In this document: in pieces, positions 1 to 64,000 of the stretch | How the letters are laid out: every line of letters starts with the position of its first letter | How positions within the stretch are numbered: the first letter of the stretch is position 1 | Source of the DNA: Octopus sinensis | Taxonomy: Eukaryota | Length of the DNA stretch: 64,000 nt | Assembly (NCBI RefSeq): GCF_006345805.1 | Contig: NC_043005.1 | Location: 41,974,001 to 42,038,000 of the forward strand | Direction: 5' to 3' | The notes under the pieces: generated by a model | Seen by the model: only the letters and a program-made list of their open reading frames with translations | Told to the model about the DNA's origin: nothing | The model's database searches: none | Position numbers and translations under genes: made by a program

Positions 1-166
1 TGTGTGTGTGTGTGTGTGTGTGTGTCTGTGTACGTGGGATTGTAACGAGACCACATATACACATACACATTCACCTACGCACGCACACAGATACACACAC
101 ATTTATTTATATACATCTATAATTATATATAATTATGTTATATGACTCTGGATTTATAAGCTATAA

Positions 167-197
<31 letters not shown>

Positions 198-859
198 ATT
201 GCAAATTAGTGTAAGAACTATAGAATAAAGTAAACAGCTATTTTGCATCGTGTATTTGCCACAATACTGATATTTTTATAGAATTAAGAGAAAACCTCTT
301 GTTAAACTAGCCTCACTTTATACTGAGCAAAATATTTTAACTGATTGAGAAAATTAATCTATATATACATTGGAGATGGAAAGGGACGTATATAAAATCT
401 AAAATGAATTTAGAAAGTGATATTAGGGATAATTTATGGAAAATAAATATTTGTTATAGCTCTGTAATTTAGCTGCATTCAGAGAGCATGCAATATGAAA
501 CATAGCTGCATTAGAGAAACAAGCTGAAAATGTAAACACATATGTATATATAGAGAGAGATATTGTTCTTTGCTTTCAAGTGAACACATTATTTTAAATA
601 AAATGAATAATCTATTTTTGTTTCATAAATTTGGTTTTAGGAATCATCTTTCATGGAAGTAAGATCATTAAAAATATCTTAGTCTTTCAAAATTAAAAAA
701 AAAAAAATAAACGTTACTTGCTTATCAACAGCGAATGCATTATGAGAGTTGCTTCAAATCGAATGGGTTAAGATTGGTGCAACTGGCGTTATCTCTAAAA
801 TGAATACATACCAAAGATAATGTGAAACATCTATGTCATTCATCTTATTCATGAGAAGA

Positions 860-1110
860 TTTCAAAGTGATAAAAGACATTTTCCAAATTTATGGAATAT
901 AAAAAGTAAGTTGTATATAATACAGTGTTTTGCGTATGCATTCTGAAACGGTAACAATCTTGAAGATATTAAAGATTATAAAATACATTATTATTTGAGT
1001 GGAAAGCTAATTACGAGAAGCTACATCAACAGGCTTTCCTTTAATCTCTGCCAGAAAGTAATTAAGTTCACAAATGTTGTATTTTATCGTAAACTCTCAA
1101 CTTGGAAACC
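860..1110 (+). mobile_element. Possible Penelope-like GIY-YIG relic
   Basis: Translation gives LWNIK...RSYINRLSFNLCQKVIK, which resembles the PLE endonuclease motif W..K...(P/S)Y.N....CxLC; highly decayed. Confidence 0.3.
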
Positions 1111-1621
1111 GAATCTAATTGTGTTTTTCGATTACATATACACATTTTCTGTATCTGAGACATCTTATGCTTTATATGAAAACATTTAGCACTTCAATTA
1201 TTGAAATATTGATTTCTTAAATGGGAGCAAAGCCTAAAATCTAGTTACAAAATAAAGGCTTTGTTATATTGCCGTCCTCCAAAATGTCGGTAGCAGTGGA
1301 GAGAAATTGTTTCAACCAGGAATGAAAACCATTGTTAATATTTTTTTTTAATATTGTTATTTTGGAGCTAATGGGAAGGATACTAAATGCTTCTTTAAAT
1401 TTAACATCTATTTTTATATCTAGTCATCTTAAAATCGCAATTTGTTGGCAATTGTACCGTTCGTTACGAGTTACCAATCATTGGCTCGTAATATTTCTGA
1501 CGATGAGAGTAGCAATCTAGTATCAAACTCGATACAAATACATTCGTTTGTACAGCACAGCGTTTTCCGATTTTGTCACCAATGTTTATATTCTAAGCAG
1601 GCATACAACAGTGAAAGTATA

Positions 1622-1795
1622 GGCGCAATGGCCCAGTGGTTAGGGCAGCAGACTAGCAGTCGTAAGAACGTAGTTTCGATTCCCAGACCGGGCATTGTGA
1701 GTGTTTATTGAGCAAAAACACCTAAGGAGGCGGGGGTGAACCCCGCTGTACTCTTTCGCCACAACATTCTCTCACTCTTTCTTCCTACTTCTTTC
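1622..1795 (+). mobile_element. tRNA-derived SINE, family A head (3'-truncated)
   Basis: GGCGCAATGGCCCAGTGGTTAGGGCAGC head with A-box and B-box-like GTTTCGATTCC; homologous to 44079 (+) and 22343 (-). Confidence 0.85.
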
Positions 1796-1805
1796 ACAAA
1801 GCAGA

Positions 1806-2092
1806 GGAACCATGGTGTAACCCAATATGGTGTGGTTAACTTTCAGTGTAGATTGCGAATCCTCTGTACGCCAGGACGGTTCAGCTCTCCACCCGTTAAA
1901 AGCCACCGTTTACGGAATGAGTATAACAACGTAGCTTTCGCGCACGTGCAACCGCCATTCTATCGCGTGTGGTGGGTGGATCTTCAAGTTGCCACACGCA
2001 TTCGTAGTAGATTAGAGTAGGCTCGAATTAGAGGTTAATCTTTGTGGCTAATGGCATGAGTTCTGATTGGAAGAAGAAGAAGAAGAAGAAGA
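1806..2092 (+). mobile_element. LINE (RTE-like) 3' end with (GAA)n tail
   Basis: GC-richer segment with a decayed C-terminal zinc-finger-like reading (CGGWIFKLPH), ending in about 7 GAA units at 2070-2091. Confidence 0.45.
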
Positions 2093-2164
2093 CAGTGAAA
2101 GACACGACTACACACACGTACACTCCCTCCCGAAGTCAGATTATTCAGAAGTGCTGATCAGTGT

Positions 2165-2640
2165 TGAATACTTTCTTGTAATCCAGGCTGACTGTGATGG
2201 AGTTCCTCTTTTCTGACAACACGATTTTGTTGATCAAGAGTTGTTCAGTACATCCTCAAACTTCATTCTTTGCAGCTGCTTCTACTGCTGTGTTGTTATT
2301 ATTTCAATCACAAAGAGCGTGGTGAAGTGGCAGAATCGTTAGCACGCTGGGCAAAATGTTTAGTGACATTTCGTCCGTCTCCAGTAGACTTTCGCTTTCA
2401 TCATTTCAACTAGTTGAGTGCTGGGGTTGATGTAATCGATTTATCCCCTCCCTCGAAATTACTTGCCAAAATTTGAGATCGATATTATTATGATCAAAAT
2501 GATCTTGGAAGAACACGTTCAGACATATTGTATACATGTTATGCATAGCATTTTGGCATACAATTGCCTGGTAGTCTTCCGCTGAGTGAGAGGCATTGTT
2601 GTCTTTTATGGTATCAGTTTTGCTTCTACGAGCACTCACC
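2165..2640 (-). mobile_element. R4/Dong-like non-LTR RT fragment split by a SINE
   Basis: Minus frames read EDYQAIVCQNAMHNMYTICLNVFFQDH, then AAKNEV*GCTEQLLINKIVL...SLDYKKVFN; these match YRPITCLNT.YK, GC.EQLLINK and W.DYKKAFD of R4/Dong RT. Confidence 0.75.
2317..2482 (+). mobile_element. SINE family B (Meta-domain-like), decayed, inserted in the Dong fragment
   Basis: GTGGCAGAATCGTTAGCACGCTGGGCAAAATG head and GGGGTTGATGTAATCGA body shared with 30487 and 53653. Confidence 0.8.
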
Positions 2641-3334
2641 TGCTTGTTATATTTATGTCTCCACTGATATGTTACTGATATTAGTCAGTAAGATACAAAC
2701 GAGCAATTATTTCCTATCACTACCCTAGAATCAAGCATAAAGTATCATTTTCAGGTATTTTACTTCTATTAAGTTTAAAGAATACAGTCTCAAAGGTCTC
2801 TTTTTGTCGTTAGAACTTTGGTTAAATGGCTTGTTTTTTTTTTTGTTAGTTAAATAAATTTCTGTGACCTGGCAACAGGAGCATCTAAAGTAGGTTAATA
2901 TGTTGAAATACCTCATATCACTGGATTTAAGTATGACAGTCATATATGCAAATAGAAGTGTCATCACTCATGCGCTCTCGGGAATAGAAAGAAATCAGTG
3001 GATATCTTTTTAGATGCGGATAAAATACCTGTATGTAGGTGTTCTTTATCCAGCTTGACTTGGAGATAAACAACAACGATACTCACAAAAAACAAGTGGT
3101 GTTGCAGGCAGTAGCAACCAGAAGTGCATTCTTCCACCATTTCGCACAATCGCCTGTTTTAAGGTTCAGCATTTACATTAATCGAAAATAAGAATTTGTT
3201 TAAAAACTACATGTCATAAATCCGAATGATAGACTCAAACAACATTTAAGAAGGGCAGACCATACTGGTGCGTATGCAAACGATCGATTCGTGAAGTGTG
3301 TAACAATGTTTGAGATGAGGCATAAATTTCCATA

Positions 3335-3750
3335 GGCGCAGGAGTGGCTGTGTGGTAAGTAGCTTGCTAACCAACCACATGGTTCCGGGTTCAGTCCCAC
3401 TGCGTGGCATCTTGGGCAAGTGTCTTCTGCTATAGCCCCGGGCCGACCAATGACTTGTGAGTGGATTTGGTAGACGGAAACTGAATGAAGCCTGTCGTAT
3501 ATATGTATATATATATATGTGTGTGTTTGTGTGTCTGTGTTTGTCCCCCTAGCATTGCTTGACAACCGATGCTGGTGTGTTTACGTCCCCGTGACTTAGC
3601 AGTTCGGCAAAAAAGAGACCGATAGAATAAGTACTGGGCTTACAAAGAATAAGTCCCGGGGTCGAGTTGCTCGATTAAAGGCGGTGCTCCAGCATGGCCG
3701 CAGTCAAATGACTGAAACAAGTAAAAGAGAAAAGAGAAAAAAGAGAGAGA
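3335..3750 (+). mobile_element. SINE family C, full length, with internal (TA)/(TG) tract
   Basis: GGCGCAGGAGTGGCTGTGTGGTAAG head through GCAGTCAAATGACTGAAACAAGTAAAAGAG tail; homologous to 48617-49014, 54540-55045 and 63377-63814. Confidence 0.9.
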
Positions 3751-3859
3751 TAGCACACCAGGAAAATAAGTGACTGCCATGGCACTGTGTTTCACAGTGA
3801 AGGACTTGTGAAAAAAGCTTTCCACAGTATTATATGAACAAGACTTATCTATATCATCT

Positions 3860-4080
3860 TCCGTTCGCAATTGCAAATATATAATATAATGTAACATTTC
3901 TCTGAGAGACAAAGATCACACGTTCTGAAGCCATTAACAGGAAAGGGCTCCTGTCCTATAATAGACCGATTACAATTGAATGGTTGACATTACTAATTCT
4001 TAGTAATGTCAATCATTCAACTCCAAACAGATTTTGTTAGTACATTGGAAAAGGAGCTTTCCGTAAAAAAATTGTATCGC
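3860..4080 (-). mobile_element. Penelope-like element GIY-YIG relic (copy 1)
   Basis: Minus translation NVLTKSVWS...SIIGQEPFPVNGFRTCDLCLSEKCYII matches the PLE motif WxI...PY..G...CxLCLxEK; alignable to 6456-6590. Confidence 0.65.
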
Positions 4081-4491
4081 CACAATCAGGCATTGATACA
4101 CTGATGAACGTGGTTAAAATATATGGTGAGTCCATAAACTACAAGGTAACGTGCAAGTGCACTTGTCTTTGTATATAAGGGTAAAGTAGATGCTAGTTAT
4201 AACCAAAAAATACGTGAATTTTCCGACTGGATCTACTTGGAAGACAAGAGCATAAACAGCCCATGCTGGAGAGCTTGAAACAGATGCTAAAAATGCTGTA
4301 GTACAAACAACCTCATAGCCTTCTTCTCTTCGAAAATTAAGCTGAAGAAAAGGTACTTACTACAAAAACCTACAACAGCCACAACAATAACAATAACAGC
4401 AGCAACATCAACAACAACACTATAAGCAAGACGGATATTACAGCCGGTGCAATAGCAATATAAGGGACATCGATACGAGGAGAAAAGATGG

Positions 4492-4547
4492 GAACAGTGA
4501 CACCAAAAAGAAGAGACAGTGGCACCAAAAGAAGAGACAGTGGCACC
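4492..4547 (+). repeat. 21-bp tandem repeat (about 2.5 copies)
   Basis: ACAGTGACACCAAAAAGAAGAG / ACAGTGGCACCAAAAGAAGAG / ACAGTGGCACCAA. Confidence 0.85.
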
Positions 4548-5092
4548 AACACAATGGACATCGATACCAGCAAGAGGAGCAGTAAAACTAGGACTGACTT
4601 TGAAAACAATTTTCCTACTTTTTATTTTCCCCCTTTTTCCCGCATACCAACACAAGCAACACACGTAAGATGATATCACTAAATTCCATCATCCAGTTTT
4701 CAAGACAAAAAGTTATCTGTGTGCCGAGGATTGCAGGAATGGAAGTTGATAGGTATTATTATGCTGATGTTAAAAATACCGTAAGAGAACTGTACAAAAG
4801 ACAACTACATTCCTTGATCGATAATATGCGAATCCGTTTTCTGTATTGATTAAAACATTCGGTGTAAGGGCATATTGGTGCAGTAGAGAAGTTTTAGATA
4901 ATCACATGCGTTACCTAATTTTGACTGCCGTTCTATATTTACCTTAAACAAGTTTCAAAAAGATGCCTCAAATGGTTCTGTAAGTGATGCAAATGAACTT
5001 TTTCTGAGTGTAAATCGGAGAGACACTTATCAGTCTGATGAAGAAGTGTGCCTCATGCCTTTGTATTCACACACACCCACACACACACACGC

Positions 5093-5136
<44 letters not shown>

Positions 5137-5313
5137 ACATACATACGCACACATATTTGTAGAGCTGCAGAGAGGGTTATACGATTTACAATCATGCCGT
5201 TTCCCGTTCGATTCCACCATGCACTATTTTGACATGCATTGTCTCCCTGAGCCTCGGATTACTCAATAAATTATGAGTAAAAGGCGTATTCTGGATATAA
5301 TGCGGAAATGTGT

Positions 5314-5353
<40 letters not shown>

Positions 5354-5383
5354 AAAAATTATATATATATATATGGGAAAAAT

Positions 5384-5420
<37 letters not shown>

Positions 5421-5424
<4 letters not shown>

Positions 5425-5835
5425 AAAATAGAAGTCGAAAATGCACTTAGAATAGGTAAAATATTTTTTATTAATATTTTTAAAGCTTTAACCGGTTTTA
5501 CAATTTACACTGATTTTCAAAAAGTTCATGTAAAATTCAAATAGAAAATGTCTTATGTCACAGTTGTCTTGCTTCTAACAAGTGTTTGAAGCTTGGCCTA
5601 TTTTAATAGGGAATCCATGGCTCAAATTAGTATACGTTTTCAATAGGATTTGTTTGGTAGAGGATAGCCATGCTTTAAACAGTTGTCAGAAGCAAGGCAG
5701 CTGCAACATAATCCATCCCTTTCTATTTGAAGTTTTTGAAAATCAGTGTAAACTGTGAAACCGGATAAAGCTTTAAATATATTAATAAAAAATATTTTAA
5801 CTATTCTCAGTGAGCTTTCAACTTCTATTTTCCTA
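5421..5835. mobile_element. Fold-back non-autonomous element, about 180-bp arms
   Basis: TAGGAAAATAGAAGT...CACTGATTTTCAAAAA is the reverse complement of TTTTTGAAAATCAGTG...ACTTCTATTTTCCTA; spacer about 55 bp; left end abuts a (TA)n run. Confidence 0.85.
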
Positions 5836-5891
5836 TATTTCTATCCGTGTGGAATAAAATAACTTTGTTTTCTCCCCGCCTCTCTCTCTCT

Positions 5892-5955
<64 letters not shown>

Positions 5956-6329
5956 TATTAATATTGCTAAAGCTGAGTCTCATGAATGTAATTCTACATT
6001 TTATGTTGCCGATACTTTAAATGGTTAAAAGAGTAGAAGCGGTGTGACAATATACAAGCATATGGCACTACATGAAAATGCGTTTGGCTATATAGATTCA
6101 GTTAGTCGCGGGAAAAGTTTGAGAAGTGCGTCACGCATTCTTCTAATCCATTGCAAAAATTAATAGTTTTCACGCCTTTAGTATTATATACATAAATGAC
6201 ATTTAAGCAAGGAACACAGCTAATTTTAATGAAGTTTTACAGATAATGAAATTTAAGCATTAAAGTCTTAATTTTTCCTTATGATATTTTTCGTCATTAT
6301 TAAATGATTGTCCTTAAGGCCGTGAGGTA

Positions 6330-7000
6330 GCAGAATCTTTAGACTGTTTAAAGTAGTATCATGCGGTATTTCGAGATTGTTAAAATGAAGTACTAAAAAT
6401 TTCCTCAATTTTGATCCGTTAACAACTGCAAATCTATAATATAATAAAACATTATTATGAGAGACAAAGATTACACCTTCAGTGGCTATTAACGTGAAAT
6501 AGCTTGCATCCTATAATGGACCAAACAATTTTGTCCATCCAACTCTTGAAAGATTTTGAAAGTACATTGCAAGAGGGATTTTCCGTAAATCAGAATGAAT
6601 ACGTTTGTTGTAAATTTTTTTTAAAAGGAATTTCAGTAAGCTATGATCTTTTGCTTTATTATGTGGAAATGAAGTTTTATCTTATGATCTAATCCTTAAG
6701 AAGATAAATATTGAGATTATGATAATTAAATACAGTGTTTGCCTGTTTTTAATGAAAATTTGTTTTTCTCTTTTTATACTTGGTATCCTGAAATACGCTT
6801 TTGTTACAGTCGTAGTCCACCATAAAATTGTCTTATTAAAATATCTTATATTTATGGATTGTGGGAAGGCTTGTTCAAGAAAATGTACGAAGTATTCAAA
6901 CAAACATAATATATTTGTGTTTCTGATATTCTCACTATTTCCCTACATCATCGGTATCCACACCACAATGCGTATAAATAGTAAAATTCCTTGCTTATGG
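6330..7000 (-). mobile_element. Penelope-like RT-thumb plus GIY-YIG relic (copy 2)
   Basis: Minus frames read RNTNILCLNTSY (compare RNIIWFNPPY), FLEQAFPQ...FNK, NVLSKSFKSWMDKIVWSIIG, RCNLCLS and ISKYR; many stops and frameshifts. Confidence 0.65.
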
Positions 7001-7240
7001 TGCTCTATACCTCCATATGTTTTTATGAGTGTCTAATTAGTAAAAACTTGCGCGTCTAGTTCAGGTAAGTATATACTATATATTCATTTCAGTATGTGAG
7101 TCGGTTTTGTTTTCAAGCATATCTACGTCTTAACTGTATTTATGCTGCATTAATGCCCTACATCCAGAACTTTCAGTTCTATTGAGCTCTCTTCGGATAG
7201 CTTCGAAACCTTTTTCGTTATAATTGAAAGCTAGGTATTC

Positions 7241-7578
7241 CGCATGGCTCAGTGGTTAGAGCGTCGAGCTTACGATCGTGAGGTTGTGAGCTCGAATCCC
7301 GGACCGGGCTGCGTGTTGTGTTCTCGAGCAAGGCACTTTATTTCACGTTGCTCCAGTTCACTCAGCTGTAGAAATGAGTTGCGACGTCACTGGTGCCAAG
7401 CTGTATCGGCCTTTGTCTTTCCCTTTGATAACACTGGTGGCGTGGAGAGGGGAGGCCGGTATGCATGGGCGACTGCTGGCCTTCCATAAACAACCTTGCC
7501 CGGACTTGTGTCTAGGAGGGTAACTTTCTAGGTGCAATCCCATGGTCATTCATGACCGATGGGGGTCTTTACCCTTTA
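7241..7578 (+). mobile_element. SINE family D, full length
   Basis: tRNA-like head (TGGCTCAGTGG, GCTCGAATCC), CACTCAGCTGTAGAAATGAG core, and a tail shared with 44381-44575. Confidence 0.85.
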
Positions 7579-7969
7579 TTCCTAAAATATGTGTATATTT
7601 CCACATCAGTTATTTTTCCTTCTCCCTCGAGGCCAATAAATTAAGTAGTAGTCCAAGTTTATTAACTAATAAAACCATTGAAAATGGGGTTAGCAATACA
7701 ATCACTAACATCTGTAAAATAATAAAATATCTTGGTGTAGCGGGAATAATTTATTTCGTATTTCATTTTAGAATGCGTGTGCTCCAAAAACGATCATGAT
7801 CACGTAATTCTAATTATTCATGTAGAGAGAGTTTTCCTTTGTTTGGAATTTAATATTAATATTGATAAAACAGCTCGAAAAGCTCTGATAGCAGTAATGA
7901 GATGAAAAACACGTTTCTATATCGATAAGGCATTTGTTTCTCGTTGTCAATATTTTCAATAAAATGTAA

Positions 7970-8182
7970 GGCGGAGAGCCGGCAGGATCGTTAACACGCC
8001 AGAGAAAATGCTTAGCGACATTTCGTCTGTCTTTATGTCCTCAATTTAAATCCCGGCGAGGTCGATTTTGCATTTTATCCTTTCGGGGCGTATAAAGTAA
8101 GTTCTAGCTGAGCACTGAGATCGATGTAATCGACTGTAACCTTCACTGAAATTGCTGGCCTTGTATCAAATATTGAAATCTC
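7970..8182 (+). mobile_element. SINE family B with 15-bp target-site duplication
   Basis: Family B head and core; TATTTTCAATAAAAT at both 7951-7965 and 8183-8197. Confidence 0.88.
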
Positions 8183-11100
8183 TATTTTCAATAAAATTGT
8201 TGTTTATTTTGTAATGCAAAGGAAAAATGAGGCGCATAGTGTAGATTGCTACCACTAGAAGCATAATGCCCGCATGAAAGAATATAACAGAAACACCAAG
8301 ACAATGGTGTTTCAGAAACACAAAGACATTCTAAAGTTGAACAAATTTGTACGTCTATTTTGAATTTTGTTACATGCTATCAACAAATCTTCGTATTGAA
8401 AGGGAATGTACCAAGAATTCAATGTCCACTCGTGATATTCCTTCCCGTTTTATACTTCTTATTTATTCAGTTGTTTCTGACATTGATTTCCAATTTATTA
8501 TTGCCACTTAAGTTACAACTAAGTCGATTCAAGCAATATTATTATAGCTATGTATAGACATGTAAGAAATACTTAGAAAAAAATGACAAGCGTTAGGTGT
8601 TGATCAAAACTTATCTGCGTGTGATGAATAATTATTATCAAACAAACAATTGATATTTAACTTTTTCTCTACCTGTTTTGAAACCTTATAAATGTATATC
8701 ACATTATCGACGTATCATAGCTACAAATGTGCTATATTACGTCATCACAGGCTGAAAAAATTTCACGGAGATGTTTATCAATTAATTTCAAATATGTTAC
8801 GATTGAAAAGATAACCATTTATTATTAATCATCTGCATATGCATTTTAAAAAATGTGTATAGCAGCAAAATGAAATATATAGAGAACTACGAGTGGCAAG
8901 TACACTTGTATTAACTAATATGCTATTAGTACTATTCTTATACGCTCTTATTTCATGTTTCTAGCAACCATAGCTGATACTAATCAATTCGTCTATGAAA
9001 TGTAAAATATATGAAATATATTTATTACTACTTTTTGAAATAATTGGTAGAAATTCTTCCTTTTGATGGTACTTTAACACGAAAGAAGAGATTTTGAACA
9101 TTGAAATCAAACAGCTTTTCGTGGTGCACAACTTAAAATCAAAAGATATATTTAAATTACAATGCTCAGATAATAGGAAACTGGGCGTGAGTCGAGGATT
9201 CAACTACGTGTTGTGATTTTATCAGTTTATAATCGGTCAATGACAAAAATTATTTACATAATTAATTTGTTCGTGTCGTATTGTAGTGTCGTTTTTAATA
9301 TCTCATTTTATATATTTCACATACGATTCTGTTTTTACAAATAGTACTTCAAGCATCTATATGATTGATTATTAGTATACTTAATGCTTATTATATGTTA
9401 GTCATTGTTTGTTAACAGGAAAGAATACATAGAAACAACATATTTTATCCTTATGTTACCAATCGTTAAGGATTATTATTTTATATATTGAATTGCCTAA
9501 TCATAACCTAAGCTTCCTTGAGATTATTTTCCTTTTGAATCCCAGTAGGTTAAACAAACCAGTCCATAACTCAAAGGCCGATGAAAAAGGTACCGTTCAA
9601 GTGCACAGCTTGATTTCATCACCTTTTCCATCCGCACAAATGCATGGTCTGTGTTTCAAATTATTGTTTGGGTGGAAAGATAACAGAATTGTTACATCAC
9701 TGGAAAAATTGCAATCTCGTATATGTCCAAAGAGCTGAAATTCCAAAGAGGTTAGTAATTTTTCATTCTTCTGGGATCCATAAAATAATTAGGTTTTCAT
9801 AAATGACCGTCTTCTTCTCTAAAGAAGTCTCTTTTCTGCATCTATCAGAAATCAATATTATTGTTGAAACTTGCTTGAAGCTTTGCGCAATATAAATTAC
9901 AAACAGTGATTTAGAAAGCACCAGCTATGCAGAAAGGATTAGATCAAATATCGATAAGAAAGATTTCGTCATCGACGAAGAAAGCGAAAGAAACATTTTA
10001 ATTTGACAAAGATCTATGTTTGTGTGATGAGAGTAATTACCATGTATTTTGTGTATATATGCAAGTGTGTGTTCCTGTATGTAAAATAACACGTCTTCTC
10101 CGGGACTTCGATGGATGAAAAGCAGTTGGGTACCCACCGGACCAACGTATGAATATTACTATTAGCCGTGTAGACCGAACTGTTCGGAACTTTTAGCAAA
10201 ACAGATGTAATAATTCAAATCAACTACCAACATAAAAGATGGCGTTTTAATACGGACGATCTTTGAAAGCACACTATTAATTTTTAAAATACAAATATTT
10301 TTAATAACATACTTCTAAAAATACTATTCCTGAAAACTTGTTCCTCAGAAGCCTGCGTAAATATAAGGCAAAGAATAACATACTCAAGGCAAAGGAAAGC
10401 TACAATAATTATAAGAAGGTATTACATGAACTTTATTTGAAGAGATATTGTTAAACACCAACATCTATTTATGTGACTCAGCGAGAAAAATATGCAATAA
10501 TGAAATAAAAACTAAATGCATTGTAGGTAGTAATGGTCGAATGGTCAGTAAGCCCTCTTTACAGCCATGTCGTTCTCAGTTTGATCCCGCCACACGGTGC
10601 TTTGAGCATATGAGATATTACCAAAGCCTTAGAATATGATTGAGGGAAATGCAACAGAAGTCTACTGTATTAGTAAACAATATCCCTAACTGCTTTTACT
10701 GTCCAGTAGTAAGTAAATATACCAGGCTGTTCTTTGAACAGCAATAATCCGACCTCTTAAAAATGCCAGCCACCTTCTAATTAATGTACTGATTTAATGA
10801 TAATTGGCATCCTGTTTCTTCTCGATCTCTTTTTCTTTATCTTAATAATACGCATGATAGCAAATTTATATATGTAATTGAGATAGCTTACTATTTTATT
10901 TACACTTTTCCTCTCTTATCGTTGTAGGTTAACATGATTCTGTTAATCTTCTTTTTAGGGTATTATTGAGAGACACCATTTAATAGACACGTTTATTAAT
11001 ACTTAATCCATAGATATAAACTTCATTTATATCATTTATGTCATGCGGTTTCATTTAGTTATATTTTCCACTTCGTTTTATTTGTATAACAGTTATAGTT

Positions 11101-11809
11101 TTCTCGCTTGATACACTAATTTCATTATTACTTAAATATTTCATATACTTCTTTTTATTATTCCTTCTTATAATACGCGAAGATACTTTCTAACTAAATC
11201 GTTAGAAAAACAAAAAAACTACTTGCTATATTAGATACAATAGTCTAAAGAGTAACATCTATTAATGCCGGTGTTAAGTAAATGAATGGCAGCCACGATC
11301 TCATTATTTCATTTTAGTATATAACATAACATTCTTTATTTAACTACACGCCAATTTGTTGCCTTATATAAATGGCCGCACCTTTTCATACACCTGTTCA
11401 TACGCATTGATACACAAATATATACATATATACAGAGAGAGACAGACAGAGAGACAGACAGACAGACAGAGACAGAGAGAGAACGCACACATGGAAAGTG
11501 AGAAAGAGGTGGTGTAAGAGGGAAACAGACCGTCAAACAAATAGAGGCAGACAGACAGAGTAGAATATCTTGCAATTGTCCTAGTGATTAAATATTTCCG
11601 TTGTTAGATAAGTATGGAAGGATTATGTACTTGCCTCTTATGTGTGCGAGTGTGCACTCACTTATGTATTTGTCTGTGTGTGTTTTGACTGCTATTTCAG
11701 CATGGTGCTATCTCTCAGATACCCTAATTCACAGTTTTAAATAATGATTACCTTTGTATGGTATTTATTCCCATGCTGGCCACTTGATGAGATCGATATT
11801 ATCCTTATT

Positions 11810-11873
<64 letters not shown>

Positions 11874-12636
11874 ATGCATATATACATACATATATGTATG
11901 TAACTACCTCTAGATGTATATATACATGCATATTTGGGTACAGGACACCAAAAAACGTCGAACACAATGAGAAACGAAAACATAAACACAAAACCAAAGA
12001 AATGGACATTTTTCTTAAACAACGAAAAAATAGAGTACAGGACAAATAACACAAGGAAAATTCCCCTTCTTCAGTCGCCATGGTTTCATCTACTCTGCGT
12101 TTTGAAGGTGAAGGCGATACGCATCTTCGATAGAAACTTTCCTTCCCGCGAAAAGCAAATTAAATAAAATTTGAGATCTTTTTGCGGAGGGGTAAAAATG
12201 GTAACAAAAACAGGACAGTAACGACAGTACAAAATATAAACAGTAAAAGACAATACAAGGAGAATAAGAAGACAAGAAGAGCTGTTAAGCCGAACGAGAT
12301 AAAGTGTTACGAACGCTATTTTTAAGAACAGCGAAGGAGCAACAGAAAATGCCGTCTACACTTCAAGGACGCCAAGCCAGAAAGGCAGTAGCAGAGCTCT
12401 CGTCGCAGGTCAACGACGGGAGGGAGGAGGAGGAGCAAGAGAAAGGGAGAGAAAAAAGGGAATTGGTTGTGAGGAAACCAGAAAGAATGAGACAGAGCGA
12501 GAGGGAGAGACAGTAAGGTAGAAGAAAAGGAAACCAGAAAGAATGAAGGCTGAGAAAGGGAGGGGACAGAAAGGTCAAGAGTGCACATCATTATTAATAT
12601 CAAGAACAATCTTACTTAGAAATGGATGCGTGCGTT

Positions 12637-12691
<55 letters not shown>

Positions 12692-15600
12692 CGTGTGTGT
12701 GTTTAGTAGTAGTAATAGTAGTAGTAGTGTGTGTATGTATTTAAATGCTTAACATGATTTGTCCACAAACTGATGTTTTATAACTTGATTGGTAAGTTGT
12801 ATTTGTCTATGAAAACATGTTTCCTCGGTGGTAGGACTCTTCTTATTGCTAAATATATTTATTCTATAACATATAGTGGACCGCTTAAGTTGGAAATAGT
12901 ATGTTGATGTTGACTGTTAGTTTTAATATTGGTTTTGTAGGAATCTCAATGTACATCCACCATTTTAATCAGGAAATTCACAGAAACAAGCTAGGTTACT
13001 ACGGTTATTTTATATTCTAACTTTATATAATACCTATGCTGAATTCATACTCTATGCAAAAATTGGACTGTTGCACTGAAATTAGCAGGGAAAATGGAAG
13101 TACCTGTTAACCACACGAAATACGAGCAGTAAGCTTTTGAAAATGGTTATTTTACGTAATATACTAATTTAATTAATTTTTATATGTCGGACAGCTGCCA
13201 CCGACGGGAGATGGAATTTTGAAAGAAACTCTAAAGTCCAGTATTTCACAAAACCTAGGAATCAAAATACGAGCATTTTGAAATTCTAGACACTATTAAA
13301 CTATTTCTTCCATTAATTTTTATACCGCAATAATAGCGCGTAGCATGAAACTCATGTAAGCTAAATCATTAGCTTACATTGCATATATAAACTCTGTTAC
13401 GTGCATTGAGTATTTTTTTCTCTCTCGTTTATATAACCAAATGCATATATGTGTATGTTTGAATGAACATATACTCACATACATATTCACTCACTCACAC
13501 ACACACACATACACACACACACACACACATACACACACACACACACACATACACACACACACACATACACACACATATACACATGCAAGTGCAGATACAT
13601 GCAAACAACTTATTCTATGCAACAATACTCTCTTTATGCTATGATTTATTGTATTTATATATGATCCTATCTGACATGATAAATATTATGAATATTATAG
13701 CAAATAATGCCTGTTTTGATTTTTATTCCTGTATTAATCTAAGTTCTAAACGTTATCACATTTGTCATTCGTCTATACAATATTGTATGCAATATCTTTA
13801 GCATTTTTGGCTCTCCTATAGAATGTATGTAGTTGTTCAGATATCATACATAATGTATCTGCCAGTGTGTTATTGTGATATTGACAGGATTATTTTCCTG
13901 CCTTTCCCCACAAAATGGATTATTTTTACTAATATTCTTTTCAAAGAAAATCTATTCAATATATTTTGTATGTTTTACGATATATATTTATTTTATTTTA
14001 CTTAATATTTGCATAAAATACAGAAGTTAGAATATCAAAATAATACCTCATTTCACTCAGCATCATTTTCATATCTGTCGAGTCCAAACCCCTACAGATT
14101 ATATTCAACATTCCATGAGAATTATAAAATAATTACACGCCATATACGGGGGCAGATTTAATTATTTATAGTGTTTATCTCCGAATCTGCAGCTTCTAGT
14201 GAATGTAGAAAATGTAAGAAGTCACCTGATAATAGTCGTTCATGGCAAGCTGCAAGTGTGACACGTTTTCAATTGCTGCTTGAATCAATTCTACTTCGTC
14301 TATAACGCAACAAATAATACCAACATTAACTTTCATTAAATTATGGATTGATGTTACCTACCGAAAGCAGATTTATATTTATACAAACTTGATTGGGGTT
14401 TAGAGCTTGTTCTGTTTTCAGTTCTACAAAATATACAAAACTGTGCCCTGGCTATTTATTTAAAAAGATTATTTATTACTGAAGTTAAAGTATAAATTGT
14501 ATGCTTCGACTAGTTTACTTATAATCTGCACACAAAAATACATTGAAACACACACATAATATACTGGACGGGAGTGGATAGAACGTAATACCTTCTACAG
14601 GCACAACGCTAGTTCTATGACGCTAATACAGTAATAGACCAGCTGCAAAACATCAAAAAGGTTTGGGAAAATATTTCTTGAGTGATGGACTTGTGAGGGT
14701 AAAAGACACTAAGAGTCAAAACTAGGATGGAGTTGAAAGTGCGAATATAGAAGAATATAAGATCAATGGTGGATCAGACGAGTAGATTCAGGTTGAAGAT
14801 AATAAGCAGTGAAGTAGATCACGAAGTACAATTACAGGTTGACATAGTATCCATGTAATAGTATAAGAAAGTATATTGAGTGGGCAAGCAAGTGTAGTGC
14901 GATGATGATTTGCGATGACGATTTTAATATCGTCAGTATGACCCCAAATTTAGGTATATGTGATAAGAGCATTGTGCAAGATTAAAGTATTTCTTTAATG
15001 AACGAACCTTATAAAACATCAGTCACTATTTCACAAGGACATATTTTTTTACAGTGAAATGTCAACACCATCTTCTTATATATGTTAGTTCGCCACTAAG
15101 GGTCATGTGATAGAGTAAAGCTTAGCATTTATAAGAGGTTAGGTGGTTGAACTGTATATTTTACACGAGCAATATGTATAAGTTGTAGATATATTTTCTA
15201 GTAGTGTGTAGTATCTACATGTCGGTGTGCAACTACACTTACATTTTTGGGTATCATACATCATATTTATATCAAGGTTAAAATTCCTGTGTAATATAAT
15301 ATGTTGATAATACAGATTCGTTGATATAATTTGACAATACTAAAAACCTGTCATTATACTGATATTGTTTTCCATTTATGAATATAAATCCCTATGACAG
15401 TAAAGATATAATTTTCATTCACTCAGTTTGGTATTTCTTGGTAAGATTGTATTTCTTTTGTAATATCTTATATTTATGTCAACAAGTTATAAATAATGCT
15501 CTATGTTTATATAACTCAGTATTTAACAATGATTCATTACTTCTTTTCTGAATATATTTACAGAGTTTATTCATCAAAATTGCTTTAAGAATAGCATGAA

Positions 15601-15949
15601 TGATAACAATATTTTCGTGCTGCTGGTTTGTACTGTGACTGTGAAACTATGTAGACATTTTAAAAAATTATGCATCATAATAATTTTAACAAATAGTCTA
15701 ATTTATAAAGCATCTATCATTAAAAAAAATTTTAAATAGAGTCGCTACAGTGATAGTAAAACAAAAAATAGCCAATATTGCTTATAAATTTATAGATAGA
15801 TCTTTGGGGATTATTAGAGTAGTTAGAAACCTATTTTGAGAGAAAAATAATTACATCGTAAACTCGAGAAAATTGCAATAAAAAGTGAACTATATTTGGC
15901 ACGCGTACACACACTCTCACACACACATACATACGAACACACACACAGG

Positions 15950-15986
<37 letters not shown>

Positions 15987-15997
15987 GTGTAACGTGC

Positions 15998-16059
<62 letters not shown>

Positions 16060-16340
16060 TTATCACTCCATATATTTCATCAATTAACACTTCACATATT
16101 TCATCAATTAATCAATTAACGCAAAACCTTAAATGATATTCAAATATATACATAAGACAATCAATTATAACATAAATACAGTTAAGCGATAGAGAAAGAG
16201 AGAGAGAGACGAATGCATAGTGGGAAAGAGAACAAATGACAGATAGAGAGAGAGAGGGGGAGAGAGAGGGAGACAGACAGAAAAGCAGATAGAGAGACCG
16301 AGCAGAAAGTAAAAGATGATACAAAAGGGGTTTAATCGTG

Positions 16341-16344
<4 letters not shown>

Positions 16345-16431
<87 letters not shown>

Positions 16432-16535
16432 GTATGTATGTATGTATGTATGTAGTATGTATGTATGTATGTATGTATGTATGTATGTATGTATGCATGT
16501 ATGTATGTATGTATGTATGTATGTTTGTATGTATG
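16345..16535. repeat. Compound (TA)n(TATG)n microsatellite
   Basis: Direct reading. Confidence 0.95.
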
Positions 16536-16925
16536 TATAAGAAGAGAAAATGGAGAAATCAATAGATAGATATCAATTTATTAATACAAATCCAATTTCA
16601 AGCAGCATCAGTTTCTTATAACCTTCCATTGTTTCCATGTTCAATTCATTCAAATATCAAATAATTAAATTAAATTAAATTGAAAATGTAATTTGAATGC
16701 GTTGAATTGAATATTTCATCAGGGTTAGAAATTGACCGAAAAAAAGAATCACATCTCAATGGATCGAGTGATCATTGCCAGATCAGCATTCAGTTCAGAT
16801 GCATGCGCGTGTGTATATTAATGTTCTTAAGAAGGAAAAGAAACAAGAAAAAAAAACGTTACTTGCGTATATGCAATTTTGTTTTATTATTACTAGTATA
16901 TAGTTTTATTATTACTATATTTAAA

Positions 16926-17560
16926 AAACAAGATCCATTAGAGTGAATAAACAATACCTTTAATATAGTTAACGGTAAGCGAAACTATTTATTCTTAAAT
17001 TTTCATTATTACTTGTGCGTATACGAGTACCAGTATAGCTTATCAATTACTTAAGAATTTTTCTAAGTCACTTAGTCATAACTACTAGTTTTAATAATTT
17101 AATCACTAATTTTTAATTTATATTATGTAAACTATAAAACACTGTTATTTTTTACCGTGTACCACATGCCTATAACTTCTCGAATGTGCCTACTATGATA
17201 CGGTAGCTACATTCTATGTCATCAATATTTGCGTACAATATATTATTTTTATTATAATCACGAGAAGGTATTTTAAAGGACCGCAGGGAAAATTTCCATG
17301 GTAACTCGAAAGTAAGATTAATTTGACCAGGTAAATCTGACTGAGGTACACTAAGCAAAAACTATTTTAGATAAGTATATACCTACATTAAAGAACACGA
17401 TAATTGAATATATTTGAAGACAAAAGATCCGTTAGATTGGATAAACAATACCTTCAATACAGTTAACGGTAAGCAAAACTATACATTCTCAAACTTTTAC
17501 TTATTACTTGGGAGAATATGAATGCCAGGATAGCTTATTAATATCTTAAGAACTTTTCTA
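16926..17560. repeat. Diverged direct repeat, about 140 bp (16926-17066 and 17421-17560)
   Basis: Both copies carry AGATCC.TTAGA..G.ATAAACAATACCTT.AATA.AGTTAACGGTAAGC.AAACTAT. Confidence 0.8.
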
Positions 17561-18538
17561 CGCCAATTTGTCACAACTTTAATTTAATTATTTGATATTT
17601 GAATTAATTGAACATGGAAACAATTGTAGGTTATAAGAAATTGACGTTGCTTGAAATTGCATTTGTATTAATAAACTGATGTCTATCTGTCGAATTCTCC
17701 ATTTTCTTTTCTTATGTAAAAATGATAATATACGCATTTGCATCAATGAGACGCTAATATCTTTTTTGTATTTCAATGATACACTGGATAAAACCGGGGA
17801 ACTTGGATGGTAAAATCCCTCTAAGAGGTATTTATATCCTCGCAATAATATATATATATATATATATAGTCAAAAAAGGTAAAGTTAGAAGAAAGCACAG
17901 AAATCTATTTTAGAGAATGTTTAATATAATATTACCGGTTTCGGTGTATCTATCTTATCAAATATTAGAAATACAGTGATACCTCGCAGTACGAGTTTAA
18001 GTCGTTCCATGACCGAGGTAATCTTATGATTTACTCGTTTTATATATCAATTTTCTACGTCTACATCTAAATATCTGCTAGACCTCTAATTTCACTTCTG
18101 TCAACTTTTACACGGAAAAGGATCTGACTGAAACACTGGATTTTCAACTTCCCACGGCAAATTTACTGCACTTTTATTTTTTGTCGACTATACTATATAA
18201 TACAAGCCTAGCCGACGTAGATCAACGCAGTCTCTTTGGATTTGTTTGATTATATTATACAAATCTAGTGTGAGTATAAGTCTGACGAGTGGGGTCTGTC
18301 AACGACTACAAGAGCAGGCAGTGCTGATATGCTTCCTACTTGAATTAAACAGTAATAGATAGGTTATAGTATCTATGTTGGTGATAGCGTTATTTTTGAT
18401 ACGATTAGATGAAAATTGAATCTGTGAAGTGTTTCCACTCGGCGTTTCGTATTTTCTAAGTTTTAGCTTTCGTTTTGTTAAGTGAACACTGATGTGAACA
18501 GTTGTCTTTGACTGTGCGTGAGCATGCGTATGTTTGTC

Positions 18539-18582
<44 letters not shown>

Positions 18583-20052
18583 TGTGTGTGTGTGTATGTG
18601 TATGTTGAATAAATTGTCAAGGAAGTGTAAAAGGATTGCTTGATTTGCGGTTGTTGTGTTTATTGCTGTTGTGATCAAATGCATTCCGCACGATTCTTAG
18701 GCACTGTGCACATCTGATGCAGCTGAAGGAAACTAATAGAGGGGAGAAAAACAGAATTTAATCACGTAACGCTTTTCTTTTCGAAATGGCATCGTACTTG
18801 GAACTGGTGATTATCAGCCACAAGAGATTACTCCGAAGCAAATATATAATTCTTGTATGTGCACATTATTCTTCAAACCAAATACGAAATCCTACAAATG
18901 CTTGATTAGTCCTCACATATCACACTGTAATTAACAATCCCCTTTTTTTTTTCACCGATAAAATGATATCACACAGTAAAGCTAACACCACGGTAATTTT
19001 ATACGTTAACTCACATATTCTTTCTGTCGTTCACACTCAGTTTCTGTCTTTTTTTACTACCATTCTCTCTCACATTCCCATTCCCTTCTCCCTCTCTGTT
19101 ACGCATATACTGTCTACCTCTCTCTCTCTTTCTCTCTCTCTCTCTCTTTCTCTCCCTTGCTCTCATCTCATAGCAATAATACATTTTAAAGCAGTGCATT
19201 AAATGATTTCCTTCTCTTTTACTAAGTCTTTGACGAACATGTCATGGCATGTCCCTGCTTGGGCTTCATTATCTTCACCTGTTTTTCTCTTTGTCATCGA
19301 TAACCTTATACTATATTAACTGTACTTACATCCTCTTCTTCTTTCATACTCACCTCCACACACACGCGGATAACACACCCACATACGTACACACACACTC
19401 TCCTTTCGTTCTCCCGTTTTCCCCCCGATTCTTTCATAAACTGAAAACTCACAAGTGACAGATGTTTATATCTGTTTTTCTCTCGCTTTTCTTTTTTGAT
19501 ATCTCTTCAATATATAATATTTCACGTGTTTTCTTCCATATGTCTTCCTTCTCTATATATTCTAATAATATCTTGAGAGGTATTTCTACTTCTTTCTTTC
19601 TTTTTATTTTGATTACTTTCTTTTGTTAACTTCTCTATATTTCATTTCAAACTGAGAAGCGCAGTCACCCATTAACGGTGGATTAATCTAGTATACTGAA
19701 CAGACCGGATCTCAGAGAAGCTGGTGTGAAGTGAAGAAGATGATTGGCGGCCCTTAAAAGAGCAAGCAATGAGAAAATCATTTGATGTAATAGAACCAAT
19801 ATGCGTTCACAGTAGGACTAGAACTACTCAGAAATCTTTCCTACAGAACTAGCTGCAGGGTGGAATGAAAGCTACTCTTCTATTGTTTGCGCAAAATGCC
19901 CCTTCTTTCCTTCAATTTAAAATCGAAACGAGGAATTTTTAAAAGAACCTTATGAATAGAGATGACGCAAAGTTTCTTACGAATAGTGACCGGTTATACG
20001 ATAAAAAAATATTTGCGATCATCTTACCGATTTTCTCCCATTTAGTGTCTTA

Positions 20053-20566
20053 TCTATATATATAAAACTGTAGCTGTGTGAGTGTCTGTCCCCTTCGATT
20101 TAGATTCCTAACTACTCCCACATTTTGCGGTGCAGTTTAACCAAATTCGGGTATCTTATAGTCGTGATTCATATCGAGCCCGTCTGAGTATTAGCGCGCG
20201 TCTACGATGGGTCTACGATTTAAAAAAAAAATTTAACATCATTTTTTATTCCATTTTAATGCATAATTTTTCGTGTGTCGATGGCGGCGGAGTTGGTGTC
20301 CATGGTCACACCTGCACCTGTTTGCTTCTCCCCCTTCTTCCCTCCCTCGTGAAGCTGTGGGGAAGGGAGTTTAAGGAAATCAACGTCGTAAAGCGTTGTC
20401 AAGGAGACCAGCGTTCTTTTAGAACAACGACTTCATGGCTTGAAGACACCAAAACAGAAACGGCTAAGAAAGCCCGAATTGGCATCTATAAGGGAAGTAA
20501 CTCTCTAAAAATGCTTATATAGTTATTTCCCTTACAAACCCGAGCAACGCCGGGCGATACAGCTAG
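20053..20566 (+). mobile_element. Non-autonomous Helitron with intact termini
   Basis: 5' TCTATATATATAAAA; 3' hairpin CCCGAGCAACGCCGGG followed by CTAG; inserted between A20052 and T20567 with no TSD. Confidence 0.85.
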
Positions 20567-21239
20567 TATGTAATATAAATCCTGCAACTTTTAAAGAAAC
20601 AAGAATGAACAGTAATTAATTTCCTTGAATTATTGTTATGGTGTTTAATTTTTCTCCGCCTAAATCTTACTAAGAAAGAAAAAAGAAGCTTCCTTCTTGC
20701 AAAGTTTTTCCGTTCACTTTATGATACTAAATTGGTACCAATTTTTTTCACCTGACCAGGCTTTCAATGCTCGAGAAAAAAGTATGAACACCATATAATC
20801 GGTTTTCTTTATAAATATTTAGCATTGTCTTTCAAGAAGAAATTTATTTTTAGAGAAAAACTCTATTACGTCTTATAATCAACAACCACCAGCTTCCATA
20901 ACCATGAACATCGCCATTGTATACACTGCAAATTATCAATTAGAAATCAACTAAACAATGAAATAGCTGGGTAAATAGCAAAGTGAAGACTAAGAAATAT
21001 CTGCCATCTCTCAAATCTATCATTTTATTTGCTACATTATTATTTTTTTTTGCAGTTCCCTAACTCCTAAGGGAAAATATAACGTTTAACATCACAGGTC
21101 TCAGGTCGACCGCAAAGTTGAGTTATTGACTTGACATCGTTATTTCAAACGTAGTTCAGCCCTATCAATTTTAATGGCGCCGTACACACGAGATCGACGC
21201 CATCTAATACGATGGAGTTTAATTGGCTTTCAAATACGC

Positions 21240-21394
21240 TCTTCTTCTTCTTCTTCTTCTTCTTCTTCTTCTTCTTCTTCTTCTTCTTCTTCTTCTTCAT
21301 CATCTTCTTCATCTTCTTCTTCTTCTTCTTCTTCTTCTTCTTCTTCTTCTTCTTCTTCTTCTTCTTCTTCTTCTTCTTCTTCTTCTTCTTCTTC
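21240..21394. repeat. (TTC)n trinucleotide array, about 50 units with a few CAT variants
   Basis: Direct reading; produces the poly-S, poly-F and poly-L ORFs. Confidence 0.97.
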
Positions 21395-21994
21395 CTTGTC
21401 GTTGTCGTTTACTCCTCCTCTTCCACCTCTCTTTCAGTTCTATGTTCTTTCATTTCGTAGTAATCATAACTGAAACTGATTCGAGATTAGTGTTTTTAAA
21501 AGATTTTATATCTGAAAAAGACTATAAGAGAGAGAAGGGGTTAAATATATGTAATTTTTCAATCATACATGTTCACCGGGTATTTGAAAATTCATACAAG
21601 ATTTAATTTCTTTATAAGTATAAAGAACTGTTGACAATTTATAAGTTCCCATTATGTCAATATTTCTACATACTTGTTGGTTTTCACCAATTTTCTATTC
21701 TAGTACATTTTCTCAAAATTGCTTTGAAGCATTTCTCTAATGACAGAATGATTGGTAAAAAAATTTGTCCCATAAATAAAGTATCTTTACTTTCATAACG
21801 AGAGTATCACAGGGTTTTCATATCGGTAAACGTCCAACTTCAAATTTGTTTGAAGCAGTGGAGCACTTGTAAGAAAACATGCTTTGTATGTTTTTTTTTT
21901 TTACGAGTCATTTTGCACCATTAAAATAATTTATGAGACATTGTCGAAATATTTGAATGTGTATGATCCTGTATGTCAGTTCGTTCATGTTATG

Positions 21995-22343
21995 TCGTGG
22001 TACTCCGTCGGTTACGACGACGTGCGTTCCAGTTGATGTGATCTACAGAACAGCCTGCTCATGACATTAACGTGTGAGTGGCTGAGCACTCCACAGACAC
22101 GTGTATCCTTAACGTAGTTCTCGTGGAGATTCAGCGTGACACAGAGTGTGACAAGGCTGGCCCTTTGAAATGCACGTACAACAGAAACAGGCAGTAAGAA
22201 CGAGAGAGTACAGAAAGATTTGCCACTAACCCCTGCCGGAGCCTCGTAGAACTTTAGGTGTTTTCGCTCAATAATCACTGACAGCGCCCGGTCTGAGAAT
22301 TGAAACCGCGAGTCCACTGCCCTAACCACTGGGCCATTGCACC
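21995..22343 (-). mobile_element. SINE family A, near full length
   Basis: Reverse complement of the GGxGCAATGGCCCAGTGGTTAGGGCAG head, plus the GTCACGCTGAATCTCC..GAGAACTACGTTAAGG tail. Confidence 0.88.
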
Positions 22344-23467
22344 GCCACAAATGTTATGTAACTGTATAATAAAAGGCAGAAATGGAAGGAAAGCAAGGAT
22401 AAAACGGAGAGACACAGAGAAAAAGCTTACGTCAAAACTAAGAGAATCTATCCGAAAATATTTGTTAATGTTATCAATAAATAAAGAAAACGTTTAAAGC
22501 GAGAAGCCACATGTTAAAGTATATTTGAAAAACATTTTTGTGTTGGATGCTCTATATTTTTTATCCATTTTACTATCGAATATTTTTATTGAAATTTCAA
22601 TACTTTTAACTCACTATAACCAGGTAAGAAGAGGCATCCTTGTAATTTAAATCTTCACAGTCCTTAAGCTTAACCAATCTGTGACTAATAATTCATATAT
22701 GCACATGCTCACACAGTATATGAGGACTTCATGCGCTTTCTAACATAACTACCAAAATTATCGAATATTTTCAAGTCAAAAATAGAAGCCATTTGGATGT
22801 TTTGTTTTACCAAAAACTCAGTGTGCCAAACTCTTTGATCCTTACATATAGTGGCATCTCTTCCCTTGCATATTGCTTCGTAGAAATCTAAATCTAAACA
22901 AATTCATTTAATTCTATTATCAATCATTTTACGTTCAAATGGAAATCAATGATTTAAAAACAGAGCAAAAGTTGTCATGTAATATATTTATTCTATTTCC
23001 ATTGATTTCCACAAGCATAACATTCGTATTATTACTTCATCATAAATATTTGTATTTTGTGTGCAAAAATACGTTTTATTCGTTTTATTTTGTGTAGGTA
23101 AATGATGTAAATATAGATTCAAAGCAGATTTTATTTCAAAGATATATTTCGATATTTTCAGAACTTGATAATATCTCTTGACAAAACATTGTAAAGTGAA
23201 GCAGAAACAAAAAGATTTCTGTGATAGAAATCAACGTGTGATATAAGATTTAAAAGGCGACACATAAACTAATGCTTGATGTCTTGTAACAAAAGGTGAA
23301 ACTAATATTGCTTACAAGCAGTACGATTGTGTAGATCCTATTCCTGGTGATGAATGCGGTTCAAAAACCCACTCAAAAGTTTTCAATGGAATTAAACTGA
23401 AAGCACAACTTTAGAAAAAGTATTGTTAGGAAGAAATTTTCAAATGGCATTTTATGAATTTGGTCTT

Positions 23468-23763
<296 letters not shown>

Positions 23764-23811
23764 CAGCTAGGCTCAATATAATACCGGGAAGGAAAAGTTT
23801 TATCGCCATTA

Positions 23812-24226
23812 ATAGTGTCTTAGGGTGCTGAAACACCTACTTTGTAAGAAATGGGAGTTAAAAATTCTTTATGCCGTAAGAAGCGTGCAATGTATATACA
23901 CTGACAGAAGAGATAATCACCCTATGCGTGTCTCTAGGATCACTAGACTAGATTTGTTTTGCCTATCAGTCGTCAGCTTGTAAGTGCTGAAAAAAACATA
24001 TACACTGAGAGGCGGATTTAGCAAAACCATCGAGCGTCTGAGTAGTCAATATTGACGAACTTACGACTGATAGTCGAAACTAGTCAGGTTTAGTGATCCT
24101 AGAGACGCTCATGGGGTGGTTATCTCCCTTATCAGTGTATATATATTGCCCACTACTTACAGCATTAAGAGTTTTTAACTCTCATTTCTTCTAATATAGG
24201 CTCTTCAGCACTCTCGGTCACAATTT
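23812..24226. mobile_element. Fold-back MITE-like element, about 175-bp diverged arms
   Basis: TATACACTGA...GTCTCTAGGATCACTA...CTATCAGTCGT is mirrored by ACGACTGATAG...TAGTGATCCTAGAGAC...TCAGTGTATA; the outer arms also align (GAAATG.GAGTTAAAAA.TCTT). Confidence 0.85.
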
Positions 24227-24250
24227 TATATACATATATATATTCATATG

Positions 24251-24296
<46 letters not shown>

Positions 24297-25751
24297 ATAT
24301 ATATATATATATGAGTAACAAAGATGTACAGATGTCAGGTGATTACTCCCGTTTCAAGCAACTCCTTTCATTGATTAATAAAAACATTCAATATTGCAAA
24401 GAAAACATCTTCGTCAGATGACTGCATAAACTTCAAATGCATCACCAATGGACCTCAAAATATTTCCATTGATCCTGCTGCTATTTCTTTGGTAGAATGT
24501 CTTTAGAAAATAGTCTATGTAGTCTCGAACTTACTAGAATTTAAGGTTAGTAGAGCTTATAGCGGGGGAGGGATAATTGAGAGTAGTGCCATAGTCACCT
24601 ACAGTCCGAAGACAATAGGAGGAATTTAGTCTTCAATTATCAAGAATTAAATCTTTGGGGACTTATAGTTCTATTCTAGACAAAGATGATAAATTAATTA
24701 GTACAATGATAGCCTACTAGACTATCTAAGTGCGTTTCATATACGCGCACGGTCGTGTATATGAAACGATCTCTGTCTATTTCGAAGCCGACTATTCAGT
24801 CGCTTGGTCAAATGAATTAACCACTTCGTGAAGTGGCTAATTATCCCAGAGGCATATCCATTTTACGTAATTCCCACTCAGGATTAATCGATTAGTGACA
24901 CATTGGTAAAAAGACCACTTGTTTGACTTTGCAAGCAGCTTTTGTTTCGCCCAATTTAATCCTGTCATAAACCAGTGATGATTACCAAAGGGATCGACTC
25001 GAATGGAATTTTGACAGCATCGTTTCAACGCCGGTGATAGCCGTTTGTTGAAGGACTTCTGTGTTGCTATCAAAGTTATTCCAATGAATATTGGGAAGCA
25101 TACGGAAGCAATGCTTGTGAAAACATAGAGTCATTGAGCGTGCTCATGATTTAAAGCCGTGCATTAATGTGCTTAGTATAACAACTTTCTACGGCTGATT
25201 TTGTGCCATTGCTCAATTGTTTGTCGCGCCAAATTTCCTTTTGGTATTCTGTCGAATGCGCTCTTTGCTTATACCATTTTCTTGTTCATCTTCGTATTAT
25301 ATGACAGGATGCATTTAACCATCCATCCATCCAACCATATGTTTATTTGTATGTTTACTCTGAATTTTATTTCGAATTTCTCACCAATGAATAAAGAATC
25401 TGTTTTATTGGAACTGAGAAAATATCAACTGAATATGTATGCATGTGTGAGTATATGCATGCGTGAGTTTTATGCATGTGTGAGTATATGCATGTGTGAG
25501 TATATGCATGTATGCGCGCATGGTATAGAACTGCAGCTTGAAGTATGCTAACAGATGTTTTGGCAAACGTTACTATATGCTAATTTTTTTCCGTGCACAC
25601 AAAGTATAATTGTAATTATCCATAATGAAACCATTTCTCTTTTAACATTCGAGTACCTCAAATCATTTTATCCGACTGGCTATTATAAAATTCATTCAGT
25701 TGGTGATTTATGAGAAAAGGAAGAAAATATATTTGTTTCAAAACAAAAAAA

Positions 25752-26638
25752 GGATCTTTTCAATTCTGAAGCCAGGACCACAGATCTTTCTACTTAACTA
25801 AATATTCTGAAACTTCGTATGCTGATAGAGTCTAGCAAAACAAGACACAGGTTGGAACTAGTTTATTTGAGAAAATCTATTTTATGACTTTAATCGTAGA
25901 TTAAAACTGCGAATTTTAACCAATCAGATTGTTTGTTTTCATGTGTAAAACTTGACTGCATTCTATTAGTGTGACGTAGAAAGCGCTTTTGTGACCTACT
26001 AACATTCGGAAAACTGTAAACAAACACAGAACGTAACGGCAGACGAAATACGGCTACGCATTTCGCCCGGCGTGCTAACGTTTCTGCCAGCTCTTTGCTT
26101 TTTTAATATTAAATTTCTTGCCTTTTGCACAAATAAAAACAATAAGTGAAATGAAACGCATTAGCTTAGAAACGAAATGTTGTTAGAAGCCTCGTCACTG
26201 AGATGCCACTTCTTAATTGCAAACGAAAGCAAGTACTAACAGAATGAAAACATTTTCAATTTAATACATGTGGCTTATTAACTAGTTTTAAATATTGTTA
26301 TTAGAAGGTGGCTGACTATAGGATCCTGGAAACATGAGTACGTTAAATAATTAGAAGGAGATTTCACGGAGACATGCGGTCTGTTTACATTTAAGATGTT
26401 TAATACGTCACCAAATTGGTGGTCGAGACGGAGTAAATAAAATAAAGCCGAATGACGGAATATCATTGGTTAAAATTCTAATTATTAAACAACGTTAAAC
26501 TTAGAAGTTACAATTCCGTTTTCATTCTGGTTTACAATTAAGTTTACTTTTGACACATTCTACCAGTATACGAAGTTTCAAATTGTTTGGTTCAGTAGGA
26601 AAAATTTGAAAAAACTGGCTTCAGAATTGAAAAGATCC
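25752..26638. mobile_element. Non-autonomous TIR DNA transposon
   Basis: Perfect 24-bp TIR GGATCTTTTCAATTCTGAAGCCAG / CTGGCTTCAGAATTGAAAAGATCC, with further degenerate pairing inward (TGAAACTTCGTAT). Confidence 0.8.
26040..26093 (-). mobile_element. SINE family B head fragment
   Basis: Reverse complement of GAGCTGGCAGAAACGTTAGCACGCCGGGCGAAATGCGTAGCCGTATTTCGTCTGCCG. Confidence 0.85.
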
Positions 26639-26840
26639 CCCCCAAAAAAAACAATGTAATATATTAAGCGATGTTACAGGAAATAAAATTGATATTAGAA
26701 GTTACATCCCAAAGCTAGATGTAATTCCTGAAAATTAAATAAGGCATGCATATAACTATTGTTATATTGCAGCGTTTACTAAATCAAAACAACATGTTTT
26801 GAATTTTCGGGGTGGATGATTATTTTAACGACTGCTTGTA

Positions 26841-27417
26841 TCGTCTACAAATTTCTTTTAAATAGCTGTTATTTTACATAGATATCATCAATCATATATC
26901 AAGAGATTAACCTAGTGTTAGTAGAGCAATATGTTTATGACAGAGTAGCTGTTCTCTGAAAATTAAATAAAGTATTCTAGTTTACAGATTTCCTACTACT
27001 GTTACATTGCAGCAGTTACTAAATCAAAACATATTTTGAATTTTCCGGGTGGACGATTATTTTAACGACTGTTTGTAGAGACAGATTTTTTTTCTTTTTG
27101 ACTGAAATGATGGGAGTCATCATTTAATAGATTGAGTATTGGAATATAAGTAATTTTTATTTGTCAAGAACGTTTGTGTAAAGACGATCACTGGGTGTTG
27201 AGAAATAGTCATATGATGTTTAAGAAATATTTATAATATATTGTAAATGAATACAAGATTAATAAAGCAACTCATTAATTTACTTATTTAACAGCATGCG
27301 GGTTGCAGAGAGCCGTTGGTCTATCATAAACTTATTGCTCTACTAGATTAATCTCTTGATTTATGATTGATGATGTCTATGTAAAATAACAGCTTTTTAA
27401 AAGAAATTTGTAGACGA
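26841..27417. mobile_element. TIR element with about 100-bp arms
   Basis: TCGTCTACAAATTTCTTTTAAA.AGCTGTTATTTTACATAGA.ATCATCAATCATA.ATCAAGAGATTAA is mirrored at 27319-27417. Confidence 0.85.
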
Positions 27418-28639
27418 AGTAAATAATAAATTTTAAGTCTGATATCAAAGCCAGATCAAGCGCCCTTGACGGTCATTTTCTTTGCTTTTCTTACTATGAA
27501 AATGAACATCTGAAAAACATCATTTTTTACTCCTTTAATTTAAAATCTAGAACAGTATTTGTATGCTCTGATTGACAGAGTATTAACGTGTAGAATGTAT
27601 CTATAAGATCATCATTAGTTAAAGATTATTTTAATAATTGTCTGAAATCATAATATAACTTGATCACTCCAAGTGTGAACTAACTGAGAAGAGAGGGAGT
27701 TATCAAACTATATCTTCAAATTTTTATCTGAACACGAACCTCTCTAGAAGGTATTTTCTGCAGTTCATGAAGCAAAATATTAAAAGGAAATGAAATGCCC
27801 AAATACATTTGTGGAATGTTTAGAACCTAAAAACTTAAGTGACAGACATTTTTGCCCTTGATAGTATATTCTATATAAAAAATACTTAAACAACCAAATC
27901 AACAAGTATGAGGTTATACGTTAGTTAATGGATAAGAAACAAGCCCAAAGAGAAATTCTAGTTCTTTCAAATTGTAGTTAGTTATTTCAAGTTCATTTGG
28001 ATATATGACGATAAAATTCACAAAAGCTGATGTAGGATGCAAATTCTACTGAACTGTAAATTCTGGAGAGGACTATTTGAGAAAAATGTGGTATGGGGGT
28101 GAGACGGTTGAAATGATAGAAGAAAGAGAAAAATATGCGTTGGATTTTAGGGTTTAAACACCTAACCAGTTCAGAAAAAAAAAATAGAAGTCGTTGTTGT
28201 ATTTATTTGTAGAATAAAAAGCAAAAAGCCTCACTTATGAGCAAATGGTTGTGGTGTGTTGGGGAGAGAAACTTTGTAAGTTGAAAGACCCGGCAATGAA
28301 ACCCCAGTCTCGCGCTATTTCCGCTCTAACAGTCATTCACTACAACATCTGTCTGTGTTCGGATTGTCTTTGCACAGGGGCCATCTGGACTCCTGCCTTC
28401 GCCATGAACATAAATTAATCTCTCTTCGCTCGTTTGCGTCACGGGGGCTCGACGCCCCTCCTCTCGTCACTCCTACTCACCTTCACTTTTCATTGATACC
28501 CCTCCACCCTCACCCCCACCTAAAAACTTCACCCCGCACATTCTCTTAACTTAGTAGTTCGGCATAAGAGACTAATAGAAGGACCAGACTTTAAAAAGAT
28601 GTATATATTCATACATAAATGTGTGCGTGAGTATATATA

Positions 28640-28727
<88 letters not shown>

Positions 28728-29669
28728 TATGTATTTATAGAGTTAGTGATATACATGTGGGTGTTGATGTGCATTGATAAATATGTATGTTTACATACAC
28801 ACACACACACTCACACTTACACGCACTTACATACGGATGCATACTTATACTCACACAGATAAATATCTACGTATTCGTGCTGTTTAACTTTGAGTATGAA
28901 AAAGAGACAAGAATATGGAGGAACCTGTATGAGTGTCTGTAGGTAGGGTCGTCTTAGGTAGAATATTTACTATAAACGTACATCTACGTATAAAGTAAAT
29001 CTAATTAAAATCAGGTAGTCAGATAATAAATAAAACCTTAATAATCCGCTATGAAGCATGAGATGTGATGCTTCCATCTTGTTTAGTTGATTAAAGGAAA
29101 TACGAAACGTAAATAATAACGTAAGACAAAATATATTTTAGATCGAGAATATAAAAATATATGTTCAAAATTATTTATTCTATTATTTACTCTGATGCTG
29201 TTAGCTATGTACACTTGTAGGTATGAGAATACATACATGCAATCATAATTGTATATGTATGTATGTATATGTGTATGGGGTAAGATATTTATTCATATAT
29301 ATCTGTGTAAATATATATATATGTACTTGTACATTTATGTGAGTTATTGATAATCTAAAACAAAAAGCAGTATTCAGTGGCTACACATTATGTAGATCTG
29401 TTTCCCATTCGAGCGGAAGTCATTAGCATATAGCTGACTAACATTTTCTAAATTAACATGTAGCCTAAACTTTATAGATATTCATGCTTTTAATTAAATT
29501 TCTTGGTGCGTTTTTATCCTCATTACACATTTAGTATATGAAAATGTCACATGTGACAACGCGACATATTGAAGGGTATGCTATATTCATGTATTTAAAC
29601 TTTATATATATATATGTTATAATCATGTATTAAATATATATATATATGTTATAATCATGTATTTAAATT

Positions 29670-29757
<88 letters not shown>

Positions 29758-30126
29758 TTCATTCTTTGCCATATTGGGGTACTGCCATTTAGGCACAGTT
29801 TATCATGTATTTGGCATCCTATGACGAATTTCGATTAGTTAAATTACATTTTTCATGTATCCCACGGTGGAGATTTAAACAGGTATTCTCTCATAAAATA
29901 AAGGAGCTTCTCCTGACATGTTTCCAGATTTTTCTACCCACTTATCAGAGAGCAAGCACTGCTAGTTTCTCTTTCGTGATAACAGAACTTCAATCAAATA
30001 TCTGTTTAAATTGAATTCAAACTGTACTGTTTTCAATTACATTCTGAGTTATACTACTATGCCTAACTTATCTGACGCCAAAATACACAGGGTATGCAAA
30101 ACACTATGAAGAGCTCTGCTTTGCAC

Positions 30127-30345
30127 GGCGGCGAGCTCGTAGAATCCTTCCCGCGCCGGGCAAAATGTTTTGCAGCATTTCGCCCATCTTTAAGATCTGG
30201 GTTCAAATTCTGCCGAGGTCAACTACGTCTTTCATCCTCGGAGTCGATAATGATAAGTAGCAGTTGACCACCGAAGTGGATGTGACCAACTTGCCTCTTC
30301 CCCGAAATTACTGGCCTTATTCCAAAATTTGAAGCTAATATTACT
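30127..30345 (+). mobile_element. SINE family B (older copy)
   Basis: GGCGGCGAGCTCGTAGAATC head; GGGTTCAAATTC B-box; TTTCATCCTCGGAGTCGATAA core. Confidence 0.85.
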
Positions 30346-30486
30346 GGATGGTGCTATTTGATATAAATGGGAGCAGAATGAACATCCACAGATACCAACC
30401 TCTTGATTTCAAGATTTTAAGATACTCTCTAACACTTTCAAATTATTGTCATGATACAAACACACAAGCATCGTTCTAATGTATAA

Positions 30487-30720
30487 GGCGGTGAGCTGGC
30501 AGAAACGTTAGCACGCCGGGCGAAATGCTTAGCGGTATTTCGTCTGCCATTACGCTGTGAGTTCAAATTCCGCCGAGGTCGACTTTGCCTTTCATCCTTT
30601 CGGGGTCGATAAATTAAGTGCCAGTTACGCACTGGGGTCGATGTAATCGACTTAATACCTATGTCTGTCCTTGTTTGTCCCCTCTGTGTTTAGCCCCTTG
30701 TGGGTAATAAAGAAATAGGT
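30487..30720 (+). mobile_element. SINE family B, young full-length copy
   Basis: Nearly identical to 53653-53883; core GACTTTGCCTTTCATCCTTTCGGGGTCGATAAATTAAGT resembles the Meta-SINE domain (from recall). Confidence 0.92.
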
Positions 30721-31133
30721 ATTGGTAAATTTCCTGTCAGTTGTGCGATCAAATGGATTTCTTCTTCGTAGAATTGATGTGTAAGAAGCTGTGTTTACAC
30801 GTACACTCATATCGGCAGGCTTAACCAGAAGCAGTGGTGCGTGAAGAGGCTCTTCATTTGGAGAAGTCTCATTACAGTTCAATTTCAGTCTGAAGGTATG
30901 GGTCGGCCTAAGGCTGTAGAGAACGACATTGGCCCCCCAGACATCAAGCAGTAGGATCGAATTCCAGCTTTCATGTGCTTCTGAAGCAAACTTCTTAATC
31001 TTCAGACATTCAGCCATACTGCACTGACTGTCTATGTTTGCTTCTCCTTCTTTGTGTGCGTTCCCGTGAGTGTGTGTGTGGGTGTGCATCTTTGTGTGCA
31101 CACACACACACACGTATATATCTATATATATAT

Positions 31134-31219
<86 letters not shown>

Positions 31220-31592
31220 TCCTTCTTTCCTTCTTTCCTGAGCGTCCAATAATACTATATTTGTTCCACGTCCTCGCGTTGTTGCGTTTTTTTTGTGCTT
31301 TTTTGTCTGGATTAACTTTATATATATATATACAGACAGAGAGAGAGAGAGAGTGAAAGAGGGAATTCTATAGGGTACTATTACACTTGTGTAATTATTT
31401 GCGGAGTGAATATTGGAAGTGGTAGGACGTATTCGGCATGTTCTTTCAGCATATAGGCATAATAGCTTTTGTGCCCTTAAGTATAATTGTACCCAGTACA
31501 ATTTACACGTCTATAAATGTATTTTACCTAAAAGGTTTTTATATGCTGTCCACTGATAAAATTCATTAATTTTAATGATTTTATCATCTAAC

Positions 31593-31640
<48 letters not shown>

Positions 31641-32659
31641 AGGTCTCATGATGCCGCTAATACTTAGCAGTCGTCAAACTAACGTAAATATGCAAATTAG
31701 CCCACTCTGTGTAGTATAAGAAGGTATCTTTTCAATATGGCTTTCAGCTGTTTGGTCTCAGTTATATGGTGACAGATTAATAGAACTCTAAAAATATCTT
31801 TAAAAAATGTCACGAAAGCGAAGTTATTTATGCTTAGAGTCTTGTAAATAAGTGCCTGTTCATACATTATGTAAGCAGAAATATTGCACCTCGTATTATA
31901 GACATTTATTACTTTAATGCGTGTGTGTATTGTGTGTATGTGTGTGCGTGTGTGTTTGTGACTAAGCATGTATATATACGTATATGTATATATATGTATA
32001 TATGTATATATACATGTATATACGTATGTGTGTATACATATGCACACATATATAAAGAATATATATAAACAAAATGGAGTAATATAATTACTTTACAACC
32101 AGCCGGTTAAATAATAACGAACTGAGCCAGTTAGCTGCTCTATATTTGAAGGACAAGATTTATTTCTGTTAAAAAGGCATGAGAGCGTTTCAAAAATCTC
32201 GTTCATAAATTATTGGTAAAAGAATCATCAAATTGGTTACAAAGTCTACCGAAGTTTTAGGATTGTCACTATGGAACAGGTGTGAATCCTAGAAGTGCAG
32301 ATTTCTCATAAACCAGTCTTCTGGGCGATATTGTCTGATTGTTGAAAGATCTGAAACACACATATTTCCACAGTAACAGCATTGAAGATACGATCCAGTA
32401 CAACAGTGGCCGACATAATGAAAAATGTGTGCTACTACAAAAGAAATGGTTATTTCTAATAATTCAAATATTGTGGAATTGCAAGAATAATGGTACATAG
32501 ATTCTCGAGCGCGATACCAAGTAGTTATTCCTATGAAGACTGTAGTACGTATTGCACTTTTCATATACACGAATAGAGTTCTTGTTGAATTGTTCAAAAG
32601 AAATACTTTTAAACCATTGACGAAATTATTGATTTAACAGATATACTCAAACCTCTACG

Positions 32660-33080
32660 CATACCTACCTATCTACCTACCGACCGACCGACCGACCGAC
32701 CGACCGACCGACCTACTCACCTACCTACCTACCTACCTACCTACCTACCTACCTCCTACCTACCTACCTATCTACCTACCTACCTACCTACCTACCTACC
32801 CACTTACCTACCTACCTACATACATACCTACATACCTACCTACATACCAACTGCCTACTTACCTACCTACCTACCTACCTACATACATACGTACATACAT
32901 ACATACATACATACATACATACATACATACATACATACATACATACATACCTACATACCAACTGCCTACCTACCTACCTACATACATACATACATACATA
33001 CATACATACGTACATACATACATACATACATACATACATACATACATACATACATACATACATACATACATACATGCATG
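32660..33080. repeat. Compound tetranucleotide array (CCTA)/(CCGA)/(CATA)
   Basis: Direct reading; the internal cassette CATACCAACTGCCTAC occurs twice. Confidence 0.95.
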
Positions 33081-33682
33081 CATATATACATACATACACA
33101 CGTGTTCGTCTCGAGGTTGGGGTGTATGTATATATTTTATGCTCTGATATGCAGAATAAATTTATGGATTTACCTTGGCCCTGCATCTGTAAAGTAATTC
33201 AAAATAATTAGATACGTCTGCCAGTCACAGATGGAAGCTTTTGTTTATGTAATTTCGTGATACAAGAGAAAGATAAACGATTGCTGATGAAATCGTAAAG
33301 ACAATGGAAACTATATTCCAGTCGGTCTCTCATTTTCTGTCCACAGTGAAATGTATGAAGACAATCAAATGTATTTAATTTATTTACACACGCAGTGCCG
33401 ACTTAAATCTATGGGTTTATATTCAAGTATATCAGATCATGAAAACAAAAAAACAAAAAAAAAACAACAGTACTAATATGTTACCCAACTTATGCAATCG
33501 AACTAGCAAGAGTGCGTTAGACATGCAAATCCGTGTACGGGATTTAATCACGCGTTTAATAATAGTAGTAGCTATAAATACAACTTTCCTGTAGACAGTT
33601 ACGAGTACAGTAAGGTCCTGATGACAACGTAATGACAATCGAAGCTATAGGCCAGCCTATCCCGCTTTTTCCGTCTACGGTG

Positions 33683-33776
<94 letters not shown>

Positions 33777-34260
33777 GTGTATGAAGACTGCAGATTACAA
33801 GTGTCCAAGGAATTTAATTACCACAATAAGTTTACACACGCAGCACCACCTGAAATCTAATTTCATTTATTTGAATTTTTATGGAGCACTTTTGTGGTAA
33901 AGGCTACGTTCTGAGAGATATTAAGCCGCACTGTCTGAAGCGGTCTTGTCTCTATTATCTATTTAACGTTAGTTCAATTGGGTATTTTTCAGGATTTTAT
34001 TGCCTCAGATTACCTCAGAAAGTCATAACTTCCTGTCAAATCTTATTACGTTTCTTTCTCCTCTTCGCGGTTATTTTGGGTTGACGTGAGCTAGTTACTA
34101 TGTTACCACATATATATATATTATGTATGTATGTATGTATGTATGTATGTATGTATGTATGTATGTATGTATGCATGTAAGTGTGTGTATGTCTGTGTGT
34201 CTGTGTGTATATATGATACACAAACATATGTATAAACAGATAGATAGATACAAATCTATC

Positions 34261-34343
<83 letters not shown>

Positions 34344-34789
34344 CTAGCTTGCAACCACGTTGTCTTCTGTAAGTACAACAAGCGAACCATGTTCAAGATT
34401 CTTCAATTTCCGTTACACATTTGACTGAGACTTATATAGCTCGAATTAATTTCATGCATTTAAAATTTATCGAGTTCATTCCGTGATAACTGCATCGCTT
34501 TCCGATGAATCACTCTGTTCCATATGAAGTGTACGTTTTACCGTTACCTCCTTCGGGTTATTGAGTCAGTTTACATATTCTTGTATTCTTGAATTTATTC
34601 TTAGCTCAGTTTAGTATTTTGAAGACTTATGTGTCGACGATATATTACGTACGTTTCGACTCAATCCACATATTTTCTACTATGTTACCTAATAGGAATA
34701 CAGGAATCGAAATATATTTGAGCACACTTAATCGTCAGCGTATTGCTCTTTTCAAACCAATTAAAAGTTGTTTTTAGATCCACACTAGT

Positions 34790-35849
34790 AGAGAAAATAC
34801 TAACAAGAAATGAAAATTCAAGGAATTATTGTTGGCATATGTACGAAACATAGCGATTTAGAAATTGCCAACTTCTTAAACATTGTAACACTTTTCGTAC
34901 ACAATGTTCAAATGTAACTGGAAGTCTCTGACAGGAATGTCTCAACTGTATAAAAGAGAAAAATGCATCCTAAATGTCTGTGCTCTACAAAGACATTGCA
35001 ATTTATTCAACGGGTTTAGACATTATCGATGATGATCCCGAAACGTCGATTCAGATCATCGCCAAAGTACTTCAATGAGGAACTGGACTATCAGATCTAA
35101 GATACTGAAAAAGCCATTTTATTCTTGTCAGGCGGTTACTTAAGTTTAAAAATCCTCCCGAATATGGTATAATCTGGCTCTTTCTGCTGAGAAAAACTCT
35201 AAGATCGAAAGTTTAACTGGAGAAATGACCGATGTTTATGTGCGATGTCTTTCCGATGTTCTCAGAGTGATGCACGCCAATTTGCCAGCGACTATGATGA
35301 TTTTAGGAGTGACGAGTAGTGAAGTTCATGTTATGCTACTTCACTTCACTCCACAAAGTCTTAAAACTAATGCTACTGGATACGTTGATATACTGTAAAG
35401 ATTTTTTAAAATTCTAGATAGAGGAAACAGACAGTGGAAGAGCATCCGTGTTTCAGCAAGACTCAGTACATTATCATAATGTCCACGTAACGCAAGAAAG
35501 AGTGTCACAACAAAGGCGTGGCCTCCGAACTTGCCAGATGTAAACTCTGGTTGGACTACTACGTTTGGAGCATTGTTGGAAGGGCGATTAATTAACAACC
35601 TCACAATACCACAGCTTCACTGACAGTTTCCATTATCCAAGTGATATTCAAAATGAATGAGGGCTAATTTGTGCTGGCATATCAATGATTTCGGCCCAGC
35701 ATTAGAGCAGCCATCAGAGCTGAAGGCGGATTGATTGAATAACCATATAAGAAAGCGAATGAAGAATACGTGCAGAATTTTTTTTATTAAAATACGTTTG
35801 GATTTTGCTAGATTAGAGATGACTTTTTTTATTTAATTACCACCCTCTA
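34790..35849 (+). mobile_element. Decayed maT/DD37D-type (Tc1-mariner superfamily) transposon
   Basis: Frames give QEMKIQGIIVGI...DLEIANFL, IIDDDPETSI, MMILGVTSSEVHVM..HF.PQSL, VFQQDS, WPPNLPDVN, DYYVWSIV; TIR-like right end TTAATTACCACCCT. Confidence 0.8.
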
Positions 35850-35932
35850 TTCTTAATGTTAGTAAGGTTGACTAACGGATATGTTAACCTAAAACATATC
35901 TAAATATAACAAAATAAATGAAAGAAATGTAC

Positions 35933-35967
<35 letters not shown>

Positions 35968-36257
35968 ATATATATATATATATAAACTAAGATTCTTCAA
36001 TTTCCGTTCCACTTTTCACATAGACGTTTTCTTAGTTCTCACAAATTTAATTTATTTAAACTTTTTATAGTCTACTTGAATGATAAATGCATCGTTTTTA
36101 GATGAATTAAGAAGTCCAGAATGAAATGCATGTCAATTCTATTTCCCCCTCTCTCTCTTCCTCTCTCCCCACTCTCTCCCTCTCTCTCTATCTCTCGCTA
36201 TCTATCTCTTTCTCTGTTTCTTTCTCTCTCTTTCTCTGTTTCTTTCTCTCTCTTTCT

Positions 36258-36295
<38 letters not shown>

Positions 36296-36934
36296 CACAC
36301 ATACAACTTAACCCTGCTTCAAAAAGCATAAAATGCTTCTGCCAATAAACTAATAGCTAACACTATCAAGACTTATAGTTACAGAATGTGATGAATGCAC
36401 CTAAGTAGTAACTAGTAGCAGAGATTGATATTGTTGTTTGTTGAAATTCATTTAAAATTGATTTTTATTAATGGAACTTTATACGTATTTGCTTATTAAG
36501 CAGACTAACTTAATATCTCGTATGTTTTATCATAAGAAACACTTAAAGGTTTAGTTAATCGTGTAGCTCAGAATATTTTTTTCTTTTTGTATTTAGTAGC
36601 AGTTTAATCATGATATTGTACATGAATGCCTAAATGGTTTCATTGAATAATAATGCTAAATAATTTTTGCACGGGCTGTCAATATTAGTTACTTTTTATT
36701 CTTTATGTGTGGCATTTATACATGTACGTATGTATGTATGTATGTATGTATGTATGTATGTATGTATGTATGTATGTATGTATGTATGCATGCATACTGT
36801 CGTATTCTTGTGGCATCGTCCAAAAGTACCAATCTGTTGCTTAGGAAGTGGCCGGAAGTGACATTGGCAATCAGTTCTCTAGTTCTTTTCTGTCTTTTAC
36901 ATTGAGCTTTTCCATTCCACTGTCACCTTATTTC

Positions 36935-37062
36935 GGTTGGTTGGCATCCTTTCTCTCTCGGGAGACAATGGAGTTGCGCATAAAGTAGTCTAGTCCGGCT
37001 TTTATATTTCATGTCCTGATACATTTCCTGCTGTGGCTGTGTAGTCCTATTTCGGACGAAGC
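36935..37062 (-). mobile_element. RTE/BovB-like LINE 3' end
   Basis: Minus translation SEIGLHSHSRKC (compare SRIGLxSHxRxC), followed by the CCATTGTCTCCCGAGAGAGAAAGGATGCCAAC tail. Confidence 0.7.
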
Positions 37063-37364
37063 ATATATATATATATTACCTCCCCTTATTTAGAACTCTT
37101 TTGAACATAAACATAACGATAACCCTGTTCAACATAAACATAACGTCGCAAGAAATTTGAAAAGCTAAACGCGAAACCGGTCTTTCTTCTAAATTATGTC
37201 ATTATAAGAGAAAAATTTTTTTAATATTCTTCAAAAATTTTTTTAATATTCTTCAGACATATTGACGCAAATATATATATTTTTAACATTTAAGCCTTCT
37301 GTAGTTTTTTCACTTTTTACTATTTTCTATATATTCAACCACGTGCTTTCACAAACCAACTTTC

Positions 37365-37479
<115 letters not shown>

Positions 37480-37544
37480 ATATATATCAGCATCCATGTA
37501 CCTGACTCATACAAAAACACTGACTCAAAAGATGTTCAAAACAA

Positions 37545-38770
37545 CGATATGATTTTTCTGAGTAGATTTGACGTCTTTATCTTTTCATTTTTGTTCATTG
37601 CGGTCCAGGCTTTGGTAATTCTAATGTTAATGTCCTTTATTGATGAACTTATCCAGTTACTCAAGTATAGAAAATCATCAATACGATTTAGTATTCCGCT
37701 AACCAGTGTGGCAACATTTCTATCTTGATTTTGTGACATGTACTCTGTCTTGGTAACATTTATGTGCAGACCAGTCTTTCTGGCAGGGATTTTGACTTTA
37801 TGAAGAAGTTCTTGAGCTTGATCAATGGTATTTGATTAAAGAGCTGTCATTAGCAAAATCTGTATCATATACAATATTTGATGGGTTTCGTTTACTTTTC
37901 CTTCGTGTCAATGTAAAGCTGAGATCTTGTTCATTACCAATTGACTTCCTTCATCGCATAGTCCAGAGCGATTAAGAAAAGATATGGTGCCACTGTGCCC
38001 CCTTGAAGAACACTCGCTAAGATTTCAAAAAGCTCCGTGTCACCATTAGGGGAGAGAACTTGAGCTTCCGTATTTATGTAGAGTAGATTTACAGTAGAAA
38101 GTTTGATACTAGGTTCGCCATATAAAACTAGGAATGACAGAAGCTTTACTATATGGATGGTGTGAAAATGTCTTTCTGAAGTCAATGAACGTTAGTACCG
38201 TTTTCACGTCACGTCGTCTCCGTTGTGTCAGTAGTTGTGAGAAAGTTGAGATATTCTGTCTGGAACGATTTTAATTTATTCTGAAACCATTTTGATTTAT
38301 TTGGGTTTAGATGTAGTCCTATACTGCTTAGTAGTATTCTGTTGTTGATTTTAGCTGTAACTACTAACGGAGTATTTTCTCAATATTTAGCTGATATTTC
38401 AAGTCACGTGTTTTGCGTTCAAGCAATATTCCTCTTTTTGTCCAGATTTTCAGTACATCACCTTTGACGGTCTTTTGACAGATTTCAAACAGTTCATCGT
38501 TCATGCATACTCCTTCTGGTATATCATCCGAGGCTGTAGCCTTCCTGTATTGTTTCGACTTGATCGTTTCTTTGTATTTCTGCAGTGTAAAATCAACAAC
38601 AAAAGGCAGTGAGTCAATATTTCCTTTAACTCATCAGTATTTCTTTCTGCTATCAAATGCATTTCATGAATACCGCACGAAGTGAAGACCATGACCTGCA
38701 TTATCACGGGTTGCCCTTTGGCAAGGCATAGTACCCGTTCAAACACTCCCGTCAGAGATACGTTGAAAAG
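37545..38770 (-). mobile_element. Decayed RTE-clade LINE reverse transcriptase
   Basis: TAKINNRILL...NQNGF, TFIDFRKTF, VLSPNGDTELFEILASVLQGGTVAPYLFLIALDYAMK, DDFLYLSNWISSSIKDINIRITKAWTAMNK. Confidence 0.88.
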
Positions 38771-39473
38771 GAAGCAAGCTTCATAAACCCGTATATTTCC
38801 TTTGGGTAAACAGCAGTAAACGACAAACTTGTATTGGCAGGATGCACATTGTGGCTCAGCAGCTGATCATCTGCTTTGACAATGCACAGGCACACAAGCT
38901 CTAGCTATAGACATGTACATCTGTATATGCATATATATATAGAGAGAAAGTTACATTCAAAGGAATTAGACCGTAAAATACAAATGAACCATATGATAAA
39001 CAGGATGCGTAGCCAATGAACTAACAAAGTACAATGCTTTCCAACAAACAAACGGAATGCCAGTCAAAATCTCGTTCGTAATACTTTGTGTAAGTTCGCT
39101 GATGACCCGAAGACACGATGCCTTTCAATTTTTAATGAAATAAGAATATGTGAACGTAAAAAATATATCCTACGAACCGAAGAAGATATTACAAAGCAAA
39201 ATGAATAAAATTTATAAAAGTATGAACAACAAAAGCACAAATTAACCTTAGTAACCATCAGAATGGCGGATTGCACAAAACACACTCTAAACAAAAGAAA
39301 ATAAAAAGCAATATGACAAAACTACATTAGAAATTAACCAATGAAATAAATAACTTCAGGCAAAGATCAAATAAAAACCGCATAATTAAAGAGCTTACTT
39401 GAAACAAACCAATGGAAACAAATGGCATAAAGTGAAGAAAAACCACAAGCAGAAGTACACACACGCACACACA

Positions 39474-39510
<37 letters not shown>

Positions 39511-39667
39511 GGAATATCTATTATTAGCAATTTTGATATCGCTGTGCACGACTCACGACATCAATTTCGGTTTCAGAATGTACTAATCCATATCTATGTC
39601 CGCACGATACACAAATACATTTAAGGTATTTTTCAATCTATTTGTATTATTAAACATCTCCCTTCAA

Positions 39668-39875
39668 GGCAGCGAGCTAGCAGAATCGTTAGCGCGCCGG
39701 GAAAAATGTTTCGCGGCTTCTCACCTGTCTTTATGTTCTGAGTTCAAATGCCACCGAGGTCGAATTTGCCTTTCATCCTTTCGAGGTCGATAAAATAAGT
39801 ACCATTGGAGTCGATGTAATCGGTACCTCCCCCACCCCAAACGTTCTGACCTTGTGCCAAATTTTGAAGACATTA
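39668..39875 (+). mobile_element. SINE family B
   Basis: Family head, GAGTTCAAAT B-box and TTTGCCTTTCATCCTTTCGAGGTCGATAAAATAAGTACC core. Confidence 0.88.
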
Positions 39876-40224
39876 TCAAACATCTCTCTATTGATGAACA
39901 TTTCAAACACCTATTGATAGAGTAATCATTCATCCCCTCGCTATTTTATTAGATATTCGGGACTTTTTCTTTTAAAAAGGAATATCAGTTAAGAATTTTA
40001 TAACTGAGCTTTTACACTCTTGCTGCCTCTGTGCTATAATAATTTATTATTTCATTTCGCATCTAGTATTACAATTTCAGTAATATTTATCTTCTCTTTA
40101 CTCTACAAAAACAACTTATCATTATAGTCAAGTATCTTTATGAGCATTATATCTTGTGGTCGCTTCTCATATATAATTAAATTTCATTATGATGGCTTCA
40201 CAAATTCCTTCCATTTTTGGTGGA

Positions 40225-40390
40225 CAAGTACTGGTGAGGAGGTGACGAGCAGGGTAGCGAATCTCACCCAGAAATGGCAGAGAGGAAGCTGTCCCTGAAA
40301 AGTTGGGTGGGTGTAGCAAATGCGTACATCGCTTCCGTCATCTAGTACCGCCTGACCGTCGTCCCTTGCCCAGCTCGTGGCTGATCAAGT
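40225..40390 (+). mobile_element. L1/Tx1-like LINE RT C-terminal fragment
   Basis: Translation RKLSLKSWVGVANAYIASVI*YRLTVVPCP resembles the post-RT LSLKGR..VAN..IAS motif. Confidence 0.6.
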
Positions 40391-40429
40391 GGTAGTGGGG
40401 GCAAGCATAGACACACAGACGCTCACACT

Positions 40430-40645
40430 TCACAGACACACTCCCACACACGCACATGCACATGCACACTCAGATATAGACATATATATATTCGACGAAT
40501 TTCTTTCAGTTTCCGTCTACCAAATCCACGCAAAAAGTTTTGTTCGGCCTGAGCCTATAGTAAAAGACACATGGCCAAGGTACCACGATTGAATCTGAAA
40601 CTATGTGGCTTGGAAGCAAACTTCTTACCCCATAACCACACCTGT
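40430..40645 (-). mobile_element. SINE family C, partial and decayed
   Basis: TTTCAGTTTCCGTCTACCAAATCCAC and AAGACAC.TGGCCAAGG.ACCACG match the reverse complement of 3400-3500. Confidence 0.8.
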
Positions 40646-42670
40646 ATATATGCTTGTTTTACTCATCTTATTTTAGAAATTCTTTCATATGTCTTGAGAT
40701 AAAAGTAATAAAACCAATGCTAGAGGTATATAAGTGAGCGATAATGTACCTGTTATAAACAGTTTACACTTGCATTTAAAGAAACGAATAGGTAAGATCG
40801 CGACATGCCATGTTCAATGTTTGATTTGCAGATAATGAGAAATAACAGTATTTTTTCCCTGATGAAAAGAAACAATGAAACAAGAATGTATTGTCAAATG
40901 TTAAAAGAATTAGCATGATTATATTTATATCTCCAGTAGGGGATTAGCATATATAAAGCAATGTGTGTGTACATGATTGTTAACTAGTATGCAAGCGTAT
41001 ACTCACATACATAACTACACCTGCATCAAATCCATAACCATTCACACATTCACGCTTGAAAATTACCCATTCATGTAATTACACATACATAGTTGTACAC
41101 AAACAACAACCAAGCATTTCGTTATTTATAAATAAACGTGCATAAATAAACGTGTATACATTCAGTCTAGAAAACGTTTATACAATTGATCGCGCAAATA
41201 AGTTCTGTAGCCAAAATAAACGAATACTGTAACCTGGGATTACAACAAGGTTCTAATAGATTTAGTGTTTGGTGTAAGATGTGTAGTAAACTCACTAGTG
41301 AGAAACCCCAGACTTGTTTGCTTAACGAAGTTACTAACTTAGCGATCTATATGTATTTTTCTGTAAGTTGAAACAATCATCTGAGATTTCTAGGTTTTAA
41401 TGATGCTGGTTTTCCCTTGCCACTCTCCTTGGACGCAAAAATGAGTTATTGCTAATCTACAAACTGTTACTAATACTATTGTTTATATTCAGAATTAGAT
41501 TGAACTGGTGTCAATACGAAATCAAGTAGACATTTGACCGAGAGAAGAATTCCTTTTCAGCTTTCGATTCTAATTGATAGAGACAGAATTTGTCTTGTAG
41601 TTTGAATGATCAGGAAATTGAATACAAGTCTAATACTAGTTGCCAATATGTCTATGCAGAATTTATCTGACTACAATGTCAGACATCCGTTTGGCCTTTA
41701 CACTTTCACATACACAATTCAGAATATGTTTAAAATCTCAATGCATTTATATACTATACAAGGCTTGAATGTTCTTGACGCATGCATATCTGCTTTGAAG
41801 ATCAAACACCGTTTCAACTTAGATGACACTGATGCCTGGTGCAAACTTCAAAAGGATTGACTTACCTTGTCATAAAGATTTTTGCAAAGCTGATGGTCGC
41901 TAAGTAAAACTAAAATATTTGTCGTTAATTTACTACATTCATGTCCAGTTATTTCTAACTATATGAATCAAGCTATATTGGTCTGAAGGGCCAAGTTTCA
42001 TCGTTTCAATAAAAATCATAAAACTATATGCAAGTTGGTGATATTAGCTAAAACAAAACGAAACCAGAAAGCCGCGGAGTTGAAACTAATATGTCACTCA
42101 CCATCCATATTTCAAAATTTACTAAGTCGCTTTTTTTTTATCTATTTGATATTCAATCGATTTTCATTAAAATCTTCTATGTGCAAGAAAAGTACAATAT
42201 ATATATATATAACTGTATAATAACATCATTATAATATTCTATTCTCCCATTTGAAGCCACAATTTATAAATTCAAACAAATTATTCAAAAATGATGAGAT
42301 AACCCCAGTTGCTTTTACACTATGAGTCTTCCATAGTAGCTTTCTCTCCGTAACTTAGAAAACCTTCCGCGCTTGTTTACAAATATTATATGTCGTATTA
42401 GATAGTTTAAGTATATAAAAACTAAATTTGACTGAAATTGATGGATGAGCATTTGACCAATAGGATGCGCCGTGTTAGCGTTGATTTGTGGGTTCGATTC
42501 TGACTGGGGTTAGCTCATCATTTTTCAGTCATTTGTTCGTATTTATAAATTACAGCTTGAAATCGGAGAATATAATATGATGTTATTATACAGTTGTTAT
42601 TATAGTATGAACCATCCATAATAGCTTTCTCTTCGTCACAAAACCTTCCGCGTTTGTTTGAAAAAAAAAG

Positions 42671-42701
<31 letters not shown>

Positions 42702-42816
42702 TATATATATATATATACATACATACATACATACACACACATATCCATCTATTTATCACCGGTGATCATGGTGATATATATATATACGTACATATATATA
42801 TATATATATATATATA

Positions 42817-43055
42817 CAGGGGCTGGACAAAATAATGGAAACACCTTTCAAACAAATTTATTTTAATATGGGGTAGGACCGCCTTTGGCAGTAATTACAG
42901 CTTGAATTCTACGAGGTATGGATTCGTACTAAGTTTGAATTGTTTTCAAAGGAAATTTTGTCCATTCTTCAGCTAAAACATTCTCCAGTTCTTGTAGTGA
43001 TGATGGTGGAGGATATCGACTCCTTACTTGTTTTTTCTAAAATGCACCATAAATG
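42817..43055 (-). mobile_element. Tc1 transposon 3' fragment with TIR
   Basis: TA-CAGGGGCTGGACAAAATAATGGAAACACC TIR; minus translation KQVRSRYPPPSSLQELENVLAEEWTKFP...SIPRRIQAVITAKGGPTPY*. Confidence 0.9.
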
Positions 43056-44078
43056 ACTTGTTTTTTTTTACTAGACTTGTGCATCAAATATTCTGTTCCT
43101 TTTACTGATTCATTCATAACTTTGTTCTCAGTGAAAATCCAATAGTAAAGTAATGAAGATTTATTTGCAATCTAAATCTTAGTTATTGGGGCGTGAATTA
43201 ACTACAACCAGTAATACATTAATATTTTCGTAAAGAACAACATTAAGAATATTTTATAATTGTTTTTAGAAATAATTACCCCCGTTCGAATTCATCTTTA
43301 ATTACTAGGAGAATTTATAAACAGACAATATAGGAGATATCAGCACGTTTAATAAAATTATATATTTGAATTATCATAGCTTCAACTGTGATTTCCTAAT
43401 TTCATCTGAAATTTCAATTTGTGAATTTGAACATTCAAATAACAATTTTCGTTCTTATAGTAATTTGCTATAAATTCTAGTTTACAAATTCGACTTAATA
43501 TATTTGGAACTAGAAAACCCGTTAGTGTATTAATTACGTTTAGAATTAAAGTATTAAAACAAAGTGATACATTAAAGCGAGCAAATCATGTTCACGTGTG
43601 ATAACATTTGTATTTTGTTTCGAGAGAAAAGACAATTTTGTTCGAATTATTACTAGTAACCTTTACCGGATAATAATTTAAGTTAATAGGGAATCGTTAT
43701 TTACGCTTGTTCTAACTTGTTCATGGAAAACCCAGTGATCTAGCTAGTATCAATTACCGTTATCGTAACACAATATATGACGTCATTTATTAAGCGAATG
43801 CCAAAGTGCATGATCTCCCTATAAATATTGATTCGAATTAAAACGTAAAAACGTATGAGATGGTTGCACATGACTTGATACTAAAGACACTTGAAATTGA
43901 GACAGTCTGCCATTGGTCATCTCTTGCTTGGCTTTACAATATTAATACATTACAGTGGTTAACAACATCAGTTAAAGAATGGTTCCAGTTTCGTACCTAC
44001 TGTATGAAACTTTGGACAATTGCAATCCACTGTGTAATTTTCGATTAATTTACACCCATGTATATACATATGTGTGGA

Positions 44079-44575
44079 GGCGCAATGGCCCAGCGACAGG
44101 GCAGCGGACTCGCGGTCGTAGGATCGCAGTTTCGATCCCTGACGGGGCATTGTAAGTGTTTATTGAGCGAAAACACCTAAAGCTCCACGAGGCTCCGGCA
44201 GTGGGGTGGATTGGACCCTGCTGTACTGTTTCACCACAACTTTCACACTTTCTTCCTGTTTCTGTTGTACCTGTATTTCAAAAGGCTAGCCTTGTTACAC
44301 TCTGTGTCACGCTGATTCTCCCCGAGAACTACGTTAAGGATACACGTGTCTGTGGAGTGCTCAGCCACTTGCACGTTAATAAATGAGCTGCGACGTCACT
44401 GGTGCCAAGCTGTATCAGCCGTTGCCTTTCCTTTGAATAACATCGGTGGGGTGGAGAGGGGAGGCCAGTATGCATGGACGACTGCTGGTCTCCCATAAAC
44501 AACCTTGCCCAGATTGTGCCTCGAAGGATAACTTTCTAGGTGCAATCCCATGGTTATTCATGACCGAAGGTGGTC
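44079..44575 (+). mobile_element. Chimeric SINE: family A (44079-44380) fused to family D tail (44381-44575)
   Basis: First part matches 22343-22070; after GCACGTTAAT the sequence switches to AAATGAGCTGCGACGTCACTGGTGCCAAGC, matching 7374-7560. Confidence 0.85.
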
Positions 44576-44822
44576 ACACAATATACATATGTGTAGGGTA
44601 CTGCCCTGCTACTGTACACGAACTATAGACAGGAACTTCACTGCGGGCTAGCTAGTGTTATGGGGACTTCCGGTTAGGTGGAAACGAAGATGGAGACGTT
44701 GGATGGTGCATATTCATCTTCGCAGTGAGTAGTTGAATGCAACCAAAATAAATAATACACCGACACACACGTGTTATTGGTAGATTTTGAGTATAGCTTA
44801 AAGCTACATATGTATGCGTGTG

Positions 44823-45029
44823 TATGCGTATTGATCGCTTGATATGGTTTACAGACTTTATATATTAAGAGTAAGTAGGTAGTCAGAATTTGAATAGGAA
44901 TTATTTCTTTAACACTTTTATCCCCGAAGGATTCAATCATAAATGATTTTTTAATGGAAAATTCATCACTTTTATATACATGTGACATCGTGAACAATAA
45001 TCTGGTGTTAAGTTCTAAGATATACATAC

Positions 45030-45066
<37 letters not shown>

Positions 45067-45345
45067 CGTGAGTGTGTGTGTGTCTGTTATATATGTATAT
45101 ATATTTATATATATATATATGTGTGTGTGTGTATGTGTGTGTGTGTATGCCTATAAACCCAACATCAGATTATTGTCCACCAAGTCACATGTACATAAAA
45201 GTTATGAATTTTTCATTAAAAATCATTCATAATGAATCCTTCAAGAATGAAAGTGTTAAAGAAATAATTTATATCCACATTCTGACTACCTATTTATTCT
45301 TAATATATAAAGTCTGTACAACATATCAAACGATCAATACACACG
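44823..45345. repeat. Inverted repeat, about 190-bp arms around a (TA)/(TG) microsatellite spacer
   Basis: GTATTGATCG.TTGATATG..TACAGACTTTATATATTAAGA...ACATGTGAC...CAATAATCTG is mirrored at 45155-45345. Confidence 0.85.
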
Positions 45346-45374
45346 ATTAATATATAGTATATAATGCATATACA

Positions 45375-46641
45375 TAATGTTATATTTTTCAAAATTAAAT
45401 AAAGTTCTTTATTAATCTAAAATATACTTTCCTTCATTTTCTACAATGCTCTTCCATCTAACTAGTAGGCTTGCAATGCCCTTCTTCCAAAATTCACCTG
45501 TCCGTAACGAAAAAATACCCCTCCAGTACTGTTCTGACCCGCTCTACAGAATTCATACTTTTTCCGTTCAAATGCTTTTGAAGACAGCGGAATAAAAGAT
45601 AATCAGACAGGGCAATGTCTGACGAATATGGTGGGTGGGGCATCTTTCCCATTTAAACTATTCCAGCTTTTGGAATGTCATCTTCGCTGTATGGTGCCGA
45701 GCATTATCCTGATGTAACAGTACATTTCGTCTTGAAATCAAAAATGGTCGTTTTTCATCTAGAAACTAAAGATGGTCGATTTTCTTCTGGCGCTGACTTA
45801 AGCCGCTCAAGCCGCTCGCAGTAGATCTTCTTTATGATCGTTTGGTTTGGGTTTAGAAGTTCAAAGTGAACTAAACCTTTCAGATCCCACCATACATATA
45901 ACATCAACTTACGTGTGTGAAGGACTTCTTTAACCTGGGGTGCCAGTGTTTCTCCTTTCCTTATCCACTGTCTTCGGCGCTTGATATTTTGCTAGGGATT
46001 TCTCGTCACCAGTCACTATTCAGTTCGAAAAAGGTTCCTTCGTGAGACGTGACAGCAAAGAAGAGCACACATTCACTCTCTGCTCCCGATTGGACTCGGA
46101 AAGTTTGTGAGGATGACGGAATTTGCTGATTTTTCCGATTGCCAGTAGGTGTCGATGAATGTTTGAATGACCAAATCCAAGCTTCTCTGCTAGTTTCTCA
46201 ACAGTTATGATGGGATTTTTTTCCTGCAGGACGTCATTGTCGAGCTCTACAGATCTTCCAGGACGAGGCACGTTTTATAGGCTGTAGTTTCCAGCTCGGA
46301 ATTTCTGGAACCACCATTGACACTGGTTTACGTTTATTGCCATTGTTCGATCTGCATAAACTGCATTGTTATTCCTCGCACTCTCCGTTGCGTTGTTGAC
46401 TTTATTAAACTCATAAAGCAAAATAGTCGAAAACGTTCCTTTATTACTTCCATTATAATTTTGAAAAAAATGACTTTTTAAATTAAACTGCACTCTTCAA
46501 AACTTGCTCTAAGAATAAGGGTAAGGTAAAATTACTACCTGCCTATATAGCACGTTGATGTAAGTTTTTTTATCCCGTTCCCCTCCGACTTTTAGTTCAT
46601 GCAAGTGAAAAAATCTGCATCATTTATAGGATGACCCAATT
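45375..46641 (-). mobile_element. Near-full-length decayed mariner (DD34D) transposase pseudogene
   Basis: LLYEFNK.NNATESARN, WFQKFRAGN, PRPGR, IVTGDEK, WWDLKGLVHFELL, LLHQDNARHHTA, HPPYS.DIA.SDY, RWKSIVENEGKY; one TIR TTGGGTCATCCTATAAA; multiple stops and frameshifts. Confidence 0.92.
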
Positions 46642-46644
<3 letters not shown>

Positions 46645-46735
<91 letters not shown>

Positions 46736-46752
46736 AAGATAGATAGCTAGCT

Positions 46753-46824
<72 letters not shown>

Positions 46825-46837
46825 GTAGGTAGGTAGG

Positions 46838-46912
<75 letters not shown>
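46645..46912. repeat. (AG)n(ACAG)n(ATAG)n(GTAG)n compound microsatellite
   Basis: Direct reading. Confidence 0.97.
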
Positions 46913-47419
46913 GTAACATAAAGATCACTTAGTACAGGGTAAGGATAATTATCGATTAAGTGGGGTAACTGAAAAATCCAACACGTGTTAACGACCTGCA
47001 GTTTCTTCACCTTTAACATTCTTCGAACTGCGGAAACTTCTAGAAGCTATATGGTTGTCTTTGAAATCCGATTTGAAATACTTTCCTGAGGTAACTGTGA
47101 ACCCACTCGCGCACGCGTTTTCGCCTGATGATGTGTTAATATATGTTCTTAGGGAGTCGTAAAAACACTAAAGACCAAATGTTATCGTAACACTAAATTT
47201 AAGTAGAAATTGGTGGGAATTTTATGTAATAATCCTTCTAATAACCTATCACACATAGACATGCTCATCATACACGCACGCACACACACGCGCACGCACA
47301 CACACACACATACACACACACATATATATATATATATATGTATATATTTCAAAATGTAACCTCATGTAAATCGTTGATGATTTTCTCCCTCCGTCTTCCG
47401 TTCTATTGGACTTTCCTCT

Positions 47420-47454
47420 GTTTCTGAAGAAGAGCTTTGCTCGAAACGTTAAAC
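47420..47454 (+). ncRNA. Minimal type-I hammerhead ribozyme motif (Penelope-associated type)
   Basis: GTTT-CTGAAGA-A-GAGC(TTT)GCTC-GAAA-C-GTT-AAAC: stem I GTTT/AAAC, stem II GAGC/GCTC, palindromic ACGT stem III, GUU cleavage triplet. Confidence 0.6.
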
Positions 47455-47551
47455 CATCTTTCTTTCTTTCCCTGAGCGTCTGCTATTATTTTACATGTAC
47501 CATGTCCTCGCGTTGTTGTTTTTTAGTGTTTGTTCTTGTTTTGGGATTTAC

Positions 47552-47612
<61 letters not shown>

Positions 47613-48616
47613 ATATATATGTATGTATACACACACACAACATTATTTTACCCTTTTATTTTCTTTGACAGGTTTTAGTTGTCGAACTACGGCGATACTG
47701 TGAGATAGCTTTGAAGTGTTTATTGAAGCAAATTTCCTGCACTACATATTTCAGCCAAGCATTTACTCTATCAGCGCTTGCTTTGTCGAACAGTTAGGGT
47801 GCAGAAGCGATAAACGGTGATCTGTTGTCTAGCGGTAATACAAAGAAAAAATACGGTCTGAGAGGAACAGAGAGAAACCGATGTTAATAAGTATGTGTAT
47901 GTCAGTGTAAAAATGGTACTTGGATGAATTTCATTTAGTTGACATGGTTAGTAGTGATTAAAAATACATTAGCTTTAGTATTCAATATTTATATCTTAGT
48001 TTGGATGATGATTTCCTAGTTTATCATTAAACATATCAAAAAAGAAATTATTTTTCTACTTCACTAAAAATAAATAATTTAGAAACATTGAGATAACCTT
48101 TGGGTGGTTAATCAGAACGCAAGAAATAACATCCAAATTTCTTTTTAATTACATCCTACTATCCTAAACTACGAAATATTGAATATGTGCCGCGGGCACT
48201 CTACTTCGGAAAGGGTAGATTAATGATGATTGTATTCCCATGTTATATCTTCATTGCATCGACAGTGAAAGCTATTGTTCTTAAGGTAATCAGTCTACCT
48301 GGTGCCGGCACTGACATCTTAACGGTAGATATTAATTTAATAATTAGGACACCATTAACTTTAATTTCAATTAAAGACCAATAAGGCTATTAATGCAACG
48401 CCAGCCAGACTGTTAGGCATTTATGTTATACGCTCTAAATCATTGATACTCAACCGGGAAACATGATAAAGGGCCAAATCACATACTCAGATCTCACGGG
48501 GAACTGTATGATTCCAAACATAAATTTAGACGTACGATCAACTTGTCATAATTCTTATACTTCATTATTTATGCTCATTTGAACAGCATTGGTATTTAGA
48601 ATTACAGAAGGTTTAT

Positions 48617-49014
48617 ACTCTTTACTCTTTTACTTGTTTCAGTCATTTGACTGCGGCCATGCTGGAGCACCGCCTTTAATCAAGCAACTCGACCCCAGGA
48701 TTTATTCTTTTGTAAGCCCAGTACTTATTCTATCGGTCTCTTTTGCCGAACCGCTAAGTAACGGGGACATAAACACACCAGCATCGGTTGTTACGCAATG
48801 CTAAGGGGACAAACACAGACACTCAAACACACACACGCATTACATATATACGACGGGTTTCTTTCATTTTCCGTCTACCAATTCCACTCACAAGGCTTTG
48901 GTCGGCCCGAGGCTATAGTAGAAGATACTTGCCCAAGGTGCCACGCAGTGGGACTGAACCCGGAACCATGTGGTTGGTAAACAAGCTACTTACCACACAG
49001 CCACTCCTACGCCT
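48617..49014 (-). mobile_element. SINE family C, full length
   Basis: Reverse complement of 3335-3750 at high identity. Confidence 0.92.
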
Positions 49015-49429
49015 ATGCTTGTGTTTTTCTAATTTGTTGAAACTGTTATTGTCATGTGTCTTACAATCAAAAGCTCGTAGCCACCTTGTTATTTTAAGGA
49101 GTAACGGGTATTCGTTTGTCCTCATTAAGGTTGTAGTTGGATATTACAAAGGAACTATAGAGTTTGTAAGAACGAGAAATTTCACGGGGAGTAAAGGTTC
49201 AATCGAAAGAAAAATTTTTACTATAAATTTTGTTTCTAAAAATTCTGAGAATCCATTAAATTAAATGTGTGAATATGTTTACAACTTGCGTATCTGAATC
49301 ACATTTAAGTCTTTTGATAATCATCACTGCTAATACACAACTTTATTTCCATAGGCAGCGTTGTTTTGTAAGCTACCACAACCAATTTGTTATCAATGGG
49401 TACGGTTGAAATTTGTAAAGCACATTCTT

Positions 49430-49775
49430 TCAATTAATAGTGTCTGTGCTGGTGGAGCAGCTGAAACAACTCCGATTGAAAATTCCTCAAGATATGCTAG
49501 TCTGTGCAAAACATGACTCAGACTTCATAAAGACCATAATCATTGGGGATTAGACATGAATTTATTCTCTCTACTTGATACTTTCAGTCATCTTGTGTGA
49601 AAACGAAAATCCAGCGAGCGCACACTAGGTGCCTGTACTCTAGGCGTATCAGCCTGAAACTGATGCGGTCTACAGGCAGAAAACATTTTTACCTACAACC
49701 CAAAGAATTTTTCCTACGCAGGATTAGTCTTAGCGGGTAAAAATAAGATCGGAGGTTTTTTGAACGCACCTTGTA
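49430..49775 (-). mobile_element. Mariner 5' fragment
   Basis: TA-CAAGGTGCGTTCAAAAAA TIR-like end; start ATGACTGAAAGTATC resembles the MTERIEQR N-terminus. Confidence 0.5.
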
Positions 49776-51029
49776 CGTGGTACACACAAATGGAGCTAAG
49801 TCAATGCTAGTCAAGCGACTTCCGAGTTCTATGTAATTTTATTTCTCAGCAAATTGAAATTTTTGTATTTTCAGATCTTTATCACTTTCTGGTACATATG
49901 TAGGTAGTAGTTATTTTTCTTGCAGTCACTGTGACGTTTTCTTTTACTTGAATTAATCAAAAAAGCTCAAACGTACACATAAAAACATGCCTGCGTGCAT
50001 TCATTCATGTATGCATTCATTTATGTATGCATTCATACATGCAACATACCTCCATGTACCACAAGGTGGAGTTTTAAAAAATGTGTCTGAAATTTTGTTC
50101 TATAATTTAAAAATCTCTTTCCACCTATAGCTGTAATTTCTTTTTTTATGCATGCTTCTTTATGTTACATATTCTGGATGACTCAGTTGGAATAACTGAA
50201 GTAAAATACTATTCGTTAATTAACAAAAATTTTTTTTTATTTTGGTAATTATATTTGACATTGACAACTTCACTAAAATCCACTTGCACTACCACAAAAT
50301 ATCCTACCGTATAACGTATCAGATAATTCCTGCTGGCCTCTCCATTTAGCAGAATTTATATTTAGCAATATAAAACAATAGAGAAAGCTCAATTAGATAT
50401 TTAAGATATATTAAATTACTGGGACGAAGTTCGTTCAAACTGAAACCATTTCATAGCTAAGCAGCTTCGATACCAGTCATCTTTCACTGGTTATGGCAGG
50501 CAACGAGTGTTTTGTCAATGCTAGTCAAATTTAAAAGGACTGTTTCTGCGGAGGAAAGCGTCAAAATCTAAACGAAGTCGATTACATCATCATGATCGTC
50601 TCCATCACTCACTCACAACCGCTTTAAAGGTAAACCAATAGGTTTAATGCGAAGAAAATACCTGCCGGAAACTAGTTACATATCACGAAGAAATTTAGTA
50701 TACTATACTATAAACGACAAATTGATAACTGAAGCATGAACTCAAGATCCTCGGTGAACGACTCCTCTACTGCAAATGATTATAAAGATGAAAAAAGGCA
50801 TCATTCGAAGAAAATGCAAAGAAAAAACCCCTCAAGAATGGGGAAGCCTTACGAAGATATTAAATCGTCTTAGTTTAATATTTAAAATGTGCTCGTAACA
50901 AAATGCAGTGTGAAAGAAAACAATTAGAAAGAAATACTGAATAAGTAATTTATACATACCACAATTTCTGAAATTTAAAAAAAAAAAACAGTGAGCAAGT
51001 TGAATGTAAATATATCAATGCTCGGCTTA

Positions 51030-51374
51030 TTTTTGCTGTGGCAGCCAGTTTTCTGATAGAACGATGAGGATTTCACCGTAACTTTTCTCTGGTACTTTTG
51101 ATAAGCTGAGGTGTCTGCATACTTCTTTTTCAGCAACGTCCAGGTTGATCAGCGGTGGAACAAGTCTCTTGAAATTTCTTCACATGTACAGTTAGTTTTA
51201 AGCTTTCGGTCTATAGCCGTTAACCAATTCATAAATCTCAATTTATTTAGTTTGAAACAAAAAAGAAGACGCATAAGGCTTTTATAATGATGTATAATTT
51301 TCATATCTTATCATATTTATTGATAGTTATTAAAGCCCAAAACTTCGATTGCCTTAATTTCGGGACACCTTGTA
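51030..51374 (-). mobile_element. maT/Tc1-like 5' fragment
   Basis: TA-CAAGGTGTCCCGAAATTAAG TIR; KKFQETCSTADQPGRC*KRSMQTPQLIKSTREKLR*NPHRSIRKLA. Confidence 0.8.
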
Positions 51375-53652
51375 TATATCTTGTATATAGATCGGCGATT
51401 TAGAAGGGATCTGGTTCGGCTTCAGATCTAAAGGTAAAACTTTTATGTGTTTCTTGAGAATAAACTGAGTTGATTGCTGTGTGACCGCTACCTGAATTTA
51501 AAGTAAATTCTTAAAGTTGATTAACACGTTCATGCACACTATATTGAGAATGATATTGACTGCGTGATCATGTAACAGAGATTTCACTTCTACCTATGAA
51601 TTCTGTGTGTGAAACTACACAACGCTGTAAACGACGTCGGTGGGAGAAAAGACATGCTATTTAAGCGTCATTCCACCTCCGCAGTGATAGGTACTTCCTC
51701 AGATATGTAATGCTAACCAAAATTTCAGTAGAAAACGGCAAGCACCAACAAGTATATTGTTTGCGGCTTTCTTTATAGCAAGATATCGTTTACATCTTAA
51801 CGTATTTCAACTCCCAAAATCTACAGGAAAAAATGTTTTCTTCGAAAGAAAACACCTAGGCAAATACGGTTCGCGCTCTAGTGTACAGGAAAGTGTTAAA
51901 AATAAATATATACGTTCGATTATTTTGATCTTCGCTGCTTCATGTGCATATACTAAGTATATTATTTTAATTTAAAGGAGTATTCACTCAGGACATTATT
52001 CTGAAAATAAATAGATCCTTTCTCATTAACTCCGAACTAATTATATTACTTTTACTCTGAAGATGTTGATAAATGACTTTTTTTTAACAGACGCTATTTC
52101 CGGCTGTGCTTTTCCTTGAGCAGCAATTTTTCTGAAAAGTTCACTAATTAACTACACATATCTACCGAATTATTCACATCTATTTGAAATAAACGATTTG
52201 ACAGTTAATACGAACCCTAAATGATTAAGAACACATATTGTAATTAGAGCAACAACGTGTTGTGCATTGCTAATAATGTATGCAAAGTCATTAGTATAAA
52301 GGAGGTCTGCTGTAAAAACGAAAGAGTAAATCATTGGCTCGCAATGATTAAAGTAATTGTAGATCACGACCCACGGACATGTCTCACTTAATGAGAAGCA
52401 AAGAAAATAAAAGCATTTATCGTTATTTCTTCTAATAATTGTTTGAAAGGGATAATAACGGAAGTTAGAACTAATACAATGAGATTTATATCTGCAACGA
52501 TCTTTACACGTCAAACAACTATATAACAAACGAGAACTGATTCAACTGCTTTAATAATGTGCATCTAAGTAAGTTTATTTTCATCAATAATGCAATTCGA
52601 TGTTTAAACAAGGAAACTGATATAGAAAATCTATCGGCATACCCATTTTCTACTATATAACCGCAATTAACAAAGTTTGAATACTTATTTCCTCAAGTCT
52701 CTTCGTGGACCGAGTTGATAAAACAGTTATACATTTAACAGGAAAATGAAATTAAACTTGAATACTGTAGCCTACCTAGTCGTAGTACATCAATTGCATG
52801 TATGATCAGTAAGAGAATCTACAGACAGTACTTTTTATAGATAAAATATTGAAATATATAACCTAAAATAAAGAAAGTACACATCCTTTCCCAGCCCTGA
52901 ACAGTTATAATACTGCATCCATCGTCTAAAAATATGAGAAAGTTAATGCATGAAATGTGTTGATCCTAAATTATCGAAAAAGTTTCTATAATATAACGTT
53001 TGCTTTAAATGTTTTTGGCTCTAATATTCGAAAAACGTTTAGTAGAAGGCAGAATTATTCTTTTGAGTTAGAAAAGAAAATATTTTTTTAAAATTTTATA
53101 TATGAATTTGCATTACACTGACCGATAATTATATATTAGATATTAACACTTAATTTGAAACTTCAAATTATACAAAAATTTGAAGACTAACAAACCGAAT
53201 GGTCCCTTAATCCTCCTGAAGAACGTCATTGTTAACGGTTGTCGTCAGCATATTAGCAATATTAGTTGTGATAAGGTGATGGTTTGTAAGAATAGGTGTT
53301 GCTCTTCTTCTGAATTCAATACATTATAGCGTGTTTCGAAAAGAACCGGTTTCGAAGAAACAAAAATCTTTTCAGTATGGGTTCTGACTGTGTTGGCAAA
53401 TTAAAAGGAAGCTGTCAGGGCTGATGGTCTTGTTCGTTTGAGGTGATCGGAGCTATTTCCACATTTGATGTTCGTTTATACTAAGTAGTAAATTTGGACG
53501 CTGTAAGTGAATAGATTTCGAGCTTTGCCTTGTGCATGTAGCATGGACATTGCTGAAAAGCAGGGTGTAAAGGTGGATGTTTTCTCAAGTGTAGAACCAA
53601 GTGAATGATGTAAGTAATGTCGAGGGATATAATATAAGAATATATTATTTAA

Positions 53653-53883
53653 GGCGGCGAGCTGGCAGAAAGGTTAGCACGCCGGGCGAAATGCGTAGCC
53701 GTATTTCGTCTGCCGTTACGTTCTGAGTTCAAATTCCGCCGAGGTCGACTTTGCCTTTCATCCTTTCGGGGTCGATAAATTAAGTACCAGTTACGCACTG
53801 GGGTCGATGTAATCGACTTAGTCCCTTTGTCTGTCCTTGTTTGTCCCCTCTGTGTTTAGCCCCTTGTGGGTAGTAAAGAAATA
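53653..53883 (+). mobile_element. SINE family B, young full-length copy
   Basis: Intact head, core and tail; ATATAATATAAGA occurs on both flanks (TSD-like). Confidence 0.93.
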
Positions 53884-54539
53884 TATAATATAAGAGTATA
53901 AACGTATCAAAATATCACTATCAAAATATCACTATTGATATTTCTACTATTAATAGTTGGGTGTTTATACTTTAATTATCTTTAAATTCACTAGCCAAAA
54001 TCTTATTATGTGGTGCAGCTGTGTCAAATATGGAGGATGAGATGTTTTTTCACGCTGCTTTATATTCAGTGCATTATTTAAACTGCTTGGTACAGTAGAA
54101 TTGTCCACCGCCTTAAGAACGTACTTGGGTTTCTATGTACGTGAAACTATTAGTAGCGTGGTTTATACATGTGAGGTAATCTTATAAACTATACCTGTGT
54201 ATGCACGCGCGCATTTGTATTAATATATATTTATGTATGATGTATGTATGCAAGTATGTATGTATGTATGTATGTATGTATGTATGTATGTATGTATGTA
54301 TGTATGTATGTATGTATGTGTGTATAGCCGCTGGCGTGGTTCTGTGGCAAAAAGGTTGCTTCCGAATATTTCCGGATTCAGTCCATTGCGTGGCACTTTT
54401 GTCAAGTGTCTTTGCCAAGCTTTGAATGTCTATGGCTAAGAGAGTGTACGCGTGTATTTGTGTGTTTGGGTGTCTGTGCGTGTGTGTGTGTATCTATGTG
54501 TGTGTATACGACTTGTATGAGTATACAAATACATACCTT

Positions 54540-54782
54540 CACAGGTGTGGCCTTGTAGTAAGAAGCTTGCTTACCAACCACATGGTTCTGGATTCAGTCT
54601 CACTGCGTGGTACTTTGGGTAAGTGTCTTACACCATAGTCTCGGACCGACTAAAGGTTTTTGAGTGGATTTGATAGATGAAACCTGAAAGAAGCCCTTCC
54701 TACACACACATGCATATATGTATGTATGTATGTATGTATGTGTATGTATGTATGTATGTATATGTATGTATGTATATATATA

Positions 54783-54820
<38 letters not shown>

Positions 54821-55045
54821 GTGTGTATATGTGTGTATGTATGTCTTTGTTTCCTCCCATTATCACATTACAACTGGCGTTGCTGTGTTTACGTCCCCGT
54901 AACCTAACAGTTCAGGAAAATCGACCGATAAAATAAGAATTAGGCTTTAAAAGATGTCCTGGACTCGATTTGTTCGACTAAAAATAATCCCCCAAGGCAG
55001 TGCTCTAGCATGGCCACAGTCAATTGACTGAAACAAGTAAAAGAT
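54540..55045 (+). mobile_element. SINE family C with expanded internal microsatellite (a decayed head also lies at 54325-54420)
   Basis: Head and tail match 3335-3750; internal (TATG)/(TA) tract about 140 bp. Confidence 0.85.
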
Positions 55046-55079
55046 ATATATGTGTGTGTGTGTGTGTGTGTGTATTTAA

Positions 55080-55372
55080 GGAGCACTCCGCCGATCACGA
55101 CGACAAGGGATCAACGGAACAGCTTGCTCGTAAAATTAACGTGCATGTGACCGAGCACTACCCGAACACGCGTACACTTGACGTAGTTCTCAGTGAGATT
55201 CAGCGTGACACAGACAAGGCTAGCCCTTTAAAATACAGGTACTACTCATGTTTGCCAGCTGAGTGGACTGGAGTAACGGGAAATTCTCAAGGGCACAAAG
55301 CGTCGCCGGGAATTGAACTCAGGACCTTACGATCGTGTGCCGAATGCCCTAAACATTAACCCATGCGCCGCT
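55080..55372 (-). mobile_element. SINE with CACTCAGCTGGCAAA core and family-A tail
   Basis: Minus strand: tRNA head, CCAGTCCACTCAGCTGGCAAACATGAGTA (as at 58800), then GTGTCACGCTGAATCTC..GAGAACTACG tail (as at 44300). Confidence 0.8.
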
Positions 55373-55434
55373 TTCTATATATAAATATATATATAAACAA
55401 AACCTCTCACTAACACACACGCACACACACACAC

Positions 55435-55712
<278 letters not shown>

Positions 55713-56779
55713 ATGATAGATCGCTAGCCACTACACGTTCTTTAATTTCTCTCCTTGTTTCTTTTCCGTGTTCCTTTCTGCGGAAGAGCATAGTTAAAGA
55801 CTTTTACACTTCCCGAGCGTTATACTAATACATCTGTTTGTTGTCTACACCACCTGTCTTCGTCTTTTGTTTTTTGTTTTTTTCTTGTGAATTCTGCCTA
55901 TATATATATACATACACATACACGCATACTCACACATATATCTATTTATGTAAAAATATATAAAATTTAAACAGTGAAAACATTATACTCAGGCACCAGC
56001 AAAAATATACGCACGCTGTTATATACGCATGCATATGTGTCTGGGTGCATTTACGCATATATATATATCGGCGTACGCATGTGTAATTTTCTGAGAGCGA
56101 TGACAATTTTCTTTTAATAGAAATCCAAAATATCTACAATCCCCAAATAGCTCTCAGCGAAAAGAATTTTCTGATTTTCATGTTTATACCATTTTCGAAG
56201 CAATTACCTTCTCTGCAAGACTGGGAATGTAATATTTCTACTATTAAAATTTACTCAAGTGTTATGAAAATTCTGTTGAAGTACATTGTATACTTAATCC
56301 TGTCTGATACCTTTACTGGAGCAAACCCTCTGGGAATGTAAAGGAAGGGAATCTAATAACTTCCTTCACTGATGATAAAAATGATAGAAAAAAATGATTT
56401 CAAATTCTTCTTTGATATAGTAGATTTACTCTTTATCAGTGGTATGCTATCAATAACTGTATCATTTTGTTGAGGTGAACAGATCGGTTCAGAGAAAGAC
56501 GTAACACCAAGTAAACACAAAAAGTGTGTAATCATCAAAAATCTGTTAAATACGCGTATAGTATGACGAGACAGAACCCAGTAACGACCTTCACAAAAAA
56601 TATTGGGCTGGAAATTGATCTGAATATATTTTCCTGCCTAACTGTAAAACAATGCAAAAGTACATGTCAGCCGAGTAACATTTCTACTAATTAGTAGAAT
56701 ATTTCCACGAAGAATAAAAAGGCAGGCTGCACATATCTATATATTGATGAGAATATATCCTGTAGTGACACCTGTAATA

Positions 56780-57800
56780 AGATGAAGCTGGGGAATATAC
56801 GAACCGAATATAGGTAAAATAAGATAGCCATACGTTTTCTCATATAATAAATGTGTAGGCTGTAACTCACATGCTGTATTATACCTACTTTTGATCTATT
56901 CAGTTTGGCATCAGATAAGCTCTAGACCACTGATGTTAACATTGCAAAAACCTTAACCATAACCAGAAACTTTTGCATGAGTAGTGATAAGGACAGTCTC
57001 CACCGATGATGAAAACAAGGAGAGAGAAGCTTAACATCAATATGAATTCGAATGTATCGATTAATAACGAAGAACCGAAGATAGTCAATGATTCGATTTT
57101 ATATAAATGACAAAGTAGAAATAGTATCTTTGAATTTGGAATGATGATTTTACGGAATGTGTTCTCTGATAATTGACAAAATTACATTCAGACAAGTATT
57201 ACAGCTCCATGGCAGCATAGTATACGTAAGGTTTTTTTTTTATGCTGTGTGGAAATTTCAGATGAACAATATCTTAGATAATTATAAAAGATTCTCCTGG
57301 GCCAACAACTAGTATACTAGCTATCATTTGGAAGGTCCGATTCTGCAATTGAGGCACTGAAGATAACAGCAAAATATTTTATGCACAAAAATCAATGCAG
57401 GTGAAACACCTACATATGACAACTCATACCGACTGTGACAAAGTACACATGACTTCTCGACTTCTTGTCCAACTGTCACAACAATCCTATCTACATATGA
57501 GGCATGATGCTGAGGTTAAAATTTTACTCAATACATTCCGTGCAAAGAATATTCCAGATCAACATATTAATGGTTATAGTGCTGTAGGAAGTAGAATCTC
57601 ATATAAGGTGCATACATACTTGCGGAATGTTCTAGTCAGAACTTCTGAGATACACAAACACAAGAGAACATGTATAAGGATCTGTGATAAAGTAAAGAAT
57701 GTGTTAGCAATAGTAGAAATCAGTTGTCCAGCAGCTGTTGAGATAATACTCAAGATAAAGCGAACAAAAATACAGAAAATAAAAAGAAAAAAGACATCTG
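56780..57800 (+). mobile_element. R4/Dong-like non-LTR element 3' part (post-RT region, zinc knuckle, restriction-like endonuclease)
   Basis: IIPTF...KTLTITRNF...KQGERSL (compare RKxLT.TGNFH..SD..RLY..RK.GGRGL), then YLHMRHD...VRTS...HKR...DK..NVLAIVEISCP (RHD and VEISCP REL motifs). Confidence 0.8.
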
Positions 57801-58311
57801 TGTTGTCTTAGTGAGAAATCTGCTAATATTGAAGTTGTACGACAATATCAAATTTTTACTCATTTATGATATTAACTAACCAAGAACCAATCTTCAAAGC
57901 TGAACATCCTCTAAACAAAGAAGGACATAACGAATTAAGAACTTATTAGTACAAGTCACCAGAGAAATTGTGAATAACTATATAGAATATTCCCACACTT
58001 AGATGAACAAGCATACTATTATACATATACGTAATCAAAACATGCACAACACCTGCAATGACATTTTTCTTACACAAACGTATAAATATGTTGCTTTGTC
58101 TGAATATACATACAACGAAATCAACTCCTCCGCTGTGTCTTAAATTCACCTTACACTGTGGAATCGCGTGTCTTATGAACACATATCGCTTAAAAGGAAG
58201 AGGTGATCTCCAATGCCACAAAACAACAACTATCTGATACGAAAGTTCGAATCTGTCAGAGCTTACATTATTTATAATGGACTGATAGGTGTCCGCATCT
58301 TGTTTGTTCTC

Positions 58312-58356
58312 ACCACAACGTTTCGGTTGATGTACTCTCCAGCCTTCATCAAGTGT
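58312..58356 (-). ncRNA. Degenerate hammerhead motif in a Penelope-derived repeat
   Basis: Minus strand ACAC-TTGATGA-A-GGCTG..CAACC-GAAA-C-GTT-GTG; core C3 is replaced by U and stem II has a mismatch. Confidence 0.45.
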
Positions 58357-58682
58357 TCTGTTAGAATTTCGAACCCAACCCCTTATTTGACTAATGACGT
58401 ACCCTATTTTTCAAGACTTGAAAAATAATATCAACAGAGAAATAACGTCAGTAACATACCTTAGGAATGAGAACAGTGAACCCAATTAGTCAAATAAAGG
58501 TCTGGGTTTGAAATCAAGGCATTTTTGGTGGAATTGTTCTAACATGTTGAGATATCTTTCATAACATGACCATGTTTCTGAAGAATACAGTTGGGATAAG
58601 ACAAACGATTTGTTAAGAGCCAATTTATGTATGTGTATATATATGTGTGTGTTTGTGTGTGTGTGCGTGTGTGTGTGTGTGT

Positions 58683-58858
58683 AGGTGCGTGGCTTAGTGG
58701 TTAGGGTGCCAGCACCATGATGGTAAGATTGCGGTTTCGATTCCTGGACCGGTCAACGCGTTATGTTCTTGAGCGAAACACTTCATTTCACGTTGCTCTA
58801 GTCCACTCAGCTGGCAAAAATGAGTAACGCTGCAATGGACTAGCGTCCCGTCCAGATG
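58683..58858 (+). mobile_element. SINE with tRNA head and V-domain-like tail
   Basis: TGGCTTAGTGG A-box, GTTTCGATTCC B-box, CACTCAGCTGGCAAAAATGAGTAA, ATGGACTAGCGTCCCGTCCAG. Confidence 0.75.
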
Positions 58859-58884
58859 GCTAGGTTTTAAAAAAGGGCTCATTT

Positions 58885-58922
<38 letters not shown>

Positions 58923-58978
58923 GCATACATATATATATTTGAATATATATATATATAGAGAGATACACACATGGATAC

Positions 58979-59035
<57 letters not shown>

Positions 59036-59107
59036 CATGTATGTATGTATGCATGTGTGTATCTATCTATCTATCTATCTCTCTCTCTCTATATATATAT
59101 ATATATA

Positions 59108-62100
59108 CGCGAGAAAGGAGCAACAAGAATGGATAGGTTTTTAGTACAATCGTTTCATACAAGGACAGGCTTTATTAAAAGTTGCAAAAATTACAGCATA
59201 TAAACGTGTCCCGTACTCATCAGCTAAAATACATGTGAGTTCTCTAGACATCCTAGTGGTTGAGGCTATACTCATGAAGTAATGTAGATAATTAAGTAAC
59301 ATAAACAGATTTCCAAAGTTCATTAAAGTTCTTTAAAGATGATGTACAATCTTATCACAGAATTTAAAAAAGTTTTAATAGCATCACAGAGAAGGTGACC
59401 TAATCCATAGTGCACATATGAATTCCAGAGATATGAGGAGGATTACATACTCACAGACGACAAATTTATCCATTGTTAATCACAACGAGGTGGGTCTCAA
59501 TTCCTGCTTATTAGCATTACAGAGAGGGTGAATTAATCATTTGTATAGATGCACAATTTCCAATGGTGTAGATGTAAATTTCCAGAGAAATGAAGAGGAA
59601 TTCATATTCACAGGCGATAAATTTATCAATGGGTTGAACACAATGAGGTAGGTATCAATTCTTGTTATATGATTAGGTATTTGCCACATTAATCACATTA
59701 CTGCTATTTACAAGAGGCTGCAGCTATTTAACTTTTAAAGGCTGAAGGGCTTTCCAGAGAGGCAAAGAACAGAAAGGGAAGGGAAGAGAAGAAAAGAGAG
59801 AAAATAAAGGAGGAGGGAGCAAAAAGGGGGGGGAGGGGGACTAAAAGAGAAGAGAAAAGGAAAAAGAGAATAAGAAGAAGAAAAAAAGAAAAAGAGAAAA
59901 GAGAAAGAAATAGGGAAAGAAGGGAAAAAAAAGAAAAGAAAAAAAAGAGGGTTCTAGTTATACAGAAGAATTAGTAGACGCAAGTCTGGTTTTAATTTAC
60001 AGGCATCTAGGAACTAGAGGAGAATATTATTCTTTGACCAATAAAACAGCTAATTTATTGCTGTTGAAATCAGCTATGAATTTAAAGAGAATCTAAAGAG
60101 ATAACACGGTCAGGGGTTTAGGGGTCAGAGGCTAAAATCAAAAGAAAATACATTAGGAAAATCTAAGTATAATCTTATCAAAAAGTCATTAAAATTTATT
60201 ATTTAATTTATTCATTTTATTGTCTTAAGGAGTTGCCGTTATTATTCATACATTGACGGACTACAGTCAAATCTTAGAAGATCATTACAAGGTGTTAGGG
60301 AGTTGTCTATCATAATGAAGATAATCATATTATCACCGAGGGAGTAGCCTTATTTATTTAATTTTGAAATAGAATTATGGGGCTTTAGTAACTCATTTTA
60401 TTTTATTAAAGGTATGCTACTTAAATTAGATTAAGTTAAGAATTAAAATTAAAAATTACAATTAAGATTTAAAATTAAGATTTAAAATTATGAGTTTGAA
60501 ATTAAATAAAGCCTCAATTAAGCAGCGTATAAGTACTATTCATTTCCCTGTTCTCAAAAAACTGATGCAGATATAAGGAAAAAGATAACTGTAGTGTGAG
60601 AACTAGCCAGGAAGATAGAAATAAAAATAATAATATCAGCTATGAAACCAATAGCAATATAATAATACTACCAAACAATAAAACAGCAATAGTAACTATC
60701 AAAACATAGGTGAAATTAGTAACCACAGAATGACTAATAACATTAACATAATAGTAATAATAACAATGCCGATTTAATAGAAGTAATAATGTTAATAATA
60801 GAAAAATAGAAATAAGGCTTTTTCCTTATATCTGCATCAGTTTTTTGAGACAGGGAAATGAATAGTACTTATACGCTGCTTATTGAGGCTTTATTTAATT
60901 TAAAACTCAATTTTAAATCTTAATTTTAAATCTTAATTTATTTTAATTTTAATTCTTAACTTAATCTAATTTAAGTAGCATACCTTTAATAAAATAAAAT
61001 GAGTTACTAAAGCCCCATAATTCTATTTCAAAATTAATAAATAAGGCTACTCCCTCGGTGATAATATGATTTCTTCATTATGATAGACAACTCCCTAACA
61101 CCTTGTAAATGATCTTATATTTTTTGACCTGTAGTCCGTCAATGTATGAATAATAACGGCAACTCCTAAGACAATAAAATGAATAAATTAAATAAATAAA
61201 TTTTATGACTTTTTGATAAGATTATTTAGATTTTCCTAATGTATGTTCTTTTGATTTTAGCCTCTGACCCTAAACCCCTGACCGTGTTATCTCTTAGATT
61301 CTCTTTAAATTCATAGCTGATTTCAACAGCAATAAATTAGCTGTTTTATTGGTCAAAGAATAATATTCTCCTCTAGTTCCTAGATGCCTGTAAATTAAAA
61401 CCAGACTTGCCGTCTACTAATTCTTCTGTATAACTAGAACCCTCTTTTTTTCTTTTTCTTTTTTTTTCCCTTCTTTCCTATTCTTTCTCTTTTCTCTTTT
61501 TTCTTTTTCTTCTTCTTATTCTCTTTTTCCTTTCTCTTCTCTTTTAGTCCCCCTCCCCCCTTTTTTGCCTCCCTCCTCCTATTTTCTCTCTTTTCTTCTC
61601 TTCCCTTCCCTTTTCTGTTCTTTGCCTCTCTGGAAAGCCCTTCAGCCTTAAAAGTAAATAGCTGCAGCCTCTTGTAAATAGCAGTAATGTTGATTAATGT
61701 GGCAAATACCTAATCATATAACAAGAATTGATACCTACCTCATTGTGTTCACCATTGATAAATTATCGCCTGTGAATATGAATTCCTCTTCATTTCTCTG
61801 GAAATTTACATCTACACCATTGGAAATATGATCTATACAAATGATTAATTCACCCTCTCTGTAATGCTATAAGCAGGAATTGAGACCACTCGTGTTGTGA
61901 TTAACAATGGATAAATTTGTCGTCTGTGAGTATGTAATCCCTCCTCATATCTCTGGAAATTCATATGTGCATATGGATTAGGTCACCTTCTCTGTGATGC
62001 TATTAAAACTTTTTTAAAATTCTGTGATACGACTGTACATGATCTTTAAAGAACTTTAATGAACTTTGGAAATCGTATGTTACTTAATTATCTACATTAC

Positions 62101-62266
62101 TTATGAGTATAGCCTCAACCACTGGAGTCTAGAGAACTCACATGTATTTAGCTGATGAGTAGGGACACGTTTATATGCTGTAATTTTTGCAACTTTTAAT
62201 AAAGCCTGTCCTTGTATGAAACGATTGTACTAAAAACCTATCCATTCTTGTTGCTTCTTTCTCGCT
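59108..62266. repeat. 3.16-kb inverted duplication: arms 59108-60585 and 60818-62266, 232-bp spacer
   Basis: The arms align end to end as reverse complements (GCGAGAAAG.AGCAACAAGAATGG ... GCAGATATAAGGAAAAAG); TA dinucleotide on both outer flanks. Confidence 0.95.
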
Positions 62267-62385
62267 TATAATCACCCCACAGTACTGTATTGTTAAAACA
62301 GTATAGTTTTTTTTGGTGCATTAAGTTAGGTACATATTCAAGTAAATTCATTTAATTTAACTTGAATCTTTATTGATTTTTGTAT

Positions 62386-62420
<35 letters not shown>

Positions 62421-62552
62421 ATATATGTATGCATGTATATGTATATGCTCCGTAGCGCGATGTGTTTGTATAATATGTAGTAAATATGGAGTGCTGTGTG
62501 TGTAAATTCCTATGTTGATCTTTGGTACTTCTGCTGATTTTAACCATCACAG

Positions 62553-62632
62553 CTGAGGTTATATTTGAGCACCGATTGTATTTATTGAAAGATGGACAGA
62601 TAATAAGGAAACTTCCCTTTCGCGTTGATAAA
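62553..62632 (+). CDS. Candidate internal coding exon (phase 1 to phase 0), product unknown
   Basis: Acceptor CTGATTTTAACCATCACAG, donor AAA|GTAAGC, open frame xEVIFEHRLYLLKDGQIIRKLPFRVDK in unique sequence; no homolog recognised. Confidence 0.35.
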
Positions 62633-63172
62633 GTAAGCTTATATGTCTGAGGCGACATCATTGATCCTATATAAGAAGACTATGATAATATTGGTTTCTC
62701 TAATACGGTTGCTTCTGGAAAAGAAAAAAAAGATAACAGGAAAGGAAAGGAAAGGAAATAGTAGAAAAATATTCCAATAAAGAATATATGCATGAAAAGA
62801 ATCCCACGATGCTTGAAGTAGACATAAAAATAGGCATAAAAATAACAAGACCGATGAAGAGTGAAAAATAAATATTAAATATTTTTGCGCATTTAAATAT
62901 ATTCCTGCGTCCGTTGTATGTGTGTACGTATGTGTATGTATATGTATGTATGTATATATATATATATATGTATATATATGTATATATATATGTATATATA
63001 TATATACATATGTATACATATATGATTTTGTGTGCGCCGCTGTGCGTATATAGATATATAGGTCTGTGTCTGTGTATATCATGCATGTGTACACATATAC
63101 GCACAAACAAGCACGTGACTCGCACGCGCGCACGCACACATATACATATCTATAACTATATATATGTATGAT

Positions 63173-63214
<42 letters not shown>

Positions 63215-63376
63215 ATGTGTGTGCGTGTGTTTGTGCGTATGTATGTATGTAGACATACTTACATGCCTGTATTTATATATTCGTGAATTTGTATGTGTGT
63301 GAATTGTACGCATTTAATGCACACACACACACACACAAGATTGATACATATATACATTCACTATATATATATATAT

Positions 63377-63607
63377 ACTCTTTTCACTCTTTTACTTGTT
63401 TCAGTCACTTTAAAGCACCGCCTTTAGTCGAGCAAATCGACCCCAGGACTTATTCATTGTAAGCCTGGTACTTATTCTATCGGTTTCTTTTGCCGAACCG
63501 CCAAGTTGGGGGCGTAAATACACCAGCATCGGTTGTCAAGTAATGTTGGGGGAAAACACAGACACACAAACACACACAACACACACACACACACACACAC
63601 ACACCAC

Positions 63608-63640
<33 letters not shown>

Positions 63641-63813
63641 TACATATATACATATATACGACGAGCTTCTTTCAATTCGGGCTTCACTCACAATGCTCTG
63701 GTCGACCCGAGGCTATAGTAGAAGACACTTGCCTAAGGTCCCACGCAGTGGGAGTGAACCCGGAACCATGTGGTTTGTAAGCAAGCTACTTACCACACAG
63801 CCGCTCCTACGCC

Positions 63814-63814
<1 letters not shown>
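63377..63814 (-). mobile_element. SINE family C with expanded internal (CA)/(TA) tract and internal deletions
   Basis: Reverse complement of the 3335-3750 head and tail. Confidence 0.88.
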
Positions 63815-63872
<58 letters not shown>

Positions 63873-64000
63873 TGACCAACGATAAAGGGCTAATATTGGT
63901 AAAATGAGACATACTTGTCGACATGGCCGAAACAGCTGTAAGATGTAATTTATACTTATATTTATATTTACTTATATTTATATTCTATTTTATATATATT

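What the first reader, a model, noticed from the sequence alone, without database searches (positions are those of the whole stretch)
59108..62266. 3.16-kb palindrome with about 1.47-kb arms: a giant fold-back element or a poorly polished true hairpin
Seen: the two arms are reverse complements over their whole length around a 232-bp A-rich spacer. The outer ~100 bp differ at only about two positions. Further in, differences are mostly 1-nt indels in both arms (e.g. CCCGTACTC vs CCCTACTC, CTAAAATAC vs CTAAATAC), and the right arm is about 29 nt shorter. Inference: indel-dominated divergence looks like long-read consensus error, so the real arms may be nearly identical. Unrelated unique sequence resumes on both sides, which argues against a simple fold-back read chimera. 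The ends read TA-C-GCGAGAAAG and TA-A-GCGAGAAAG; if each lost one base they would be TA-CAGCGAG, like Tc1/mariner termini with a TA TSD (speculative). The sequence resembles none of the other repeats here. If transcribed, it would form about 1.4 kb of dsRNA.
Basis: partly seen in the sequence, partly recalled or inferred. Interest (0 to 1): 0.72.

Follow-up and report, generated by a model that had tools for sequence, protein, structure and literature searches.

The report
Head-to-head Penelope-like retrotransposon pair
The 3.2-kb palindrome is real, but it is two truncated copies of a Penelope-like retrotransposon inserted head-to-head in a (TA)n microsatellite, which is the usual way this abundant octopus repeat family inserts.

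Summary
The palindrome exists as described: arms 59108-60584 and 60818-62266, a 233-bp spacer, and 1424 matches with 15 substitutions and 47 indel events. It is not a fold-back or Tc1/mariner-type DNA transposon. [quoted passage not shown] The ORF carries the diagnostic motifs of the 'Hydra' clade of Penelope-like elements (RWK, DKT, CxCX5C) and the element inserts into (TA)n. The outer ends of the palindrome are the 3' ends of two 5'-truncated copies. They are joined 5'-to-5' through 4 nt of microhomology, and the longer right copy also lacks 811 bp. The insertion extends past the reported end: a conserved 116-bp tail (62267-62382) follows the right arm before (TA)n resumes. The genome holds well over 40 near-identical arms, from 1764 first-look candidates. 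About two thirds of sampled copies with a visible 5' end are such head-to-head pairs, as published for Penelope-like elements. The arms share seven private variants, so they are sisters. The indel excess is concentrated in the right arm and looks like consensus noise. Ordinary; low interest.

The parts
58887..59107 (.). (TA)n-rich microsatellite: the left half of the target site, directly abutting the element end
   Evidence: TRF row 58887-59107. The same (TA)n|CGCGAGAAAG junction occurs at 16 sampled ends without a tail.
59108..60604 (-). Left copy: the 3'-terminal ~1.5 kb (all 3'UTR; element coordinates C1-C1497, counted from the 3' end) of the Penelope-like element. Its sense strand is the window's minus strand. 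It is 5'-truncated and has no tail.
   Evidence: 97-98% identical over its full length to at least 40 genomic copies. Orientation follows from the ORFs in L031 and L033. Piecewise map.
59139..59229 (-). Hammerhead-ribozyme-like motif of the left copy: UUUUAG-CUGAUGA-long helix II-GAAA-C-GAUU-G-UA|CUAAAA, with the predicted cleavage site 36 nt from the element's 3' end
   Evidence: Pattern search: 1 hit in the window and 0 in 200 random 64-kb sequences. Present in 40 instances across loci. Helix II appears in the centroid fold. Rfam does not report it.
60601..60604 (.). 5'-to-5' (head-to-head) junction of the two copies, with 4-nt microhomology AACT
   Evidence: Comparison of base-level sequences with intact copies. 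The junction is unique to this locus among scored copies.
60605..60817 (+). The 'spacer': the 5'-most retained part of the right copy (about C2520-C2297, a fragment of the Asn-rich linker coding region between RT and nuclease)
   Evidence: 95-96% identical to at least 40 copies, where it lies about 800 bp upstream of the arm.
60817..60818 (.). Internal deletion junction in the right copy: 811 bp missing (the nuclease-coding part and the start of the 3'UTR), with 2-nt microhomology CT
   Evidence: Unique to this locus among scored copies.
60818..62266 (+). Right copy, 3'UTR part (C1477-C1), sense on the + strand. It carries 26 deletions relative to the family consensus. Its hammerhead-like motif (62146-62235) is broken by two of them.
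62267..62382 (+). The 'tail': the first ~116 nt of the element's 5'UTR (as seen in tandem units) appended after the 3' end of the right copy only
   Evidence: Alignment of tails, 18 tailed ends, and continuity with the 5'UTR and ATG in tandem copies.
62383..62412 (.). (TA)n resumes: the right half of the target microsatellite
   Evidence: Sequence read; alignment.

Best explanation
The palindrome is one insertion (59108-62382) of a Hydra-clade Penelope-like retrotransposon (PLE) into a (TA)n microsatellite. It consists of two 5'-truncated copies lying head-to-head, so both 3' ends face outward. Shown: the arms are the element's 3'UTR. [quoted passage not shown] Head-to-head pairs with variable breakpoints are the commonest arrangement in this family. 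The two arms share private variants. The join has 4-nt microhomology. Exactly one end carries the tail. Inferred mechanism: the nuclease cuts both strands of the self-complementary (TA)n target. Each exposed 3'-OH then primes reverse transcription at the 3' end of element RNA from a single source, which is target-primed reverse transcription from both sides. The two antisense cDNAs grow toward each other. Their 3' ends anneal through microhomology (AACT) and are filled in, giving a 5'-to-5' junction. A local hairpin at C1478-1508 may have acted as a pause site. One cDNA stopped inside it, and the other jumped from its base, which would account for the 811-bp deletion with CT microhomology; alternatively that deletion arose later at the base of the palindrome's loop. 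Most of the 1-nt indels between the arms are assembly consensus noise. The true arm divergence is about 1% or less.
For: Family and copy number: (at least 40 full-length hits per probe at 95-98%; 1764, 344 and 483 first-look candidates). A larger palindrome of the same family with arms of at least 2.8 kb at 98.8% identity. ORFs on the outward-reading strand. Motifs RWK, DKT, CxCX5C, GIY...YIG, CxxC-E and N-CxH: matching the Hydra-clade description (PMC8557442 section 11). RT fold: AlphaFold2 pLDDT above 90 over residues 20-385 and Foldseek top hits TERT (3du5_A, E 1.7e-9); the profile aligns RT motifs A and C to a retron RT. Nuclease fold: top hits I-TevI, T4 EndoII, Hpy188I and UvrC-N; Pfam GIY-YIG E 0.0012. 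(TA)n flanks and the tail. Tail equals the 5'UTR start in tandem units. Architecture tally of about 20 head-to-head, about 7 simple truncations and about 3 tandems, with one-sided tails in 5 of 5 pairs. Sister arms with 7 shared private states. Junctions unique to the locus. Microhomologies and the hairpin. Literature on inverted 5'-truncated copies, the one-sided tail, the microsatellite bias, microhomology deletions and Asn-rich inserts in PLEs: PMC8557442 and PMC3846280.
Against: Pfam does not recognise the RT, and recognises the nuclease only below threshold. Rfam reports no hammerhead. The unit (~4.6 kb) and the tail (~116 bp) are longer than published for Hydra elements (<3 kb) and PLE tails (30-40 bp). 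No RT phylogeny with reference PLEs was done. The two-sided priming model is inferred, not shown. It does not explain why ends without a tail carry an untemplated G (sense strand) while ends with a tail carry T. The shared private variants could also come from arm-to-arm gene conversion. The hairpin is only modestly stable (-7.6 kcal/mol on the sense RNA, z -1.3). No reads were available, so the physical existence of this particular palindrome rests on consistency with other loci.
Confidence: 0.85

Rival explanations
1. An assembly artefact: an inverted duplication created from fold-back (missed-adapter) long reads or by mis-joining, so that only one copy exists in the animal.
For: The right arm and tail carry about 28 one-base deletions relative to the family consensus, against 9 in the left arm and 0-7 in other copies. 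This suggests thin or poorly polished read support on that side. PLE tandem and inverted structures are known to trouble assemblies (PMC8557442).
Against: The spacer is element sequence in the correct orientation for the right copy and not an adapter. The two outer flanks differ: (TA)n directly on the left, and tail then (TA)n on the right. The first base follows the family's tail/no-tail rule. The join is asymmetric, with microhomology. About 20 other loci on many chromosomes show the same architecture with different breakpoints.
Confidence: 0.06
2. Two independent insertions of the same family, at different times and in opposite orientation, into the same (TA)n hotspot.
For: The family targets (TA)n. 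The right arm looks more diverged (94-95% against 97-98% to other copies).
Against: The arms share 7 non-consensus states that are absent from the 20 nearest copies. No (TA)n or other target sequence remains between the two 5' ends. About two thirds of visible 5' ends in the family are such pairs, and every pair with both ends visible has exactly one tail, which chance co-insertion does not explain. The extra divergence of the right arm consists of indels, not substitutions.
Confidence: 0.04
3. A single insertion followed by a later inverted duplication (replication fold-back or template switch), or by snap-back self-priming of one cDNA during insertion, so that the left arm is a copy of the right arm.
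For: The shared private variants. Self-priming has been proposed for PLEs (PMC3846280).
Against: A copy of the right arm should carry its A first base and run into the tail. Instead the left end has the C first base and the direct (TA)n junction typical of independent tail-less initiations.
Confidence: 0.04
4. A fold-back or long-TIR DNA transposon (Tc1/mariner-like) with a TA target-site duplication.
For: Long terminal inverted repeats, and TA next to both ends.
Against: No transposase. The arms are the 3'UTR of an RT-GIY-YIG ORF. Copies with a single arm are common, inner breakpoints vary, the TA belongs to long (TA)n tracts, and one end carries a 116-bp tail.
Confidence: 0.01

Closest known systems
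Hydra clade of Penelope-like elements (Craig, Yushenova, Rodriguez & Arkhipova 2021, PMC8557442)
   Same: A single ORF with RT followed by a C-terminal GIY-YIG nuclease. RWK motif, DKG changed to DKT, CxCX5C linker, CxxC and CxH around the conserved E and N. Insertion into (TA)n. Hammerhead-type motif near the repeat end. Occurrence in Mollusca.
   Different: The unit is ~4.6 kb rather than <3 kb, because of a ~1.6-kb 3'UTR and an Asn-rich linker between RT and nuclease. The hammerhead-like motif has an unusually long helix II and is not picked up by Rfam. Phylogenetic placement was not tested here.
Inverted pseudo-LTR / inverted 5'-truncated copy structures of Penelope and other EN+ PLEs (Arkhipova et al. 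2013, PMC3846280; Evgen'ev & Arkhipova 2005, as cited there)
   Same: Head-to-head inverted copies flanking or forming the insertion. An optional tail at one end only. Microhomology-mediated internal deletions. Asn-rich inserts. Preference for simple AT-rich targets.
   Different: Here both members are truncated copies with no full-length ORF between them. The shorter one is unusually long (1.5 kb), which gives a near-perfect 3.2-kb palindrome. The tail is ~116 bp rather than 30-40 bp.
L1 'twin priming' inversions (Ostertag & Kazazian 2001; from my own knowledge, not retrieved here)
   Same: Both 3'-OH ends of a staggered target break prime reverse transcription, and the two cDNAs are joined through microhomology.
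   Different: In L1 the second primer anneals internally on the same RNA, giving an inversion of adjacent segments and not a palindrome. Here both cDNAs start at the RNA 3' end.
Foldback (FB) elements and long-TIR DNA transposons
   Same: Long inverted terminal repeats that could form a hairpin.
   Different: No transposase, no fixed TIR length and no defined target-site duplication. The arms are retroelement 3' ends.

Membership tests
Penelope-like elements (EN+) | Reverse transcriptase of the PLE/TERT-related type | tested here: met
   AlphaFold2 model with pLDDT above 90 over residues 20-385. Foldseek top hits are TERTs (3du5_A E 1.7e-9), followed by other RTs. RT motifs A and C align to a retron RT. 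Pfam RVT models do not hit. No phylogeny was done.
Penelope-like elements (EN+) | GIY-YIG endonuclease fused to the RT | tested here: met
   Invariant Y34, Y47, G49, R57, H61, E116 and N131 across 22 homologues. Model pLDDT 86, with best structural matches I-TevI (probability 0.92), T4 EndoII, Hpy188I and UvrC-N (E-values weak, 0.09-1.3). Pfam GIY-YIG E 0.0012, below the gathering score.
Penelope-like elements (EN+) | Frequent 5' truncation with tandem (pseudo-LTR) and inverted head-to-head arrangements | tested here: met
   About 20 head-to-head pairs, about 7 simple truncations and about 3 tandems among sampled loci. Tandem ORFs also occur in homologue contig L044.
Penelope-like elements (EN+) | Short extension ('tail') present at only one end of the insertion | tested here: met
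   A tail at exactly one end in 5 of 5 pairs with both ends visible. It is 116-118 bp here, against the published 30-40 bp.
Penelope-like elements (EN+) | Hammerhead ribozyme motif in the terminal repeat region | tested here: inconclusive
   The complete core and helices I-III were found by pattern: 1 hit in the window and 0 in 200 random 64-kb sequences. The same minimal type is present in both terminal repeats of homologue L045. However, Rfam gives no hit, the folding energy is not exceptional (z -0.42), there is no covariation, and there is no cleavage assay.
Hydra clade of PLEs | DKG motif modified to DKT; RWK motif present | tested here: met
   PADKTGN in the L033 ORF. RIRWK in the N-terminus read from tandem copies. 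Both are in the homologue consensus.
Hydra clade of PLEs | CxCX5C linker; CxxC and CxH flanking the conserved E and N of the nuclease | tested here: met
   VCKCRIKSKC, CQLC...E and N...CVH. C13, C15, C21, C110, C113, C140 and H142 are invariant.
Hydra clade of PLEs | Absence of the CCHH motif of other C-terminal EN+ PLEs | tested here: inconclusive
   No invariant Cys between Y47 and C110, but no alignment with reference CCHH-bearing PLE nucleases was made.
Hydra clade of PLEs | Insertion into (TA)n | tested here: met
   All sampled element/flank junctions abut (TA)n, either directly or after the tail.
Hydra clade of PLEs | Placement in the Hydra clade in an RT (+EN) phylogeny | not tested
Tc1/mariner or fold-back DNA transposon | DDE transposase (or a family whose autonomous member has one), fixed TIR termini and a TA target-site duplication | tested here: not met
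   The internal sequence encodes RT and GIY-YIG. Single-armed copies and variable inner ends are common. The flanks are long (TA)n tracts, and one end is tailed.
Fold-back chimeric-read assembly artefact | Symmetric duplication around an adapter or nothing, mirrored flanks, and no independent occurrences | tested here: not met
   The spacer is element sequence. The flanks are not mirrored. The same architecture occurs at about 20 other loci. Read-level support is not testable here.

The most novel reading that the evidence does not exclude
In this family the head-to-head pairs may be the regular product of symmetric two-sided target-primed reverse transcription on a self-complementary (TA)n target. 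Two RNA copies might be held together by the quasi-palindromic helix III (CGAUUG) of a dimeric hammerhead near the 3' end. The window copy would then be a fossil intermediate showing a pause and jump of the RT at a local hairpin. The one-tail-per-pair rule and the untemplated G at tail-less ends would report an asymmetric initiation step that has not been described for Penelope-like elements.
Probability: 0.15. Interest if true: 0.55.

Novelty: new member of a known kind. Interest (0 to 1): 0.2.

Why it matters
For genome annotation, the feature should be masked as a Penelope-like (Hydra-clade) insertion and not reported as a new fold-back element. Its right boundary moves to 62382. For assembly quality control, it flags a locally under-polished stretch of a long-read assembly.

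For transposon biology, the family is a large, young and well-sampled set of head-to-head insertions (1764 first-look candidates, copies 1-3% apart). Their junctions, one-sided tails and terminal-base rule could be mined to test models of the still unresolved PLE integration mechanism. If transcribed, the ~1.45-kb inverted arms would form a long hairpin RNA that could feed small-RNA silencing of the family. That possibility is untested.

Tried and rejected
- Rfam scans of the whole unit and of homologue contigs gave no hammerhead, only sub-threshold miRNA-like hits on TA repeats and small palindromes. I rejected those as chance. A minimal hammerhead that is obvious by eye in L045 was also missed, so Rfam appears insensitive to this HHR type.
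- Pfam scans of the RT ORF and of five homologues gave nothing. The precomputed PF26215 (HTH_animal) hits were weak and uninformative.
- The supplement of Craig et al. was not held, so I could not check whether this octopus family is already listed.
- I considered that the tail marks the longer copy of each pair. L018 and others carry it on the shorter copy, so I rejected that.
- I considered that the C/A (sense G/T) terminal base marks two lineages. The two window arms share private variants, so I rejected that as a simple explanation.
- I considered internal priming on the UAUAA at the unit boundary as the origin of tail-less ends. It predicts A, not the observed C, at the first base.
- I deliberately did not join the reference pieces into a full-length element or build a full-length consensus. 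Mapping was done piecewise.
Full report
**Observation.** The inverted repeat is real. The ungapped scan finds collinear complementary blocks across 59104-62270. A gapped alignment of the left half against the reverse complement of the right half gives 1424 matches, 15 substitutions and 47 indel events. Of those indels, 34 are bases missing from the right arm and 13 are missing from the left. The arms are 59108-60584 and 60818-62266, and the spacer is 233 bp. The base composition mirrors itself around the centre.

**The arm is a high-copy repeat.** Searching the window's own 2.72-Gb genome with one arm returns 1764 first-look candidates. All 40 scored best places are full length at 95-98% identity, on many chromosomes. 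The spacer is repeated as well, but in other copies it lies about 800 bp from the arm. The window's left arm is 97-98% identical to other copies. The right arm is only 94-95% identical to anything, including the left arm.

**What the repeat is.**
- A second locus (L031, C9:65.29 Mb) is a still larger palindrome of the same family, with arms of at least 2.8 kb at 98.8% identity. Its arms carry ORFs that read from the centre outward.
- A sense-oriented copy (L033) gives a 512-aa frame with PADKTGN, FDINSYY and GLYRDDAL. This is followed by an Asn-rich linker, then VCKCRIKSKC, VIYKCT...YFYIGCT, CQLC...E and N...CVH.
- In tandem copies the ORF starts MEKVNIEF...RIRWK.
- Seventy homologues of about 700 aa were found, including proteins annotated from Octopus sinensis, which identifies the host. 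Their consensus carries RWK, DKT, CxCX5C, GIY-YIG, CxxC and CxH.
- These are the features that Craig et al. 2021 list for the 'Hydra' clade of Penelope-like elements, which also inserts into (TA)n and occurs in molluscs (PMC8557442).
- Pfam is nearly blind to the family, so I tested the folds directly. The RT model (pLDDT above 90 over residues 20-385) matches telomerase catalytic subunits best, then other RTs. The nuclease model (pLDDT 86) matches I-TevI, T4 EndoII, Hpy188I and UvrC-N, all of them GIY-YIG enzymes, though with weak E-values. A profile search also aligns RT motifs A and C to a retron RT.
- The unit is about 4.6 kb: 5'UTR ~172 nt, ORF ~950 codons and 3'UTR ~1.59 kb.

**Anatomy of the window copy.** Element coordinates are counted from the 3' end (C1). 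On the + strand the window reads as follows:
- (TA)n
- C1 to C1497, antisense (59108-60604)
- C2520 to C2297, sense (to 60817)
- an 811-bp gap
- C1477 to C1, sense (60818-62266)
- a 116-bp tail (62267-62382)
- (TA)n

The outer ends of the palindrome are therefore the 3' ends of two 5'-truncated copies joined head-to-head. The 'spacer' is simply the extra 5' sequence of the longer right copy. Neither copy has coding capacity beyond a fragment of the linker. The 5'-to-5' join has 4 nt of microhomology (AACT), and the deletion junction has 2 nt (CT). Both junctions are unique to this locus among scored copies. Both arm-side breakpoints, which lie 20 nt apart, fall in or at the base of a local hairpin, AGATAACT-17 nt-AGTTATCT. 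Its stability is -7.6 kcal/mol as sense RNA and -11.4 on the complementary strand.

**Ends, target and tail.**
- Most copies abut (TA)n directly as (TA)n|CGCGAGAAAG.
- Other ends, including the window's right end, are followed by a conserved 116-118-bp sequence, after which (TA)n resumes.
- In tandem copies this tail is continuous with the 5'UTR and start codon of the next unit. It stops at an ATATAT motif.
- Ends with a tail read ...CTCGC-T (18 cases). Ends without a tail read ...CTCGC-G-(TA)n (16 cases). There are three exceptions.

**How typical is the palindrome?** I mapped about 40 sampled loci piecewise onto element coordinates. About 20 are head-to-head pairs with different breakpoints, about 7 are simple 5' truncations and about 3 are head-to-tail tandems. 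In all five pairs where both ends are visible, exactly one end carries the tail. This matches published descriptions of PLE insertions: inverted 5'-truncated copies forming inverted repeats, a tail at one end only, microsatellite targets, microhomology deletions and Asn-rich inserts (PMC8557442; PMC3846280). Octopus genomes are already reported to contain recently active Penelope-like families (PMC13282606).

**Sister arms and consensus noise.** The comparison below is against the consensus of the 20 nearest copies.
- The two window arms share 7 non-consensus states, none of which is seen in any of those copies. They therefore come from one template or event, or have been homogenised by gene conversion.
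- Other copies show 3-33 substitutions and 0-7 deletions each.
- The right arm shows 26 deletions, 11 of them outside homopolymers. The left arm shows 9, all in homopolymers. The tail adds two more deletions.
- Substitution divergence between the arms is at most about 1% (15 in 1439 aligned bases, several of them alignment artefacts next to indels).

Why the noise is concentrated in one arm cannot be settled without reads.

**Hammerhead.** Rfam finds none. The sense strand 36-125 nt from the 3' end nevertheless contains a complete hammerhead core: helix I (UUUUAG/CUAAAA), CUGAUGA, a long helix II, GAAA, a 1-bp helix III with the quasi-palindromic CGAUUG, and the cleavage triplet GUA. The pattern occurs once in the window and never in 200 random 64-kb sequences. 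A homologous element from a metagenome carries the same minimal type, with a palindromic AAAUUU loop, in both terminal repeats, and Rfam misses that one too. Folding energy is unremarkable, and copies are too similar to show covariation. I therefore treat the motif as a strong candidate only. In the window's right arm it is disrupted by two of the 1-nt deletions.

**Mechanism.**
- Shown: the class of the element, the orientation, the junctions and the family-wide architecture.
- Inferred: two-sided target-primed reverse transcription on a self-complementary (TA)n target, microhomology joining of the two cDNA 3' ends, and pausing or jumping at the hairpin.
- Alternatives: an assembly artefact, two independent insertions, and post-insertional or snap-back duplication. 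None of these is favoured, for the reasons given under the rival explanations, but only reads and orthologous sites can exclude them.
- Unexplained: the untemplated G at tail-less ends and the one-tail-per-pair rule (note).

**Verdict.** This is a real but ordinary feature: a new, well-characterised member of a known kind of element, showing the inverted arrangement typical of that kind. Interest is low for the scan. It has modest value as a data set for PLE integration mechanics and as a marker of local assembly quality.

Noticed in passing
window 48773-49264 (+) and 63414-63875 (+); also L031 93-347: A recurring short repeat whose translation reads ...SARGYSRR(Y/H)LPKVPRSG(T/S)EPGTMW...KLLTTQP.... 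It is flanked by (CA)n/(TA)n microsatellites and looks like a tRNA-derived SINE common in this genome. It occurs next to PLE target microsatellites.
   Followed up: no
G000 loci L036 (minus strand 3-2591) and others (L012, L003, L019): Some genomic copies keep very long open frames (863 codons up to the locus end in L036; intact nuclease frames in several). Copies are only 1-3% diverged, so the family was active recently and may still be.
   Followed up: partly
window 59400-59660 (mirrored at 61720-61990): The 3'UTR contains an internal direct duplication of about 100-160 bp at 77-80% identity (element positions ~300-400 versus 456-561). At 59740-59950 there is a ~210-bp purine-rich low-complexity block, also reported by TRF.
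   Followed up: no
L031 4597-5232 (G000:C9:65292609-65293244): The centre of the larger palindrome shows the same logic as the window. One copy has a 213-bp in-frame deletion between short direct repeats (FKDFN/KDIFN), and the other copy's 5' end lies 20 nt from that deletion's boundary. L035 has a similar deletion in the same region.
   Followed up: partly
L044 (ENA metagenome contig, 7.4 kb) and L045 (JGI contig, 2.6 kb): Homologous Hydra-type elements from environmental assemblies. L044 holds head-to-tail tandem ORFs with ~320-bp spacers. L045 is a ~2.5-kb unit bounded by direct repeats, each with a minimal hammerhead. These contigs come from unidentified eukaryotes in metagenomes.
   Followed up: partly
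L040 282-408: A small perfect-looking hairpin at an inverted junction of two element fragments scores as plant miRNA precursors in Rfam, far below the gathering thresholds (46 versus 100 bits). This shows how PLE inverted junctions can mimic miRNA hairpins.
   Followed up: no
G000:C9:41900542-41900763: Another copy of the family (spacer region) lies about 73 kb upstream of the window on the same chromosome.
   Followed up: no
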